From contig WOUZ01000016.1 in the NCBI GenBank assembly GCA_009773165.1, forward strand, positions 14,884-78,883: a stretch of 64,000 nt of DNA, read 5' to 3'. The notes beneath the pieces are model-generated. The model did no database searches. It saw only the letters and a program-made list of their open reading frames with translations, and was not told where the DNA came from. The stretch comes from Bacteroidota bacterium (GTDB taxonomy: Bacteria > Bacteroidota > Bacteroidia > Bacteroidales > F082). Made by a program: the position numbers and the translations under genes. Of this stretch, positions 1-64,000 are shown piece after piece; within the stretch, counting starts at the first letter, position 1, and each line of letters opens with the position of its first letter.

Positions 1-1
1 T

Positions 2-2617
2 TTACAATAAATTATGTTCGCGTAACAATACAATCGTTTTATTTAATTCTGCTTCCAGTTTTTTGGCTTTTGTGATGTCAATAAATGTGATTACAAGACC
101 GTCAATCCTGTCATCGTAAGTGCGGTATGGCATAATACGTACGGTAAACCAGCGCTGGTCGTTGGTGATAATTTCGGTTTCCTTAAACACAAGCATTCGT
201 AAAACTTCATGCGCATGATTGGCTATTTCCGGATACTTCAATTCGCTCACCATATCGGTAAAAGGCCTTCCGATATCGGTTTGCCGTAACTTGAACAACT
301 TTGTTGTTTCATCTGTAAAGCGGCGGATGTTTAATTCTTTATCCAGAAACAGAGTTGCAATATCAGTGCTGTTCAACAGATTTTTCATATCGTTGTTCGC
401 TACCATAAAATCGTTTATCTTACTTTGCAACTCAATATTAACTGTTTGCAGCTCTTCGTTCAGGCTTTGCATCTCTTCCTTTGATGTGGTTAGCTCTTCG
501 TTTGTTGATTGCAATTCCTCGTTGGTACTCTGCATTTCTTCGTTGGTTGATTTCAATTCTTCCTGTGTAGTTTGCATTTCTTCACGGGTACTATGCAGTT
601 CTTCATTGGCACGTTGCAACTCAAGTTCCAACTCTTTTTCACGAATAGTTGAGTTTTGACTTTTTTTATTTGCCTTACCTTTGGCTGATTGCGGAATATC
701 AGCAACATCGGCAAAAACAATTATGATGTTTCCTTTGATTGCTTCGGGTTTTTCAATCTGTTGAAGCGTAATGTCAACAATTTGAGTTCCTCCGTTTGAT
801 CCGATTTTCAGATGATGCAATTTTACAGGCTCTGAACTCTGCTTTGCTTTTCGTATTGCTCCCGGAAGTTCGGTCTTCAAACCTTCGCGTGCCATGGCAT
901 AAATGTTCATGTTTGCTTTACCTGCTGATGGTTCGAGATATTTACCGGTGCGGCCGGTAATGTATAAAATGTCGCCATCGGGGTTGATAAGTACACTGGC
1001 AGGTGCAAAACGCTGCAACAACAACTGGTCGGCAAGAGTTTGTATGTTATCGACTACTTTAACCGGTTTTATACTTTCGCTTATTTTTTTCATGGGACGC
1101 GTAAATGAACTTGGAAAATCAATTAATTCGGTATTTGAAACACTTACAGAGCGTCTGTAAATCTTCAGTTTGGCGTCTATAGCCGAAAAGATATTGTTTT
1201 GTGAGTTCTCGTTCTCGGCGCTTCCGAGCAACATCACACCACCAACACTAAGTGCATAGTGGAACAAATTCATAAGCTTTCTTTGCAATTCGTTTTCCAT
1301 GTAAATGAGTAAATTACGACAGAAAAGCAGATCCAGCTTTGTAAATGGCGGGTCTTTAATTACATTGTGAGGCGCAAATACCACCATTTCGCGTATGGCG
1401 GTATTTACGCGAAAACCGTTTTCATCTTTTACAAAAAACTGGCTGAGTCGCTCAGGAGAAACATCGGCAACAATATTGCTGCTGAAAATTCCTTTTCTTC
1501 CCTGTTCAATGGCATCGTTGTCGATATCAGTAGCAAATATCTGAAGTGTGAAATTCTTGTCCTTTTTTACTTTTTCATAGGTTTCTTTAAAAACAATTGC
1601 TAGGGAATATGCTTCTTCACCGGTGGAACAACCTGTAATCCAGGCACGAAAAACATGTCCGCTGGGCGCTTCCTCCAACAAAGCCGGCAACACATTTTCT
1701 TTTAGTTTTTCCCACACAACAGCATCACGGAAAAAATTAGTTACGCCAATCAGCAACTCTTTAAAAAGTATTTCCAATTCTTTGGGATTTTCCTGTAAAA
1801 ACCTCACGTAATATGAAATCTTCCCGATCTGGTGCACATTCATCCGTCGTTCAATGCGTCTGAACAAGGTGTTCTTCTTATACAACGAAAAATCATGACC
1901 GGTTTGTGCCCGCAACAAAATCACAATTTTCTCCAAATTGCCTTTGCTTTTATCATCTATTTCGGTTTTCTGCACTATGGCAGGACTAAGTTTAAGAAAA
2001 GCAATCAGTTTTTGAGGCAGTTCATTTGCTGGAGCGAGAATATCCACAACCACCGCATTTACTGCACTATTTGGCATGCCGTCGAATTTAGCAGTTGCAG
2101 GGTCCTGCACCGCTACAATGCCGTTTTTTTCTTTAATTGCTTTCAGACCCAAACTTCCATCGCTACCCATGCCCGAAAGAATAATGCCGATACTGTTTTC
2201 ATGCTGGTCTGCAGCAAGCGAGCGGAAAAAATAATCTATCGGGAGTCTTAAACCACGCAATTCGATGGGTTCAAATAAAAACAAGTGACCGTTTAAAACA
2301 CTCATGCTTTTGTTGGGAGGTATCACATACACATGATTGGGCTTCACCTGCAGATTGTCGGTTGCCTGCAACACTTTCATCAGGGTTGCGCGTTGCAAGA
2401 GTTCAGGCATTATACCAATGTGGTTGGGGTCGAGATGTTGAATAACCACATAGGCCAATCCGCTGTTTTCAGGCACATTTCCAAAAAACTGTTCCAATGC
2501 CTCTAATCCGCCTGCTGAGGCACCAATACCAACAATTCGTAAACCAACTTTGTTTGAAACTTTCCGTTCCGCTGGTTTTGAAACTGGATCTTCATTTACA
2601 GAAGTTGATTTTTTCAT
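2..2617 (-). CDS. CheB-methylesterase / CheR-methyltransferase fusion protein with heptad coiled coil and C-terminal PAS-like domain
   Basis: 871-aa ORF with stop TAA at 2-4. N-terminal CheB-like region (VGIGASAGGLEALEQFF, SGMGSDGS). Central CheR-like SAM-MTase region (AWITGCSTGEEAYSLAI, LLFCRNLLIYM). Then EELQSTNEE heptad coiled coil and a PAS-like C-terminus. Confidence 0.9.
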   Translation of the reverse strand: MKKSTSVNEDPVSKPAERKVSNKVGLRIVGIGASAGGLEALEQFFGNVPENSGLAYVVIQHLDPNHIGIMPELLQRATLMKVLQATDNLQVKPNHVYVIPPNKSMSVLNGHLFLFEPIELRGLRLPIDYFFRSLAADQHENSIGIILSGMGSDGSLGLKAIKEKNGIVAVQDPATAKFDGMPNSAVNAVVVDILAPANELPQKLIAFLKLSPAIVQKTEIDDKSKGNLEKIVILLRAQTGHDFSLYKKNTLFRRIERRMNVHQIGKISYYVRFLQENPKELEILFKELLIGVTNFFRDAVVWEKLKENVLPALLEEAPSGHVFRAWITGCSTGEEAYSLAIVFKETYEKVKKDKNFTLQIFATDIDNDAIEQGRKGIFSSNIVADVSPERLSQFFVKDENGFRVNTAIREMVVFAPHNVIKDPPFTKLDLLFCRNLLIYMENELQRKLMNLFHYALSVGGVMLLGSAENENSQNNIFSAIDAKLKIYRRSVSVSNTELIDFPSSFTRPMKKISESIKPVKVVDNIQTLADQLLLQRFAPASVLINPDGDILYITGRTGKYLEPSAGKANMNIYAMAREGLKTELPGAIRKAKQSSEPVKLHHLKIGSNGGTQIVDITLQQIEKPEAIKGNIIIVFADVADIPQSAKGKANKKSQNSTIREKELELELQRANEELHSTREEMQTTQEELKSTNEEMQSTNEELQSTNEELTTSKEEMQSLNEELQTVNIELQSKINDFMVANNDMKNLLNSTDIATLFLDKELNIRRFTDETTKLFKLRQTDIGRPFTDMVSELKYPEIANHAHEVLRMLVFKETEIITNDQRWFTVRIMPYRTYDDRIDGLVITFIDITKAKKLEAELNKTIVLLREHNLL

Positions 2618-2651
2618 GTTTACAACTAATTTACCTTTGATTTTCTTGTCT

Positions 2652-2659
2652 CAAAGATA
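2652..2659 (-). promoter_or_regulatory. Bacteroidota-type -7 box (TAnnTTTG)
   Basis: Reverse strand reads TATCTTTG about 35 nt upstream of the ATG at 2617. Confidence 0.4.
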
Positions 2660-3058
2660 GGGTTTTTGAAGACTGAATCCAACTCCTTTTTAAGCGTTCC
2701 AAACTAGCATTTATTTGCTTTTTTATTCAAAATCATGAAATGTGTTTTGAATCAATTTTTTGAGAATTTAGGCTGTATTGCACGCTTCATAAAATAGAGT
2801 TAACACTTCAAATTTAAATGCTTTTATAGCGTTCCCGACATGACAACTCAAATTTTTATCCATTCAACTGGATTTGTAATCTTAGATAGAATTAACCTGC
2901 TACCAGTCTTTAAAATAACTCTAATTCGTGTTGTATTCTAATAAATTTAAGGCGAAAAAGTGATGTAATTTATGCGTGGATTTTCTTGTAGTTACTCTCG
3001 CTTTGAGTTTGGCCTCGTCCCCAAATAATTGCCACCAAGCTCCCCTGAATACAGAAGT

Positions 3059-4108
3059 TCAAAGAGTTTTTGCTTCGAGAAATGGAGTCAGAAACGCCAT
3101 GACATTACCTGCCAAAAAATCAATATTATACCCTCCCTCCATAAGGATCAGTTTTGGAAGAGGTAGTTCATCGATAAGGTATTGAGCGAGCTTGCAGTAA
3201 ATTGCTGATGTCAGCTTAAAGTTGCCAATCTGATCATGCTCAGATGTATCAACGCCCAAAGAAATGACTAGGTAGCTGCACCCAAATGCTTTTAAGGTGC
3301 TCACAGCCTTTTGGAAGACCTTGAAATAGGCTTCATCGTTTATGCCCGGTGGAAGCGCAAAATTGACATTCTTTTCTGTATTTTCCGATTCAAAGCCGGT
3401 AAGGTAGGGATAGGAGTAATCCGGATCACCATGGATTGAAACAAGCAGGATGTTTTCGAGGTGTTGTACAATATCCTGTGTGCCATTGCCATGATGGAAA
3501 TCAATATCCAGAATACCTACTTTAACATCACCGTCTGCCTCTGGCCTGCCCTGGTCTTGCAGGAATTTCGCTGCAAGGGCGGCATTATTAACAAAACAAT
3601 AACCTCCGGCATAATCGAAACCTGCGTGATGCCCCGGCGGACGACAGATCGAAAAGGCGCTTGACCTTCCATTCAGAAGGTACTTTGCTCCTGTTAAGGC
3701 AGTGAAGCCTGAATACTTCACCGCCTCCCAGGTGCCTTTTACGATCATCGTGCAGCTGTCGGTCATGTAATACCCTGCCTTTCCCTCCGGACTTTTCGAA
3801 GGAGGCCGGTTTCGCATATGGCCAAGGGCGAAAAACTCAGGCATGATGCCTTCTGACCATAAGCCTGCAGCAACCCACTCATCATAAGCAGTTTGCAGAT
3901 AGACAAGGTAATCGTTACCATGAATTTTATAAAAATGACTCAGATCGAACTGTTCAACTCTTGTTAGTTCCACATCAGGGTGATCCATGAGCGCCTCCAG
4001 GATTATTTCAGCCCTTTCGGGAGATTCCCCATAGGCTTCGATATGGTTCGAAATAAATTCCTTTGGCGGATTATGAAGTATGTGATGCGGAGAGTGGACA
4101 ACAATCAT
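3059..4108 (-). CDS. histone deacetylase-family protein (HDAC / acetylpolyamine amidohydrolase-like)
   Basis: 349-aa ORF with HDAC-fold motifs CRPPGHHAG, DIDFHHGNGTQ and MEGGYN. Starts 14 nt downstream of the 4123-5616 gene on the same strand. Confidence 0.9.
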   Translation of the reverse strand: MIVVHSPHHILHNPPKEFISNHIEAYGESPERAEIILEALMDHPDVELTRVEQFDLSHFYKIHGNDYLVYLQTAYDEWVAAGLWSEGIMPEFFALGHMRNRPPSKSPEGKAGYYMTDSCTMIVKGTWEAVKYSGFTALTGAKYLLNGRSSAFSICRPPGHHAGFDYAGGYCFVNNAALAAKFLQDQGRPEADGDVKVGILDIDFHHGNGTQDIVQHLENILLVSIHGDPDYSYPYLTGFESENTEKNVNFALPPGINDEAYFKVFQKAVSTLKAFGCSYLVISLGVDTSEHDQIGNFKLTSAIYCKLAQYLIDELPLPKLILMEGGYNIDFLAGNVMAFLTPFLEAKTL

Positions 4109-4122
4109 AATTTTCGACGGTT

Positions 4123-5616
4123 TTAGTCGATTATATTTGGGTCAAGGGCTTTGATATAGGTCAGCAACTCTTTGGCTACATCACTAACCAGCAGTATCTT
4201 ATCGTAATCAAGGCTTACATTATTCAGGTATTGCAAAACCAATGCATCACCAATACTTGATTCGGGGAGTATTCCGGCAAAGAAGAATCCCATCTTTTCA
4301 AATTCTGCTGTTAACCAATAGGTCATGGGGTCTTGAAGCTTTAAAAACAGGTTAATGGAAGCAATATGCTGCACGCAGAAGCTCCGTAGTGTCTTGCGAA
4401 TTTGTTGCCTGACATCAGCTCCATACGATACGATAAATATTTCAGCACAACTTTCCAACTCATTCACACCCGAACTGATCGTTGAGACTGGGTTGTCAAA
4501 CTCCCGGGAAGCATGCTCAGGAACCATAAATTGATGCGTTGCGCCAAGGTTTTGATAAAGTTTATAAACCATCTCTTTATGATGTTCAGGCACAAACAAA
4601 TTATACGAAACAACCGGCATCATGTATTTGAAGCCAAGCGCAACGCTGATTCGCTGTGTTCCTTCACCTGAGATACCTTTAAATTTCCATGAACCCGGAC
4701 TGGTAGCCAGCAAGATACCGCAATCATTGATCTGGTATTTGATCATCGACTTTTGAGTAAAGATGTGGTTAGTAACAGCATAGGCATAGATGCCTCTAAG
4801 CTCCCGTTTTTTTGGCACGTTGAAAAGATAATCGACCAACCTGTTTAAAGCACCCTGTCCACGGTATTCTACATTCACAAAAACAAAGGTCAATTCAGCA
4901 ATTTTATCTTCATGGTATTGATAAAGAAGGGCAGCGTGACCCATAAAAACATTGTCTTTAGTCACTGCAACTGCCGATATCATTTCTGACGTCTGGTTCA
5001 TGTTTACCAGGCGTTCAGGATAATAAATATGATCGTCGAAAAAGGTATATCCATGAGTTTTATAGGCACAGCGTGAAACTTCGATGGCTTCAAACTCCTC
5101 AAGGCCCCTGACATCGTATGCAATCTTTTCAGTTATGATACCCGGTGTATTATCGCCTGTGATGGTTTCGGGCTCATTCATCTGATTGTTGGCGCCCGGA
5201 AGGTATTTGATCATGACAGTCTCTTTCCCCTGCGGTCCGAGGTTGCGAAACGAAAGGTCGTCCATCATCTTTTGGATAAGATAAATTCCCAATCCACTGG
5301 TCGACATATCATCTAGAGCCTTTGATATCTCGAATTTCTTGATATGTTCAGGATCAAAAGGGATACCCATTTCTTTTAAGGTGATTTTGATCCCTCCTGC
5401 AATCTTCTCGCAAATAATATCGAAAGTAGGATTCTCCTCATCATTGGCGTGAACCATTACATTAGATACCGATTCCTCGATGGCAATGTCAATTTGCTCA
5501 AGAGAATCACCCGTGAAGCCGATCATTTTTGCAATTTCCCTCACAAATGACTGAACGATAAACGAATAGTTCAGCTTGTTGGGAAAAGTCATTTTAATTG
5601 ATTCATTCAGTTGCAT
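4123..5616 (-). CDS. fusion protein: RsbW/SpoIIAB-type HATPase (anti-sigma kinase-like) N-domain + GNAT acetyltransferase + GNAT-like C-terminal domain
   Basis: 497-aa ORF. The N-terminal ~140 aa resemble anti-sigma Ser kinases (EQIDIAIEESVSNVMVHA ... SGLGIYLIQKMMDDLSF). Central GNAT core VNVEYRGQGALNRLVDYL. Confidence 0.8.
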   Translation of the reverse strand: MQLNESIKMTFPNKLNYSFIVQSFVREIAKMIGFTGDSLEQIDIAIEESVSNVMVHANDEENPTFDIICEKIAGGIKITLKEMGIPFDPEHIKKFEISKALDDMSTSGLGIYLIQKMMDDLSFRNLGPQGKETVMIKYLPGANNQMNEPETITGDNTPGIITEKIAYDVRGLEEFEAIEVSRCAYKTHGYTFFDDHIYYPERLVNMNQTSEMISAVAVTKDNVFMGHAALLYQYHEDKIAELTFVFVNVEYRGQGALNRLVDYLFNVPKKRELRGIYAYAVTNHIFTQKSMIKYQINDCGILLATSPGSWKFKGISGEGTQRISVALGFKYMMPVVSYNLFVPEHHKEMVYKLYQNLGATHQFMVPEHASREFDNPVSTISSGVNELESCAEIFIVSYGADVRQQIRKTLRSFCVQHIASINLFLKLQDPMTYWLTAEFEKMGFFFAGILPESSIGDALVLQYLNNVSLDYDKILLVSDVAKELLTYIKALDPNIID

Positions 5617-5983
5617 GGTTTGTGTTTTTAACGTTTGTTATTAACTGAAATATACCTGAAGCAGGTCAAGAAAACTCAAACAAATTTGAAGCTTTTTTTT
5701 TGATATATCTTGTATTTACAGGTTTATTTTTTGAAATAATTAACATACATCCATTTACAGAAAACCATATTTATCATTTCTTTTTTTGGATAATTGTCCT
5801 ATGTTATTATCGGATAAATGTCATTAAAAGAATACGTTGTTTTAGAACCACTACAACATAACACTTATCCTTATCAATTTCATTTTCATTAAGTTATGGA
5901 ATGAAGTTAGTAAAGCTATGCTTTTACTATAGCTTTAAATATTTTGAATCTTTCGTTGAATTATCGAAAGGATCAATTACAAT

Positions 5984-6463
5984 CTATAATGCAATGACAG
6001 AATCGAAACACCAAGGCGAGCAAATAGAACCTAATGCCTCGCTATTTATATCATTAAGATATTCAAGAACAACAGATAATCCCAAATCCTCAAAACTCTG
6101 GATAATATCTTTCAGACTTGCGTCTGCCGAAAATTTACCTGCTTTGTTATATTCATTTTTATCCGAAGAAATTGGACTGCTTTCAATAATGCTGTTATTC
6201 AATTTTTCGATAAGGTCCTCAATGGTCCGGCTAATCTCTTTAGCGACTTTTTCATCCGAATTCAGAATCGCTGCATTATCTTCAGCAATCATCGTTCTGA
6301 CCTCCGCTTCAGCTTGCTCATCATTAAGCAGTTTTAACATACCTTGCTGATCCTGATGTAGCTTCCTTTCTTCAAGAAAACTCAGCATCGGTCTGTCTTG
6401 TGCTATTAAAGCGCTCTGAAGCACATTGACAGCCAGCATATCATAGGCATTTCGCAGATTCAT
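5984..6463 (-). CDS. hypothetical acidic helical protein, module gene B copy 1, C-terminal ...EALGS-ICSPWCFDSVIAL tail
   Basis: 159-aa ORF with ATG at 6461-6463, preceded by AAGGAGGTGA 11 nt upstream. Stop TAG at 5984-5986. A paralog lies at 7532-8011. No family recognised. Confidence 0.7.
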   Translation of the reverse strand: MNLRNAYDMLAVNVLQSALIAQDRPMLSFLEERKLHQDQQGMLKLLNDEQAEAEVRTMIAEDNAAILNSDEKVAKEISRTIEDLIEKLNNSIIESSPISSDKNEYNKAGKFSADASLKDIIQSFEDLGLSVVLEYLNDINSEALGSICSPWCFDSVIAL

Positions 6464-7028
6464 TCTGACTCACCTCACCTCCTTGTTGTTCAAAAAAGGC
6501 TTCCATTTCAATCAAATTATTAACTAAAATTGATTCATAATTCTGAATACGACCTGCTGCATTTTGAACATTATTAAGATATTCGATGATTGGTAATTTC
6601 TCATCCGCATTCTGATTTTCAAGTGCCTGAAAAGCTGAAAGCAAATCGGCACGTGCGTAATTCAGGTAATCTCTATATTGCAAAAGCGAAGAAATCGTTT
6701 GAGGAAAAGCTTCATTATATGCTTTTTCATCACTTAAAAGTTCACTCACTTTATTTATGTCGACGGTATTTCGAAGGGATTTATAATATATAAAAGTGGT
6801 GTAGTTCTTGTATTGAGTCAATCGTAATGTATCTGTAATCAATTCATTACGCAACTTAATGTCGTTATCCGTAATCGAGACATTCCTCTTAGAATCCAGT
6901 CTGCCAATAGATCCTACAAGTTGCTCAGGTTGCGTAGAATTCATATTGAAACCAAACCCGATGAGAATACCAACAGCCAGCCCAAACAGGGTGTTCAAGC
7001 TAAACAAATTTGAAGTAGTGTTTTTCAT
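6441..7028 (-). CDS. hypothetical membrane-anchored helical protein, module gene A copy 1
   Basis: 195-aa ORF. N-terminal hydrophobic helix (LFSLNTLFGLAVGILIGFGF) followed by a helical-looking domain. Overlaps B1 by 23 nt in another frame. A paralog lies at 7989-8489. Confidence 0.75.
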   Translation of the reverse strand: MKNTTSNLFSLNTLFGLAVGILIGFGFNMNSTQPEQLVGSIGRLDSKRNVSITDNDIKLRNELITDTLRLTQYKNYTTFIYYKSLRNTVDINKVSELLSDEKAYNEAFPQTISSLLQYRDYLNYARADLLSAFQALENQNADEKLPIIEYLNNVQNAAGRIQNYESILVNNLIEMEAFFEQQGGEVSQNESAKCL

Positions 7029-7058
7029 AATAATTTGAACTTAAGTAATAGAATTAAG

Positions 7059-7103
7059 ATTGTTCCAATTAGCTAAAATACAGACAAAAAACTCAAAAGT
7101 TGG
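7059..7103 (-). promoter_or_regulatory. conserved 45-nt leader/promoter block, copy 1
   Basis: Plus strand reads ATTGTTCCAATTAGCTAAAATACAGACAAAAAACTCAAAAGTTGG. The same block recurs at 8521-8565 and, diverged, at 10177-10221. Each copy lies 30-31 nt upstream of a minus-strand ATG. Confidence 0.55.
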
Positions 7104-7348
7104 ATTTTCTGATCATATTATTTTTCAAAATTGAATTGCAATTTCTAACCTTCGATAATCTTGAATCTTAGTCAGACAGTGTAACCCGAAAAAGTTAATT
7201 AATCGTTCTTTCAAATCATGTCAAATTATTAGTTGCATGTTTTCAATGGCATTTATTCTTTTAACCTGATATCCATCTTTTAATTGATCCCTATAAATGA
7301 TAACTTGCTTTAAATCATTCTTTTACAAACAATCCACCCTTCAAGACA

Positions 7349-7450
7349 AAGTAACAACTGAGGCAAAAAAGTATAAAACTAGATGATCCAATATTATTTC
7401 TACTGAAGATCGTGCCAGGAATTATGTTTTTTTGGCCTGGGTTGAATTAA
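7349..7450 (+). pseudogene. decayed copy of the 5' end of the SCFA-transporter gene (compare 10465-10575)
   Basis: CAAGACAAAGTAACAACTGAGGCAAAAAAGTATAAAACT aligns to CAAGACAATGAAATCACTGAAGCAAAAAAGCATCAAAAT. The ATG has become AAG and is followed by TAA. The upstream ~290 bp also align with 10222-10464. Confidence 0.6.
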
Positions 7451-7531
7451 TATAGCTAATAGCCTACAAAAGAAGCTATTACTTACCAAGTGTTGTTGGC
7501 TGTTACATTATCGAAAGGATCAATTACCAAT

Positions 7532-8011
7532 CTATAATGCAACGACAGAATTTAAACACCAAGGCCAGCAAGTACCACCTAATGCCTCGTTGTTTATCGC
7601 ATTAAGTTCCTCAAAAACATTATAAACTCCCAAATCTTCGATACTTTTGATAATGTCTTTCAGGCTTGCGTCTGCCGAAAAATTTCCTGTTTTATTATAT
7701 TCATTTTTATCCAATGATACAGGGCTGCTTTCAATAATGCTGTTATTCAATTTTTCGATCAGGTCTGCAATGGTTTGGCTAATTTCTTTAGCGACTTTTT
7801 CATCCGGATTCAGAATCGCTGCATTATCTTCAGCAATCATCGCTTTGATCTCCGCTTCAGATTGCACATCATTAAGCAGTTTTAGCATGCCTTGCTGATC
7901 CTGATGCAGTTTCCTTTCTTCAAGAAAACTCAGCATCGGTCTGTCTTGTGCTATTAAAGCGCTCTGAAGCACATTGACAGCCAGCATATCATAGGCATTT
8001 CGCAGATTCAC
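7532..8011 (-). CDS. hypothetical acidic helical protein, module gene B copy 2, C-terminal ...EALGG-TCWPWCLNSVVAL tail
   Basis: Same length as B1 (480 nt) if started at GTG 8009-8011, which aligns with the B1 ATG. The first 48 residues are identical to B1. The longer ORF-track form (to 8113) has no counterpart in copy 1. Confidence 0.65.
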   Translation of the reverse strand: MNLRNAYDMLAVNVLQSALIAQDRPMLSFLEERKLHQDQQGMLKLLNDVQSEAEIKAMIAEDNAAILNPDEKVAKEISQTIADLIEKLNNSIIESSPVSLDKNEYNKTGNFSADASLKDIIKSIEDLGVYNVFEELNAINNEALGGTCWPWCLNSVVAL

Positions 8012-8489
8012 GACCTGCTGCATTTTGAACATTGTTGAGGTATTCGATGATTGGTAATTTTTCATCCGCGTTCTGATTTTCAAGTGCCTGAAAAGCTGAA
8101 AGCAAATCGGCACGTGCGTAATTCAGGTAATCTTTATATTGCAAAAGCGAAGAAATTGTTTGAGGAAAAGCTTGATTATATGCTTTTTCTTCACTTAATA
8201 GTTCACTCAATTTATCTATGTCAACACTGTTCCGGAGGGATTTATAATAAATAAAAGTAATATAATCCTTGTATTGATCCAATCGTAATGTATCTGTAAT
8301 CAATTCATTACGTAATTTAATATCGTTATCCGTAATGGAGACATTCCTCTTAGAATCCAGTCTGCCAATCGATCCTACAAGATACTCAGGTTGCGTAGAA
8401 TTCATATTGAAACCAAACCCGATGAGAATACCAAAAGCCAGCCCAAACAGGGTGTTCAAGCTAAACAAATTTGAAGTAGTGCTTTTCAT
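7989..8489 (-). CDS. hypothetical membrane-anchored helical protein, module gene A copy 2 (29-codon in-frame deletion relative to copy 1)
   Basis: 166-aa ORF, roughly 90% identical by eye to A1 over the shared part. Ends ...NAAGR|ESAKCL, where A1 has 29 extra residues. Confidence 0.75.
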   Translation of the reverse strand: MKSTTSNLFSLNTLFGLAFGILIGFGFNMNSTQPEYLVGSIGRLDSKRNVSITDNDIKLRNELITDTLRLDQYKDYITFIYYKSLRNSVDIDKLSELLSEEKAYNQAFPQTISSLLQYKDYLNYARADLLSAFQALENQNADEKLPIIEYLNNVQNAAGRESAKCL

Positions 8490-8520
8490 AATAAATTGAA
8501 ATTAGGAATGGTGAATTTAA

Positions 8521-8565
8521 ATTGTTCCAATTAGCTAATATACAGACAAAAAACTCAAAAGTTGG
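8521..8565 (-). promoter_or_regulatory. conserved 45-nt leader/promoter block, copy 2
   Basis: ATTGTTCCAATTAGCTAATATACAGACAAAAAACTCAAAAGTTGG, 31 nt upstream of the ATG at 8489. Confidence 0.55.
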
Positions 8566-8626
8566 GTTTTATGTTAATTTTATTTCACTGTTGTCTGGAG
8601 AAATCTTGAAAAGATATAATAGATTT

Positions 8627-8657
8627 TTCACTCCACTGCGTTACGTTCAGAATGACA
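8627..8657. repeat. short interspersed-repeat fragment (TTCACTCCACTGCGTTACGTTCAGAATGACA)
   Basis: Resembles the GTCATTCTGA(A/G)CG...-type small repeats that I recall as common in Bacteroidota intergenic DNA. Only one copy is present in this window. Confidence 0.3.
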
Positions 8658-8682
8658 ATGCTTTAGGATAACAGAGAGGGGG

Positions 8683-8790
8683 CTTGTTGGTGAAATCAAG
8701 GCTTTGGGACCTTTTAAGTTTCACCGTGCAAATAGTTCTGATTCTTCTCCTTGGGTATATGCTTGCCTTATCACAAGTTTTCTTCAGGTT
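8683..8790 (+). pseudogene. internal fragment copy of the SCFA-transporter gene (compare 10598-10705)
   Basis: GGGACCTTTTAAGTTTCACCGTGCAAATAGTTCTGATTCTTCTCCTTGGGTATATGCTTGCCTTATC aligns to GGGATCTTTTGAGTTTCACCATGCAGATGGTTCTGATTCTTCTGCTTGGGTACATGCTTGCATTATC. Confidence 0.65.
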
Positions 8791-8811
8791 AAATAGAACT
8801 AAAGGAAATAT

Positions 8812-10146
8812 TTAGTCCTTAACGCATCTTACCGACAACCCGAAATCTTTGGGATATCCATAATAATGATTTGCCTGAAACCAGCCCACTCCGGAGTGCT
8901 TGTAGTCGAGCGTACGATTAAAGGCCAAGTGAGTGATATTGATATATTCAGTGGTACTCCAGTAACGCGTTGTTTCACCTATATCATCAAAGGTTCCATG
9001 GAACCTGTTGCCTGCAGGAAGTGCCGAAAACCCACTGCTGTTGGTTCCGTTTCCGTTAATTTTCCAACCGTAATTATTCTTCATTTTTCTGCCTTCATCC
9101 GTCCCACGCCAATTAAAACCATCTGCTTGTTCAAAACTCATTCCCAGATACATTTCCAGTTCAATCCATTCGGCGTCGCTGGGCAAGTGCCAACCATCAG
9201 GACAAATTCCTTTAATCCCGCTCGGGTTCACATAACTGCTTGCAGCACCATTCATAGCTGCAGCCCAGGTGTACAAAGCGCCGTAAATATTTGCATAAGC
9301 CGTGGAATTATCATAATAACAGTAAGCCTTATCCGTATAATCCAGGTTAATCCAGTCCGCGTCGCTTTCGACAACAGGAATTTCTGTTCCATCAGCAAAG
9401 TGGGTGGTTTTAAGGTTATCTGCCATCCACCACTGGTCGCCAATTTTTACAGTGTTGTATGAATTTCCATCATAATCAGCGACAGTTCCTGTTTCCACCC
9501 CTCCGACCAAAACTTCGATAAAGGCATTTTCTGTTAGGGTATCAGCACCATAATTATTACCCACTGTTAACGAAATGTTGAATATGCCTGCCGACGGGAA
9601 TTGATGAGAAGGGTGTTGAGCTGTTGAGGTACTGCCATCTCCAAAATCCCATAACCAGTTAACAGGTTTATTTATCGAAAGATCAGTAAACTGAACCGAA
9701 GAACCAGGGCTTATCGAAGTTAAGTTTGCAGTAAAAGAAGCAACCGGGCTTTCAGGGTTATCTTCAGCTTCGGTTAAGATGATGGTAATTTCGTCGGAAG
9801 TTGAGCCGTCGCGATTATCATAAGCGGTTGCTTTTATGCGGTAGCTGCCCAAATTTTCCCATTTATTATCCCAATCGTATTGATAGGGCAAATTCGCCGA
9901 AGTCCCAATAATAATCCCATCAATAAAAAAAGCAACTTCTTTGATATCTCCGTCGGCATCAGACGCGTTTACAGAAATTGTAACAGGCATGTTTTTTTTG
10001 ATTTCATTTCCACTGACCGGATTTGTAATAATACAAACGGGGGCTTTGTTTACAGGCTCTTCAGTCTTAGAGCAACTGTTGGTCAACACAATAACAATCC
10101 CCAATGTCACGGCTGAACAGTACAAAAGAAGGATTATTTTCTTCAT
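8812..10146 (-). CDS. surface lipoprotein with Ig-like and PKD-like domains and a C-terminal FISUMP (Fibrobacter succinogenes major paralogous) domain
   Basis: 444-aa ORF. Lipoprotein-type signal (VLTNSCSK), PKD-like WDFGDGSTS, FISUMP-like VKIGDQWWMADNL ... GLSVRCVKD. Confidence 0.85.
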   Translation of the reverse strand: MKKIILLLYCSAVTLGIVIVLTNSCSKTEEPVNKAPVCIITNPVSGNEIKKNMPVTISVNASDADGDIKEVAFFIDGIIIGTSANLPYQYDWDNKWENLGSYRIKATAYDNRDGSTSDEITIILTEAEDNPESPVASFTANLTSISPGSSVQFTDLSINKPVNWLWDFGDGSTSTAQHPSHQFPSAGIFNISLTVGNNYGADTLTENAFIEVLVGGVETGTVADYDGNSYNTVKIGDQWWMADNLKTTHFADGTEIPVVESDADWINLDYTDKAYCYYDNSTAYANIYGALYTWAAAMNGAASSYVNPSGIKGICPDGWHLPSDAEWIELEMYLGMSFEQADGFNWRGTDEGRKMKNNYGWKINGNGTNSSGFSALPAGNRFHGTFDDIGETTRYWSTTEYINITHLAFNRTLDYKHSGVGWFQANHYYGYPKDFGLSVRCVKD

Positions 10147-10176
10147 AGAAGTTTGAAGTTTGGGAAGCTAATTCAA

Positions 10177-10221
10177 ATTGCTCCGATTAGCTAAATTAAA
10201 GACAATAAACTCAAAAGTCTG
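10177..10221 (-). promoter_or_regulatory. conserved leader/promoter block, copy 3 (diverged)
   Basis: ATTGCTCCGATTAGCTAAATTAAAGACAATAAACTCAAAAGTCTG, 30 nt upstream of the ATG at 10146. Confidence 0.5.
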
Positions 10222-10464
10222 CTTTTTTGCTCTTTTTATTTATCAAAGTTTTAATATGATTTCAATTCTTCGATTTTCTTGAACCTTAACCAAAATATAA
10301 AACTTGTAAGAGTATATTCATGCTTCTTCAAATCCTGTCATTTTTTTCGTTGAATGTTTTCAATTGCATTTATTCTTTAAATTTGATGTCTATCATTTTT
10401 AATGATCCTTTAAAATGAAGGCATGGTTTAAATCATTCTTTTACAAACAAACAACTTCAAGACA

Positions 10465-11775
10465 ATGAAATCACTGAAGCAAAAAAGCATCAAAATACCT
10501 GATCCACTGATTCTTGCATTATTACTAACCTTGTTAACTATGGTGCTTGCTTTCAGTCTGGGTTCAAATTCTGGTCCAGGCTTCCAGGGTGTTACCGATG
10601 TGATCATTTGGTGGAATCAGGGTATTTGGGATCTTTTGAGTTTCACCATGCAGATGGTTCTGATTCTTCTGCTTGGGTACATGCTTGCATTATCCCCTGT
10701 CTTCGGCAAGTTGTCGACAGCCTTGACAGCACTGGCAAAAAATCCTGTAACGGCGGCTTTAACGGTAAGTGTTACAGCTGTGATATTGGGTCTGCTCAAT
10801 TGGGGTCTGGCGCTTGTTTTCGGAGCTGTATTTGTGAGAAAGATTGCTATTCAGGCTGTTAAGAATGGAAATTCCATTAATTACCCATTACTGGGTGCAG
10901 CTGCTTATACCAGTATGATGGTCTGGCATGGAGGACTTTCAGGTTCAGCTCCCCTGTCGGTAGCTTCTTCAGGACATTTTCTCGTTGCAAAAACAGGTAT
11001 CATCGCATTAAGTGACACACTTTTTTCTCCAATGAACCTGATGGCCGCTTTTTCACTCTTAGTTTTATTACCTGTGGCAACATTTCTTATGTCACAAAGG
11101 TCCTTGAATAGTATTCCTGAGCTGCAAGTAAATGAAACCATCCAAAACGATGAATTAAATCAGCCTGTTACGCGCCTGACGCTCCTGAGTTTTTTTGGGG
11201 TTTTAATGTTGACTGGTTATTTCATTCGGCTTTTTCTAAGTGACAAAGTACCTAACTTAGGCCTTAACGAGATTAACCTGATACTTTTTGCACTCGTCCT
11301 CATTTTCCTTCCACAGTTAAAGCAATTTTCAGAAGCTGCACAAACAGCCGCTTCAAGTACCGTGGGTATCATTCTGCAATTTCCAGTTTATGCAGGTATT
11401 ATGGGCCTGATGAACCATTCGGGGCTGCTGAATGTAATGACGCAGTGGTTTATTGATATCTCTACGCCAGAAACTTTTTCGGTTTATGCATTCTTTAGTG
11501 CTTGTTTGGTAAATCTTTTCGTGCCTAGCGGTGGTGGTCAATGGGCGGTGCAGGGTCCAATGATCATTGATTCGGCGCTGGCACTTGGCGTTCCACCTTC
11601 AAAAGCTGTGATGGCTCTTGCTTATGGCGATCAACTTACAAATATGCTTCAACCTTTTTGGGCGTTACCATTGCTTGCTATCACAGGCCTGAAAGCCGGG
11701 CAAATTCTTAAATATGCTGTTATATACATGCTGCTCGGATTTGTTGTTTTTACTTTTTTTCTTGCAATTATGTAG
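10465..11775 (+). CDS. atoE: short-chain fatty acid transporter (AtoE family) membrane protein
   Basis: 436-aa polytopic membrane ORF. FPVYAGIMGLM and PSGGGQWAVQGP are as I remember the AtoE/TIGR00366 family. Confidence 0.8.
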   Translation: MKSLKQKSIKIPDPLILALLLTLLTMVLAFSLGSNSGPGFQGVTDVIIWWNQGIWDLLSFTMQMVLILLLGYMLALSPVFGKLSTALTALAKNPVTAALTVSVTAVILGLLNWGLALVFGAVFVRKIAIQAVKNGNSINYPLLGAAAYTSMMVWHGGLSGSAPLSVASSGHFLVAKTGIIALSDTLFSPMNLMAAFSLLVLLPVATFLMSQRSLNSIPELQVNETIQNDELNQPVTRLTLLSFFGVLMLTGYFIRLFLSDKVPNLGLNEINLILFALVLIFLPQLKQFSEAAQTAASSTVGIILQFPVYAGIMGLMNHSGLLNVMTQWFIDISTPETFSVYAFFSACLVNLFVPSGGGQWAVQGPMIIDSALALGVPPSKAVMALAYGDQLTNMLQPFWALPLLAITGLKAGQILKYAVIYMLLGFVVFTFFLAIM

Positions 11776-12030
11776 ATATTTGTGTTGAGTGTTTTTTTCT
11801 TCATGAAAGATTTTGTGATGTATGAACATCCAAATTCCGCAAACTGAAAACCAGAAACAGCTTTCAATAAAAAAAATTATATTTTTGCTGTAATTCTATC
11901 GGAAAAAAGTAGGGTTTCCTGATTGTGGTCTCAGTTGATTATGAAGCTTAAGTTTTCGTCAACTACCTTTTGATCTGGCATTTAACCTGATTTTAATGCT
12001 GATACTTTAAACTGAAAACAGAACTTAAGA

Positions 12031-12834
12031 ATGCATAATCAACGGTTTGTTGATAAAGTCGTTTGGATTACAGGTGCTTCATCAGGTATTGGAGAGGCCT
12101 GTGCTCTCGTCTTTGCCAAAGAAGGAGCTTCACTTATTCTTACCGGACGGTCTGTTGAAGCGCTGAATAAAGTTAGTTCAAAGTGTGCTGTATTGGGTGT
12201 AAGATGTGCCGTATTGCCTTATGACCTTTCCGATTTAGAGCACCTTAGCCTGTTAGTTGAAAAGGCTAATAACTTTTTTGGACCTATCGATGTGCTTTTT
12301 AATAATGCCGGTGTGAGTCAAAGGGCATTGGCTGGTGAGTCGCTGTTGTCAGTCGACAAAAAAATAATGGACATTAACTTTTTCTCTGCAGCTCACATCT
12401 CGAAACTGGTCCTGCCCTCAATGATTGCTAACGGAGGCGGTACAATTGCTGTCACAACAAGTATCACAGGCACGTTTGGCTTTCCTTTACGATCGGCTTA
12501 CAGCGCATCAAAACATGCATTGTATGGTTTTTTTGAGTCCTTGCATGCTGAATATCACCACAAAAATATCCGGGTTGTTTTTGTTTGTCCTGGCCGGGTA
12601 AAAACCAATATCTCCATCAATGCGCTGTCACAAAATGGTGAGCAGTACGGTCAGATGGATGACGGACAATCCGGTGGTATCAGTCCTGAGAAAGCAGCGA
12701 AAAAAATTGTTTCGGCTATCTACCATCGAAAACCTGAGGTGTTGGTAGGAGGAAAAGAGCTGTTGATGGTGTATATCAAGCGCCTTTTTCCGGGATTATT
12801 ACGTAAAATCATTCGAAAAATAAAGCACACATAA
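12031..12834 (+). CDS. SDR-family oxidoreductase
   Basis: TGASSGIGEA Rossmann motif, NNAG, catalytic YSASKHAL. Confidence 0.9.
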   Translation: MHNQRFVDKVVWITGASSGIGEACALVFAKEGASLILTGRSVEALNKVSSKCAVLGVRCAVLPYDLSDLEHLSLLVEKANNFFGPIDVLFNNAGVSQRALAGESLLSVDKKIMDINFFSAAHISKLVLPSMIANGGGTIAVTTSITGTFGFPLRSAYSASKHALYGFFESLHAEYHHKNIRVVFVCPGRVKTNISINALSQNGEQYGQMDDGQSGGISPEKAAKKIVSAIYHRKPEVLVGGKELLMVYIKRLFPGLLRKIIRKIKHT

Positions 12835-12839
12835 TAATT

Positions 12840-13931
12840 ATGGAAAATTACATCATAAGCGGAGTGCAACAGATTGGCATCGGCGTTGAAGATTTAAAGA
12901 CAAGCTGGAATTATTACATCAATGCCTTTCAGATGGATGTGCGCATACTTGAGGATGATACAGTAGCCGAACTTATGCTTCCATACACCGGCAATAAACC
13001 TCAGAAACGTCATGCAGCTATTGCCATCAACATGCAGGGAGGTGGAGGTTTTGAGATCTGGCAATATTCGCAACGCAAACCCCAACAGATTGGTTTTGAA
13101 ATACAATTTGGCGATATTGGCATTTTTGCTGCTAAAATCAAAAGCCGCGATGTAAAAAAGACTTACGAACTTTTTGCCAAAAAACCTGAAGTGAACATCC
13201 TGGGTCAATTGGCAGAATCTATCGATAAGCAGCTGACGTTTTTTGTAAAAGACCCGTTCGGTAACATCTTTCAGGTGGTTCATGACGAAAGCATCTTTGT
13301 AGATGAACACCGCACAAGTGGTGGTGCAGCAGGTGCAATCATTGGCGTGAGCGATATCGAAAAGGCACTTCCGGTATACCGTGACATATTGGGACATGAT
13401 AAAGTTCTGGCTGACACGACAGGCATTTTCGAAGATCTTAAAGTGTTACCATCAGGCGATCAGCACTTTAGAAGGGTGTTATTGACTCATTCCACAACAC
13501 GAAAAGGCAAGTTCAGCAAGTTGTTTGGCAATTCGTATATCGAACTGGTACAGGCGATTGACCGTCAACCCAAAAAAATCTATGAAGGAAGATTCTGGGG
13601 CGACCCAGGTTTTATTCACCTCTGCTTCGATGTAGGTAATATGGAAGGTTTAAAAAACAGTTGTGCCGAAAAGGGATTTTCTTTTACTGTTGATTCTTCG
13701 GTAAAGCATAATGCTGTAAATTCTTTTGATATGGGTGAAGCTGCAGGGCATTTTTCGTATATCGAGGATCCTGACGGCAACCTCATCGAATTTGTTGAAA
13801 CGCATAAGATACCACTTATCAAGAAGTTAGGTATCAGTCTCAACCTGCGAAAAGGCAATATCGAAAAACCATTACCAACATGGATGCTTAAGTTCCTGAA
13901 AATGGGAAGGGTAAAAGCCGGAAAGCTTTAG
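12840..13931 (+). CDS. VOC/glyoxalase-fold family protein (two-domain)
   Basis: 363-aa ORF 5 nt after the SDR gene. Repeated VOC-like strands VKDPFGNIFQV and IEDPDGNLIEF. Confidence 0.75.
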   Translation: MENYIISGVQQIGIGVEDLKTSWNYYINAFQMDVRILEDDTVAELMLPYTGNKPQKRHAAIAINMQGGGGFEIWQYSQRKPQQIGFEIQFGDIGIFAAKIKSRDVKKTYELFAKKPEVNILGQLAESIDKQLTFFVKDPFGNIFQVVHDESIFVDEHRTSGGAAGAIIGVSDIEKALPVYRDILGHDKVLADTTGIFEDLKVLPSGDQHFRRVLLTHSTTRKGKFSKLFGNSYIELVQAIDRQPKKIYEGRFWGDPGFIHLCFDVGNMEGLKNSCAEKGFSFTVDSSVKHNAVNSFDMGEAAGHFSYIEDPDGNLIEFVETHKIPLIKKLGISLNLRKGNIEKPLPTWMLKFLKMGRVKAGKL

Positions 13932-14049
13932 ATCGCTTCTACCCTATTCGCTTAAACTATGATCTTCAGTTAATTAATGAAAGAGCATAGACTTTACATT
14001 GAAGCTGCGGAAATATCTTTCTTAATTTCATAATTTTAGATTGTGTGAA

Positions 14050-14088
14050 CCCTTTGCGCCCTTTGCGCCTTCTCGGCGCTCTTTGCGG
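14050..14088. repeat. short CTTTGCG-type tandem repeat block
   Basis: CCCTTTGCG CCCTTTGCG CCTTCTCGGCG CTCTTTGCGG. This type of small repeat is, to my recollection, widespread in Bacteroidota intergenic regions. Confidence 0.5.
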
Positions 14089-14264
14089 TTAAAGACTTTA
14101 GGCATTGATTACCAATATTTTAAAAGGTATATCCTACACTGTATACTCTTGGAAACAATTCATTTTAATCTTCACGCTTTCTAATTGTCGGTAAAGTGAA
14201 ATTAAAGTGCAAGCTTTTGGCAGCTTTTCAGCAGTCACTAATTAATGTCTGTCCATAATGTCTG

Positions 14265-14386
14265 GTGCTTGAGCTTTAAAGTTTGAGGGCGAGGCATGTA
14301 CGGAATGAATGTCAGGAGTTTACTAATGTAAATGACTGACATGAATGACGTATATAACGAAGCCATCGGACTTTAAAGACAAGCAC
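14265..14386. repeat. long-range inverted repeat (18-nt arms) enclosing ~85 nt with an inner hairpin
   Basis: Left arm GTGCTTGAGCTTTAAAGT (14265-14282) versus right arm GACTTTAAAGACAAGCAC (14369-14386). Inner palindrome TGTCAG...CTGACA. Lies immediately downstream of the DUF2007-like gene stop. Confidence 0.55.
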
Positions 14387-14389
14387 TAA

Positions 14390-14620
14390 TTAATGCTGTG
14401 ATTGTTCATAAGCTTTAATAATGGCTTTAGCAGCCTCCGCATTTTCTTTAGAGATGATTACCCTAACACCGCCTGACGGTGCCCAAACTGCATTTCTTGA
14501 TCCTATTAGCTCGTCTTTTAAAAATGCAGGGATGTTTTCATTCTCCAAAAGATTTACCACCATCTGCGATTGAAATAACGTGCCGTCATATACTTCAATA
14601 AGAGAAACAGTATCTTTCAT
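14390..14620 (-). CDS. small DUF2007-like (putative signal-transducing) protein
   Basis: 76-aa ORF. The pattern LIEVY...QSQMVVNLLENENIPAFLKDE...VIISKENAEAAKAII matches my memory of DUF2007. Confidence 0.65.
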   Translation of the reverse strand: MKDTVSLIEVYDGTLFQSQMVVNLLENENIPAFLKDELIGSRNAVWAPSGGVRVIISKENAEAAKAIIKAYEQSQH

Positions 14621-15005
14621 TTATTACACGATTATGATTCAATGACTGCAAAGTTAAGGTTTTGATTACGAATTAACTCAATTCATTTTTTTCAACATCT
14701 GAGATATAAAATTAAGTGAATCGGACTATAATCCATTCATTGCCAACGAACGCGTAGTAACATTCATATTTGAATGAAATTGCATGGCTTTAATATCCAT
14801 TTTTTAAATGCTTTCATTATCAACAAGATTGCTTATAAAGTCTCACAAAACATCCAGCTTATTTATTTGACTTATTTTTATCGTTACCTTACTTTTACTA
14901 CTTGTTTTTGATGTGTACCCAGATACATAAGTAATTCAAAATCAAACATAATTCATTGCTGTTCTGATTCAAGTTCAATCCAATTAAAACAAAACACAAC
15001 CGAAA

Positions 15006-16142
15006 ATGAAAAAATTAACCTCCACGTTGATATTTTTTTGGTTTAGTATGGGAATTGTCGTGTCGCAACCGCTAATTGTAAATCACAGCAGCACGCAAAT
15101 TTCTGAAATTCCTCAATCAGCCATTGATGCTGCAAAATCGGCACTTCATATTGCTTACGGACATACTTCGCATGGGAGTCAGCTTACTGAAGGGATGGAT
15201 GGTCTGGTAGGTTTCATGAATGCAAATGGCTATCCTGTAGATCTTTATGCCTGGTCGAATGGTGGTTCTGGCGGCACATTGGATTTGCATGATTATGCGA
15301 TGGATGGCGATGTGGGATATTACCCCGAGTGGGTGAATAATACACGCAATTACCTGGGTATACCCAACGCCATCAACGGCAGAGGATCTGGCCCAAATGC
15401 CGATGTGAATGTGATCATTTGGTCGTGGTGTGGTCAGGTAGAAGAAAAATTTGTTTCAGGAACATTATTCAGTGAATACCTCAATCCAATGGCAGAACTG
15501 GAGTCGGACTATTTTGGGATAAAGTTTGTTTATATGACCGGACATCTCGATCATTGGGATGATGCGAATAACAAAGCTGCCAATCAAGCTATAAGAGATT
15601 ATTGTCAGGCCAATAATAAGGTACTTTATGATTTTGCTGATATCGAAAGCTACGATCCTGATGACACTTATTTCCAATATTCAAGCGACGACTGCAGCTA
15701 CTACAACTCATCGGGAACTCTGCTTGGAAACTGGGCAACAGAATGGCAAGATACACATACCGAAGGAGTTGACTGGTATCAATGTGGTGCTGCGCATACT
15801 TATCCCCTGAATTCCAACCAAAAAGCTTATGCAGCCTGGTGGTTATGGGCAGCACTTGCAGGATGGGATCAAAACCTTTCATCAACACCCTCAGTAAATC
15901 TGCAAGAAAACATTTCAATTTTTCCAAACCCATGTAAAGATTGGCTTTCAATAAAATCCTTGACAGGAAAACCAATTCAATCGGTTAATCTAAAAAACCC
16001 CTTAGGACAAACAGTGATTTGTGATAGACGGAAGTCGGTTTTAGCAGTTGAATTATCTTTAAAAGAATTACCTGAAGGAATCTATTTCTTAAGCTTCATG
16101 ATTGAAAACCAAACGCTAACCCAAAAAATTATATTGAAATAA
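15006..16142 (+). CDS. secreted protein with T9SS C-terminal sorting domain
   Basis: 378-aa ORF. Signal peptide (LIFFWFSMGIVVSQ). C-terminal ~80 aa are T9SS-CTD-like (ISIFPNPCKDWLSIKS ... GIYFLSF ... QKIILK). N-terminal catalytic domain not recognised. Confidence 0.8.
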   Translation: MKKLTSTLIFFWFSMGIVVSQPLIVNHSSTQISEIPQSAIDAAKSALHIAYGHTSHGSQLTEGMDGLVGFMNANGYPVDLYAWSNGGSGGTLDLHDYAMDGDVGYYPEWVNNTRNYLGIPNAINGRGSGPNADVNVIIWSWCGQVEEKFVSGTLFSEYLNPMAELESDYFGIKFVYMTGHLDHWDDANNKAANQAIRDYCQANNKVLYDFADIESYDPDDTYFQYSSDDCSYYNSSGTLLGNWATEWQDTHTEGVDWYQCGAAHTYPLNSNQKAYAAWWLWAALAGWDQNLSSTPSVNLQENISIFPNPCKDWLSIKSLTGKPIQSVNLKNPLGQTVICDRRKSVLAVELSLKELPEGIYFLSFMIENQTLTQKIILK

Positions 16143-16223
16143 TGCTGTGACTAAGTTGTTGTTGTTTTATAACACCAACGACTCTCTTGAAAAACGAGTT
16201 TTCTAAAGTCTTTAAAGCATAAT

Positions 16224-17168
16224 CTACATAGTGATGATAACTTTGCCACGAGGCCTGCCCTTCTCTGCCATTTTAAAAGCCTCAGCTGCATTTGCCAGGT
16301 TAAAAGTATGTTCAATAACCGGAGTTAGCTTCTTTTCAGCGAAAAGCTTCTCGATCTCATCGTAATCTTCAGCGCGTTTGCGCATGTTTGAGGATGTGAT
16401 TTTCTTTCCTGTAACTAACCAAACCAACGAAGTTAAAAAAGCAGGAGCAATTAAAATCAATGGAGACGCATAAACACCGTCTTTTTTGAGTAATCGGGAG
16501 AAATCTTTATATTTCATCTGTCCCCAGGCATCCAAAATTGCATCAAATGGTTCTGAAATCATTTCCAAATCCCGGAGACTGTAACCTACCCTATTATCTG
16601 CCCCCAACTTCAACACCAGATCGCTGTTAGCTTCACTGCATGAGGCTGTTACATACGCGCCTTTTGTCTTTGCGATCTGAACAGCAAAATGCCCGACACC
16701 ACCCGTCGCACCATTGATAAACAACTTTGTACCTGCCTTAACCCCGCAACGTCTCAACCCGTTCAATGCTGTCAGAGCTGCAACAGGAAGCGAAGCCGCC
16801 TGCTCAAAAGTCATGCCTTCAGGGATATGTCTTAAATTTTTCGGAGCTGTGACAATTAATTCGGAGAGCGAACCCGGTTTCCCTGTAAAAATTGATACAG
16901 CACCATAAACCTTGTCTCCAACTTTATAATCATCTTGATTTTCAGCAGCTTTCCTTACAATTCCAGCAAAATCAGTACCGACTATCTTCGGCAATTTTGC
17001 ACCCGGTATAAAGCCTGTGTCAGCATTGTTAAGTTTGTAGTCAACGGGATTGATTGATACTGCTTTAACCTCAATCAGCATCTGATGTGAACCAGCAATA
17101 GGATCAGGAAGATCACCATATACGGATAGATCGGTCTTTTTAAATGATTCTTTGTAAAATGCTTTCAT
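16224..17168 (-). CDS. NAD(P)H-dependent medium-chain dehydrogenase/quinone oxidoreductase family protein
   Basis: 314-aa ORF. INPVDYK and the GATGGVGHFAVQIAK nucleotide-binding motif. Confidence 0.85.
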   Translation of the reverse strand: MKAFYKESFKKTDLSVYGDLPDPIAGSHQMLIEVKAVSINPVDYKLNNADTGFIPGAKLPKIVGTDFAGIVRKAAENQDDYKVGDKVYGAVSIFTGKPGSLSELIVTAPKNLRHIPEGMTFEQAASLPVAALTALNGLRRCGVKAGTKLFINGATGGVGHFAVQIAKTKGAYVTASCSEANSDLVLKLGADNRVGYSLRDLEMISEPFDAILDAWGQMKYKDFSRLLKKDGVYASPLILIAPAFLTSLVWLVTGKKITSSNMRKRAEDYDEIEKLFAEKKLTPVIEHTFNLANAAEAFKMAEKGRPRGKVIITM

Positions 17169-17306
17169 TTTTATTCGGTATTAATTTTTTCTAGTACTGT
17201 TTTGTATTTATTATTTTGAATTTAAGAAGTTCAACTGAACTAAAAGAATGTCATTTTGAATTAACTCAAACTCCTGGTTACATGGAATTGGATCAACTGT
17301 GTTTTC

Positions 17307-17774
17307 TCAATCTTCCACTGTCTTTTCCCGATTTTCATCGCTTTGTTTTAAAAACGAGATCAGGAGTTTTAGCGTTACCCTAAAATCCTCAAACTGCTGT
17401 TCATCATAGTTTTCAATCTTCAGACTACTTAACAAAGACTCAGGTATTGATGCCGCTAATAACTTCATTTCACTACCTTTTTGAGTAAGTTTTATCAAAA
17501 CTTTTCGTTCATCTTCATTAGATCGGTTTCTGATTATCAGGCCTTGTTTTTCCATGCGTTTCAGTAAAGGAGTTATGGTGTTGGTGTTTAATATCAGCTT
17601 ATTAGCTATACCGTTAACAGTCACCATGTCTTCTTCCCACAAGACCATGAGCACTAAATATTGAGGATAAGTGATTCCTAAGTCATCCAAAAATGGTTGG
17701 TACGCCCGGGTAATTAACCGCGAAATGGCATAAAACGGAAAACATATTTGATTTTCAAGTTTCAACTGTTCCAT
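17307..17774 (-). CDS. MarR-family transcriptional regulator, OhrR-like
   Basis: 155-aa ORF with a winged-helix core. The N-terminal LENQICFPFY resembles the conserved redox-Cys context of OhrR. Confidence 0.8.
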   Translation of the reverse strand: MEQLKLENQICFPFYAISRLITRAYQPFLDDLGITYPQYLVLMVLWEEDMVTVNGIANKLILNTNTITPLLKRMEKQGLIIRNRSNEDERKVLIKLTQKGSEMKLLAASIPESLLSSLKIENYDEQQFEDFRVTLKLLISFLKQSDENREKTVED

Positions 17775-17828
17775 AAATCATTTTACTGTTTAAGAGATGG
17801 TCAAAGTAACTAATTGTTGCAACAAAGT

Positions 17829-18782
17829 TTAAGATTTGGAAGCAAAAAATGCTTTGAAACCAAACGTTTGCCAAAAGAGTTTAGCTCCTGTCGACCAAAG
17901 CGCTACCCAAACCAATACTGGTTGAAAGAATAGTCGTATCAACCGTGCCTGATCTGTTTCAAGTCCAAAGGCATCGATGCCATTTATGTACTGGGAAAGA
18001 TTTCCGGGAAATATTAATACAAAGAAAAGTGCTGTAAACAACCCTACATGCATCCTCTTCTTATTATAAAATAGAAGCGATAAGCCTAAGACAATTTCTA
18101 CAAATCCTGACAAAACAACAACCAGGTCACCATTAAGAGGTAACCATGAAGGTACTTGTGCCAGAAACTCTGATCGCGACCATGTCAGATGTCCGGTTCC
18201 GGTAAAAAGAAGAAAAACTCCCAGAACAATTCTGGTTATCGTCATAGATGTTGTTGATGAAACCTGACCATATTTCTTTGAAGCCTCGGATATTTGGTTC
18301 CCATTTAGTAAACGAACGATGTCGCTTTCCATGTCCGTAGGTTTTACATTGGGGGCAAATCTTTTCAAAGGCGTTCCTGTGCTATCGATCAGGAATTTGG
18401 TGAAATTCCATTTGATGCGCGAGCCAAAAAAACCACCCAGTGAACTTTTTAAATACTTGAAAATTGGATGGGTACCTTTACCATTCACGTCGATTTTTGC
18501 AAACATTGGAAAAGTAACGCCATAATTGATTACACAACCTTCTTCAATGGATTTCTCGTCGCCGGGCTCCTGATTCGCAAATTGATTGCATGGAAATCCT
18601 AAAATAACCAAGCCTTTGTCTTTGTATTTCTGATAGAGTTCTTCCAAGCCTTCAAATTGTGGTGTCAAACCACATTTACTAGCAGTGTTAACAATCACAA
18701 GTGTTTTGCCTTTAAAGGTCTCCATTGCTATTTCTTTTCCCTGGAGGCTGGTAGCTTTAAAATTATAAAAGATATCTTTCAT
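17829..18782 (-). CDS. glutathione peroxidase fused to a DoxX-like four-helix membrane domain
   Basis: 317-aa ORF. The N-terminal ~160 aa carry GPx motifs (NTASKCGLT, LGFPCNQF, WNFTKFL). The C-terminal ~140 aa have four hydrophobic helices (VLGVFLLFTG..., VVVLSGFVEIVLGLSLLF..., LFTALFFVLIF..., VLVWVALW). Confidence 0.85.
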   Translation of the reverse strand: MKDIFYNFKATSLQGKEIAMETFKGKTLVIVNTASKCGLTPQFEGLEELYQKYKDKGLVILGFPCNQFANQEPGDEKSIEEGCVINYGVTFPMFAKIDVNGKGTHPIFKYLKSSLGGFFGSRIKWNFTKFLIDSTGTPLKRFAPNVKPTDMESDIVRLLNGNQISEASKKYGQVSSTTSMTITRIVLGVFLLFTGTGHLTWSRSEFLAQVPSWLPLNGDLVVVLSGFVEIVLGLSLLFYNKKRMHVGLFTALFFVLIFPGNLSQYINGIDAFGLETDQARLIRLFFQPVLVWVALWSTGAKLFWQTFGFKAFFASKS

Positions 18783-18811
18783 TTTTATTCATCTATTAAT
18801 CGTTTCAGATA

Positions 18812-18859
18812 ATATCGTCTGCGACACAAAAGTACTTCAATTATTTATATCGTATGCGA
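18812..18859. promoter_or_regulatory. pair of 13-nt direct repeats ATATCGTnTGCGA upstream of the gpx-doxX/marR operon (candidate operator)
   Basis: ATATCGTCTGCGA at 18812-18824 and ATATCGTATGCGA at 18847-18859, 30-77 nt upstream of the ATG at 18782. Confidence 0.3.
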
Positions 18860-18984
18860 TATAATATCATTTTTGAAATTATTAACACTTTGTGGGAGAG
18901 GATTGTTGATTTGTTTAGGATTTATCATGTTGAAGAAATAATTCTTCGGAAGATATTTTAAGATAGACTCATTAATAAGTATAC

Positions 18985-18999
18985 GACTCCTCTGGAGTC
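18985..18999. repeat. REP-like mini-hairpin GACTCC-TCT-GGAGTC
   Basis: Perfect 6-bp stem. Same architecture as the GACCCC-GCT-GGGGTC hairpins at 49953-49966 and 50004-50018. Confidence 0.5.
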
Positions 19000-19174
19000 G
19001 GGGAGCTCAGGGAACTGACTCTCTCAGCCTCATCAAACCCAAAAGCCGCGTCAGCCCTAAACCTCTAAACTTCTATACCAAAAAACCCTTTCCTTGTGTT
19101 TACGCACCTTTAAGTGGATCAAAGGGCTCTCACTTGCTTTAAAACCTATTCTGAATTACCTTTGCAAGAAAAAA

Positions 19175-20182
19175 ATGAATAAACCTACCGTCGTTTCAGG
19201 CTCAAATAAGTCGCTCCTGAAATTGATTACACCCTATAAAAATCCCTCCAAAAGCAGGAGTATCTTCCAGATAATCAACACGCTTGTACCCTTTTTGCTT
19301 TTGTGGGTTGCGATGAGTTTTACAATACAAGTTTCCTTTTGGCTTACTTTACCCCTCATTATTTTAACAGCTGGTTTTACCGTCCGCCTGTTTATCATTT
19401 TTCACGATTGTGGCCATGGCGCATTTTTCGATTCTAAAACCGCAAGTGATATTGTTGGTGTTATATTTGGCATTTTAACATTCACACCTTATTACCGCTG
19501 GCATCATGCACATCTTATCCATCACCGCACCGCAGGCAATCTTGATAAAAGAGGTATCGGCGATATTTGGACCATGACCGTTGAAGAATTTCAAAATGCT
19601 ACTCCAAGACGAAAATTATTTTATAAAGTTTACCGAAACCCTTTCATCCTGCTTGGTATTGGGGCTCCATTGATTTTTTTATTAGTAAACCGTTTCACAT
19701 CCAAAGGGTTTACAAAACGTGACCGCATAAGCGTGTACCTGACCAATATAGGAATTGCAGCCATTGCTGTTGGAATGAGTTACCTGATTGGCATTAGTAA
19801 CTATCTGATCATTCAGATACTAGTACTTTATTTTGCATCAGCTGCAGGTGTCTTTCTGTTTTATGTACAACATCAGTTTCCCGATGTGCACTGGTACCGC
19901 GATGATGCCTGGGACTACAGCACTGTTGCAATCGAAGGTGCTTCCTATCTGAAACTTCCAAAAGTGCTCCAATGGTTTTCGGGGAATATAGGATTTCATC
20001 ACATCCATCATCTGAGTTCAAAAATCCCCAATTACAATCTTGAAAAGTGCTTGAAAGAAAATGAACCTTTTCAAAAAGTACATGCTGTCACGCTCAAAGC
20101 AGCTATTTATTCCCTCAAACTTCGCCTTTGGGACGAAAATTTACAGCAGCTGGTGACGTACAAACAGGCAAAATTGAGTTGA
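19175..20182 (+). CDS. membrane fatty acid desaturase
   Basis: Three His boxes (HDCGH, HHAHLIHH, HHIHH) and TM helices. Start moved from the TTG of the ORF track (19094) to ATG 19175. Confidence 0.9.
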   Translation: MNKPTVVSGSNKSLLKLITPYKNPSKSRSIFQIINTLVPFLLLWVAMSFTIQVSFWLTLPLIILTAGFTVRLFIIFHDCGHGAFFDSKTASDIVGVIFGILTFTPYYRWHHAHLIHHRTAGNLDKRGIGDIWTMTVEEFQNATPRRKLFYKVYRNPFILLGIGAPLIFLLVNRFTSKGFTKRDRISVYLTNIGIAAIAVGMSYLIGISNYLIIQILVLYFASAAGVFLFYVQHQFPDVHWYRDDAWDYSTVAIEGASYLKLPKVLQWFSGNIGFHHIHHLSSKIPNYNLEKCLKENEPFQKVHAVTLKAAIYSLKLRLWDENLQQLVTYKQAKLS

Positions 20183-20215
20183 TCATGATCCTTAAAAAAG
20201 CGATAATACTTTAAG

Positions 20216-21664
20216 CTACTTATCAGCAGGAAACCATTTTCGGTGAATGGCATTGTAAGTCCCGTCATTTTTTGCTGCATCGAGTGCCTTTTGCCACAGT
20301 TGAACAGTGGTTTCTGAGGTGCTTTTCGAGAAGGCGATGTAATAATCGGAGGCCATCAGCGAAAGCTCAGGTGTAACATCGCTATAGCTGTGTCCCGCCG
20401 AGCGAAGGATATCAGGAAAAGTGACATCAGTGCATACCGCGGCATCTATTTGTCCGGCCATCAACTTTTCAACCATTTCAACAGGATCATTTTCTGCAAC
20501 AAGATTGGTGAATCCTAAATTACGGAGGTACTGATCCGAAAACCATGAACTTACAGTACCAACTGAAGTAAGTTGTTTGGCGTCCTCAATGGTAGCTATG
20601 GTTATTCCTGAACCTGACCGGGTGTAAAAAAAAGTTGTGTTGGTTCCGATAGGTCCAACCCACTGAAACAAGTTTTCTCTTATTGCAGTACGATCCATTG
20701 TAAACAGACAGAAATTTGGGTTGTTTATAGCCATTGCATAACCGTTACTCCATAAAGAGAGTTTAATTTCGTTGTAGGCACTGTTACGTTTCATAATTTC
20801 GTTCACGACATCGGTCCCAAATCCTGTAATCTCTCCAAAATTATTTCGAAAAGTCAAAGGTGGATATTGCTCCGTATAAATTTGAAGAATATCCGGACCA
20901 TTGCCAGTCTGCATATATTTCTGGTGCAATGCATCAAGCGTACCATTGAGCTTCAATGCGTCAATCTCACGCTGAAAATCAGCGATAACAGCATCGGGTA
21001 TCGATTTATTAAAGGCAAAATAAACCAATTCTGTTTTAATGGTAAGTTCACCTTTAATATCATAAATAGATTTATCCAGCGACTCAAGAGCAGCCTCTGC
21101 TGTGATCCTGTCGGAAGGAAAAAGCGCTATTTCGCCCTTTAACAGTTTATCAAATGCATCAATGTTATTGTCACAATACACCAAATTGGTGAAGCCCTCT
21201 CCTACCAGATATTGTTCAATAGAATAATCCTGCAGCACTCCAATATTGCCTGCGTTTCTGGCGTCGTCAAGCGAATTAAGCGTAATGGGATTCTGTGAGG
21301 AGGCATAAAACAACCAATCTAGCGAGGCGTATGGACCGGCCCATTTGAAAGCATCTTTGCGATCAGCATTTAATATTGTCGAAAATAGTACCGTATGTTC
21401 ATCATCTTTAACAAGTTGCATACCTTCCTCCCATGGCAGAACTTTAACTTCATATGGAACTTTTAGACGATCACAAATTTCTTTAAGCAACTCAGGAGCT
21501 AATCCGGTAACTACTCCATCTTGTGTATAATTTAAAGGTTTATATTCCTCTGTAATGAATTGAAGCTTATAGTGATAATCATCATTGTTTTTGTTTTTGC
21601 ATTGCGAAAAAACAAGTATGATAATTGGCAAAAACACAAGCAAATGCAGCTTATTTCTTTTCAT
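20216..21664 (-). CDS. lipoprotein with two tandem type-3 solute-binding (SBP_bac_3-like) domains
   Basis: 482-aa ORF. Lipobox (LVFSQC). Two internally similar halves (...YKPLNYTQDGVVTG... and ...YPPLTFRNNFGEITG...). Confidence 0.75.
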   Translation of the reverse strand: MKRNKLHLLVFLPIIILVFSQCKNKNNDDYHYKLQFITEEYKPLNYTQDGVVTGLAPELLKEICDRLKVPYEVKVLPWEEGMQLVKDDEHTVLFSTILNADRKDAFKWAGPYASLDWLFYASSQNPITLNSLDDARNAGNIGVLQDYSIEQYLVGEGFTNLVYCDNNIDAFDKLLKGEIALFPSDRITAEAALESLDKSIYDIKGELTIKTELVYFAFNKSIPDAVIADFQREIDALKLNGTLDALHQKYMQTGNGPDILQIYTEQYPPLTFRNNFGEITGFGTDVVNEIMKRNSAYNEIKLSLWSNGYAMAINNPNFCLFTMDRTAIRENLFQWVGPIGTNTTFFYTRSGSGITIATIEDAKQLTSVGTVSSWFSDQYLRNLGFTNLVAENDPVEMVEKLMAGQIDAAVCTDVTFPDILRSAGHSYSDVTPELSLMASDYYIAFSKSTSETTVQLWQKALDAAKNDGTYNAIHRKWFPADK

Positions 21665-21856
21665 ATCAAATGCGTTTAGATGAACAAGTAACCTTAATGA
21701 ATACTAAAATAAAACACGAAATTACATTGAAATTATTTCATCTCATGCCATATTTCAATTCTATAAAAAAAGCTTTCTCAACTTTTCGTGTAAATAATTG
21801 TAAATCAATTAAGAAAGTCTTCCAATTGCTATTTCTCTGTTGTCAGTACATAACAC

Positions 21857-21864
21857 TATCTTTG
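21857..21864 (+). promoter_or_regulatory. Bacteroidota-type -7 box TATCTTTG
   Basis: Matches TAnnTTTG, 18 nt upstream of the xerD ATG. Confidence 0.45.
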
Positions 21865-21882
21865 CAGAATGATTCATAAGGT

Positions 21883-22779
21883 ATGGACTACTTAAAATCG
21901 TTCGACAGTTTTTTGAGATTGGAAAAATCGCTTGCAACAAATTCTGTTGATGCTTATAATCATGATATTAGGCTTCTTATTGAATTTCTTGGTTTCGAAA
22001 AAAGCCCTGAATCCATTTTAAAAGCAGGAAAAGCCGACTTACGCAGATTTCTGTTACATCTTACCGAGTTAGGAATGTCAGCCAACTCACAAGCACGCAT
22101 TCTATCGGGTCTGAGATCATTTTTTAACTTCCTCCTCATCGAAAAAGTGATCGAAGTCGATCCAACCTTACAAATCGAATCGCCATCATTGGGAAGAAAA
22201 TTACCTGAAGTATTATCTTTCGAAGAAATCGATTCCATGATTCAGGTTATTGACCTTAGTCAGAAACATGGTCAGCGTAATAAAACCATCCTTGAGCTGC
22301 TTTATGCCTGCGGTTTACGCGTTTCAGAACTCATAACATTAAGAATCAGTCATATATACCATGGAGAAGGTTTCATAAAAGTGACCGGGAAAGGTGATAA
22401 AGAGCGGTTGATTCCCATCGGCGACCAAACGTTGAAGCTGATTACTTTTTATATGCAAGAACATCGTATACACATTAAGCCAACCCGCATGTTTACGGAT
22501 ACACTCTTTCTCAATGACCGGGGAAAAGGACTTTCGCGTCAGATGGTATTTCTGATCATACGTGATCTGGCAGCAAAAGCAGGCATACACAAAACTATTA
22601 GTCCGCATACCTTCCGCCATTCTTTTGCCACACACCTTTTGGAAGGCGGTGCTGATCTGCGTGCTGTTCAACAAATGCTTGGACATTCCAGCATAACAAC
22701 AACCGAGATTTATACACATATCGACCGCAGTTATCTGCTTGAAACAATCGTGAGTTTTCATCCACGATCAAGAAAATGA
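21883..22779 (+). CDS. xerD: site-specific tyrosine recombinase XerD
   Basis: 298-aa ORF. N-terminal core-binding domain (FLRLEKSLATNSVDAYNHDIR). Catalytic RVSEL, HTFRHSFATHLL, TEIYTH. Confidence 0.85.
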   Translation: MDYLKSFDSFLRLEKSLATNSVDAYNHDIRLLIEFLGFEKSPESILKAGKADLRRFLLHLTELGMSANSQARILSGLRSFFNFLLIEKVIEVDPTLQIESPSLGRKLPEVLSFEEIDSMIQVIDLSQKHGQRNKTILELLYACGLRVSELITLRISHIYHGEGFIKVTGKGDKERLIPIGDQTLKLITFYMQEHRIHIKPTRMFTDTLFLNDRGKGLSRQMVFLIIRDLAAKAGIHKTISPHTFRHSFATHLLEGGADLRAVQQMLGHSSITTTEIYTHIDRSYLLETIVSFHPRSRK

Positions 22780-22787
22780 AATGGTGA

Positions 22788-23243
22788 TCAGTCGTCGGTT
22801 TCTATTTCTCCGGCTTCATTGACCAATACTCCCCAGTTCACGGCAAGTAATTCATCGCCATCGTAGAAAAAATCAATTAGGGCATCTTCAAAGGTAACAC
22901 GTGTCTCTCCTTCTTCTTCCTCGATTTCTGGGTTTTCATAGCCATGATCAGCCATCAGTTGAATTACTTCTTCTGAGGTCATCTCAAAAACTTTTCTACC
23001 ATAGAGGGTGGCGTCAAGATGATCCGTCTCAAAACATGATAAAACAGTTTTGGATACACCTTCAAAGAAAATGGAGGTTTCTTGTTCCCAATAATGCAAA
23101 ACAATGGTGTTCATCTGATCATCCGTGTCCAGGTGATCAATTTCTTCTGCATCGCCTAATAGATCAATTGTTTCTTCAATAGATTGTCCGAATTTCAGCT
23201 CACCATATCCTATAAGGGGCTGAATGTCGTAAGTTGTTGTCAT
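22788..23243 (-). CDS. hypothetical acidic protein
   Basis: 151-aa ORF, strongly acidic, no recognised motif. Confidence 0.55.
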   Translation of the reverse strand: MTTTYDIQPLIGYGELKFGQSIEETIDLLGDAEEIDHLDTDDQMNTIVLHYWEQETSIFFEGVSKTVLSCFETDHLDATLYGRKVFEMTSEEVIQLMADHGYENPEIEEEEGETRVTFEDALIDFFYDGDELLAVNWGVLVNEAGEIETDD

Positions 23244-23424
23244 AATTGATATTCAATGATTTGATGCGTTAAAGATATAGTATTGTTCATCACAACACAA
23301 GTATTTTAAACTTTTTTTTAAACTTTAATTTTTGCCCAAATATTTGTCAGTATTTATAACCATTTCATTTGCTGCATTATAGATGAGACATGAAATGGCA
23401 CGAATTCTGGCTTAATAATTTGCA

Positions 23425-24651
23425 TCAGGCATATCTTATAGCCTTGGATGGTTGTATAGCATTAATGACAGTAACAGGAATGAGCAGAGCCAACGACCAA
23501 ATGATCAACAAACCAAAATTAAGCAGCAGAAAATGGTAGAGATGTAGTTCGACAGGCACTTCCGAAAGGTAATAAGACTCTTCTGGTAGTTTAAGCCAAC
23601 CAAAATACGATTGCAATCCTATAAAAGTCAAGGCAATAGCATTACCAAATAACATGCCTTTTACCAGAATTCTGTATGAGTTGAACAAAAAAATCCTTCG
23701 GATAAATGCATTTCCTGCTCCCATCGCTTTAAGGATTCCTATCATTGAAGTTCTCTCAAGGATGATGATTAAAAGTGTACTTATCATGGTGATGCCAGAA
23801 ACAAGCACCATCAATAAAAGGATGATCCAAACGTTCATATCCTGAAGCTCCAACCAATCGAAAATCTGTGGATATTTTTCTTCTGCAGTACTAACATTCA
23901 GATCTACAGGCACCGAATAATAGAGGCTTTCAGCAACAGCTGCTGAATTCGCTGACTGTTTAAGATAGATTTCAACTGCCCCAAATTGATCGGGCTGCCA
24001 GTTATATAGTTTTTGAACATGTCCAATATCTCCAAAAATAAAGCGATCGTCAAACTCAGCCAATCCTGTTTCAAAAAGTCCGCTTATTTCAAATTTCCTG
24101 CCTCTTGTCTGAAGACTCTCTGCATCAACAAACCACATCCTCAAAGCCTGTCCCGGCTGAAGGTTAAGCTTGCCTGCAATTTTTTTCGAAACCAAAATTT
24201 CACTTGTCAAAGCAGTATCAGAGAAACTAATGGGCCTTCCTGCAACAATACGATCATTGAGATAAGTCCAATCGTAATCATCTCCTACTCCTTTTAAAAT
24301 AACTCCTTGTATGTTATCATCTGTTTTAACAATTCCAGCTTTTTGTGCGACTGCCTGAAAATGTTTTATCTCTTCGTTATCAACAAGTTTCAAGAATAAT
24401 TCATCATCTAAAACCATCGGAAGTGCTTCCGAAGAAAGGTTATTGTTCAGGGCTTCAATCTGTATTTCCGATACAAATCCGGTGACTTTACTGCGTATCT
24501 GATTCTTAAATCCAATAACCACTGCCACCGAAATCATCATCACTGCTAGGCCTACAGCAACGCTCAACACGGCAATACGGATGATGGTCGAAGACATCTG
24601 TTCGCGTGAGACTGAAAATAATCTTGAAGCAATAAAAGTTTCGGGTCGCAT
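23425..24651 (-). CDS. FtsX/LolE-family ABC transporter permease
   Basis: N-terminal TM, large extracytoplasmic loop, three C-terminal TM helices. Start moved to ATG 24651 (MRPETFIASRLF...); the ORF track extends to 24708. Confidence 0.85.
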   Translation of the reverse strand: MRPETFIASRLFSVSREQMSSTIIRIAVLSVAVGLAVMMISVAVVIGFKNQIRSKVTGFVSEIQIEALNNNLSSEALPMVLDDELFLKLVDNEEIKHFQAVAQKAGIVKTDDNIQGVILKGVGDDYDWTYLNDRIVAGRPISFSDTALTSEILVSKKIAGKLNLQPGQALRMWFVDAESLQTRGRKFEISGLFETGLAEFDDRFIFGDIGHVQKLYNWQPDQFGAVEIYLKQSANSAAVAESLYYSVPVDLNVSTAEEKYPQIFDWLELQDMNVWIILLLMVLVSGITMISTLLIIILERTSMIGILKAMGAGNAFIRRIFLFNSYRILVKGMLFGNAIALTFIGLQSYFGWLKLPEESYYLSEVPVELHLYHFLLLNFGLLIIWSLALLIPVTVINAIQPSKAIRYA

Positions 24652-24692
24652 TTTTTCTGTAATTTGGCAAAAATAATGATAAACCCAAAGCA

Positions 24693-25892
24693 ATGCCCAC
24701 TTTTCCACGATTCGTCTTTTGGATTCTGCTAATCTTTACAATGCTCCAATGTGTTCACGCGCAACAGCTTCAACTAGTTGATCAGAATATTATTCAAACA
24801 GGCGCACAACAAACTCAGGCTTATTTTCCAATGTTAAAAGGGAAAAGAGTCGGGCTAGTGACAAATCACACTGGCCTTATTGGAACTACTCATTTGACCG
24901 ACAGCCTGTTGTCGTCAGGAATAAAGATTCAACGGATTTTCACCCCTGAGCATGGTTTCAGAGGAAATGAAGATGCCGGCGCTTCTGTTTCCTCTTTTAA
25001 AGATCAGAAGACAGGTGTTGAAGTAAGCTCGCTTTACGGACAGAAGAAAAAACCCACTGTTGAAGATTTAAAGGATATCGACATCATTTGCTTTGATTTA
25101 CAAGATGTTGGCGTAAGGTTTTATACATATATCTCAACACTTACCTACATCATGGAGGCTTGTGCCGAGCAAAATATCCCGCTTATTGTCCTTGACAGGC
25201 CTAACCCCAATGGTTTTTATATTGATGGTCCTGTGCTCGAGTCTGAGTTCAAATCGTTTGTTGGATTGCATCCCGTGCCTGTTGTTTATGGCCTTACGAT
25301 AGGAGAATATGCTCAATTGGTTAATGGTGAAGGATGGCTTGGGAATGGGAAAAAATGCAATCTTACTGTAATAAAACTTATTGGATATCAACGCAATATG
25401 CTGGTGAAATTAGCTGTCAAACCCTCCCCTAACCTACCTACGTGGGAGTCAGTCTATCTTTATCCATCACTTTGTTTTTTCGAAGGGACAATTGTAAGTG
25501 TGGGCCGGGGAACACCTACTCCATTTGAAGTTTTCGGTCATCCTGCTCTTTCCAAAGGATCATTTTCTTTCACTCCTAAACCAATGAAAGGAGCCTCAAA
25601 ACCTAAATTAAACGGAGAGAAATGTTATGGTTTAAACCTGAACGAATATGCCAAATACTTTCAATATAATAAAGCCGAACTACAGCTCAACTGGCTTATT
25701 GACACCTTTAAAACACTGAGTTCGGGGAACACCTTTTTTAACAATTACTTCGACACCCTTGCGGGAACTGCTAAAATGAGAAAGCAAATAGAAGCAGGTC
25801 TGCCTGCAGATGAAATTCGAAATAGCTGGCAAGAAGGCATCAACAGATATAAAAAAATCAGGGCAAAGTATCTACTCTACCCTGATCATTAG
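24693..25892 (+). CDS. DUF1343-family protein (NamZ-type exo-muramidase family)
   Basis: 399-aa ORF with signal peptide. VGLVTNHTGL and DLQDVGVRFYTY motifs are typical of DUF1343. Confidence 0.8.
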   Translation: MPTFPRFVFWILLIFTMLQCVHAQQLQLVDQNIIQTGAQQTQAYFPMLKGKRVGLVTNHTGLIGTTHLTDSLLSSGIKIQRIFTPEHGFRGNEDAGASVSSFKDQKTGVEVSSLYGQKKKPTVEDLKDIDIICFDLQDVGVRFYTYISTLTYIMEACAEQNIPLIVLDRPNPNGFYIDGPVLESEFKSFVGLHPVPVVYGLTIGEYAQLVNGEGWLGNGKKCNLTVIKLIGYQRNMLVKLAVKPSPNLPTWESVYLYPSLCFFEGTIVSVGRGTPTPFEVFGHPALSKGSFSFTPKPMKGASKPKLNGEKCYGLNLNEYAKYFQYNKAELQLNWLIDTFKTLSSGNTFFNNYFDTLAGTAKMRKQIEAGLPADEIRNSWQEGINRYKKIRAKYLLYPDH

Positions 25893-25906
25893 TCTTCTTT
25901 TTATTG

Positions 25907-27106
25907 TTAAAGCGTCTTACCCGGATAAACTTTCAGAGCTTCCTCAAGAACTTTCATCGACTGGCGCAGATCGTCAACTTTGAGAACATAACTTATCCTG
26001 ACTTCATCTTTACCTCTTCCTTTGGTGGAATAAAATCCGCTTGCAGGTGCTAACATAACTGTCTGGTCTTCAAATTTGAAGTCTTCGAGCAGCCATTGAC
26101 AGAAACGATCAGAATCGTCTATCGGAAGTTTAGCTACCACATAAAAAGCGCCTTTTGGAGTTGGGCAGAAAGCTCCCTCCATTTTATTAATGGCTTCAAC
26201 AACAACATCTCTACGTTTGTGATATTCTTCAAGCACTTCCTCAAAATAGCTATCCGGAGTTTCTATAGCAGCTTCAGCAGCTATTTGTCCAAAACTTGGT
26301 GGACTTAAGCGGGCTTGAGCAAACTTCAAAGCGGTACGCATTACTTCTTTGTTTTTCGAAATCATGCAACCAATTCTCACACCACAAGCACTGTAACGTT
26401 TTGATACTGAATCAATCAATATTACATTTTCTTCAATACCTTTGAGGTGCATGCATGAATGATGTGTATGACCGTCGTAGCAAAACTCACGGTAAACTTC
26501 ATCAGCAATGAGGTAAAGATCGTATTTAAGCACAAGCTGACGCAGCGTTTCGAGCTCCTCTTCCGAATAAAGATAGCCAGTAGGGTTGTTTGGGTTACAA
26601 ACTAAAATGGCTTTAGTTTTTTCGGTGATAGATTTCTCAAAATCAGCAATTGGAGGCAACGCAAAACCAGATTCAATAGAAGAGCTTATAGGTTTTACCT
26701 GTACACCTGAATTGATGGCAAAACCATTGTAGTTGGCATAGAATGGTTCAGGGATAATAACTTCATCACCCGGATCCATTATCGTTTGAAAAGCAAACAA
26801 AATAGCCTCCGATGCGCCTGCACCGATAATAATGTCTTCAGCAGTGATATGAATATCATGCTTTTTGTAGTATTCGGCAAGTTTTTTCCTGTAAGAAGGA
26901 TTACCAGCTGAGTGCGAGTATTCAACCACTTTGCCATCAAAATTGCGGATGGCATTCAATGCAACTTCAGGCGTATGAATATCGGGTTGACCAATATTGA
27001 GGTGATACACCTTGACACCTCTTTTCTTTGCAGCTTCTGCATAAGGCACAAGTTTCCGGATCGGTGATTCCGGCATCATGTTACCTTTTTTCGAAATACC
27101 TGGCAT
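25907..27106 (-). CDS. class I/II PLP-dependent aminotransferase (aspartate aminotransferase-like)
   Basis: NPNNPTG, and SVSKRYSACGVRIG carrying the PLP lysine. Confidence 0.9.
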   Translation of the reverse strand: MPGISKKGNMMPESPIRKLVPYAEAAKKRGVKVYHLNIGQPDIHTPEVALNAIRNFDGKVVEYSHSAGNPSYRKKLAEYYKKHDIHITAEDIIIGAGASEAILFAFQTIMDPGDEVIIPEPFYANYNGFAINSGVQVKPISSSIESGFALPPIADFEKSITEKTKAILVCNPNNPTGYLYSEEELETLRQLVLKYDLYLIADEVYREFCYDGHTHHSCMHLKGIEENVILIDSVSKRYSACGVRIGCMISKNKEVMRTALKFAQARLSPPSFGQIAAEAAIETPDSYFEEVLEEYHKRRDVVVEAINKMEGAFCPTPKGAFYVVAKLPIDDSDRFCQWLLEDFKFEDQTVMLAPASGFYSTKGRGKDEVRISYVLKVDDLRQSMKVLEEALKVYPGKTL

Positions 27107-27145
27107 ACAATCAGTTCTTAATTTTGGTTTGAAAAAATGCTAAAG

Positions 27146-27172
27146 CAAAAAAAGCCGGCAGCACGGCCGGCT
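27146..27172 (-). terminator. rho-independent terminator
   Basis: Minus strand reads AGCCGGC-CGTGCT-GCCGGCT followed by T7, 17 nt after the stop of 27190-27648. Confidence 0.75.
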
Positions 27173-27189
27173 TTATTGATATTGTATTC

Positions 27190-27648
27190 TTATTTAGATG
27201 TTGGGGAAGTACCAACTCCTGTTGGTTTTTCAGGCATTGCTTCTGTTGGAGGCACTACTACTTCACCTTTAATGGTCAAGACAACATTTTTATTAACAAG
27301 GGCATTTGATGCAATAGTAACAGTCTTCTGAAAACGTCCTTTAATACCAGTGTTATATGTCACTTTAATTTTCTCTGTTTCGCCGGGAAGAATTGGTTGA
27401 CGTGGCCATGCAGGCACAGTGCAACCGCATGATGAGCGAGGTTGAGTTAATATGAGCGGCTCGTTACCAGTGTTCTTAAACTCGAATTCAAAAGCACCAT
27501 CTGCATTAAGCTGCATGGTACCATAATCGTGGGTCGTTTCGGTGAAAGAAATTTCAGGTCCGTTTTGTGGTGTAGCTTGATTAGCTGCTTCCTGAGCAAA
27601 TAAAGGTGTCGTCAGGAGAAAGAGAAGTGAAAAAATCAAATTTTTCAT
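27190..27648 (-). CDS. DUF1573 domain protein (secreted)
   Basis: Signal peptide. The FEFKNTGNEPLIL...SSCGCTVP motif is characteristic of DUF1573. Confidence 0.85.
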   Translation of the reverse strand: MKNLIFSLLFLLTTPLFAQEAANQATPQNGPEISFTETTHDYGTMQLNADGAFEFEFKNTGNEPLILTQPRSSCGCTVPAWPRQPILPGETEKIKVTYNTGIKGRFQKTVTIASNALVNKNVVLTIKGEVVVPPTEAMPEKPTGVGTSPTSK

Positions 27649-27825
27649 GATGAAATGTTTTTAATTAAACGTTACGTTCAGACCACAAAAGTAATGTTTT
27701 TTAATCTGTCAAGTTTTTTTAGTGAGCTAAAGTTTAATCAAATTCAATTTTTAACATTATTTTCATTCAGTTAGGGCTGTTTTCATTTTTTTTTCGAGAA
27801 GTATTGCCAGAAAAATAGAAATGTT

Positions 27826-27833
27826 TACTTTTG
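27826..27833 (+). promoter_or_regulatory. Bacteroidota -7 box TACTTTTG (tRNA promoter)
   Basis: TAnnTTTG followed by CACC, 12 nt upstream of tRNA position 1. A TTG lies 19 nt upstream (27804-27806). Confidence 0.6.
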
Positions 27834-27845
27834 CACCTCCAAATT

Positions 27846-27919
27846 GGCGAGATAGCTCAGATGGTTAGAGCGTCGGATTCATAACCCGGAGGTCCCGAGT
27901 TCAACTCTCGGTCTCGCTA
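27846..27919 (+). tRNA. tRNA with CAU anticodon (elongator Met, or Ile2 if lysidine-modified)
   Basis: Hand-folded cloverleaf. Acceptor GGCGAGA/TCTCGCT (G1-U72 wobble). D arm GCTC-AGATGGTTA-GAGC. Anticodon arm TCGGA-TTCATAA-CCCGG (A31-C39 mismatch). T arm CCGAG-TTCAACT-CTCGG. No encoded CCA. Confidence 0.85.
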
Positions 27920-27924
27920 CAAAG

Positions 27925-27953
27925 CCCTGCAAGCGATAGTTTGCAGGGTTTTT
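27925..27953 (+). terminator. rho-independent terminator after the tRNA
   Basis: CCCTGCAA-GCGATAGT-TTGCAGGG followed by TTTTT. Confidence 0.75.
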
Positions 27954-27976
27954 CTTTTCTACTGATATGAAAAGAT

Positions 27977-27984
27977 TACCTTTG
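27977..27984 (+). promoter_or_regulatory. Bacteroidota -7 box TACCTTTG
   Basis: TAnnTTTG 44 nt upstream of the rarA ATG. Confidence 0.4.
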
Positions 27985-28028
27985 TAACACAAAAAATAAA
28001 GCACATTTGCCGGCTATATCTGACAATC

Positions 28029-29312
28029 ATGAAACACCTGACACCTCTTGCTGAAAGGCTACGACCCGAAAATTTAGATCAGTACATTGGTCAGGAACAC
28101 CTTGTTGGTGAAGGAGCTATTTTACGCAGGGCTTTAGAGTCAGGAAAAATTCCTTCAATTATCCTCTGGGGTCCTCCCGGTGTAGGTAAAACAACACTTG
28201 CTTTTATCATCTCCAGACAATTAGTGAGGAGTTTCTTTGTGTTAAGTGCTATTAATTCAGGTGTTAAGGACGTGAGGGAAGTCATCGAAAAAGCGCGTAT
28301 GCTTCCTATGGCACCCGTTCTTTTTATCGATGAAATACATCGTTTCAGCAAGTCGCAACAAGACTCACTTTTGGGAGCAGTTGAAAAAGGACTTGTTACT
28401 TTAATCGGAGCAACAACAGAAAATCCCAGCTTTGAAGTCATTTCTCCATTGCTTTCCCGTTGCCAGGTTTACGTTCTCAAACCCCTGGAAGTACTTCACC
28501 TGAAACAACTTACAACTTTTGCGATAGAAATACTACAAAAAGATCATGCCATTGAAATTGAGTTAACAGAGGATGATGCGCTTCTACAAATCAGTGGCGG
28601 AGATGTGCGTAAGTTATTCAATGCCATCGAGTTGGTTGTAGAGATCATGCTCGAGTCTTCACAACAATCAAAAAGAATCGTTATCACAAACAAGGATGTG
28701 AAACATTGTATCCAAAATAATCTTGTGATGTATGATAAAGGTGGTGAAATGCACTACGACATCATTTCTGCTTTTATCAAATCCATTCGTGGCAGCGATC
28801 CCAATGCAGCGGTTTATTACCTTGCTCGCATGGTTGAGGCCAGCGAAGACGCTCTATTCATTGCCCGAAGGATGCTGATTCTCGCTTCTGAAGATATTGG
28901 TAATGCCAATCCCAATGCGTTGCTCCTTGCGAATACCTGCTTCGATGCAGTCAGTAAAATTGGTTGGCCTGAAAGCAGGATAATTCTTTCACAAACAGCT
29001 ATTTATCTGGCTACTTCACCAAAAAGTAATGCAAGTTATCTCGCTATCGGAAAGGCTCAGGCTTTGGTAAAATCAACTGGCGATTTAAGCATTCCTATTC
29101 ATTTAAGAAACGCTCCTACTGGTTTGATGAAAGATTTGAATTACGGAGTGGGCTATCAATATGCTCATGATTTTCCGGGTAACTTCGCCTTTCAGGAGTT
29201 TTTACCAGAAGCTGTAAAAGGTACCAGGCTTTACGAACCAGGCAACAACCCCAAAGAAAATGAGCTCCGCCATCATCTAAGGAATCTTTGGAAAGAAAAA
29301 TACAACTACTGA
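28029..29312 (+). CDS. rarA: replication-associated recombination protein A (AAA+ ATPase)
   Basis: Walker A GPPGVGKTT, Walker B FIDEIHRF, MgsA-type C-terminal helical domain. Confidence 0.9.
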   Translation: MKHLTPLAERLRPENLDQYIGQEHLVGEGAILRRALESGKIPSIILWGPPGVGKTTLAFIISRQLVRSFFVLSAINSGVKDVREVIEKARMLPMAPVLFIDEIHRFSKSQQDSLLGAVEKGLVTLIGATTENPSFEVISPLLSRCQVYVLKPLEVLHLKQLTTFAIEILQKDHAIEIELTEDDALLQISGGDVRKLFNAIELVVEIMLESSQQSKRIVITNKDVKHCIQNNLVMYDKGGEMHYDIISAFIKSIRGSDPNAAVYYLARMVEASEDALFIARRMLILASEDIGNANPNALLLANTCFDAVSKIGWPESRIILSQTAIYLATSPKSNASYLAIGKAQALVKSTGDLSIPIHLRNAPTGLMKDLNYGVGYQYAHDFPGNFAFQEFLPEAVKGTRLYEPGNNPKENELRHHLRNLWKEKYNY

Positions 29313-29377
29313 GGCTAGGTTTTCAACGTAACCTTTAGTGTCTCACAGTTTTGATTACATCAAACGACTTCTGATTT

Positions 29378-30262
29378 CTATTTCTCATTTTCTAATAGCT
29401 GCTTAGCCTCTTTAAGCCGTATCATCTCCGTTTCAGGAAGTTCAGGATAAGAAAGATCAATACTTTTTAGCCTGTTAAGGATGATTTCGCTCACAGCATA
29501 ACGCATAAAAGACTTATTATCAGCAGGTATCACATACCAGGGAGCGACCTCGGTGGAAGTATGTGTTAAAAGGTCGCTGTAAGCCAGCATATAGCTATCC
29601 CAATGTTCGCGCTCTTTCACATCGGCTGAGGAGAATTTCCAGTTACGGGTACTGTCTTCAATCCGTTTCAAAAAACGACGTTTCTGTTGCTCTTTTGAGA
29701 CATTAAGGAAAAACTTCAGAATAATTGTTCCATTTTCTGTCAGATGTTGCTCAAGATCATTGATTTGACGGTATCTTCTTTTCCAAAAAGAATCAGTAAT
29801 ATCAGCAATAGTCTTGATGCCAGGAAGTCGTTGTCTTAAAAGGAATTCAGGGTGTACTTTCACTATCAACACTTCTTCGTAATAGGAGCGGTTGAAAATA
29901 CCGAAATTACCACGTGACGGCATGCAGTTATAGGTGCGCCAAAAATAATCATGATCCAATTCGACCTCGGACGGCGATTTGAAGCTATAAACCTCCGTTC
30001 CCTGTGGGTTTAAACCCGACATCACATTTTTAATAGTGCCATCTTTTCCTGCTGCATCCATCGCCTGAAACACAAGTAAAACGGCATATCGGTTATCTGC
30101 GTACAATTTTGCCTGTAAATCAATCAGTTCTTTAATATTAGCAGTAAGAAGTGGTTCTGTTTCTTTCTTTTTTAAGCTTGCAGTGTACTCAGGATCGAAA
30201 TGACTTACCTGATGTTGTTTTCCGGGGGCTGCCTTCAAAATGTTGATGATAGATTCGCTCAT
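29378..30262 (-). CDS. ppk2: polyphosphate kinase 2 family protein
   Basis: FQAMDAAGKDGTI P-loop and PPK2-like lid region. Start moved to ATG 30262 (MSESIINIL...); the ORF track extends to 30361. Confidence 0.85.
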   Translation of the reverse strand: MSESIINILKAAPGKQHQVSHFDPEYTASLKKKETEPLLTANIKELIDLQAKLYADNRYAVLLVFQAMDAAGKDGTIKNVMSGLNPQGTEVYSFKSPSEVELDHDYFWRTYNCMPSRGNFGIFNRSYYEEVLIVKVHPEFLLRQRLPGIKTIADITDSFWKRRYRQINDLEQHLTENGTIILKFFLNVSKEQQKRRFLKRIEDSTRNWKFSSADVKEREHWDSYMLAYSDLLTHTSTEVAPWYVIPADNKSFMRYAVSEIILNRLKSIDLSYPELPETEMIRLKEAKQLLENEK

Positions 30263-30618
30263 GATGTTTTTTTTTACAAAGCTAAAGGAATTGCATTGAA
30301 AACAATACAAATACAGATTAAAATGATAAATAATGGCACATAATATTTCATAGAAATTCATTCAATTCATATTTTATTTCTCAACTGATTCCAATGAATT
30401 GAAAATGAAGCAACACGATCATGAATCATCATTGTATTATAACCTCTGATTGGTTCTCTTTATCAAATAACACGAAAATCTTAGTGCCAATTGAATCTAA
30501 TTTTCCAACAAATTCTGATTTAAAACAATTATCTGTTTATGGTATTTCCGGTGTAAATAATTCCGTAATAGCGACTTTCCCAAATCATAAGAAATCGTGT
30601 GTTCGTTGAAGTATTTTT

Positions 30619-30626
30619 TACATTTG
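30619..30626 (+). promoter_or_regulatory. Bacteroidota -7 box TACATTTG
   Basis: TAnnTTTG 63 nt upstream of ATG 30690. Confidence 0.35.
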
Positions 30627-30689
30627 TATGCAATTCAGTAACTGCATAAGTTACCTGTTTCTAATTGTAAATTTCACACCCAGAAATGT

Positions 30690-31793
30690 ATGAATGAGGA
30701 TGAAAATAAACCCAAGCGTATCGCCTCCATCGATGCTTTGAGAGGTTTTGATATGTTGTTTATAATATTTATTGATCATTTTTTTAACGCTCTGAATGTT
30801 GGGGTCCGTTCACCTTTCACACAAGCACTCGCAAAGCAATTTGATCATCCTGAGTGGTTTGGATCAACAATATATGATATTGTAATGCCGTTGTTTTTGT
30901 TTATAGTTGGGGCTGCAATCCCGTTTTCATTATCAAAGCGACAACAGCAAAACACATCTGTGATGGCTTTATATGTAAAGCTCCTAAGGCGTTTTGTGAT
31001 ACTCTTTTTTCTGGGTTGGATCGTTCAGGGTCATTTGCTCGATTTCGACATTACAACTTTTACTGTTTTCAGCAACACATTACAGGCGATTGCCGTTGGC
31101 TACCTTTTTTCAAGCATTGCATATATCCATTTCAACAAAAACCAGCGCATAATGATATTCATTTCCTGTCTGGTGATTTACTTACTGCTGTTGACCTTAC
31201 CAAATGTTCCAGGTGTTGGCAGAGGAGTCTTGCTCCCGGAAAGTAGCTTTGCATGGTATGTGGATCAGCTGATATTTGGTGATTTACAAGACGGTACGCA
31301 GTACACATGGCTGCTTAGCAGTTTCGGCTTTATTGCCACTACTTTATCCGGTGTCTTTGCAGGTGAGCTTATAAAATCACAACTTCCTCGTCGAAAAGTT
31401 GCTTTCTACCTTTTGGTAATTGGAGTTGGCGGAATCGCAGCTGGTTTGTTACTGGGGTTATGGCATCCCATAATTAAAAAACTTTGGACAAGTTCTTTTG
31501 TTCTGGCGTCATCTGGTGTCTGCTTTATGCTTATGTCGTTATTTTACTGGATTATTGATGTTAAGGGTAAGGTCAGATGGGCCTTTCCATTAAAAGTCAT
31601 AGGCATGAATGCGTTGGTAGCCTATGTTTTATCGCATGTATTCAATTTTCATATCATAGCCGAGATGGTACTTTTTGGATTAAAAAAATACGTAGGAGAT
31701 TTCAATTACCTCATTTTAACGATAGGCGGTTTTGGTATTTTGTACCTGATACTTTGGTATATGTACAAAAACAAGACCTTCGTAAAAGTATGA
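30690..31793 (+). CDS. polytopic membrane acyltransferase-like protein (DUF5009 / HGSNAT-like)
   Basis: 367-aa ORF. RIASIDALRGFDMLFI N-terminus and about 10 hydrophobic helices. Confidence 0.7.
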   Translation: MNEDENKPKRIASIDALRGFDMLFIIFIDHFFNALNVGVRSPFTQALAKQFDHPEWFGSTIYDIVMPLFLFIVGAAIPFSLSKRQQQNTSVMALYVKLLRRFVILFFLGWIVQGHLLDFDITTFTVFSNTLQAIAVGYLFSSIAYIHFNKNQRIMIFISCLVIYLLLLTLPNVPGVGRGVLLPESSFAWYVDQLIFGDLQDGTQYTWLLSSFGFIATTLSGVFAGELIKSQLPRRKVAFYLLVIGVGGIAAGLLLGLWHPIIKKLWTSSFVLASSGVCFMLMSLFYWIIDVKGKVRWAFPLKVIGMNALVAYVLSHVFNFHIIAEMVLFGLKKYVGDFNYLILTIGGFGILYLILWYMYKNKTFVKV

Positions 31794-32060
31794 CGAACGT
31801 TTGATTTGATTGGTAAATAATCTGATTAATTCAAGGTTAAAATTGATGAATGATCAACCTGCATTGAGTCCAACCATTTCAAAAGTTTATCTGACTGAAA
31901 ATTAATGATTAGCGGTGAATTTCAGCTAATGCTGAAGTATAAGACAATTAATTATTATCTTTTAATTAATTCAAAAGCTTTTCCGATTACATGTAATTGG
32001 AATACATTCGTCATAAACTAAAGAAACGCTGACTATGGTGACAATTGAGGTTACAAAAAT

Positions 32061-32089
32061 CAAAAAAGGTTACAGTAAAAACTGTAACC
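32061..32089 (-). terminator. rho-independent terminator after tRNA-Arg
   Basis: Minus strand reads GGTTACAG-TTTTTA-CTGTAACC followed by TTTTTTG. Confidence 0.7.
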
Positions 32090-32103
32090 CTTTGATTTCC
32101 AAG

Positions 32104-32176
32104 TGACCCCGGAGAGACTCGAACCCCCAACCTTCTGATCCGTAGTCAGATGCACTATCCATTATGCTACGGGGCC
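32104..32176 (-). tRNA. tRNA-Arg (anticodon ACG)
   Basis: Reverse complement is GGCCCCGTAGCATAATGGATAGTGCATCTGACTACGGATCAGAAGGTTGGGGGTTCGAGTCTCTCCGGGGTCA. It folds as a cloverleaf with anticodon arm TCTGA-CTACGGA-TCAGA. Confidence 0.9.
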
Positions 32177-32189
32177 ATTTTTGTGGGTG

Positions 32190-32197
32190 CAAAGATA
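32190..32197 (-). promoter_or_regulatory. Bacteroidota -7 box TATCTTTG (tRNA-Arg promoter)
   Basis: Minus strand reads TATCTTTGCACC, 13 nt upstream of tRNA position 1. This is the same TAnnTTTGCACC context as the other tRNA. Confidence 0.6.
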
Positions 32198-32288
32198 CTG
32201 AATAATATTTCAACCAAACAAGTTAAAAGGTAAAAAATGCTGAAATGCTACTGTATCAGGTTTATAGTTCACGTAATGAAGAACATAC

Positions 32289-34643
32289 CTATTTCTTTTC
32301 AAGGGTAAAGGTCCGATTTATGGCAGTTCCATCACCATCAACAACCGTAAGCTGATGGGTCCCCGACTCGATTTCGGTCCATTGAAACTGATGCGACTTT
32401 CCGCTTGTTGTTCCGGCAAAACGGTTATCGATATGCCAATAAAGAACTGCCTCAGGATTACGGTGAACCACCTCAAAAACCAATGGATTCAGTTGACCTC
32501 CAAACACTTTTGGCTGATAAATCACTGCATTAGGAGGAGGATACACAAAATCCATCCATGGTTTATCGTTAGAACAGCCAGCTTTGACAGGAGGAAGAGT
32601 TCTATATTCCGGATGGCTACGCCGGTAATAATGTTCCATCAAAGGAGGAAGAACAAACCATTTTGTAAGGATTGCAGAATCAGCCGGGAAGCAGTCGGCC
32701 GGAAGTTGCCACTTTTTCAAAAAATCGGTTCGCACCAGCTGATGAAACCTGCAAATATCAACCTCCCGCTTTTGGTGAAGCAAGGATGTTACAGCTTTTT
32801 TTTGCTCGCAGTTTGGTCCGGCCGGAAAACCTGATTGCGCACAAATCTGTTGATCAGAAAGCTCATTATAAGGTGGGTTAAACCATTGATTGGTAATGGG
32901 TAAGGCTGCAGCGACATCAAACAATACTGGAGCTGCAGCCGAAATTCCGGTGAGTCCCGGACGACCATGACCATCTGCATTTCCTACCCAAACACCTATT
33001 ACAACCGATGGGGTAAAACCCACCGCCCAGGCATCCCTGAAGCCAAAGCTTGTTCCAGTTTTCCATGCCATATTAAGTTCTTGTCCGTAATAGGTCCAGC
33101 CACTCTCTGTTTCAGGACGATTCAGAGCTCTAAGTACGTCGGCAGTGAGATATGCACTGCCCTCCCCTATCGGAAATAGTTCATCAATATCGTTATCTAC
33201 CAGCACTTTACCGAAATTGGCGTATATTTTCGTCAATTCCCAAAGGTTCACTTCTCCACCTCCGAGTATAAGCGACAGGCCATAATGGTAAGCCGGCTTT
33301 TTAAAAGTGGTAAAACCCAATTCCTGCAATAAATCATAAAAGCGGTTGACACCATAATCGCGTAAAAGATGCACGAAAGGCACATTAAGCGATCGTTGAA
33401 GGGCCTGGGAGGCCGGCACTGCGCCGGAATACTTCTCATCAAAATTTTTAGGATTAAATCCCGAAATCCATGAAGGTATGTCGGGCAAGAGGCTGCCGGG
33501 ATGTATGTAACCATCCTGTAATGCTGCTGCAAAAAGAAAAGGTTTTAAGATGCTTCCACTGCTCCTTTCAGCCTGAATCATATCATTGAACTGGTCCTTG
33601 GGAAAGGCCTCAGCAGGCACATTACCCTGATAAGCAAGGATATCTCCAGAGCGTAAGTCACGGACAATTACTGCGCCGTTACGAATCTGGTTTGCTTTCA
33701 AACTCATATGATGTGACATCAGCAAGTCTGCAGTAACTCGTTGAAAAACAGGGTCAATAGTTGATTGATATAAGCGATCCCCCTGTTGTTTACGCAGGTA
33801 TTCGAGATAATGAGGAGCTTTGTCAGGTAATGGTTTTGGCTCTGCTGGTAACGGTTCAGCAACCGACAGCTGATACGTAAGTTCATCTATTACATCCTCA
33901 TCTTTCAGCCGCTTAAGAAGATTATTGCGCCGCGCCAGAAAAAGCCCTCTGTTACGTTGCAACGATATGAGAGAAGGTGCGTTGGGTAAGATTGCCAAGG
34001 ATGCGGCTTCTGCCCACGATAAATCATCCGGATTTCGTCCGAACCAACGCCATGAAGCAGCTTCGAGACCGACTACATTACCTCCGTATGGCGCATTGGC
34101 AGCATACAGAAGTAGAATTTCACGTTTGCTTCGGAAGAGCTCAAGCGCGAGCGCACGCCATAACTCATTGATTTTCTCACCAATTGTTCGTTTTTGACCT
34201 TTCCTCGATATACGTATCACCTGCATGCTGATGGTTGACCCTCCACTAATTACTTTATCTGCCTTTAAGTTGGAATAAAGTGCACGCATGGTGGCGACAA
34301 CATCAATTCCCGGATGATAATAGAAACGCTTGTCTTCAAAGCTTAATAAAGCCTCAATGTATTTCTCCGGTATAGAATCTGGAGGAGGAAAGCGCCACTG
34401 ACCATCGGCAGCAATTCTGGCACTGAGGAGTTGTCCATTCTTATCTTTTAGAATCGCGCTCCATGGATCAGAAAAAAGTTTTCCCGGATAAAAAAAAGAC
34501 AACGAAATCAATACAAGCAGGAGCATCGCAATAACAATCACCATCAAGCGATTTCTTTTTCGATACCTTAATTGACGCCAGAATACTGTTATCCTTTTAA
34601 GTAAGGAATCAGGGCTATTTATGTTTCCGATACTGCTGATCAT
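32289..34643 (-). CDS. pbpC: penicillin-binding protein 1C
   Basis: 784-aa ORF. N-terminal TM, glycosyltransferase-51 motifs (EDKRFYYHPGID, GGSTISMQ), transpeptidase SxxK (SGSILKPF), long C-terminal PBP1C-type domain. Starts 15 nt downstream of the alpha-2-macroglobulin gene. Confidence 0.9.
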   Translation of the reverse strand: MISSIGNINSPDSLLKRITVFWRQLRYRKRNRLMVIVIAMLLLVLISLSFFYPGKLFSDPWSAILKDKNGQLLSARIAADGQWRFPPPDSIPEKYIEALLSFEDKRFYYHPGIDVVATMRALYSNLKADKVISGGSTISMQVIRISRKGQKRTIGEKINELWRALALELFRSKREILLLYAANAPYGGNVVGLEAASWRWFGRNPDDLSWAEAASLAILPNAPSLISLQRNRGLFLARRNNLLKRLKDEDVIDELTYQLSVAEPLPAEPKPLPDKAPHYLEYLRKQQGDRLYQSTIDPVFQRVTADLLMSHHMSLKANQIRNGAVIVRDLRSGDILAYQGNVPAEAFPKDQFNDMIQAERSSGSILKPFLFAAALQDGYIHPGSLLPDIPSWISGFNPKNFDEKYSGAVPASQALQRSLNVPFVHLLRDYGVNRFYDLLQELGFTTFKKPAYHYGLSLILGGGEVNLWELTKIYANFGKVLVDNDIDELFPIGEGSAYLTADVLRALNRPETESGWTYYGQELNMAWKTGTSFGFRDAWAVGFTPSVVIGVWVGNADGHGRPGLTGISAAAPVLFDVAAALPITNQWFNPPYNELSDQQICAQSGFPAGPNCEQKKAVTSLLHQKREVDICRFHQLVRTDFLKKWQLPADCFPADSAILTKWFVLPPLMEHYYRRSHPEYRTLPPVKAGCSNDKPWMDFVYPPPNAVIYQPKVFGGQLNPLVFEVVHRNPEAVLYWHIDNRFAGTTSGKSHQFQWTEIESGTHQLTVVDGDGTAINRTFTLEKK

Positions 34644-34658
34644 TAACCACTAAAGCAA

Positions 34659-37600
34659 TTACTTTCGTGTAACTACTGCCCAACCACCTCCTTTTGAAGC
34701 AACGGTCTGATTGTCGTACATGGCTTCGCAATGCACCGGTGGAAGCAGAAAACGTCCTTCATAGGTAGCAATAAGTGGCGTTGAAAACGTTCGTTTTGAA
34801 CCCGGCAACAAGTCAAAGTAATGAATCACCCTGTCATCCCTTACATCGGCATAATCAGCGTTAAGGTCAATCATTTCAACCCCTGACTGAATACGTTCAT
34901 TAATAATTTCCCAGCCCGCAGGAATCAGTTGATTAAGGGCTAAAAAACTCAGCTTATGATCGCTGGCATTTGTAACTTCGGTAATCATTGTAAAGGATGT
35001 TCCCTGTGTAAGTGACATAGGATCAATTGTTTGGCCATTTTCATTCTGATAAGTCACTTTTAAACTGATGCCCCGTTCAACAGAAACAAAAGTTCCGACA
35101 GCCTGCACGCCCGAAGTGGTGAATGTGAGGTATAAAGGATTATCGCCTGTATTCTCAACTTCAATTTTCGGTAGGTTCAGCTTCAGGGAAGTGTTGAAAG
35201 ATGCTGATTTCAAATCTACTTTTTCCGGTTTATCCTGCCGCCATGTAAAACTATTGATGCCATCAACAGGGTATTTTGTTGCAAAAAGTTGCCATGCATA
35301 CAGTGCATAAGCTGTTGTTTGTGTGCTTAACCAATCCTCTGAATTTAATACTGTTGCCAGCTCTGTCACCAAAGGAATAACAAGTGTTTTTTCGTTCAAT
35401 AACAGCAAGGATTCTATTCGCATCGCTTTGTCACGAATTTCGGAACCCATTGTCATATTTTGGCTGTAAAAATGGTAAGTTCTTTTTTGATTTCCCAAAG
35501 CAAGTTCGCGTGCAGCATTCTCTTGACCTGATAGCGCATAAGCAGCAGCAAGGGTTTGAGCTGCCTGTAGTGAAAGCATCGGATGTTCCCGCAGACGATT
35601 CATTGCATTCATCAGCGGTTCACCCTGTAAAGCAAGCACATACAGACGGTATGCCTGCAAATGATCGTTAAACAATTTATCCGCTTCTATCTCAGGATAC
35701 CAGGCATTTGCTTTTGCCCGCTGATTTTTAGTCCAGGAGCTCAAAAACATAGAAGGGACAGCCTTGTTTTCACGTGAGGCGAGAATCATGAAGTGTCCGG
35801 CATAAATATCCGACCATTCATTCACATAATTTGATCCGGGCCAGTAGTTTACGCTTCCGTCGTTTCGTTGACGGATGGCGATCTGACGTATAGCACTTTG
35901 GATGCGTTGATTCATTTCCTGATATTCTGCGGCTGGAATCTGAAGGATTTTTGCAAGATAAAGCTGTGCAAATCCCTGTGAAGTAATTTGTTCAGTACAT
36001 CCGTGGGGATAGTCGATGAGCGAACTTAGGCGTCCCTGAAGATTGACTGCCGGGAGCTTCGATACCTCCAATTTTGCCTGATGTGTTGCCGCTTCACCCG
36101 GAAACACAAGTTCCTCGGTGAGTTTCTGTCCCTTCTCAAGCAATCTGGTTTGATGTTGGAACACCCGAATATTAGGATTTTGAACAGCAAGTTCTATTTT
36201 CTGATTAGCTATATTTGATGCTTGTTTTGCACTGATTTCTATGTGTCCCGAACCTGAAACTGCGCCAGCGCTGACTTTAAAATAGGCAAGTTTCTCACCT
36301 TCACCTTCGAAAACAACTTTTTGAGAACCGGAACCAATAAGGGTTACAGCGCCATTCGCCTTGACTGTCACTTCGACTTCGTGTTTGCCTTTTACATACG
36401 AAAAGACTGTTACAGGCATAGATACCTCATCTTTTTGTCTCAACAAACGAGGTAAAGTTCCAAGCACCATCAAAGGTTGTTTCACTGCCATTGTGGTGGA
36501 AGCATTTCCAAATGCATTACCAGAAACTGCTACAACCATCACCACAACCGAGCCAATATAGTTATCAATTTTAAAGCTGTGTTCATTGGTTTTCCCTGCT
36601 TTAACCGTAACAGGTCCAATGACTTTCACCACAGGAACGAATCGTGATTGACGTGCTTTTTCACGGTCGGGTAACGACTCATCACCTCCGATAGCGAAAA
36701 GTTGCTCCATTTTGCCTCCGTAAGCTCCTAAAACAAAATCATACATATCCCATGATTTTAATCCAAGGGCTTCTTTAGAGTAAAACGACCCATGCGGATC
36801 AGGAACCTTAAAGTTTGTCAAATCCAGTAAACCTTCATCAACAACTGCCAACATGTATGTCATGGATTTTCCGCTCTTCTCCTTTACATTTACATTGAAG
36901 GATGTCCCTGTTTTTACCTCTGCAGGAGCCAAAACTTCGGGCAAAAGCCGTGATTGGGGATCTTCGACAAGCACAGAAGCAACACCGTAAGAACGGACAG
37001 GCATATCATTTGTAACCTGTCCAACAGGCTGAAGGAGTGTAATATGAACATAAATATTTGGACTATAATTGGTTAAAAGAGGAACATTCACTTTATTTTC
37101 GCCTTCATTTGTATCAATCCACCATGATTTTAATTGTTTTGTCCCATTTTCCAGACTAATAAGTGCTTTCCCTTTACCAGGCCCGCTGAAACTGATGATA
37201 GCTTTTTCACCTGTGACATATTTTTCCTTATCGAGGCTCATTGAAAGCAGGTTTGCCCCACCTGTGGCTTCCCTGTCCGACCGTGAATAACCATCAGGCC
37301 AGTCAACATAAACAACTTTTCCGGTACTGTGTTTTCCTTCCTCTTGGGAGATACGGATGAAAAAGTTGCCCCATTGCGGATGCTTTGGTTCCCAGGCAAA
37401 AGTTGCGCGACCATCCTGAAGGGTAAGTTCTTTTTCCATAATTTTCTGCGAATTATAGGTGCTGATATAGTCAGCGGAATTATTTTCATTCCCTGACCAC
37501 CACCACGACCAATCGAGCTTGAACACTTCCACTTTTACGCTTGTTGAGCCTGTTGGCCTGCCTTTGTCATCAACTCTAACGATATCAAAATTATGTTGTT

Positions 37601-40196
37601 GATCTGTATTAAGGTAGCCTCTTTGCCCCGGTTCGGGAACAGCAAGACCAAGGTAATGAGCGTAAGGATAATATTCAGCTGAATGCGATGAAGTCGAGAA
37701 ATCACCGCCGGGCTCCGTCACACGGGCAACCCATTGCACAAGCATTTTACCGCGTGTGTTATTCATTTCCGGAAGCTGGAGTGTAGTTTTCCATAAACCC
37801 TGATCATCCGTTTTACCTTTAAAAACCGATTTCTCGTTTTCGCCATCGTACTTTGAAGGATCGTTAAACGTGTAACCACTCCACTTGCTGAATTTCACCT
37901 CTGCCGTTCGCAGTGAGCGTTCGAGGTTCACATCAAGGTTTGCGCCCTTTGCTCCGTGCAGCCAGTTCACGCTTAGTTGAACAGCACGATCCCTGTCCTG
38001 AGCTATAACCTGCTCGCTACCAAAAGAATAATTGATCTTCAACCTGTTCGGTTTGATCGTTTCGACTCTTATGCGTTTTGAAAAACTGGCATTACCAGCC
38101 TTTAAATTGGCTGTCCATACACCCGTTGGTGACTCCGCTGTTGTTGGAATCTTAAAAAGACACATGCCATCAATGAGTTGGGAGTTCGTTTGCCTGTCGA
38201 CCAACTGTTGCCGTGCATTGGTGAGTTCTAAAACAACAGGATAATCAGAAGGTAAGGAAGCCCTGTCACTCTTTAAAATCAATCCGATAAAAAGTGTATC
38301 TCCTGGCCGGTAAACGCCACGTTCGGTGAAAACAAAACCTTTTATACCATTTTGTAACTGATTGCCGCTCACATCGAAACGACTGTATGATAAGGCTGAG
38401 CCTTCGTCAAGTTTCAGATAGGCTCTTTCGTCATTCAGGGAAGCGACAGCAACAAATGGACGCACAACACCTTGCTGAAAACTTACCATTCCATTTGCAT
38501 CAGTCACACCCGACATCAACGATTGCTGCTGATAATCGAATAACTCAACTTTTACCCCTGCAGTTGGCGCAGATGTTTCCAGGTTATTGGCAATTATCAG
38601 CAATTCATTAGTGCTTTTATTACTTTCAACTGCCATTAACCCAATATTGGAGGCAATAATATTGCGACTTGGGAAACGCTCAGAATAATAATAACTCACA
38701 TCGCAGGGATCATTTCGTTTATTCCATTCAAAATCAGAAGGATAATAATAAGATGGGTCATAATAAGATCCATCGCCCCACTGACTAACTTCTTCGTCAG
38801 TTGGACCTGCTGCTTCTTTTTTGAGCATCGTTTTGTTTTGACACTCCCAAACTGCGTATTCTTTTTTGAACGTTATAATGACACGGTATAAAGCACCCTG
38901 ATCCTTTTTAATCAGCTTGTTGAGATCGATGCCATAGGTTTGCCATTGCATCAGCTTTGAAGGTTGATCTTTTTCGAGAATCATCTGCTCGCGGGCAACA
39001 ATCCTTCCAACACGCTTCAGGTCGCTGTTATCTTCCAATGTATTCCATTGTAAAAATTGAATCATATTGTTTTCAAAAATCTTCACAACATGAATGTCAA
39101 CAGCTCTTAATCCGACAGCTTGAAACGACAGAATGCCTTTTTCCCTGCCAGCCAAGATGGTACTTTTTCCAACAAAGAGAACCTGAGGCTTGAGCAGGTC
39201 GAAGCTCAGCTGCTGACGGTAATCAAAATTGAGAATTTGACCTGCTGCGTTTTTGAGACCTGCTGAAACAATAAGTTCCACATCGCCTGAAATAAAATCC
39301 TGAGGATAGATAACGAGTTTATTTTGACTGACATCAGCCCTCAATGCAGTTTCCGGCAACAAGCTCACCATCCCGCTTAGATTTTGCTGATGATCGAGAT
39401 AATCGGAAAACCAAATATGAATAGCCTGCTCAGGCTGATGAGATAATTCAACCTTACTAACCTGAAAATTTCCTTTAGCAGGCACTTCCAATTTCATCGT
39501 ACCTTTTTGATCGCTCCCAATTTTTGATCCATCCCATTCGATTTCAATAGAATATGGGTTTGACAACCTTTCAATGCTGTCGGCAACAAACACCAGGGAC
39601 TGTATAGCATCATCGAAAATTACCTGCACAGAAACCGACTTACCCTGTGATTTTACCTTTAAAAGACCGTCGGCCTGATCAGCGCCAATCGGTTCGGAGA
39701 TAATAATTGCGCCTTTTAACCGGTACATATTGGGTTTGTTCTCAGAAGGAACCTGAAGGGCAACATCTTTCAACTCAAATGTTAATGGCAAGGTTTGCAG
39801 CTGAAACCTGAAAATATGAAAATCAGAAGGAACCTCCAGCAGTTTATTGAGAAAGAAACTCACTTGTATTTTTTGATCACGTGGCCAGTTGTTGTCCGGT
39901 ATGAAACGTAAACTTTTATCATCAACCCAAAAAGCCTTTCCCTTAACTTCAGGATTGAAACTAAAAAGCATTTCCTTCACCTCTGAACCCGGCTCAGCTT
40001 TTGTTGATGGGGCTGAGCTGAGGGTTATATTTAAGGGTGCATCCAAAGGAATTAATCCTTGTGTATAATCAGCAACATAAGCAGCAAATTCAGCTTCCTG
40101 CCTGTCATTATTGCTGGTATTGAGGCAGCTGTGAAACACCATTGGAATAAACACAAAGAATAAAATAGCATTTAGTATCTTTTTCATACGAGGCAT
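34659..40196 (-). CDS. bacterial alpha-2-macroglobulin family lipoprotein (thioester-containing)
   Basis: 1845-aa ORF. Lipobox (PMVFHSC). Thioester motif DYPHGCTEQ, with CTEQ encoded at 35988-35999. Alternative start MKKIL at 40187. Confidence 0.9.
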   Translation of the reverse strand: MPRMKKILNAILFFVFIPMVFHSCLNTSNNDRQEAEFAAYVADYTQGLIPLDAPLNITLSSAPSTKAEPGSEVKEMLFSFNPEVKGKAFWVDDKSLRFIPDNNWPRDQKIQVSFFLNKLLEVPSDFHIFRFQLQTLPLTFELKDVALQVPSENKPNMYRLKGAIIISEPIGADQADGLLKVKSQGKSVSVQVIFDDAIQSLVFVADSIERLSNPYSIEIEWDGSKIGSDQKGTMKLEVPAKGNFQVSKVELSHQPEQAIHIWFSDYLDHQQNLSGMVSLLPETALRADVSQNKLVIYPQDFISGDVELIVSAGLKNAAGQILNFDYRQQLSFDLLKPQVLFVGKSTILAGREKGILSFQAVGLRAVDIHVVKIFENNMIQFLQWNTLEDNSDLKRVGRIVAREQMILEKDQPSKLMQWQTYGIDLNKLIKKDQGALYRVIITFKKEYAVWECQNKTMLKKEAAGPTDEEVSQWGDGSYYDPSYYYPSDFEWNKRNDPCDVSYYYSERFPSRNIIASNIGLMAVESNKSTNELLIIANNLETSAPTAGVKVELFDYQQQSLMSGVTDANGMVSFQQGVVRPFVAVASLNDERAYLKLDEGSALSYSRFDVSGNQLQNGIKGFVFTERGVYRPGDTLFIGLILKSDRASLPSDYPVVLELTNARQQLVDRQTNSQLIDGMCLFKIPTTAESPTGVWTANLKAGNASFSKRIRVETIKPNRLKINYSFGSEQVIAQDRDRAVQLSVNWLHGAKGANLDVNLERSLRTAEVKFSKWSGYTFNDPSKYDGENEKSVFKGKTDDQGLWKTTLQLPEMNNTRGKMLVQWVARVTEPGGDFSTSSHSAEYYPYAHYLGLAVPEPGQRGYLNTDQQHNFDIVRVDDKGRPTGSTSVKVEVFKLDWSWWWSGNENNSADYISTYNSQKIMEKELTLQDGRATFAWEPKHPQWGNFFIRISQEEGKHSTGKVVYVDWPDGYSRSDREATGGANLLSMSLDKEKYVTGEKAIISFSGPGKGKALISLENGTKQLKSWWIDTNEGENKVNVPLLTNYSPNIYVHITLLQPVGQVTNDMPVRSYGVASVLVEDPQSRLLPEVLAPAEVKTGTSFNVNVKEKSGKSMTYMLAVVDEGLLDLTNFKVPDPHGSFYSKEALGLKSWDMYDFVLGAYGGKMEQLFAIGGDESLPDREKARQSRFVPVVKVIGPVTVKAGKTNEHSFKIDNYIGSVVVMVVAVSGNAFGNASTTMAVKQPLMVLGTLPRLLRQKDEVSMPVTVFSYVKGKHEVEVTVKANGAVTLIGSGSQKVVFEGEGEKLAYFKVSAGAVSGSGHIEISAKQASNIANQKIELAVQNPNIRVFQHQTRLLEKGQKLTEELVFPGEAATHQAKLEVSKLPAVNLQGRLSSLIDYPHGCTEQITSQGFAQLYLAKILQIPAAEYQEMNQRIQSAIRQIAIRQRNDGSVNYWPGSNYVNEWSDIYAGHFMILASRENKAVPSMFLSSWTKNQRAKANAWYPEIEADKLFNDHLQAYRLYVLALQGEPLMNAMNRLREHPMLSLQAAQTLAAAYALSGQENAARELALGNQKRTYHFYSQNMTMGSEIRDKAMRIESLLLLNEKTLVIPLVTELATVLNSEDWLSTQTTAYALYAWQLFATKYPVDGINSFTWRQDKPEKVDLKSASFNTSLKLNLPKIEVENTGDNPLYLTFTTSGVQAVGTFVSVERGISLKVTYQNENGQTIDPMSLTQGTSFTMITEVTNASDHKLSFLALNQLIPAGWEIINERIQSGVEMIDLNADYADVRDDRVIHYFDLLPGSKRTFSTPLIATYEGRFLLPPVHCEAMYDNQTVASKGGGWAVVTRK

Positions 40197-40556
40197 TGTT
40201 TTGGTCTGCTAAAGTACTACTATCTAGTTATTTTAACATGTTGTTGTCGTCTAAATTTAATGATTCCTAACTATAGTGATAATGAAATTCACTTTTTATC
40301 ATGTCTGAATCGAAAACCAGACGGATGTTTCCCAATAGCAATTCCACCAATCACAAACCTAAGACTCTGTAATAGTGAGCAAAACGAAGTAAATAAAAAT
40401 AGGTCCTAAGTCGTAGTTGTATTTCTATGCTAATAAATTATTACTGAAATAGCTCAATTAGTAAAGAATAACTAGTGAAAAAGAATTCATAAAAAAGTTT
40501 TTACAATTCGCATTAATCCTTAACCGCTTTAGTTGCGATTGAAAAAGCATTCAGTG

Positions 40557-40564
40557 TATATTTG
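40557..40564 (+). promoter_or_regulatory. Bacteroidota -7 box TATATTTG
   Basis: TAnnTTTG 20 nt upstream of ATG 40585. Confidence 0.45.
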
Positions 40565-40584
40565 TATCACTAATTCAAATTGAA

Positions 40585-42771
40585 ATGAAAAAAAACTTTT
40601 ACTTACTCATGTTGCTGCTTTTTGCAGGCATAACAATCAATGCCCAGTGGAGTAGCAACCCAGCAGAAAATCTTAAGCTCACGGGCCTCGCCGGCGAAGA
40701 GGTGATACCAAAAGTGAGACTCGCACCCAACGGCGATTACTACGTTGGTTACTTCTCATCGGAGAATGGCAATTACAATGTACGATTGCAACGTATCGAT
40801 AATCAAGGTAATAAACTATGGGATGCTGAAGGACTTTTGGTAAGTAGTCATCCTTCGATGACATGGCTTACCGACTGGGACATGGCTGTAGATCATGAAA
40901 ACCACGCCATCTTGACCTGGCAAGACATACGAATGGGTGGCAATAATAATGTTGTTGCTTACCGAATTGCACCTGACGGATCGTTTGTTTGGGGGCCTGA
41001 CGGTATTATGTTGTCGAACAACGCCTCATTTAATGTGACCCCAACTATTGCTATAACAGCAGCAAATAACGCTGTTATTGCATGGATGGCAGACAACACC
41101 CTCATCAGGCAAAAAATCAGTCCTGCGGGGGTTAAACTTTGGGGAGAAAACGGCATAACAATGAGTGGAACCATAAGGTATACATGGCCGCAATTGATGC
41201 CGGTAGGCGCCGATGATATTCTGATGAAATATTATGAAGACACAGGAGTTAGCTGGTCACCAACACGGCATGTATTTGTGCAACGCCTTAATAGTAATGG
41301 TGCAGGAGTATGGGCAACACCGGCTGTAATCTCCAACGCGGGAGCAATAACAGCCTGGACACAGATTCTGCCGATGATAAGTGATGGAAATGAAGGTCTT
41401 ATCATCACATGGCATGATTACCGAGTAAGTGGCACAATAGCATCTGGCTGGGTTCAACACATTAATTCAAGTGGACAAGCCCTGCTTCAGGCCAACGGTG
41501 TTAAAATTTCGGAGGCCGACGATATGAATCAGTTCTATCCTCAGGTAGCCAAGCCTGCCAACGATCAGAATATCTATGTATATTGGAATGAAGTGAATGG
41601 TGATCAGAACCAATTTGGTATTTATGCACAAAAAATCAGTCCTGCCGGTGAAAGGTTATGGTCGGATTATGGCAAAGTCATATTTCCGGTAACAGGTCAG
41701 GCCCTTCTTCCACAGGCTTTATTTTCTGTTGTTGACGATGTGGTTTTAATTTATGAACATTATTTTGATGGTATTACAACATCACTGCGTGCAATGCGTC
41801 TGGATAATCTGGGCAACGCGGTATGGGAACCCGAAGAAGCGATGGTATCTTCGGTTCAATCTTCTAAGGTACATCTTGATTATGCCGCCTTCAATGGCAG
41901 TCAGTGGGTTTTTGCATGGGAAGACGATCGTAACGGTGATGTGGATTTGTTCGCACAAAATTTGCATCCTGACGGAACTTTGGGTAATCCATCCGCAATG
42001 GGGACATTGGCAATGCAAATCAATATAGAAGGCAATATGGCCAATGTGGATGAAACAACCATTCAGATTGAAAGTCAAACCTATCATCCTGAACCTGACG
42101 GAAGTATTGAAATTCAATTACCTGCTGACACATACACCGTTACCGTTTCGCATGCCTACACACAAACCGTCGTACTTGAAAATGTTGTAATCAGTGAGAA
42201 TGTCATCACGATGCAGGAAGTTTCGCTGCTTATGCTGCGTTCCGACCTCCATGTAAAAGCTGTTGATCAGGCTGGTAATCCAGTGCTTTTACCCGTCATT
42301 TATAGTGTAGCCGGCCCTGAGAACACTTATACCGGAACCATTGCCAACGGCGAAGTCATTCTGAACAATGTACCTCACGGATCTTATGGCGGTAGTGCTA
42401 CACTTGATGGAGTTCAGTTTGTGGAAGTGACTGCAGTTCTTGATGGCAGCAACCAGGAACTTATTTTTGTTTTCATCATTGATGGGGTTTCGGAAGCCAC
42501 ACAACTGATGCCTGCGAGCATTTCGCCTAATCCCATAACTGAAAACAGTATATTACGTTTTAAATCAGTTACTTCCGGAAACGTTCTGATTATCATCAGC
42601 GATGAAAGCGGCCGCATCCTTCAACAGACACAACTGGCTGCTGTTGCCGGTGAAAACCGTCTCATCCTTAATAAATACCTCCAGTTTGGAAAACTCAGGA
42701 ATGGATTATATACCCTACAGCTTGTTTCTGAGCGCCAACAGGCAAGTTTGAAAATTGTTAAAACCAATTGA
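40585..42771 (+). CDS. large secreted protein with T9SS C-terminal sorting domain
   Basis: 728-aa ORF. Signal peptide. Repeated W/G-rich segments that look propeller-like. A CarboxypepD_reg-like stretch. C-terminal CTD (ISPNPITENSILRF ... GLYTLQLV ... LKIVKTN). Confidence 0.8.
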   Translation: MKKNFYLLMLLLFAGITINAQWSSNPAENLKLTGLAGEEVIPKVRLAPNGDYYVGYFSSENGNYNVRLQRIDNQGNKLWDAEGLLVSSHPSMTWLTDWDMAVDHENHAILTWQDIRMGGNNNVVAYRIAPDGSFVWGPDGIMLSNNASFNVTPTIAITAANNAVIAWMADNTLIRQKISPAGVKLWGENGITMSGTIRYTWPQLMPVGADDILMKYYEDTGVSWSPTRHVFVQRLNSNGAGVWATPAVISNAGAITAWTQILPMISDGNEGLIITWHDYRVSGTIASGWVQHINSSGQALLQANGVKISEADDMNQFYPQVAKPANDQNIYVYWNEVNGDQNQFGIYAQKISPAGERLWSDYGKVIFPVTGQALLPQALFSVVDDVVLIYEHYFDGITTSLRAMRLDNLGNAVWEPEEAMVSSVQSSKVHLDYAAFNGSQWVFAWEDDRNGDVDLFAQNLHPDGTLGNPSAMGTLAMQINIEGNMANVDETTIQIESQTYHPEPDGSIEIQLPADTYTVTVSHAYTQTVVLENVVISENVITMQEVSLLMLRSDLHVKAVDQAGNPVLLPVIYSVAGPENTYTGTIANGEVILNNVPHGSYGGSATLDGVQFVEVTAVLDGSNQELIFVFIIDGVSEATQLMPASISPNPITENSILRFKSVTSGNVLIIISDESGRILQQTQLAAVAGENRLILNKYLQFGKLRNGLYTLQLVSERQQASLKIVKTN

Positions 42772-42797
42772 TTTAAAATCAGTTAGCCAAATAAAAA

Positions 42798-42832
42798 AGA
42801 GGCTGCTTCCAGCAGAAGACAGCCTCTTTTTA
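42798..42832. terminator. bidirectional-looking rho-independent terminator
   Basis: AGAGGCTG-(14 nt)-CAGCCTCT, flanked by an A-run upstream and TTTT downstream. Lies between convergent genes. Confidence 0.7.
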
Positions 42833-43043
42833 TATACCGGAAGTTTCTAACACGTACAATAGTAAATTGTTGCAAGCCTGTATTTCAACATAAAAGGGGT
42901 TGAGGTTGAGTCATCCCTCAATTTTTAAACAAATGCAATCCTCATTAAGCCAAAAAACAGAATAGAAATTATTAAGTCAAAAAAAAGTCACGAAACAGAT
43001 AAATTCTTCCATTTTGTGACTTTCATGTTTAAAGATTAGTGCA

Positions 43044-43460
43044 TCACTCCTTGAGTCGTTCCACCTTTGTTACATAATACCTGGTATCGCCTCTCCAGGG
43101 AAAAATGGTATAACGTTTTATAAAATGAAGATTGACCCGCTCTCCGGTCAAAGCTACTGTTTTTAAATCTGTAATAACTTCATCATCACTTCTTTCAACA
43201 GAAAAATCGAAAGTCTCAGCTATCGGACTGGTACCTTTCAATGCACCAAAAGTTTCCAGGTTGAGTTTTCCTTCCCAGGTTTTAAATACAACACCTTTCT
43301 CAGCTACACGCAAAACTTTGCCTGCAAGAACTCCCCTTTCGTAAACTCCCCAGTAATAAAATGAGAAAACTCCAATAAGGATGACAACGAGAATTATTAA
43401 CAGGATTTTAAAACCCTTGCTGAGTGCTCTTTTCGACTTTTGTACCAAATTATTTTCCAT
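43044..43460 (-). CDS. hypothetical single-pass membrane protein
   Basis: 138-aa ORF. N-terminal TM (ILLIILVVILIGVFSFYYW). No family recognised. Confidence 0.6.
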   Translation of the reverse strand: MENNLVQKSKRALSKGFKILLIILVVILIGVFSFYYWGVYERGVLAGKVLRVAEKGVVFKTWEGKLNLETFGALKGTSPIAETFDFSVERSDDEVITDLKTVALTGERVNLHFIKRYTIFPWRGDTRYYVTKVERLKE

Positions 43461-43773
43461 AGATTCAATTGTTGGTTAATAGTGAATGAAACTTATGTGC
43501 AAATATAGGTCATTGTTTTAAAAATGTCCATACCAATTTAAACAACTGACATGAATTATTACCGAGGCACGTTCATTTTTCGTCGTTTAGATCCTGTTCT
43601 TTTACGTTGTTTATTGTCGTTGAAAAAATAAAGCTACATACGAGCGGATGATAAATCTAAACACCTTTGTCTTGAAGAAAATCATCAAACAAAGGAAATA
43701 CGCTCGTTCTAAATCCCACAAACAAAAAAACCGAATCTTTCGATCCGGTTTAACCTTAAAATCATGTATGAAA

Positions 43774-46671
43774 TTAAAAGATGGAATAGCTGAAACGCAA
43801 GCTAAAAGTTCTTCCGGGTAATAAGCGTCCGAAAAACTGATCTTGCGCGTTGCATGATCTAAAAACGGCAGATTTACTATCATTGAGAATATTATCCACT
43901 TTAACACCAAGACTCATTTTGTTGTCTTTCCCAAAACTTTTATTGGCATTGAAATTCAAGCTATGAAAAGGCAAAGTATACACATTGGGACGGTCGACAA
44001 TGCCGACATATAAGAGCGTGGTTCCCTGCACATTGTAATAGAAACCGGCTTCCAATCCTTTCAAAAAGCCTTTTTCTCCTCCTTCATAGTTGAAGCCGGC
44101 ATTAATAATATAAGGTGCCTGACCTGCCATTTGACGGTAATCAAGAACCCGCTCACCTTCACGTGCATTGTCAACTCGCGATACATATTCTGTTTCGCTA
44201 AGACGGATGCGGGAGTTGGTAAAAGTAAGGTTTGCGCTGAAAGCAAAGTTATCGAATTTCGTTCCCAAAACTCCCAATGTTTTCCTAAGTTCGAGCTCTG
44301 TTCCTATTACCCTGCCGTCGCCAACATTACGTGGTTGAAAAGCTGCAGCCTGAGTAACAAACTGCACCATTTCGATAGGTCGGATAAACGATTTATAGAA
44401 AGCACTCAAGCTGATTGTTTGACCTTTTTGCTGAAATAATTCCCAGCGCAAATCCAGATTATGGATGTCGGAACTTTGAAGGTTTCCGTCCCAGTATACG
44501 ATACCGGCAATATCATTGGCATCTCGAAACAAGCCTCCAATAAATGTTCTGCTGGTAATAGGGTCCGAAATTTCGGCATATGAAAGCTCTTTGAATGATG
44601 GTCGTGCGATGGTTTTACCATAAGAAAACCGCAGATTTTGATTTTCTTTCAGGTTGTAGATCACATTCACAGAAGGAAAGAAATCAAGGCTTTCCAACAC
44701 CACCTCGTTGTCAAGAACATATGTACCCAACTGATCCTGACCTGTATATCGTTGTGTGTAATTTTCGGCACGCAAACCTATCACTGTTTTAAAGCGGTTA
44801 AAAGGTGTAAGTTCAACCGAAACATAGCCGGCAGTATTTTGTGTGTTGGCATCAAAAGAGTTAGGGTTGACAGGGACAAAATCGGCTTCGTAGGTTGTTC
44901 CTTTTGAGATACTTCCGCCCAGGGGCCAAAGGTTTTCGGGTAGCATCAATTCATTGGGGTCGCCTGTAAGTGGCACATTACGAATGTTTAGCGCAAAAGT
45001 TCTGATGGAATACTCGCGTTCTTTATAAACATATGCGCTACCAAAGTTGAGTTTTAACTTACCTGTTTTCATCTCAAATTCTTTGCTTGCCTGAATGTTT
45101 GCACCAACATTTAATTCAGAAAGTTCGCGCCAAATGCGTTCCGGGAAACCTGATTCTGTACCTATTGAAAGTGACCCCTCACGGTCTTCGTATCGGGTAA
45201 AACGCACATCAGGGTCGTCCATTGTAGAGCGTGTGGGCGAAATCTTCCATTCGATCTCCCACTTGCTTCCGCTGTAAAAATGTTTTCCGTTAAAAAGCAG
45301 ATTCGTCATAGCCCGTTCACTGTATTCAAGGTTATGTTGAAAGCCATAAAAAATAGCTCCCTGATCCGCATTCCGGTAGTCGAACACCCCTGCTTTGGAT
45401 TCACCGTTTTGAAGATGAAGCAGATTAATGCGGTATTTGGATTTCTCTGTTTTCAAGGCTAAACCAACCAAACCACCTAAAAGCGCGTTGTTTGAGCCAT
45501 AATCTCCAAAGGTATACTCACGCTCTTCCATTTCAACAACATTCGCATCGCCCGAGAGCCCGTAACGTCCAAATTCAGTATCTTCGTAATATTCTGTTGT
45601 GTTTTTGTAACTGATGGCAACGTTATATCCCCAGCTAACTTTTTTGCCATTGTGCTGATCGCCATAGGAAATGCCAAGGCTATAATCCATCAAACTGTTT
45701 TGCCTCATGGCTGAAAGTGTAGGATTAAATGCACCTAGAATTTCACGGTAACGGAGTCCTTCTTCACTTTCAGGCTTAGCGATTACTGATGAGAAGAAAG
45801 GGATATTTTCAGTGGCCGGAATTTTACGTGTTCCGTCATCGAAACCAAGAAAATCATATTTTCCTCCTTCGTAAGTCAAATAATCTTGATTGAAATGCAT
45901 CGCAGGATTGTAACCAAGGCTCAAAGAAATGGAAGCTTTACGTACTTCAGGAAAATCCTTGGTGGCAATGTCAATAGCACCACCGGTGAAATCGGCAGGA
46001 TTTTCAACTGAAAAGGTCTTTGCTATTATGATATTATCTATAACATTTGTTGGGAAGATATCCATCTGGAGCGTATTCCTGTCGGGATCAAGTCCAGGGA
46101 TATCCATACCATTAAGGGTAGTCTTTGTATAACGGTCGCCCAACCCCCTGACGTAGACATATTTCCCACCTTCGACAGAAACACCTGGAACTCTTTTCAT
46201 GGATGAAGCTGCATCGGAATCACCTATCTTCCTGAAGTTGGATGACGAGATGCCATCGATCATTCCAGCCGATTTTTTCTTTATTGAAAGGATGGCTGAC
46301 TCGGAATTGCGGATAACTTCAGCTTTTACTACTACCTCCTGAAGCAAGACATTTGCTTCTTCCATTCGTAAGTTCTCGAAGAGAAGTGCTTTTCCACTTT
46401 CGACTACCACATCCTGTATGTTAATGGTTTCGAAGGATATGAAAGACACTCTGAGGTTATATTTACCTGCGGGGGCTGTGATACTGAATTTCCCGTCAAA
46501 ATCGGTCATAGCACCAATTATTGTTCCTTCAAGAAAAACAGTTACTCCCGGAAGTGGCTCAGCAGTAGTGGCTTCGTAAACAGTTCCGCGGATAAACCCA
46601 TCCTGTGCAAAAAGCTGTGGAACTAAAAGCAATAGAAGTGCGAATAAAATTAGAGGCTTCTTTAAAATCAT
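43774..46671 (-). CDS. TonB-dependent receptor with N-terminal carboxypeptidase-regulatory-like domain
   Basis: 965-aa ORF. Signal peptide, GTVYEATTAEPLPGVTVFLEG, plug region, long beta-barrel ending in FSYSIF. Confidence 0.9.
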   Translation of the reverse strand: MILKKPLILFALLLLLVPQLFAQDGFIRGTVYEATTAEPLPGVTVFLEGTIIGAMTDFDGKFSITAPAGKYNLRVSFISFETINIQDVVVESGKALLFENLRMEEANVLLQEVVVKAEVIRNSESAILSIKKKSAGMIDGISSSNFRKIGDSDAASSMKRVPGVSVEGGKYVYVRGLGDRYTKTTLNGMDIPGLDPDRNTLQMDIFPTNVIDNIIIAKTFSVENPADFTGGAIDIATKDFPEVRKASISLSLGYNPAMHFNQDYLTYEGGKYDFLGFDDGTRKIPATENIPFFSSVIAKPESEEGLRYREILGAFNPTLSAMRQNSLMDYSLGISYGDQHNGKKVSWGYNVAISYKNTTEYYEDTEFGRYGLSGDANVVEMEEREYTFGDYGSNNALLGGLVGLALKTEKSKYRINLLHLQNGESKAGVFDYRNADQGAIFYGFQHNLEYSERAMTNLLFNGKHFYSGSKWEIEWKISPTRSTMDDPDVRFTRYEDREGSLSIGTESGFPERIWRELSELNVGANIQASKEFEMKTGKLKLNFGSAYVYKEREYSIRTFALNIRNVPLTGDPNELMLPENLWPLGGSISKGTTYEADFVPVNPNSFDANTQNTAGYVSVELTPFNRFKTVIGLRAENYTQRYTGQDQLGTYVLDNEVVLESLDFFPSVNVIYNLKENQNLRFSYGKTIARPSFKELSYAEISDPITSRTFIGGLFRDANDIAGIVYWDGNLQSSDIHNLDLRWELFQQKGQTISLSAFYKSFIRPIEMVQFVTQAAAFQPRNVGDGRVIGTELELRKTLGVLGTKFDNFAFSANLTFTNSRIRLSETEYVSRVDNAREGERVLDYRQMAGQAPYIINAGFNYEGGEKGFLKGLEAGFYYNVQGTTLLYVGIVDRPNVYTLPFHSLNFNANKSFGKDNKMSLGVKVDNILNDSKSAVFRSCNAQDQFFGRLLPGRTFSLRFSYSIF

Positions 46672-46696
46672 GATAGCATTAATTACCGTTATTTAT

Positions 46697-46727
46697 CAAA
46701 TAAAGCCCGCAGGTTAGAACCTGCGAG
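46697..46727 (-). terminator. intercistronic hairpin / weak terminator between the lipoprotein and TonB-receptor genes
   Basis: Minus strand reads CTCGCAGGT-TCTA-ACCTGCGGG followed by CTTTATTTG. Confidence 0.5.
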
Positions 46728-46758
46728 CTTAAGGATATTTCTTTCTATGAGATTAGAA

Positions 46759-48192
46759 TTATTTTGCTGTTAAGACAGAGTGTGCCCATGACCATCCCTG
46801 GAATTTTGTCATATCTGCTCCAACTGTATTTGCACCAAGTGCAACTGCTGTTGTGAAGGCATCAGAACCACCTTTGAAGAAGTCGGCGAGTGCAGTACCG
46901 TCAGGGATAGTAGCCTGGAGGTTTGAGAAAACACAAACATATTCAGTTGGGATCTGATCGAAATCCTGACCTGCTTTGATGTCGCGGAAATACACATTCA
47001 TCATATCAACATAAGAGTTTGCATCGTTGTCAACGAGTCCGTCAGCATCCATTGCATACACTGTTCCGTTTTTGATGGTATGTTTTCCAACCATTGTTCC
47101 TTCAGGTCCGTCGAGTTCGAAACATTCGTCACCTGCGTTGGCTACAACGAAATTGTCGAGTGTACCGCTCCATGATTGGTCAGTGTCGATTGCGTCGTCA
47201 CCTGCATTCCAAACGATAGCGTTTTTAACATTTACCGATCCACCAAACCATTCAATACCATCATCCTGGTTGGAAACAACTTCAATATTTTCAATCACTG
47301 TACCTGAACCTACACCACCAAGGGTTAGGCCATTGATCTCGTTACCTTCTCCAATGTTTGCTCCACCGTGACGGATTGAAACATATTTGATAACACCAGA
47401 ATTATCAGCAGCATCAGTACCGCCATATAAACCATTCTGGTCAGAGGCAGGAATACCTTCAATCTGAACTGCCTCAGCATCAGCTGATATTGGGGCTTTT
47501 CCGAGAATAAGAATACCGCCCCACAAACCATTCAAAGAAGGATCAAGGTTAGGACTAGCAATTTGTCCCTGGGTGATCTCATCAGCAATTGATGTAAAGA
47601 TAATTGGATTCGCTGCAGTTCCTTCAGCCATCAATCTTGCACCGCGGGCAATCAACAGGGCAGTTGCATTAGCGCCTGTACCAGCTTCACCTTTAACAAT
47701 AACGCCTGGCTGAATGGTAAGTGTCACGCCACTAACAACAGCTATACGGGTTGTAAGAATATAGGTTTTACCTGTTTCCCATGTAGTGTTGGTAGTAATA
47801 TTACTCTCAACATTGAAAATGAGCTGTTCAGCTTCAACAGTCAAGACTGCTGTTGCATCGTCTGTTTGACTATCATTATCAGTTACTGCAAGTATCACCG
47901 AGGCAGCGCCTGTAGTTGTTGAGGCGGTAAATGTAACTACTATAGTTCCGGATGTTGCACCAGCTGTTCCATTTGTCTTTATAACTACTGTTCCATTGGA
48001 AGCAGTTGCAGCTGCAGATTTGAAACCGGCTTCAGCAGTATATGTGAAGCTTAAGTCAACACTTGCACCAGCCAAAACGTTCTGTGCTGCTGGAGCTGTT
48101 ACTTTAGGGGCTGCTTTTTGTTCTTCATCCTTTTTGCAGGAAGTAAATATTGCCAAGGAGGCAACCATAACAATCATTAGAATCTTTTTCAT
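46759..48192 (-). CDS. surface lipoprotein (Ig-like N-domain, Gly/Asn-rich beta-helix-like C-region), first gene of the TonB-receptor operon
   Basis: 477-aa ORF. Lipobox (AIFTSC). No SusD features. Family not recognised. Confidence 0.7.
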   Translation of the reverse strand: MKKILMIVMVASLAIFTSCKKDEEQKAAPKVTAPAAQNVLAGASVDLSFTYTAEAGFKSAAATASNGTVVIKTNGTAGATSGTIVVTFTASTTTGAASVILAVTDNDSQTDDATAVLTVEAEQLIFNVESNITTNTTWETGKTYILTTRIAVVSGVTLTIQPGVIVKGEAGTGANATALLIARGARLMAEGTAANPIIFTSIADEITQGQIASPNLDPSLNGLWGGILILGKAPISADAEAVQIEGIPASDQNGLYGGTDAADNSGVIKYVSIRHGGANIGEGNEINGLTLGGVGSGTVIENIEVVSNQDDGIEWFGGSVNVKNAIVWNAGDDAIDTDQSWSGTLDNFVVANAGDECFELDGPEGTMVGKHTIKNGTVYAMDADGLVDNDANSYVDMMNVYFRDIKAGQDFDQIPTEYVCVFSNLQATIPDGTALADFFKGGSDAFTTAVALGANTVGADMTKFQGWSWAHSVLTAK

Positions 48193-48412
48193 ACTTATAT
48201 TTTAATTTAGTGAAAAATTCAAGTGCAAAAGTCAATCTTCCTGAGCACATAGCTATTTAAGATGGCTTTATGATAATGTTAAGTTTGTATTAGCTTAGTG
48301 CCGATATGTGTTAATTTAAAGTAAACACTTTTTAAGTTATTGATTTTATGTAATTTAACATTGTCACATATTTAAATTTCAGATGGAAAAATGGTCTCAT
48401 GCCACAAATAAT

Positions 48413-48420
48413 TACCTTTG
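48413..48420 (+). promoter_or_regulatory. Bacteroidota -7 box TACCTTTG
   Basis: TACCTTTGCACC 34 nt upstream of ATG 48455. Confidence 0.45.
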
Positions 48421-48454
48421 CACCTAACAGAAATAAATTGGTCCCTGCTGAATT

Positions 48455-49831
48455 ATGGATGAATATGTAAACGCGCAAGAGCGACTTTTTGCCATCATCG
48501 ATATCGAAACCACAGGCTTAAGCGCAGGTAAGGAAAAGATAACGGAAATTGCTATCCTGATCCATGATGGCAGGCAAGTGAAGGAGGAATTCAGCAGTTT
48601 GATTGATCCTGAGCGTAAAATACCTTACTACATAACACAACTCACCGGCATTAACGATCAGATGGTGACCGGCGCTCCTAAGTTTTATGAGTTAGCACGA
48701 CAAATAGTCGAACTGACAGAAAATGCCACCATCGTTGGGCATAACGTTCAGTTCGATTACAGCTTTCTTAAAGCAGAGTTCCTGAGTCTCGGATACGATT
48801 TTCAGCGAAAAACACTTGATACGGTACGGTTAAGCAGAAAGCTGATTCCGGGACAAACAAGTTACAGCTTGGGTAAACTCTGCAATGCATTGAACATCAG
48901 TAACAATCAACGACACCGGGCACTTGGCGACGCTACTGCTACAGCCCGTCTTTTTGAGTTGCTTCTTGGTATTGATCCACAACTCGATAGTGTGTCACTC
49001 AAAGGTACAGCTGCCAACTTTAACAGGTCGATGGTAGATAAACTACCCGAAAAACACGGCGTATACTACCTATATAACGGCGAAGGTAACCTTATCTATG
49101 TCGGGAAATCCAACAACATAAAAGCCAGGGTTTTGCAGCACCTCAACAACAACACTACCCGAAAAGCGGTTGAAATGAAACAAAATATCATGGAGGTTGA
49201 AAGTGTTATCTGCGGAAATGAATTAATAGCGCTTTTACTCGAGTCTCACGAAATAAAAAAGCATCAGCCAGTTTTCAACCGTGCGCAAAGAAGGTCAAAT
49301 TTTATTTATGGATTGTATCATTATATTGATAACGAAGGTTTTATCCGACTTAAATACAGCAAGATAATTGATGAACTGTCCCCCGACTATGCCTACGCTT
49401 CCGCAATGGAGGCAAAAGAGCATCTGTTTTATCTCACCGAACGTTTTGAACTTTGTCAGCGATTAAACGGACTATATCCGGGGAATGATGCCTGTTTTCA
49501 TCATCAGATAGGACAGTGCAAAGGCGCTTGCTGCGGAAAAGAGGATGCCTTTTCGTATAACCTGCGCGTAGAGGATGCTTTGGAACGTTATCATTTCGAT
49601 CATGAAAATTTCTATGTTTTTGACAAAGGCAGGTCGGATGATGAACTTGCTGTTATAAAAATCGAGAACAGCGTTTACAGAGGCTTTGGATTTATGCCAG
49701 CTGAGAACCTGCAGCAAGACCCTTTTGTGGCAGATGACTTTATTCAGTATTATGCTGATAACAGGGAAGTTCGGCAAATTATTCGCTCCTACCTAAAAAA
49801 GAATAAGGTTTTGAAAGTGTGGGATTTTTAG
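48455..49831 (+). CDS. DEDDh 3'-5' exonuclease (DnaQ-like) fused to a GIY-YIG (UvrC/Cho-like) nuclease domain
   Basis: Exonuclease motifs AIIDIETTGL, VGHNVQFDYSFL, HRALGDA, followed by GIY-YIG GVYYLYNGEGNLIYVGKSNNIKARV. Confidence 0.85.
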   Translation: MDEYVNAQERLFAIIDIETTGLSAGKEKITEIAILIHDGRQVKEEFSSLIDPERKIPYYITQLTGINDQMVTGAPKFYELARQIVELTENATIVGHNVQFDYSFLKAEFLSLGYDFQRKTLDTVRLSRKLIPGQTSYSLGKLCNALNISNNQRHRALGDATATARLFELLLGIDPQLDSVSLKGTAANFNRSMVDKLPEKHGVYYLYNGEGNLIYVGKSNNIKARVLQHLNNNTTRKAVEMKQNIMEVESVICGNELIALLLESHEIKKHQPVFNRAQRRSNFIYGLYHYIDNEGFIRLKYSKIIDELSPDYAYASAMEAKEHLFYLTERFELCQRLNGLYPGNDACFHHQIGQCKGACCGKEDAFSYNLRVEDALERYHFDHENFYVFDKGRSDDELAVIKIENSVYRGFGFMPAENLQQDPFVADDFIQYYADNREVRQIIRSYLKKNKVLKVWDF

Positions 49832-49899
49832 GTTCAAAGTTCAAGAAAGTTCAAAGTTCAAGAAAGTTCAAGGTTCAAGCAAGTTCTATGTTCGAATCT
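49832..49899. repeat. four degenerate 17-bp tandem repeats (GTTCAAAGTTCAAGAAA)
   Basis: Copies at 49832-49848 and 49849-49865 are identical. 49866-49882 and 49883-49899 are diverged. The block starts directly after the stop codon. Confidence 0.85.
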
Positions 49900-49943
49900 G
49901 TTGATTTTTTAACCGCCTTGCTCAGAAGGTTGACACGCGTTAA

Positions 49944-50018
49944 AGACATGCGACCCCGCTGGGGTCGAAGGCTTTAGCTTTTCTGTGATTGTTACAGACA
50001 TGTGACCCCGCTGGGGTC
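49944..50018. repeat. two copies of a REP-like element AGACATG(C/T)GACCCCGCTGGGGTC
   Basis: Copies at 49944-49966 and 49996-50018. Each contains the 6-bp-stem hairpin GACCCC-GCT-GGGGTC. Confidence 0.8.
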
Positions 50019-50030
50019 AATTCAAATCTC

Positions 50031-50118
50031 ACCAACCTCTCAACAAATCAACACATCAACAAATCAACAAATCAACCGCTCAAAGAAGTTGATTTGTTGA
50101 TTTGTTTATTTGTTGATG
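50031..50118. repeat. CAACAAATCAA low-complexity repeat block with its own inverted arm
   Basis: ACCAACCTCTCAACAAATCAACACATCAACAAATCAACAAATCAACC (50031-50077), then GTTGATTTGTTGATTTGTTTATTTGTTGATG (50088-50118). Another CAACAAATCAAC lies at 50174-50186. Confidence 0.85.
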
Positions 50119-50187
50119 CTGGCGCGTTCACGATGATAGCTTTAGCTGTTGGCTAGCTTCAGCTCTAAACGAATCAACAAATCAACC

Positions 50188-51714
50188 CTAAACTTCTAAC
50201 CCACTAAACTCCTCAACCACAAAACCTGACTCAACGTCATGTCCCGTTTCTTCAGTCTTAAGCTTCAGAAGAACTACATTCTCAACGTGATGGGTTTGAG
50301 GAAACATGTCAACAGGTTGAACATCTGTCACTTCATATGCTTCCGATAGCATTGCTATATCGCGGGCCTGAGTTGCAGGATTGCAGCTTACATAAACTAT
50401 TTTTGCAGCCCTGATCTTTAACAATTGTTCAATAACGGAAGGATGCATTCCTGCCCTTGGAGGATCGGTGATGATTACATCAGGATGCCCTTTTTCAAGT
50501 ACCAAAGCATCGGTGAGTACCTTTGCCATATCTCCTGCAACAAAAGTCACATTCGAAATGTCATTCAATGTAGCATTCATTTCAGCATCTTTGACAGCTT
50601 CTGCAACATACTCAATTCCAACTACCTGTCGCACTGCACGTGAAATGTAGAGGGCAATAGTTCCTGTTCCTGTATATAAATCATATACTAACTCATCACC
50701 CTTGAAACCGGCAAAGTCGAATGCAATACGATATAAAAGCTCAGCCTGAAGGGCATTGGTTTGATAAAATGAAACCGGTCCGATGCGGAATTGCAGATCG
50801 GGAGTTCCTTCAACAGGAGATTGCATTCTTCCCATCAGGAAGGACTCACCTTTAAAATGTTTGACCTCAAGGTCGCTGATCTGATCATTTTTCTTTGAAT
50901 TTTCAACATACATCAGAGAACTGATCTCAGAAAATTGTTCAGCAATAAATGGAAGTAACCCTTTTAATATGTGATCATTGGCTTCATAAACAACCAGAAT
51001 CACCATCAGCTGCTGATCTGTTGCTGTGCGTACTATCAAGTTTCTTAACAAGCCTTCATTTGCTCTTGCATCGTAAAAACTAAGGCTGTTGGCAAGCGCA
51101 TAATCTCTGATTGCCAGGCGTATTTTATTCGAAGGCTCTTGCTGCAGGTAACAATGGTCGATATCAAGAATACGATCGAACATGCCCGGTAAATGAAACC
51201 CAAGTGCATTCATATTCTCCTGCATTTCAAATCCTGCGACCGGTTTTGTTGTAAGCCAGCGGCGGTTCGAAAAGGTGTATTCGAGTTTGTTACGGTAATA
51301 ATATTGCTGTGATGAACCTTTAATAGTTCGAATTTCAGGATGTGGAAACTTACCTATCCGTTCGAAATTGTCTTTCACCTGCTGCTGTTTGTATTTTAAC
51401 TGATGTTCATACGCCAGATGCTGCCATTTGCAACCTCCGCACACACCAAAATGACTGCATTCAGGTGTTACACGCTCGGTGGAATAGGAATGTATCTTCA
51501 GGATTTTGCCTTCAAAAAAATTCTTTTTTCGTTTAATCACCTGCAGATCAACTACATCTCCCGGCGCGGCAAAAGGAACAAAAATAACTTTCTGATCCGG
51601 TTTGGCGACGGCCAGCCCTTCAGAACCTGCTCCAATAATTTCAACCTGCTCCATTATCACCACTTCTCTATCCCTTTTTCCACGCATAAATCGATTTTTT
51701 TTGCAAAAATACAT
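50188..51714 (-). CDS. rlmD: 23S rRNA (uracil-5)-methyltransferase RlmD/RumA family
   Basis: TRAM-like N-terminus, Fe-S Cys cluster (CSHFGVCGGCKWQH), SAM motifs DLYTGTGTIAL and DPPRAG, catalytic VSCNP. The true start may be ATG 51687 or 51654. Confidence 0.88.
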   Translation of the reverse strand: MYFCKKNRFMRGKRDREVVIMEQVEIIGAGSEGLAVAKPDQKVIFVPFAAPGDVVDLQVIKRKKNFFEGKILKIHSYSTERVTPECSHFGVCGGCKWQHLAYEHQLKYKQQQVKDNFERIGKFPHPEIRTIKGSSQQYYYRNKLEYTFSNRRWLTTKPVAGFEMQENMNALGFHLPGMFDRILDIDHCYLQQEPSNKIRLAIRDYALANSLSFYDARANEGLLRNLIVRTATDQQLMVILVVYEANDHILKGLLPFIAEQFSEISSLMYVENSKKNDQISDLEVKHFKGESFLMGRMQSPVEGTPDLQFRIGPVSFYQTNALQAELLYRIAFDFAGFKGDELVYDLYTGTGTIALYISRAVRQVVGIEYVAEAVKDAEMNATLNDISNVTFVAGDMAKVLTDALVLEKGHPDVIITDPPRAGMHPSVIEQLLKIRAAKIVYVSCNPATQARDIAMLSEAYEVTDVQPVDMFPQTHHVENVVLLKLKTEETGHDVESGFVVEEFSGLEV

Positions 51715-51732
51715 AAAATGGGTGTAGGGGGT

Positions 51733-51850
51733 GGTTTGTTGATTCGTTGATTTGTTGATTTGTTGAGAGGTGGTTTAGATGGTTTAGAGGTTGAAGGGGT
51801 TTAGGGGCTGTTGATTTGTTGATGCGTTGATGGGGATTTGTTAAAAAATC
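51733..51850. repeat. TTGATTTGTTG / GGTTTAG low-complexity repeat block, inverted relative to 50031-50077
   Basis: GGTTTGTTGATTCGTTGATTTGTTGATTTGTTGAGAGGTGGTTT (51733-51776) is the near reverse complement of 50031-50077. It continues with GGTTTAG repeats and more TTGATTTGTTGATG. Confidence 0.85.
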
Positions 51851-51924
51851 ACAACAAACAGGTGTTTTGATAATGCATCTAAACAAATAGTATGTATCAT
51901 TGTTTCATTAAAAAATTCAAAATC

Positions 51925-52614
51925 ATGAACGTACGAAAAATTACCTTTCTTTTTACCTTAACATTATTTCTTAGCTTAAGTCTTATGGCTCAGGATAAGG
52001 TTAAAACTGAGTTCAACTTTGCTCCCCTGCCTTATGCTTACGATGCATTAGAGCAATCTATTGATAAACAGACAATGGAGATACATTACGACCGTCATCA
52101 CCGTGCTTATTACACCAATTTTGTTAAAGCCATTGCAGGTACCGAAATGGAATATATGACTATGGAACAGATACTTGCCTCGATCAGTAAGTTCCCTATA
52201 TCGGTGCGCAACAACGGCGGCGGGCATTATAACCACGACTTGTTCTGGTCAATACTTTCACCTGCCGGCGGAAATTTAGATGGTTCTTTGGCAGAAGCAA
52301 TTGTGAAAAAATTCGGATCGGTTGACGATTTTAAAAAGCAGTTTGAGCAAGCTGGTGCAACACGTTTTGGAAGCGGTTGGGCATGGCTTAGTGTAGATGA
52401 TAAAGGCGAGCTTTTCATTAGTTCAACGGCAAATCAGGACAATCCTTTGATGGATGTTGTGACTGAAAAAGGCACACCAATTTTGGGCCTTGATGTTTGG
52501 GAACATGCGTATTACCTTCGTTATCAAAACAAACGTGCAAGTTATATGACCGCTTTTTGGAATGTTGTTAACTGGAAAGAAGTCAGCAACCGCTACGAAG
52601 CCGCTGTGAAATAA
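51925..52614 (+). CDS. Fe/Mn superoxide dismutase with N-terminal signal peptide
   Basis: HYDRHH, the GGGHYNH context and DVWEHAYY motifs. N-terminus MNVRKITFLFTLTLFLSLSLMAQD. The ORF track starts 11 codons earlier, at 51892. Confidence 0.9.
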   Translation: MNVRKITFLFTLTLFLSLSLMAQDKVKTEFNFAPLPYAYDALEQSIDKQTMEIHYDRHHRAYYTNFVKAIAGTEMEYMTMEQILASISKFPISVRNNGGGHYNHDLFWSILSPAGGNLDGSLAEAIVKKFGSVDDFKKQFEQAGATRFGSGWAWLSVDDKGELFISSTANQDNPLMDVVTEKGTPILGLDVWEHAYYLRYQNKRASYMTAFWNVVNWKEVSNRYEAAVK

Positions 52615-52637
52615 AAAACTGGTAAAAGACTTTTAAC

Positions 52638-52675
52638 AAAGCCTCCTGCATTTAAAATGCAGGAGGCTTTTTTTA
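52638..52675. terminator. rho-independent terminator shared by convergent genes
   Basis: AAAGCCTCCTGCATT-TAA-AATGCAGGAGGCTTT followed by TTTTT. It abuts the stop codon of the minus-strand kinase gene. Confidence 0.8.
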
Positions 52676-55600
52676 TGCGTTGAAACCATAATCACTCAGT
52701 TTTCTAAAGAGGTCGGTCCTGTTTATTGGTTTTGCAATGTAATCATCACAACCCGCTTCTTTCGCTTTGTATTCATCGCCGCTCATTGCAAAAGCGGTAA
52801 TGGCAATGATTGGGATGGAAGGATATACAGCTTTTATTTCACGCGTTGCCTCAAAACCATCCATCACCGGCATTTTGATATCCATAATGATGAGTTTGAG
52901 CTCAGGGTGATTTTTCGCAATCTGCACCGCTTCTTCACCATTCCAGGCTCTGATAATATGAGCTTTGAAAGCTTTACGCATGATCATTTCGAGCACAACA
53001 TAATTGGAATCTTCGTCTTCGGCTATCATAACGAGTTTTTCGGTTTCCTCAACTGTTTTCTCCACTGCTTTTGCAGATTGCTGTTGAAAAGGAATGGTAA
53101 TTGAAAAAGTTGAACCTAAGCCTTTTGTAGAATCGAGACTCACACTGCCACCTAGCTGAACTGCAATGCCTTTTACAATTGAAAGCCCGAGACCACTTCC
53201 TTCATATCTTCTCGACCTGCTGCTGTCTTCCTGACTAAAGCGTTCGAAAACTTTGCTTTGCATTAGAGCATCAATTCCAATTCCAGTGTCTTTGACAAAG
53301 AAACTGTAATGATCTTTTTCGGTACGATATCCAAAAGTAACGCTTCCTTTTGTTGTAAATTTCACTGCATTGGAAAGCAGATGATTAAGTGCTTTGCCCA
53401 ACATCTCTGCATCTGTTTCTATCTGATGGATGGGTGCTTCAACAGGAAAATCAGTAATAAATTCCAACGATTTATTCTGACATTCAATCCTGAATTTATC
53501 CACAACTTTGTTAAGAATCTTTAGCAATTTGACTACCTCTAGATTCTTTTCCATATTACCTGATGTGAGTAGTGAGATATCCATATAGTCAGTGACTGTT
53601 TGTATCAATCGATCGGTACTGAGATTGACGATATCCAGAAGTTCGGGCATATCTTCTTTTCTCAGGTCGGGTTCATTAAGCAGCATGGTTGCACCCATAA
53701 TGCCGTTTAAGGGGGTCCGCACTTCATGCGATATGTTATTCAGGAACTCAGTTTTAAGTTTATCACTGGCTTCTGCCAATGCTTTTGCTTTTAAAAGAGC
53801 TTCGTTTGCAGCTTTCTTTTCGGTCACATTATAGGCCATCACCATACGGTGGTTCAAGCCTTTCTGCGATGGCAGAGCGTGTGAGCTTACCTCAACATCT
53901 ATTATTGAACCATCTTTCAAAATATGCCTCCACTGACCCGGCCCCTGCTTTGCATCAAGGTTCTGAGTTACATTTTCAAGTAAAGCAGGGATATCCTCAG
54001 GTGGTCGTATATCCATAAGTTTTAGCGAGAGAAATTCGTCACGGGTATAGCCGTAATTTTTAATAGCCGCTTCGTTAACCTCAACAAAACGAAGGCTGTT
54101 TACATCGTAAATCCACATGGGAATGGGGTTGCCTGTGAAAATATTACGGTAAAGTTTTTCATTATCGATTAATTCCTGCTGCAAAAGTTTTTGATTTGTA
54201 ACATCTTCCTTTACAGCAACATAGTGCGTCATTACACCTTCATCATTGATAACGGGACTTATGGAGGCCTGTTCCCAATAGAGTTCACCATTTTTACGTT
54301 TGTTATGAAATTCCCCTTTCCACACTTCACCTCGCTGGATGGTTTCATACATTTGCGAGTACTCTTCTCTTGTTGTTTCACCGGATGTGAGCACCCGTGG
54401 GTTTTGTCCGATGAGTTCGTTTGGTTGGTAACCAGTGGTTTCAACTACTCTCGGATTCACATATTCTATTGTCCCAAACAAGTCGGTAATTACAATGGAT
54501 ACAGGTGATTGCTCAACAGCACGTGTCAATTTCAGGAGTTCATGCTCATATTGTGTGCGTTCGGTGATATCGAGTAATGTTGATAAAAGGTGTATCTCAT
54601 TATTCATCTCATAACGCTCAACGGAGAGCAAAACAACCAGTTGATCTTTTGTGCGGGTTGTAACGAGGACTTCAAACTCTTTGATACTATTATTTTTTTC
54701 AATTTCCTCCAACAAAAGAACTCGCGTTTCCGGTTGTAATAATCCTAACTCAAGTATGCTATTACCAATAAGTTGTTCGCGTTCAAAACCTGTCAGACGG
54801 CAATAGGCATCATTAATATCAACTATAGATGCATCTGCAACCCGTGTGATCGAGATAGCAACAGGACTGGAATAAAATGAGCGCATAAAACGTTCTTCCA
54901 GCTCCTTTCTCACTATTTCATACTGATGTTGTTCTGTAATATCTTCAACAAGACCAACTCCTGCAATGACTTTCTTATAATCATTAAAAATTGGAGCAAA
55001 CTGCACACGCACTTGAGTTTCCTTTTCAGCAGTAAAAGATTTATACAAACCGTCATAGGAGGCTTTCTCACCCTCAAGAGCTTTTTTTAACGTCTCAACA
55101 AGTTTCTGATCAGGAAGCAGCAGCATGTCCAAACCAATTAACTTATCCAGAGTTGATCCAATGATATCTACAAACTGATCATTACAGGCTGTTATTAATC
55201 CCTTTTCAGAAAAGCTAAGCATACCAAGCGGCGAATTCTCGAATACCAACCTGAAGCGCTCTTCACTGCTTTTGAGGGTTTCCTGTGCGGTAATTTTTTC
55301 CTTCATCTCCAGTTGCAGATCCTCCATCAGATTCAGAGCTGCTTTTTGACTTTCTTCCAACTCTTTGATGGCTTTCTGAAGCTTTGCTTCAGCTGCTTTG
55401 CGCTCTTCAAGTTCTTTTTCTAACAAAGAGGTACGTTCTTGTATTAGCTGTTCGAGGCGATTTTTTTCATCAGCTTTGTGATCTTCGGCAAATTTAATAC
55501 GCAACATCGCCATAATCTGTGCTTTAAGCTCTGTTTCGTCAACGGGCTTACTCAAAAAAGCATCAGCACCATTTTCAAGAGCTCTGATACGGGCATCGGT

Positions 55601-55906
55601 ATCTGTACGGGCAGCTGTAATCATCACAACCGGAATATGTTGCGTCTCTTGCTTGCTTTTCAAAATCCGGCACACCTCATACCCATCCATTTGCGGCATG
55701 ATCACGTCAAGCAAAATCACATCGGGCTTCTCTTTTTGGCAAAGTTTTAATCCTTCAGCACCAGACTGTGCCATGAAAAAGTTAGAATTTGGGAAGAATT
55801 CTGACATTAAAGCCTTCAACACCAACAAATTATCGGCAGTGTCGTCAATGGCTAATATTTTAAAAAAGCTATTTTCCATACAATACATTATTGATGGTTT
55901 GTTCAA
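52673..55906 (-). CDS. hybrid sensor histidine kinase: REC - coiled coil - multiple PAS - HisKA - HATPase - REC
   Basis: 1077-aa ORF. N-terminal receiver (ILAIDD...DVILLDVIMPQMDG). H-box NISHEVRTPLNG. G-boxes DTGIGI and GSGLGLSI. C-terminal receiver (MIAEDE...IIMDIKMPVMDG). The likely start is MENSFF at 55879, overlapping the upstream gene by 11 nt. Confidence 0.9.
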   Translation of the reverse strand: MNKPSIMYCMENSFFKILAIDDTADNLLVLKALMSEFFPNSNFFMAQSGAEGLKLCQKEKPDVILLDVIMPQMDGYEVCRILKSKQETQHIPVVMITAARTDTDARIRALENGADAFLSKPVDETELKAQIMAMLRIKFAEDHKADEKNRLEQLIQERTSLLEKELEERKAAEAKLQKAIKELEESQKAALNLMEDLQLEMKEKITAQETLKSSEERFRLVFENSPLGMLSFSEKGLITACNDQFVDIIGSTLDKLIGLDMLLLPDQKLVETLKKALEGEKASYDGLYKSFTAEKETQVRVQFAPIFNDYKKVIAGVGLVEDITEQHQYEIVRKELEERFMRSFYSSPVAISITRVADASIVDINDAYCRLTGFEREQLIGNSILELGLLQPETRVLLLEEIEKNNSIKEFEVLVTTRTKDQLVVLLSVERYEMNNEIHLLSTLLDITERTQYEHELLKLTRAVEQSPVSIVITDLFGTIEYVNPRVVETTGYQPNELIGQNPRVLTSGETTREEYSQMYETIQRGEVWKGEFHNKRKNGELYWEQASISPVINDEGVMTHYVAVKEDVTNQKLLQQELIDNEKLYRNIFTGNPIPMWIYDVNSLRFVEVNEAAIKNYGYTRDEFLSLKLMDIRPPEDIPALLENVTQNLDAKQGPGQWRHILKDGSIIDVEVSSHALPSQKGLNHRMVMAYNVTEKKAANEALLKAKALAEASDKLKTEFLNNISHEVRTPLNGIMGATMLLNEPDLRKEDMPELLDIVNLSTDRLIQTVTDYMDISLLTSGNMEKNLEVVKLLKILNKVVDKFRIECQNKSLEFITDFPVEAPIHQIETDAEMLGKALNHLLSNAVKFTTKGSVTFGYRTEKDHYSFFVKDTGIGIDALMQSKVFERFSQEDSSRSRRYEGSGLGLSIVKGIAVQLGGSVSLDSTKGLGSTFSITIPFQQQSAKAVEKTVEETEKLVMIAEDEDSNYVVLEMIMRKAFKAHIIRAWNGEEAVQIAKNHPELKLIIMDIKMPVMDGFEATREIKAVYPSIPIIAITAFAMSGDEYKAKEAGCDDYIAKPINRTDLFRKLSDYGFNA

Positions 55907-58739
55907 TCAATTCTTGTTCAATAGGTTTAGGCACATAGCCATCGAATCCAAATTTCAGAATCATTTCCTTATCACCCTTCATCGCCCTTGCCGTAACAGC
56001 AATTATGGGTGTATGAGCAATATCCTTACTAGCTCTGATACGCCTTAGCACCTCAAACCCGTCAATATCGGGCAGTGAAATGTCTAACAATATCACAGCA
56101 GGATTAAATTTCACAGCCTTTTGAAAACCTGACAATCCATCTTCTGCAGTAATAATGGAATACTTATCACCTAATAATGCTTTGACAGTCATACTGTTAT
56201 CCAGATTATCTTCGATTAACAAGATTGTTGTCTCTCCTGCCTTTTTAATCAAAGGAGATTCCACAACCGTTCGCGGGTGAAGTGGCATAGAAGTAAACAT
56301 ACCCTCAATCTTCGACAGCAGATCTGCTCGGTTCAGCTCTCCTTTTTGAACTAACTGACTGATATGATTTCCTTTAAGAGAACTCAACTCATCTTTTGTA
56401 ATATGTTTAGCAGAGAGAATCAGTACAGGAATTATAAAATCATATGACTTCCTTATCTCTGCAAGGACCTGAAATCCATCCATACCAGGCATCATTAGGT
56501 CGAGAATGATAGCATCCGGCACTTTTAAATTAATCTGCTCCATTGCCTCGAAGCCATTAGCGGCAACCATAACCTGGTAACCCGCATCTAAAATCATTTC
56601 TTTAAGTTGAATAATTTGCGGCTCACTATCTTCTACAATCAGGATTGTACGTTCAGCTTTCCTGATTGTGGATTCCTGAACCAATTCATCCGATTTGTGA
56701 ATGAAGCCTTCGTAACGCACATTATCCTGGATGTTTTCTTGTGCTATTGGCAGATAAAGTATAAAAGTTGAACCCTCACCCGGCAGTGAAGTCACCTCAA
56801 TAGTACCATTACATAACTCGCTGTACTTTTTTGCTATAGATAACCCAAGACCTGAACCTCCATATCGCCTTGAAGTTTTTTCATCAGCCTGTCGAAACTC
56901 ATCGAAAATTAAAGCTAGTTTATCTTCTTCAATACCGATACCTGTATCTTTAACACGAATGCCAATCCGCTCATTGTTTGTAAAGGCTGAAATTTCAACC
57001 ATTCCCTCATGAGTGAATTTCACTGCATTGGCCATGAGGTTCTGAAGAATATGCCGCACCTTATCACGGTCGGATGTAATCATCGGGAAATCAGCGGGAA
57101 TTAGGTTTAAAATTGAAACCTCTTTATCATTTGACGATGGTTGAATGACGGATACCAGCTCATTAACTAACTCATAAACCGAGAATTTACTCAGGTTCAT
57201 TTCTTCCTTACCTGCCTCTATGCGTGAGAGATCTAAAATCTCATTGATTAAATTGAGTAAGTTTTTTCCATTCTTGCCAATAACTTCCAGGTAACTGTAT
57301 TCATCCTCTCCTATTTTCTGTTTAAGTTTCCTGCTCAAAACACCCGATAAGGCAATCACTGAATTCAAGGGTGTCCTAAGTTCGTGGCTCATATTCGACA
57401 AAAAGCTACTTTTCAGCTTATTAGCTTCGTCTAACTGTTTTTTCTGCATCTCCAGCTCGGTATTTTGTTCTGACAGTTCGGCTGAAAGAGAGCTCAATTC
57501 GTTCTTCTGAACTTCAAGTTCCTTATTTGCTGACTGCAGGTAAACCGAACGCTGCTCAATCTCTTCGTAAAGTTTTTTTTGTTCTTGTTCGGCAATTTTC
57601 TTCTCTGTTATATCTCTTGCTGCAGCAAATACTCCAACAACCTGTTTGTTTTCATCATGGTAAACAGAGGCATTGTAAGTTACAGCTGTTGTTTTACCGT
57701 CTTTATGTTTGAGCTCCAGTTCGTAATCGCGCACAAAACCCTCTCTGAAAACCTGAAGATATCCTTTTTGAGCACTTTCGGAATCAGAAAAATAATTCGA
57801 AAAGTCAGTTCCTATCAGTTCTTCGCGGCTAAAGCCAGTTATTTCCTCGGTTGATTTGTTCACATCGGTTATCTTCCCATCAGGACCTATCGTTACAAGG
57901 GGATCGATGCTTGCTTCAATGAGCCCTCGGTTATAGGCTGCTGACTTATCTAATAATGCTTTTTGTTGCTCCAGCGAACTGTTGATAACTTCAAGTTTTT
58001 CGCTGAACTCCACTATGCGGGCTTTGCTCAAAACACTTGATGCCCTGGCACTTAGCAGATCCTTAATGTTATTAATCAAGCTGATTGCCAGAGGGGCAAA
58101 AGGAGACACCTTAGCCAGCGATAAAACGCCAAGCAAACCATCCTGCATCACAATAGGAATTGTAATTATTTCCTGAGGATGATAGGTTTGGCTGGAAGTT
58201 TGAAAGTCAAAACCGGAGATATGATTCAAATCTTTAAAATGGTGAATGCTTTGATCCAAAAGTGATAGTCCAAACTCGCCTTCAAAATTCTCAATACTAA
58301 ACCGTTCTCTAAGTTCGCTTCCTGTCCCTATTGATTCAAACAATTTGAGATGTAACTTATCTTCCTCAACCAGATAAACGGCAGCTACCTGAGCATCTGT
58401 GAGTTCAAGGATTTTTGCGGTTGTTACCCTGAAAAAACTATGAGCTTCTTCTTCCTTTGACATAAGATCGGAAAGCGTATTCACGGAGGCGTTAAGCAAC
58501 AAACTCTCTTCAATATTTGAAGCAAGTTTGTTAAAAGAATCTGCAAGCATACCAATCTCATCTCTCTGTTTAATATCCGAACGGGACTTAAGATCGCCCG
58601 ACTTAAATTTTTCAGTAACCGAAATCAGATTAAGAATTGGTACACGGATGCTTTTGCTAAGGGAAATATAGATATATATAATTAGTATTAAGGCTGCCAG
58701 CACAAAAAACAACAGCTGATAGTTTAGGTTCTTACTCAA
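55869..58739 (-). CDS. TM - HAMP - GAF - PAS - HisKA - HATPase - REC - REC hybrid histidine kinase (downstream part of an interrupted reading frame)
   Basis: 956-aa ORF starting at TTG 58739. TM LLFFVLAALILIIYIYISL, HAMP-like segment. H-box NMSHELRTPLNS. DTGIGI and GSGLGLSI. Two receivers (ILIVEDS...DLMMPGMDG; ILLIEDN...LDISLPDIDG). In frame with 58749-59291. Confidence 0.85.
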   Translation of the reverse strand: MSKNLNYQLLFFVLAALILIIYIYISLSKSIRVPILNLISVTEKFKSGDLKSRSDIKQRDEIGMLADSFNKLASNIEESLLLNASVNTLSDLMSKEEEAHSFFRVTTAKILELTDAQVAAVYLVEEDKLHLKLFESIGTGSELRERFSIENFEGEFGLSLLDQSIHHFKDLNHISGFDFQTSSQTYHPQEIITIPIVMQDGLLGVLSLAKVSPFAPLAISLINNIKDLLSARASSVLSKARIVEFSEKLEVINSSLEQQKALLDKSAAYNRGLIEASIDPLVTIGPDGKITDVNKSTEEITGFSREELIGTDFSNYFSDSESAQKGYLQVFREGFVRDYELELKHKDGKTTAVTYNASVYHDENKQVVGVFAAARDITEKKIAEQEQKKLYEEIEQRSVYLQSANKELEVQKNELSSLSAELSEQNTELEMQKKQLDEANKLKSSFLSNMSHELRTPLNSVIALSGVLSRKLKQKIGEDEYSYLEVIGKNGKNLLNLINEILDLSRIEAGKEEMNLSKFSVYELVNELVSVIQPSSNDKEVSILNLIPADFPMITSDRDKVRHILQNLMANAVKFTHEGMVEISAFTNNERIGIRVKDTGIGIEEDKLALIFDEFRQADEKTSRRYGGSGLGLSIAKKYSELCNGTIEVTSLPGEGSTFILYLPIAQENIQDNVRYEGFIHKSDELVQESTIRKAERTILIVEDSEPQIIQLKEMILDAGYQVMVAANGFEAMEQINLKVPDAIILDLMMPGMDGFQVLAEIRKSYDFIIPVLILSAKHITKDELSSLKGNHISQLVQKGELNRADLLSKIEGMFTSMPLHPRTVVESPLIKKAGETTILLIEDNLDNSMTVKALLGDKYSIITAEDGLSGFQKAVKFNPAVILLDISLPDIDGFEVLRRIRASKDIAHTPIIAVTARAMKGDKEMILKFGFDGYVPKPIEQELIEQTINNVLYGK

Positions 58740-58748
58740 GCTTTGTGA

Positions 58749-58751
58749 TTA
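58749..58751 (-). other. single in-frame TAA separating the sensor domain ORF from the kinase ORF
   Basis: Minus strand reads ...GCA GAT AAC TTT TTT ATT TAA TCA CAA AGC TTG AGT AAG AAC..., which translates ADNFFI*SQSLSKN. 59291 and 58739 are in the same frame (difference 552 nt). Confidence 0.9.
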
Positions 58752-59291
58752 AATAAAAAAGTTATCTGCTTTAGCCGTTGCATACTGATCGATAACGCGA
58801 ATATGATTCATCAATACCACTACCTCAGAGCCAGCAATTCCTGTTGACTTTGTGCGTTGGGCAGCCTCTTTTATCTGACCAAGTCTCAAAAGACGGATTG
58901 TTTCCTCACGCATTGAATTCCAATGCACGAATGAAATCTCTATGCTATCAATATCATCTTTAGGACCAAGGTATTTCAGATAAAGCAAATCGATAAGCCG
59001 CTGTGTTTGTTCTTTATATTGCTCAAGATTCATCAAAGTTTGTTGCAGTTCGGCTTCATCCAACGCAATAAAAAGATCCTTCATATCACGGTGCATTAGA
59101 TTAACATTGGACTTAACTTCACCGATAATTCGTCGCACCTGAAAGGGGTGATTATAAAGATAGGTAGTTTGCTCATGCATATCATTTGTCTGATGCCATG
59201 AAAAAACACCCATGATTAGCATCAAAACAAAAATTATAGCAAAGCCAAGCTTCAGTTTCGTTTCAATTTTAAGGTTTGTAAATAGTGTCAT
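58749..59291 (-). CDS. TM + four-helix-bundle (4HB_MCP-like) periplasmic sensor domain ORF (upstream part of the interrupted kinase gene)
   Basis: 180-aa ORF. N-terminus KLKLGFAIIFVLMLIMGVFSW followed by about 150 aa that look helical, as in MCP/HK 4HB sensor domains. It lacks the second TM, which is supplied by the next ORF. Confidence 0.7.
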   Translation of the reverse strand: MTLFTNLKIETKLKLGFAIIFVLMLIMGVFSWHQTNDMHEQTTYLYNHPFQVRRIIGEVKSNVNLMHRDMKDLFIALDEAELQQTLMNLEQYKEQTQRLIDLLYLKYLGPKDDIDSIEISFVHWNSMREETIRLLRLGQIKEAAQRTKSTGIAGSEVVVLMNHIRVIDQYATAKADNFFI

Positions 59292-59344
59292 GTGAAATAT
59301 GAATTATATTTAGATACTTTGATCGTTTTGTGACATGTATTTCT

Positions 59345-60169
59345 TTATTTCATCCGGTAAACTGCTGATTGAGGGTATTTCTCCACAAAACCATTTTTTG
59401 CTACAATAGCACGTTCCGTTTCGCCGGAGACAAAACACCCGTTGGGAAGCAGTACATTTCGCAACTTTTTTAAGATTTTTTGTTGGTAATCAGGTGCATA
59501 ATAAAAAAGCAGATTTGCACAAATAACAAGATTAAACTCACCATAGACGCTCTCCTGAGGAAAATATAACTTTTCATCAAGCAGATCAAAAGTTGAAAAG
59601 ATTATGTGGTTCTGCAAGGACGACTTGATACGATAACCATGCTTTTCGTGAGTAAACCATGTTTCGATACGCTTTAGCGTGGTATTTCCCAAAGCGGCAT
59701 TTGTAAAAAGTCCCGCTTTCGCCAGCTTAATCTGAGTTTCGGAGTGATCGCTTGCAAAAATGCGATAGGTGAAATCAATATTGCTGTTTAATTTTAATTC
59801 TTCCAACAAAATTGCCAAACTATAAACCTCCTGACCGGAGGCACAAGCTGTTGACCAAATACGTAGTTCCTTCATTTTGTTGCTACGCAGGTCTATCAAA
59901 AAACCTGGCAATGAGATATTTTCTAAAACACTAAAGGTAAGCGAATTACGAAAGAACAAACTATGCGAATTAGAAACCATTTCAAATAATGCTGCTTTTT
60001 CCTGCTCTGAGGTAATAAGTATAGAAAGATAGTCTTCAAAATCGCTTATGGCCAGACTGTTCATTCTCAGCCTGATTGTCCTTTCAAGGAAGGCACCATC
60101 AAACAGCTGAAATTCAGCAGGTAACTTAAAAACATCGAACGGCCTTAATGGTTGATTTTTATGTTCCAA
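59345..60169 (-). CDS. cheR: stand-alone CheR-type protein-glutamate O-methyltransferase
   Basis: 274-aa ORF. N-terminal helical CheR domain (SLFFRN). SAM-binding RIWSTACASGQEVYSLAILL. VICANLLFYY. Confidence 0.85.
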   Translation of the reverse strand: MEHKNQPLRPFDVFKLPAEFQLFDGAFLERTIRLRMNSLAISDFEDYLSILITSEQEKAALFEMVSNSHSLFFRNSLTFSVLENISLPGFLIDLRSNKMKELRIWSTACASGQEVYSLAILLEELKLNSNIDFTYRIFASDHSETQIKLAKAGLFTNAALGNTTLKRIETWFTHEKHGYRIKSSLQNHIIFSTFDLLDEKLYFPQESVYGEFNLVICANLLFYYAPDYQQKILKKLRNVLLPNGCFVSGETERAIVAKNGFVEKYPQSAVYRMK

Positions 60170-60212
60170 AATTCAATTTTTGAGATGTTTAATCTTACTT
60201 TTCAGACTCTGT

Positions 60213-63200
60213 TTATTTTATGACTTTATATTTTTCTGTCAAACCAAGTTGTTGATGCAGGGCATTGATTTCTTCCTTTAACTCAATCATTTTCATCTCC
60301 CTGCCAACAGTAAGTTTGTTGAAGCGTTCCAAATCTTCTATCTTTTGTTTGAGATCGCGTTCGGCGTTTTTACGTTCGGTGATATCTTTGCAAACACATA
60401 CCACATACCAACTGTCAGCATAACTAAATCCTTTAGCGTTTACTTCAACATCATATGTGCTGCGGTTTTTTCTGACATGTACCGTATCAAAAACAGCGTC
60501 CACAGCTCCCATATTACCAAATCCCTTTCGTATATCTTCTTCTTTCATATGATATTCAAAATCCCAGGTATGCAATTCTTTTATTTCTTCTTCATTATAC
60601 CCAAGCATCTGACAGAAACGTTCATTGGCTTCATGCACTTTATGATCACCACTAAAAAGAACAATACCATCATTCGATACACTGAAGAGCAAATTCTTAA
60701 GACGTGTTCCTTCTTCCACATCTTTTTCGGCTTTCTTCCTTTCGGTGATATCCCTTACTAAACCCACTGCCATCCAATTTCCTTTGTGGTTAAGGGCTGA
60801 TAATCCGAGTTCGATAGGTACATTATGTCCCGACTGATGGATACCTTCTAATTCCAAAGTTTTACCAATAGCAGCTCCTTCACCAGAGACTACAAAATGT
60901 TCAAATGCATTTTTATGTTCCTGGTGGTATTGTTGAGGGGCAAGCACAGTATGTAAATGTACACCCATGATTTCCTCCTCCTTATATCCAAATATTTTCT
61001 CAGCCGACTTATTCCAAAAAACAACCATTCCATGATCATCAATCATGATGATACCATCCTGAGCAGCATCGGTAATTGCCTGAAGGCGTTGAGCAATTTC
61101 CTTATTTTCGTCTTCTGCACGTTTTTTATCAGTAATATCAATTGATGAACCAACAATGAAATTTACAATCCCATCTTCTTCTATAGGCATAAGTGTTGTG
61201 TACCACAAGCGCTCAACTCCATTTAGCAGAAGCAGTTCCTCATAACTAATGATTCTGTTTTCATCTATACATTTACGGTAGTTTTTCTCAATAACTGATC
61301 CCATTTTCTCACCTGCCAGCTCAACAGGTGTTTTTCGCTGAATCATTTCCTGAGTTATACCTGTAAGATTTTGATGTGTTAAGTTATTTCGAAGGTAACG
61401 CAACTCGTTTTCCGCAGTAACCTCAAGTAAAAACAAGGAATCCTGTGTTGCATGAAACACCCTTTCGAAATCTTCTTTCAGACGATTGATTTCAATTTCT
61501 GATTTGCGCTGTTCTGTCACCTCTTTGGCAAAATTCAAGATAGCCGGTTGTCCTTCCCACTCAATCGGCACAGCTGAAACTTCAAAGTAATGAAGGTCAT
61601 TTTCTTCAACAAAACTTCGTATCAACATATTTTTTTGAACAATGCCTTTATCCAAAGAGGTATAAAATAGTTTCATCTTCTTTTTGTCGTCAGGATGAAT
61701 ATTTCCTAAAAAATATTCAGGCAACACTTTACCTGGTGCTAAGCCATGCAACTCATACAAGCGGGGATTCGCAAAAACAACTTTTTTATTATACGTTACG
61801 GCAATGATATCGCTTGTGCTTTCAAACAAAACTTTGTATTGCTCTGCTGATTTACTGATCTGCCTTTCAGCCATTTTGCGTGCAATAAACGATGAGGCCA
61901 TTGACCCAAAAACCTTTAACTCGTCATAAAGTTCAATATCTGTTCTGTCTTTAAAACATAGAACGAGTGACCCTTGTAACTTTGATTGGTCAAATAATGG
62001 GATTGCAATAAACCAATTTATCTTCAATAGTTTTTGCAATGCTTTAGCTTCAATTAACGACATGGTTCCAAACGTTACCTCTTCAAGCGAATCTGTAATA
62101 TCAAATTCACGAGCATTGCAAATTTCCTGATATTGGGCCTCATTGATGTTAATCTTTAATTTTGTTATCAAGGCATTAATCGTCTTTTCAAGTCTTGGAC
62201 GATTTCTCAATAAGGAGGAAGAGATAGCCTTAGGTTGAAAAATTAACGAAGGCACATCAAACGAACTAGCAATTACTGCATTGGTTTCAAAAATTTCTTC
62301 AATCTTATGTGCGATGAATTTATAGGAATCCTCTAAAGAGACTTTTTCCATTTCAATTGCAAAGGCATTCATTTGCGATAAAACCCGATTGCGCACCTCA
62401 CTGAGCTGCTCCTCCTTTTTTCTGCGTGTGATATCGATATTAACTCCGTTAAGCCGGATTAATTTATCTTCATCAAAAATGGGCCTGGTGATACTTCGAA
62501 GCCATTTTGCAGTTTGGTCCGGCATAATGAATCTGAAATCGTAGCTGACCTGGGTCCGTTGTGTCAACATTTCATTTTCCTTATCTTTGAATAACTGCAT
62601 GTCGTCAGGATGTACCCTTTCTAAAAAGTAATCTAAGGAAGGCTCTATTTCATGGTGTTTAAGTCCAATTATTTGATAGTAATTATCCGACCAAAACAGC
62701 TGCCCGTTTTGCAGATTCCATTCCCAACTACCTATCCCTGCAATTTGTTGAGCAAATCGCAGCGACTCTTCACTTTTCAGCAGATTCTCGCCTGCATGCT
62801 TTGACTCTGTGATATCTACACCATAAATGGCAAAACCAGTAACCTGATCTTCTTGTATAACAGGATATATATGATTATTAATCCAGCGACCTAATCGGAA
62901 ATCTTCGAAAACGATAGTTTGCTTTGTTTCTATCACTTTATTAAGCTTCTCCCTGCGGAAAATTGCTGTTTCTAACGGAATCAAATCAAAGACATTTAGT
63001 CCAATAATTTCATCCTGCTTTCTACCCAGACGCTCGGCCGTTACTTTATTAGCAGCGAGCAGGGTCCCTTCAACATCCATTAGGAAGACTGATTCGGTGG
63101 CGGCTTCCATCAATGCTTTTAGGTGCGATTCACTCTTGTTTAATTCATCCTGTGCATTAACACGTGCTGTCACATCATGATTCACTCCACGATAACCTGA

Positions 63201-64000
63201 ATAAGTTCCATTTTTATCGTAATTTGGATAGCCTGTAGAGCTTACGATAATGATGCGGCCATCTTTATCCACAATTTTATTGATAACGTCCTTGAATGAC
63301 TCCTCCCGGGCAAAAAATTGCAGCGCATCTTGTTTAAAATACTCTCTGTTTTCTTCCGGATGAAGATCGTAAAAGTGAAGCTTACCAACCAGTTCCTCAG
63401 GCTTATATCCTGACATTAGAAAACTCACAGGACTAACATAGGTAAAGAGACCGTTTTTATCTGTTTCCCAAACCACAGCCTGACTTTCTTCAATGACCTT
63501 TCTGAAACGGTTTTCACTTTCTATCAAATATTTTTCCAATTGTTTTCGCTCAGATATATCGCGCGCTGTTCCTGTAAACCCGATAATAACTTGTTCTTCA
63601 GAACGCAGCGCCCTTACCCTTGCTTCAACATCAACAAGATGGCCATCTTTATGAATCATTTGGTACTCAAAAGTAATGACTGATTCACTGCCTATCTCTT
63701 TTTTGAGTTCCTGATCAAAATGATCTTCAACCAGTTTCCTGACCTTAAGCTGAGAGTCGGGGGTTAGAAAATCCATAAATGACTTTGACTTATTGGTCTC
63801 AGCATCAACGCCAATCAACTTTTCAATGGATGGACTTATGTAAGTAGTTTTCAAATCCAGATCCACAACAAAAATAACATCGGCGCTGTTCTCAGCCAAA
63901 AGCCGGTATAGTTTTTCACTTTGATATAGTTTATTCGAAATTGCTTTTTTCTCGGTCACATCTTCGACAATAGTCGCAAATAAACCATATTCGGGTGAGT
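60213..64000 (-). CDS. multi-PAS domain protein without recognisable output domain, 5'-partial (runs off the window)
   Basis: At least 1262 codons remain open. The ORF-track start at 63959 is a GTG, and the frame stays open upstream to the window edge (...SPEYGLFATIVEDVTEKK). At least 8 PAS-like repeats, each ending in D(I/V)TERK-type linkers. Ends in a ~45-aa coiled coil (LERFNKLTVGREMKMIELKEEINALHQQLG). Confidence 0.85.
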   Translation of the reverse strand, partial: SPEYGLFATIVEDVTEKKAISNKLYQSEKLYRLLAENSADVIFVVDLDLKTTYISPSIEKLIGVDAETNKSKSFMDFLTPDSQLKVRKLVEDHFDQELKKEIGSESVITFEYQMIHKDGHLVDVEARVRALRSEEQVIIGFTGTARDISERKQLEKYLIESENRFRKVIEESQAVVWETDKNGLFTYVSPVSFLMSGYKPEELVGKLHFYDLHPEENREYFKQDALQFFAREESFKDVINKIVDKDGRIIIVSSTGYPNYDKNGTYSGYRGVNHDVTARVNAQDELNKSESHLKALMEAATESVFLMDVEGTLLAANKVTAERLGRKQDEIIGLNVFDLIPLETAIFRREKLNKVIETKQTIVFEDFRLGRWINNHIYPVIQEDQVTGFAIYGVDITESKHAGENLLKSEESLRFAQQIAGIGSWEWNLQNGQLFWSDNYYQIIGLKHHEIEPSLDYFLERVHPDDMQLFKDKENEMLTQRTQVSYDFRFIMPDQTAKWLRSITRPIFDEDKLIRLNGVNIDITRRKKEEQLSEVRNRVLSQMNAFAIEMEKVSLEDSYKFIAHKIEEIFETNAVIASSFDVPSLIFQPKAISSSLLRNRPRLEKTINALITKLKININEAQYQEICNAREFDITDSLEEVTFGTMSLIEAKALQKLLKINWFIAIPLFDQSKLQGSLVLCFKDRTDIELYDELKVFGSMASSFIARKMAERQISKSAEQYKVLFESTSDIIAVTYNKKVVFANPRLYELHGLAPGKVLPEYFLGNIHPDDKKKMKLFYTSLDKGIVQKNMLIRSFVEENDLHYFEVSAVPIEWEGQPAILNFAKEVTEQRKSEIEINRLKEDFERVFHATQDSLFLLEVTAENELRYLRNNLTHQNLTGITQEMIQRKTPVELAGEKMGSVIEKNYRKCIDENRIISYEELLLLNGVERLWYTTLMPIEEDGIVNFIVGSSIDITDKKRAEDENKEIAQRLQAITDAAQDGIIMIDDHGMVVFWNKSAEKIFGYKEEEIMGVHLHTVLAPQQYHQEHKNAFEHFVVSGEGAAIGKTLELEGIHQSGHNVPIELGLSALNHKGNWMAVGLVRDITERKKAEKDVEEGTRLKNLLFSVSNDGIVLFSGDHKVHEANERFCQMLGYNEEEIKELHTWDFEYHMKEEDIRKGFGNMGAVDAVFDTVHVRKNRSTYDVEVNAKGFSYADSWYVVCVCKDITERKNAERDLKQKIEDLERFNKLTVGREMKMIELKEEINALHQQLGLTEKYKVIK

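Follow-up and report, generated by a model that had tools for sequence, protein, structure and literature searches.

A shared frameshift probably splits two tandem paralogous copies of a single Bacteroidales gene

Organization of the locus

The window analysed here is a 64,000-nt stretch of contig WOUZ01000016.1 from a Bacteroidota metagenome-assembled genome (MAG). Self-blastn of the window revealed two repeats on the minus strand, at 5960–7123 and 7507–8585, that are ≈90% identical to each other (91.3% between 6549–7123 and 8010–8585, and 89.3% between 5960–6462 and 7507–8010). A tandem duplication had been described here in a previous, sequence-only reading of the DNA, and pairwise alignment of the two units with MAFFT and self-blastn confirmed both the repeats and an indel between them. 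Repeat copy 1 (5960–7123) comprises a gene, X1, together with ≈24 nt past its stop codon and ≈95 nt of conserved upstream (promoter-proximal) sequence, and is collinear with the single-copy orthologue loci L003, L008 and L007. Repeat copy 2 (7507–8585) comprises gene X2 with equally short flanks, and its 5′ half and upstream flank are 94–99% identical to L007. All features described below are likewise on the minus strand.

The units were originally drawn as 5961–7507 and 7508 to ≈8800, aligning end to end. This is not the case, since the spacer between the copies (7124–7506) has no counterpart within 8586–8800 by self-blastn. The spacer gave blastn matches to L001 (8155–8519) and L008 (3439–3805), equivalent to ≈10137–10503 in the window, and its 7124–7390 portion is a diverged copy (73–76% identity) of the ancestral upstream intergenic region. 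The spacer therefore belonged to the duplicated unit.

Each repeat contains two open reading frames (ORFs), A and B, with the sizes previously listed. ORF A1 (6441–7028, 195 aa) consists of X1 codons 1–189, followed by six out-of-frame codons (ESAKCL) and a stop, at the point where relatives continue in frame (...EVSQN-LRNA...). ORF B1 (5984–6463, 159 aa) is the C-terminal half of X1, corresponding to orthologue residues 189–345, now in the +1 frame. In copy 2, ORF A2 (7989–8489, 166 aa) consists of X2 codons 1–160 and the same out-of-frame ESAKCL tail, while ORF B2 (7532–8023) is the C-terminal half of X2. The first 48 residues of B are identical between the copies, apart from the start codon, and 13 of the last 33 differ, as had been noted. 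The start codon of B was also thought to have changed from ATG in copy 1 to GTG in copy 2. The B2 frame is open across 7532–8113 and does include a GTG at 8011–8009, but an in-frame ATG at 8023–8021, 12 nt further upstream, is another possible start, and the supposed switch is a by-product of the frameshift described below. Reading B2 from this ATG gives the sequence of P0006 (FD155_3034, MQQVVNLRN...), an NCBI-sourced protein of 163 aa from this MAG, and A1 corresponds to another such protein (P0001). Searches of the protein and metagenome collections turned up the split forms on this contig only.

Intact relatives and the protein family

Intact, single ORFs of 341–345 aa, to which the window copies (read through the lesion) are 80–89% identical, were found at five distinct loci (L001, L003, L007, L008 and L009) in separate Lentimicrobiaceae/Bacteroidota assemblies. 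The part of X1 represented by A1 is 86–89% identical to the intact members P0002–P0005. X is single-copy at each of the five loci, which share its gene neighbourhood, and at four of them the downstream genes agree as well, a gene for a 497-aa protein with HATPase_c_2 and GNAT domains being followed by an HDAC-like gene. The exception is L007, in which a transposase follows X. In these relatives, X is a protein of ≈342 aa, in which a membrane anchor at the N-terminus is followed by a helical bundle and then by a variable, acidic tail whose C-terminal end reads C-x-P-x-C.

A search with an orthologue profile against 1.84 billion representative proteins yielded 126 family clusters, typically 320–400 aa in length, 103 of them at E ≤ 1e-10. 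In ≈105 of the 126 clusters, a single match crosses position 189 and reaches position 215 or beyond, and no match begins near position 189. Thus, the locus does not correspond to a module of two overlapping genes, nor do A and B co-occur as separate genes: in all intact relatives surveyed, they are one ORF. Both P0001 (A1) and P0006 (B2) were recovered by the profile. Searches of Pfam, NCBIfam, PADLOC, PHROGs and PDB returned only sub-threshold chance matches that reached neither a curated cut-off nor a significant E-value, and the best Foldseek E-values (0.09 in PDB and 0.03 in BFVD) were not significant either, in agreement with the initial impression that neither protein could be assigned to a named family.

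The members of this unnamed Bacteroidales/Bacteroidota family (≈320–400 aa, representatives P0002–P0131) are all annotated as “hypothetical protein”. X1 and X2 share with them the MK(K/N)... anchor, the (A)G(T/S)IG(K/R)...RNV..T(E/D).DI.LRNEL motif and the helical core, and match the profile significantly over the conserved core (residues ≈1–225), but differ in being interrupted after codon 189 and, in X2, in lacking residues 161–188, so that neither copy has an uninterrupted ORF of ≈320–400 aa. As judged from these sequence comparisons, the window copies are disrupted members of the family. The Lentimicrobiaceae subgroup has the short tail ending in C-x-P-x-C; D[AS]EKLG repeats are present instead in many of the remaining members. 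With ≈126 clusters at 50% identity, a distribution restricted to the Bacteroidales, and no relative in Pfam, in NCBIfam or by structure, the family, which combines the anchor and the helical bundle with variable tails of the D[AS]EKLG type, is a candidate for registration as a new domain of unknown function.

Predicted structure and topology

The AlphaFold2 model of the orthologue P0002 (pLDDT 79, pTM 0.73) shows one confident helical body across the A/B junction, with block pLDDT values of 78–97 over residues 51–270. The break falls at the start of helix 188–208, within this body, which is not what would be expected if A and B were independent folding units. At the N-terminus (MKNTTSNLFSLNTLFGLAVGILIGFGF...), a single hydrophobic helix comes after a stretch of positive charge. 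K/R residues are more numerous on the N-terminal side of this helix than on its C-terminal side in 90 of 91 family members, implying an N-in, body-out topology, with the helical bundle of X most likely facing away from the cytoplasm. Because B carries neither a signal nor an anchor, it could not get across to where the intact domain would sit.

The 4-nt duplication and the Shine–Dalgarno-like block

DNA alignments with L001, L003, L007, L008 and L009 showed a 4-nt tandem duplication in copy 1 (GAAT-GAAT, 6458–6465), which is missing from all of these intact orthologues. The change from GAAT to GAATGAAT comes after codon 189 and places the C-terminal half in the +1 frame. In a codon-level alignment, copy 1 has gained 4 nt and copy 2 has lost a net 83 nt at the same point; copy 2 thus has the same frame relationship as copy 1, plus the loss of 87 nt. 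The overlap between A and B is a consequence of this frameshifting duplication, which also created the B1 ATG (6463–6461) itself. The 0-frame stop (6443–6441) is located 20 nt downstream of this ATG. CAGAATGAATCTG contains neither a homopolymer nor a slippery run. A phase-variable, simple-sequence-repeat contingency locus was considered and rejected, as there are only two GAAT units and no long repeat tract in the ORF.

The sequence AAGGAGGTGA (6475–6484) does lie 11 nt upstream of the B1 ATG, where it had been pointed out as a Shine–Dalgarno (SD) block unusual for Bacteroidota. However, it encodes the conserved residues Q-G-G-E-V, and the orthologues read CAAGGCGGTGAGGTG, CAAGACGGTGAGGTG or CAAGGCGATGAGGTA in the same place, the first of which is only one synonymous base off. 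A GGC-to-GGA change unique to copy 1, itself synonymous, perfects the SD-like motif. The block is absent from copy 2.

The 87-nt deletion in copy 2

In the MAFFT alignment, copy 2 has a single gap of 87 columns, equivalent to 6463–6549 or 6462–6548 in the window (one boundary base is ambiguous). The exact 87-nt indel at 6463–6549 and its arithmetic consequences, as first reported, are therefore real. The missing sequence encodes orthologue residues ≈161–188, i.e., the second half of helix 147–181 plus a loop, and includes the first GAAT copy. The deletion junction in copy 2 (GGTCG-T-GAATC, 8009–8011) has only 1 nt of microhomology. The 87 nt were lost from directly 5′ of the retained GAAT. The 3′ end of the deletion coincides exactly with the border between the two GAAT copies, a coincidence that simple sequential mutation does not explain and that tells against the reading favoured below.

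Probable gene conversion, and selection

The sequence around the lesion (6363–6572) matches 7911–8033 of copy 2 perfectly, except for the 87-nt indel. The identity extends 100 nt to the 3′ side and 23 nt to the 5′ side of the junction, and a 123-nt identical run is not expected by chance with 88 differences over 958 aligned sites (permutation p = 0.0003). Four shared-derived sites fall within this tract. At the 5′ end, the first 105 nt of the CDS (6924–7028) have only two differences from copy 2 (8385–8489), and both copies differ from all orthologues there. The 13 shared-derived sites cluster at alignment positions 77–114, 572–640 and 1010–1018, with one more at 901. Outside the tracts, copy 2 is 95–99% identical to L007, while copy 1 is 82–88% identical to copy 2, and at many sites the two copies agree with different orthologue lineages. 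The clustering of shared-derived sites in identical tracts points to gene conversion between X1 and X2 as old paralogs (dS ≈ 0.25), which bears out an earlier hint of homogenization. The accompanying suggestion of tail diversification was not upheld: the differences mostly represent divergence specific to copy 1, which is 74–80% identical to everything at alignment positions 901–1000, and the tail region is variable across the whole family.

The dN/dS ratio between the copies is 0.16 for the A part and 0.33 for the B part, in the same range as among intact orthologues, and the lineage-unique N:S counts are 17:16 and 12:6 in the copies versus 13:9 to 41:27 in the orthologues. Since neither copy shows a neutral substitution pattern, and hence no long period of relaxed selection, the lesions would appear to be recent.

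Probable origin and consequences of the split

The locus is probably best explained as one gene, X, present as two tandem paralogous copies that are both frameshifted at the same codon, rather than as a new gene pair. X1 and X2 would be old paralogs that have exchanged sequence by gene conversion. One conversion tract, that of 123 identical nt, may have carried the frameshift from one copy into the other, and the 87-nt deletion could then have arisen in copy 2. We infer this order (frameshift, conversion, deletion) for lesions that are known from one assembly only. The most likely outcome is loss of function, because B could not be exported, the break lies within a single folded bundle, and copy 2 has lost half of a core helix. 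Some features count in the opposite direction: the half-ORFs are still open, they have usable start codons, and the length of the deletion is a multiple of three.

These features could instead reflect functional gene fission, in which the 4-nt duplication divided X into two expressed products, the N-terminal one anchored in the membrane and the C-terminal one translated on its own, and the split allele was copied to the paralog by gene conversion and kept by selection. The new ATG sits behind a GAGGTGA/AAGGAGGTGA motif, perfected in copy 1 by the synonymous change; both halves are open in both copies, with an ATG in copy 1 and both an ATG and a GTG in copy 2 as starts; A stays in frame through the 87-nt deletion; the break is at an inter-helix (loop/helix) boundary; and the substitution patterns resemble those of intact orthologues. 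Nevertheless, we consider fission unlikely, and it is similarly doubtful that both halves are still expressed and under selection, in copy 2 even after an in-frame trimming that retained a start codon. Translation initiation in Bacteroidota leaves SD pairing largely unused. B lacks an anchor or signal, although the family topology predicts an extracytoplasmic body; the break divides one confidently folded domain, of which copy 2 lacks 28 core residues; and there are no B-only or regularly split members among the 126 clusters. The signal of purifying selection is fully explicable by divergence older than the recent lesion, since X1 and X2 do not differ from each other around the lesion, and neither an in-frame deletion (a chance of 1/3) nor a retained start codon (3/4) is improbable by chance.

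It is also improbable that the frameshift, the deletion or the tandem arrangement is an assembly or sequencing artefact, such as might result if strain variants or paralogs had been joined into a chimera. The source is a MAG, the split forms are unique to this contig, and identical tracts of at least 100 nt between copies can mislead short-read assemblers. However, short-read or de Bruijn graph errors do not typically take the form of a 4-nt insertion outside a homopolymer or of an 87-nt deletion with 1 nt of microhomology, the copies differ at approximately every 11 nt and are hence resolvable, and the diverged spacer (73–76% identity) fits a real, old duplication. Furthermore, the flanking genes are of full length and their Pfam matches are complete, so indels are not a general problem of this assembly.

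Programmed +1 ribosomal frameshifting of the prfB type, with an SD-like stimulator, or another form of recoding that restores a full-length protein from each copy, is very improbable. X1 resembles prfB in that a +1 shift, the one needed here, would restore the frame at a point 6–11 nt downstream of an SD-like motif. It differs in having no slippery codon or stop codon at the shift site, the 0-frame stop being 20 nt downstream, and the shift is not conserved, all five orthologues being in frame. Copy 2 has the same frame problem without the motif, and its restored product would still lack 28 core residues. A true two-gene module of a new family, tandemly duplicated, is hardly credible, despite the two overlapping ORFs per unit and the lack of a match to a named family, given that A and B are one ORF in every close relative and across the family and that the 4-nt duplication accounts for their overlap.

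Relation to known systems

Read as a disrupted pair of paralogs, X1 and X2 resemble frameshift-split genes or pseudogenes annotated as two adjacent, overlapping CDSs, in which one ORF has been broken up by a small insertion whose length is not a multiple of three, and the NCBI-sourced proteins from the MAG include such fragments (A1 as P0001 and B2 as P0006). They differ in that the same break is found in two paralogs and that the insertion also provides the downstream half with an in-frame ATG. The main value of the analysis is a correction: the “two-gene module”, the “unusual Shine–Dalgarno block” and the “ATG-to-GTG switch” are by-products of a frameshift in one gene, and none of them should be taken further as a new type of operon.

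On the positive side, the locus offers a modest but clean candidate case in which gene conversion has spread an inactivating lesion from one tandem paralog to the other. Concerted evolution of tandem paralogs through gene conversion has been described for duplicated bacterial genes, such as tufA/tufB. X1 and X2 form a comparable mosaic, with identical tracts containing shared-derived sites amid ≈9% divergence, but here the converted tract carries the lesion, and it is apparently damage that has been spread, rather than function preserved.

Organization of the X1 and X2 Copies

The uncharacterised membrane-protein gene X is present in two copies on the minus strand, X1 (in the repeat at 5960–7123) and X2 (in the repeat at 7507–8585). 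We read them as one gene from an unnamed Bacteroidales family that was duplicated in tandem and has probably been disrupted only recently, with gene conversion between the copies. The tandem repeat and its exact 87-nt indel, described earlier in the sequence-only reading, were borne out by self-blastn of positions 5000–9500 and by MAFFT alignment. Positions 6549–7123 are 91.3% identical to 8010–8585, and 5960–6462 are 89.3% identical to 7507–8010. In copy 1, the two segments are kept apart by exactly 87 nt (6463–6549), opposite which copy 2 shows a single clean gap. The end-to-end alignment of the units that had been stated does not hold: 7124–7506 has no partner in 8586–8800.

Each copy is broken into an N-terminal and a C-terminal open reading frame (ORF), listed on the minus strand as A1 (6441–7028, 195 aa) and B1 (5984–6463, 159 aa) in copy 1, and as A2 (7989–8489, 166 aa) and the open frame of B2 (7532–8113) in copy 2. 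The counts reported for these pieces were correct: A2 is shorter by 29 codons, residues 1–48 of B are the same in both copies, and 13 of the final 33 residues of B differ. The identity of about 100 nt at the 5′ end of B corresponds to 100 identical nt 3′ of the junction, plus 23 nt 5′ of it. The AAGGAGGTGA block is present at 6475–6484. The GTG proposed as the start of B2 at the junction was found at 8011–8009, but there is also an in-frame ATG at 8023–8021, and an NCBI-sourced protein from the same metagenome-assembled genome (P0006, FD155_3034, MQQVVNLRN..., 163 aa) matches B2 read from this ATG. A and B, which the sequence-only reading could not assign to a known family, matched no named one: scans of A1, B1, A2 and B2 against Pfam, NCBIfam, PHROGs and PADLOC gave only chance matches below threshold.

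A and B Are Parts of a Single Gene

While the observations were real, their interpretation as a module of two genes was largely wrong, as relatives carry A and B in one ORF. Among 5.8 billion proteins, the A1 query matched A1 itself and four proteins of 335–342 aa, 86–89% identical to it, in which ...FEQQGGEVSQN runs straight into LRNAHDIL..., the latter being B. The contigs of these relatives, together with two loci from a scan of GTDB species representatives, yielded five distinct loci (L001, L003, L007, L008 and L009), each with one intact X ORF of 341–345 aa. In four of the five, what comes directly after X is the pair of genes that also follows B1, a 497-aa HATPase_c_2+GNAT gene and an HDAC-like gene; the exception is L007, where X is followed by a transposase.

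The nucleotide alignment located the lesion. The orthologues read ...GTGAGTCA-GAAT-TTG..., copy 1 reads ...GTGAGTCA-GAAT-GAAT-CTG... (6458–6465), and copy 2 reads ...GGTCGT-GAAT-CTG..., with 87 nt fewer than copy 1 and a net deficit of 83 nt against the orthologues. The 4-nt tandem duplication in copy 1 thus puts all downstream sequence in the +1 frame, and the net loss of 83 nt displaces the frame of copy 2 in the same way. On this alignment, A consists of codons 1–189 (1–160 in copy 2) and six out-of-frame codons, ESAKCL, and B is the remainder of the gene; the ATG of B1 is a product of the duplication itself (AAT|GAAT). The Shine-Dalgarno-like block had been taken for an unusual signal; it is made up of the codons Q-G-G-E-V, for which the orthologues have CAAGGCGGTGAGGTG and similar sequences, and copy 1 differs from them by one synonymous base.

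The Family of X and Its Predicted Structure

A profile of the intact orthologues matched 126 clusters among 1.84 billion representative proteins, 103 of them at E ≤ 1e-10. The clusters are mostly 320–400 aa in length and, where the source gives a name, are called “hypothetical protein”, from Bacteroidales or Bacteroidota metagenome-assembled genomes. In about 105 of the 126, there is one matched stretch that starts near residue 1, crosses position 189 and ends beyond residue 215, and in none does the match begin near 189. Recurrent fission at residue 189 was considered for the short members (P0047, P0094, P0106 and others) and rejected, since their ends are scattered and truncation-like. The conserved core of 91 family members was unmatched in Pfam and NCBIfam. 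Among PDB sequences, the profile picked up nothing but LRR-like noise in repeat tails (E > 0.5), and Foldseek comparison of the good model with the PDB and BFVD found only generic helical proteins, none below E = 0.03.

The intact orthologue P0002 was modeled with AlphaFold2 from an alignment of 91 sequences. The model (pLDDT 79.2, pTM 0.73) is all-helical, with an anchor helix at residues 3–29, long helices at 67–99, 110–137, 147–181 and 188–208, and more helices up to residue ≈281. Block pLDDT is 78–97 between residues 51 and 270, and the tail is of low confidence. The frameshift is therefore predicted to lie inside a single folded unit, where helix 188–208 begins, and the deletion in copy 2 takes out residues 161–188, amounting to half of helix 147–181. 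Lysine and arginine are more numerous before the hydrophobic helix than after it in 90 of the 91 members. By the positive-inside rule, the body of X is predicted to lie outside the cytoplasm, and B, which lacks the anchor, could not reach the same side. Our description of X is thus of a helical protein anchored in the membrane, predicted to be extracytoplasmic, whose acidic tail varies.

The tail differs among members. In the Lentimicrobiaceae group it ends in ...SEALG..C-x-P-x-C, while many distant members (P0010, P0012, P0024, P0101, P0105 and others) carry C-terminal arrays of [FL]D[AS]EKLG with a period of ≈9–11 residues, a type of repeat for which we know of no described function; six members with such arrays match Pfam DUF1118 weakly. 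Two tail types are separated by a 24-nt indel with its own stop (5984–6010 and 7532–7558 in the window, and the gene ends in L001, L003 and L007). Both window copies and L008 end in ...C-x-P-x-C-(F/L)(D/N)SV(I/V)AL*, and L001 and L007 in ...C-x-P-F-C-IGN*; the codons ATT GGT AAT TGA (IGN*) persist after the stop in the window.

Duplication and Probable Gene Conversion

In the single-copy state, seen in L008 and L007, the upstream flank is that of copy 2 and the downstream flank that of copy 1, as a tandem duplication predicts. The organism belongs to the Lentimicrobiaceae and is closest to that of L007, with ≈94% identity in the flank. The spacer at 7124–7390 is a copy, 73–76% identical, of the intergenic region that lay upstream in the ancestral arrangement and today occupies ≈10137–10503, so that the duplicated unit comprised the gene and ≈480 nt upstream of it. 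The two copies are not recent twins: their overall identity is 90.8% (dS ≈0.25), which is no closer than copy 2 is to L007. Of the 88 differing sites, 41 are such that each copy has a base in common with some orthologue. Between alignment positions 200 and 550, copy 2 is 95–99% identical to L007, whereas the copies are 82–88% identical to each other, and the 3′ end of copy 1 is only 74–80% identical to everything.

Elsewhere, the copies match or nearly match each other but not any orthologue. There are just two differences at alignment positions 1–105, a perfect tract of 123 nt crosses the lesion (6363–6462 and 6550–6572 in copy 1, 7911–8033 in copy 2; permutation p = 0.0003), and the 3′ end has a further short stretch of this kind. 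All but one of the 13 shared-derived sites are grouped in these tracts, the remaining one being at alignment position 901. Such a pattern is characteristic of gene conversion between paralogs. In the simplest reading, one copy would have acquired the frameshift from its partner by conversion, after which copy 2 would have lost its 87 nt.

Between the copies, dN/dS is 0.16 for the A part and 0.33 for the B part, compared to 0.09–0.21 and 0.22–0.44, respectively, among intact orthologues. The lineage-unique nonsynonymous to synonymous counts are 17:16 in copy 1 and 12:6 in copy 2, and range from 13:9 to 41:27 in orthologues. This is the substitution pattern of genes under purifying selection, so the copies have not evolved neutrally for long. 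The lesions may simply be recent; a less likely alternative is that the split copies have kept some use.

The latter case would represent a gene fission in progress. The ORFs are open and have start codons, the 87-nt deletion is in frame and the break lies at a helix boundary, all of which would suit functional halves. However, an in-frame deletion (1/3) and a start codon (3/4) are each likely by chance, copy 2 has lost 28 core residues, and the predicted topology would keep B from the side on which the body of X lies. No split relatives were found; exact look-up of A1 and A2 gave no record, and in the JGI metagenomes the L001 contig was the sole match to a degenerate 26-mer. We consider functional fission improbable. 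It is likewise doubtful that the lesions arose in assembly or sequencing, since neither Illumina chemistry nor short-read assembly produces errors of this type, the spacer stems from an old duplication and has diverged, and the neighboring genes are intact. The history favored here, of a duplicated single gene that was recently disrupted and underwent conversion, is nothing out of the ordinary.

One end of the deletion coincides exactly with the GAAT|GAAT boundary, and a shared break or IS-related event at this point is conceivable. One might speculate that an excised IS left a 4-nt target duplication with an adjacent deletion; this would account for the end point, and IS110-type and DDE transposases adjoin X in relatives, but the window holds no IS remnant. 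Repeat-mediated deletion was rejected, because the quasi-repeats flanking the 87 nt (TCAGAAT and GAATC) predict deletions of 77 or 75 nt, not the observed junction. Programmed frameshifting was also rejected, as the shift is not conserved and has no shift site, and the motif is missing in copy 2.

Genomic Neighborhood

No neighbor of X that could serve as its operon partner is conserved across clades. Lentimicrobiaceae have the HATPase_c_2+GNAT protein of 497 aa, whereas two other clades have Pfam-less proteins, one of 981–985 aa and one of 517 aa; these neighbors were mutually unrelated by BLASTP. The Lentimicrobiaceae gene pair (3059–5616, minus strand) lies directly 3′ of X in all of their loci with a downstream flank (L001, L003–L006, L008 and L009). 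Its first gene fuses an RsbW/SpoIIAB-like HATPase_c_2 domain to a GNAT acetyltransferase and its second codes for an HDAC-family deacetylase. The pair looks like a kinase/acetylase/deacetylase regulatory pair and is absent beside more distant members. In one clade, X is always followed by the 981–985-aa protein (L010, 7158–10103; L011, 7305–10262; L012, 5326–8280), with which it may form a clade-specific operon. The L010 protein is 66% identical to those of L011 and L012, and the window has no homologue. A PrsW-family protease precedes X in L011 and L012. Transposase genes (IS110 family; DDE_Tnp_1) adjoin X in two relatives (L001, 8598–9548; L007, 2393–3490), so mobile elements have targeted this locus repeatedly.

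A block of ≈95 nt (...ACTTTTGAGTTTTTTGTCTGTATTTTAGCTAATTGGAACAAT...) is found immediately upstream of the X1 and X2 starts (7029–7123 and 8490–8585, minus strand) and again at 10147–10241, upstream of an unrelated PKD/Fib_succ_major lipoprotein gene (8812–10146, minus strand). The block probably represents a promoter or 5′ leader common to these genes, copied along with the intergenic region; Rfam and promoter/terminator scans of the X region returned nothing relevant. Positions 8687–8791 are a relic of the 5′ coding end of a short-chain fatty acid transporter gene (in frame, ...DLLSFTVQIVLILLLGYMLALS...). Its identity to the orthologous sequence in L008 and L001, equivalent to 10608–10713 in the window, is 82%. 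This points to duplication of ≈570 nt of the target region when the lipoprotein gene was inserted between X and the transporter gene.

The window is also dense in signaling genes, a feature unrelated to the disruption of X. Two very large hybrid sensor kinase/response-regulator genes (52673–55906 and 55869–58739, minus strand) overlap by 38 nt, and a gene for a CheB-CheR-PAS fusion protein (2–2617) is cut by the window start.
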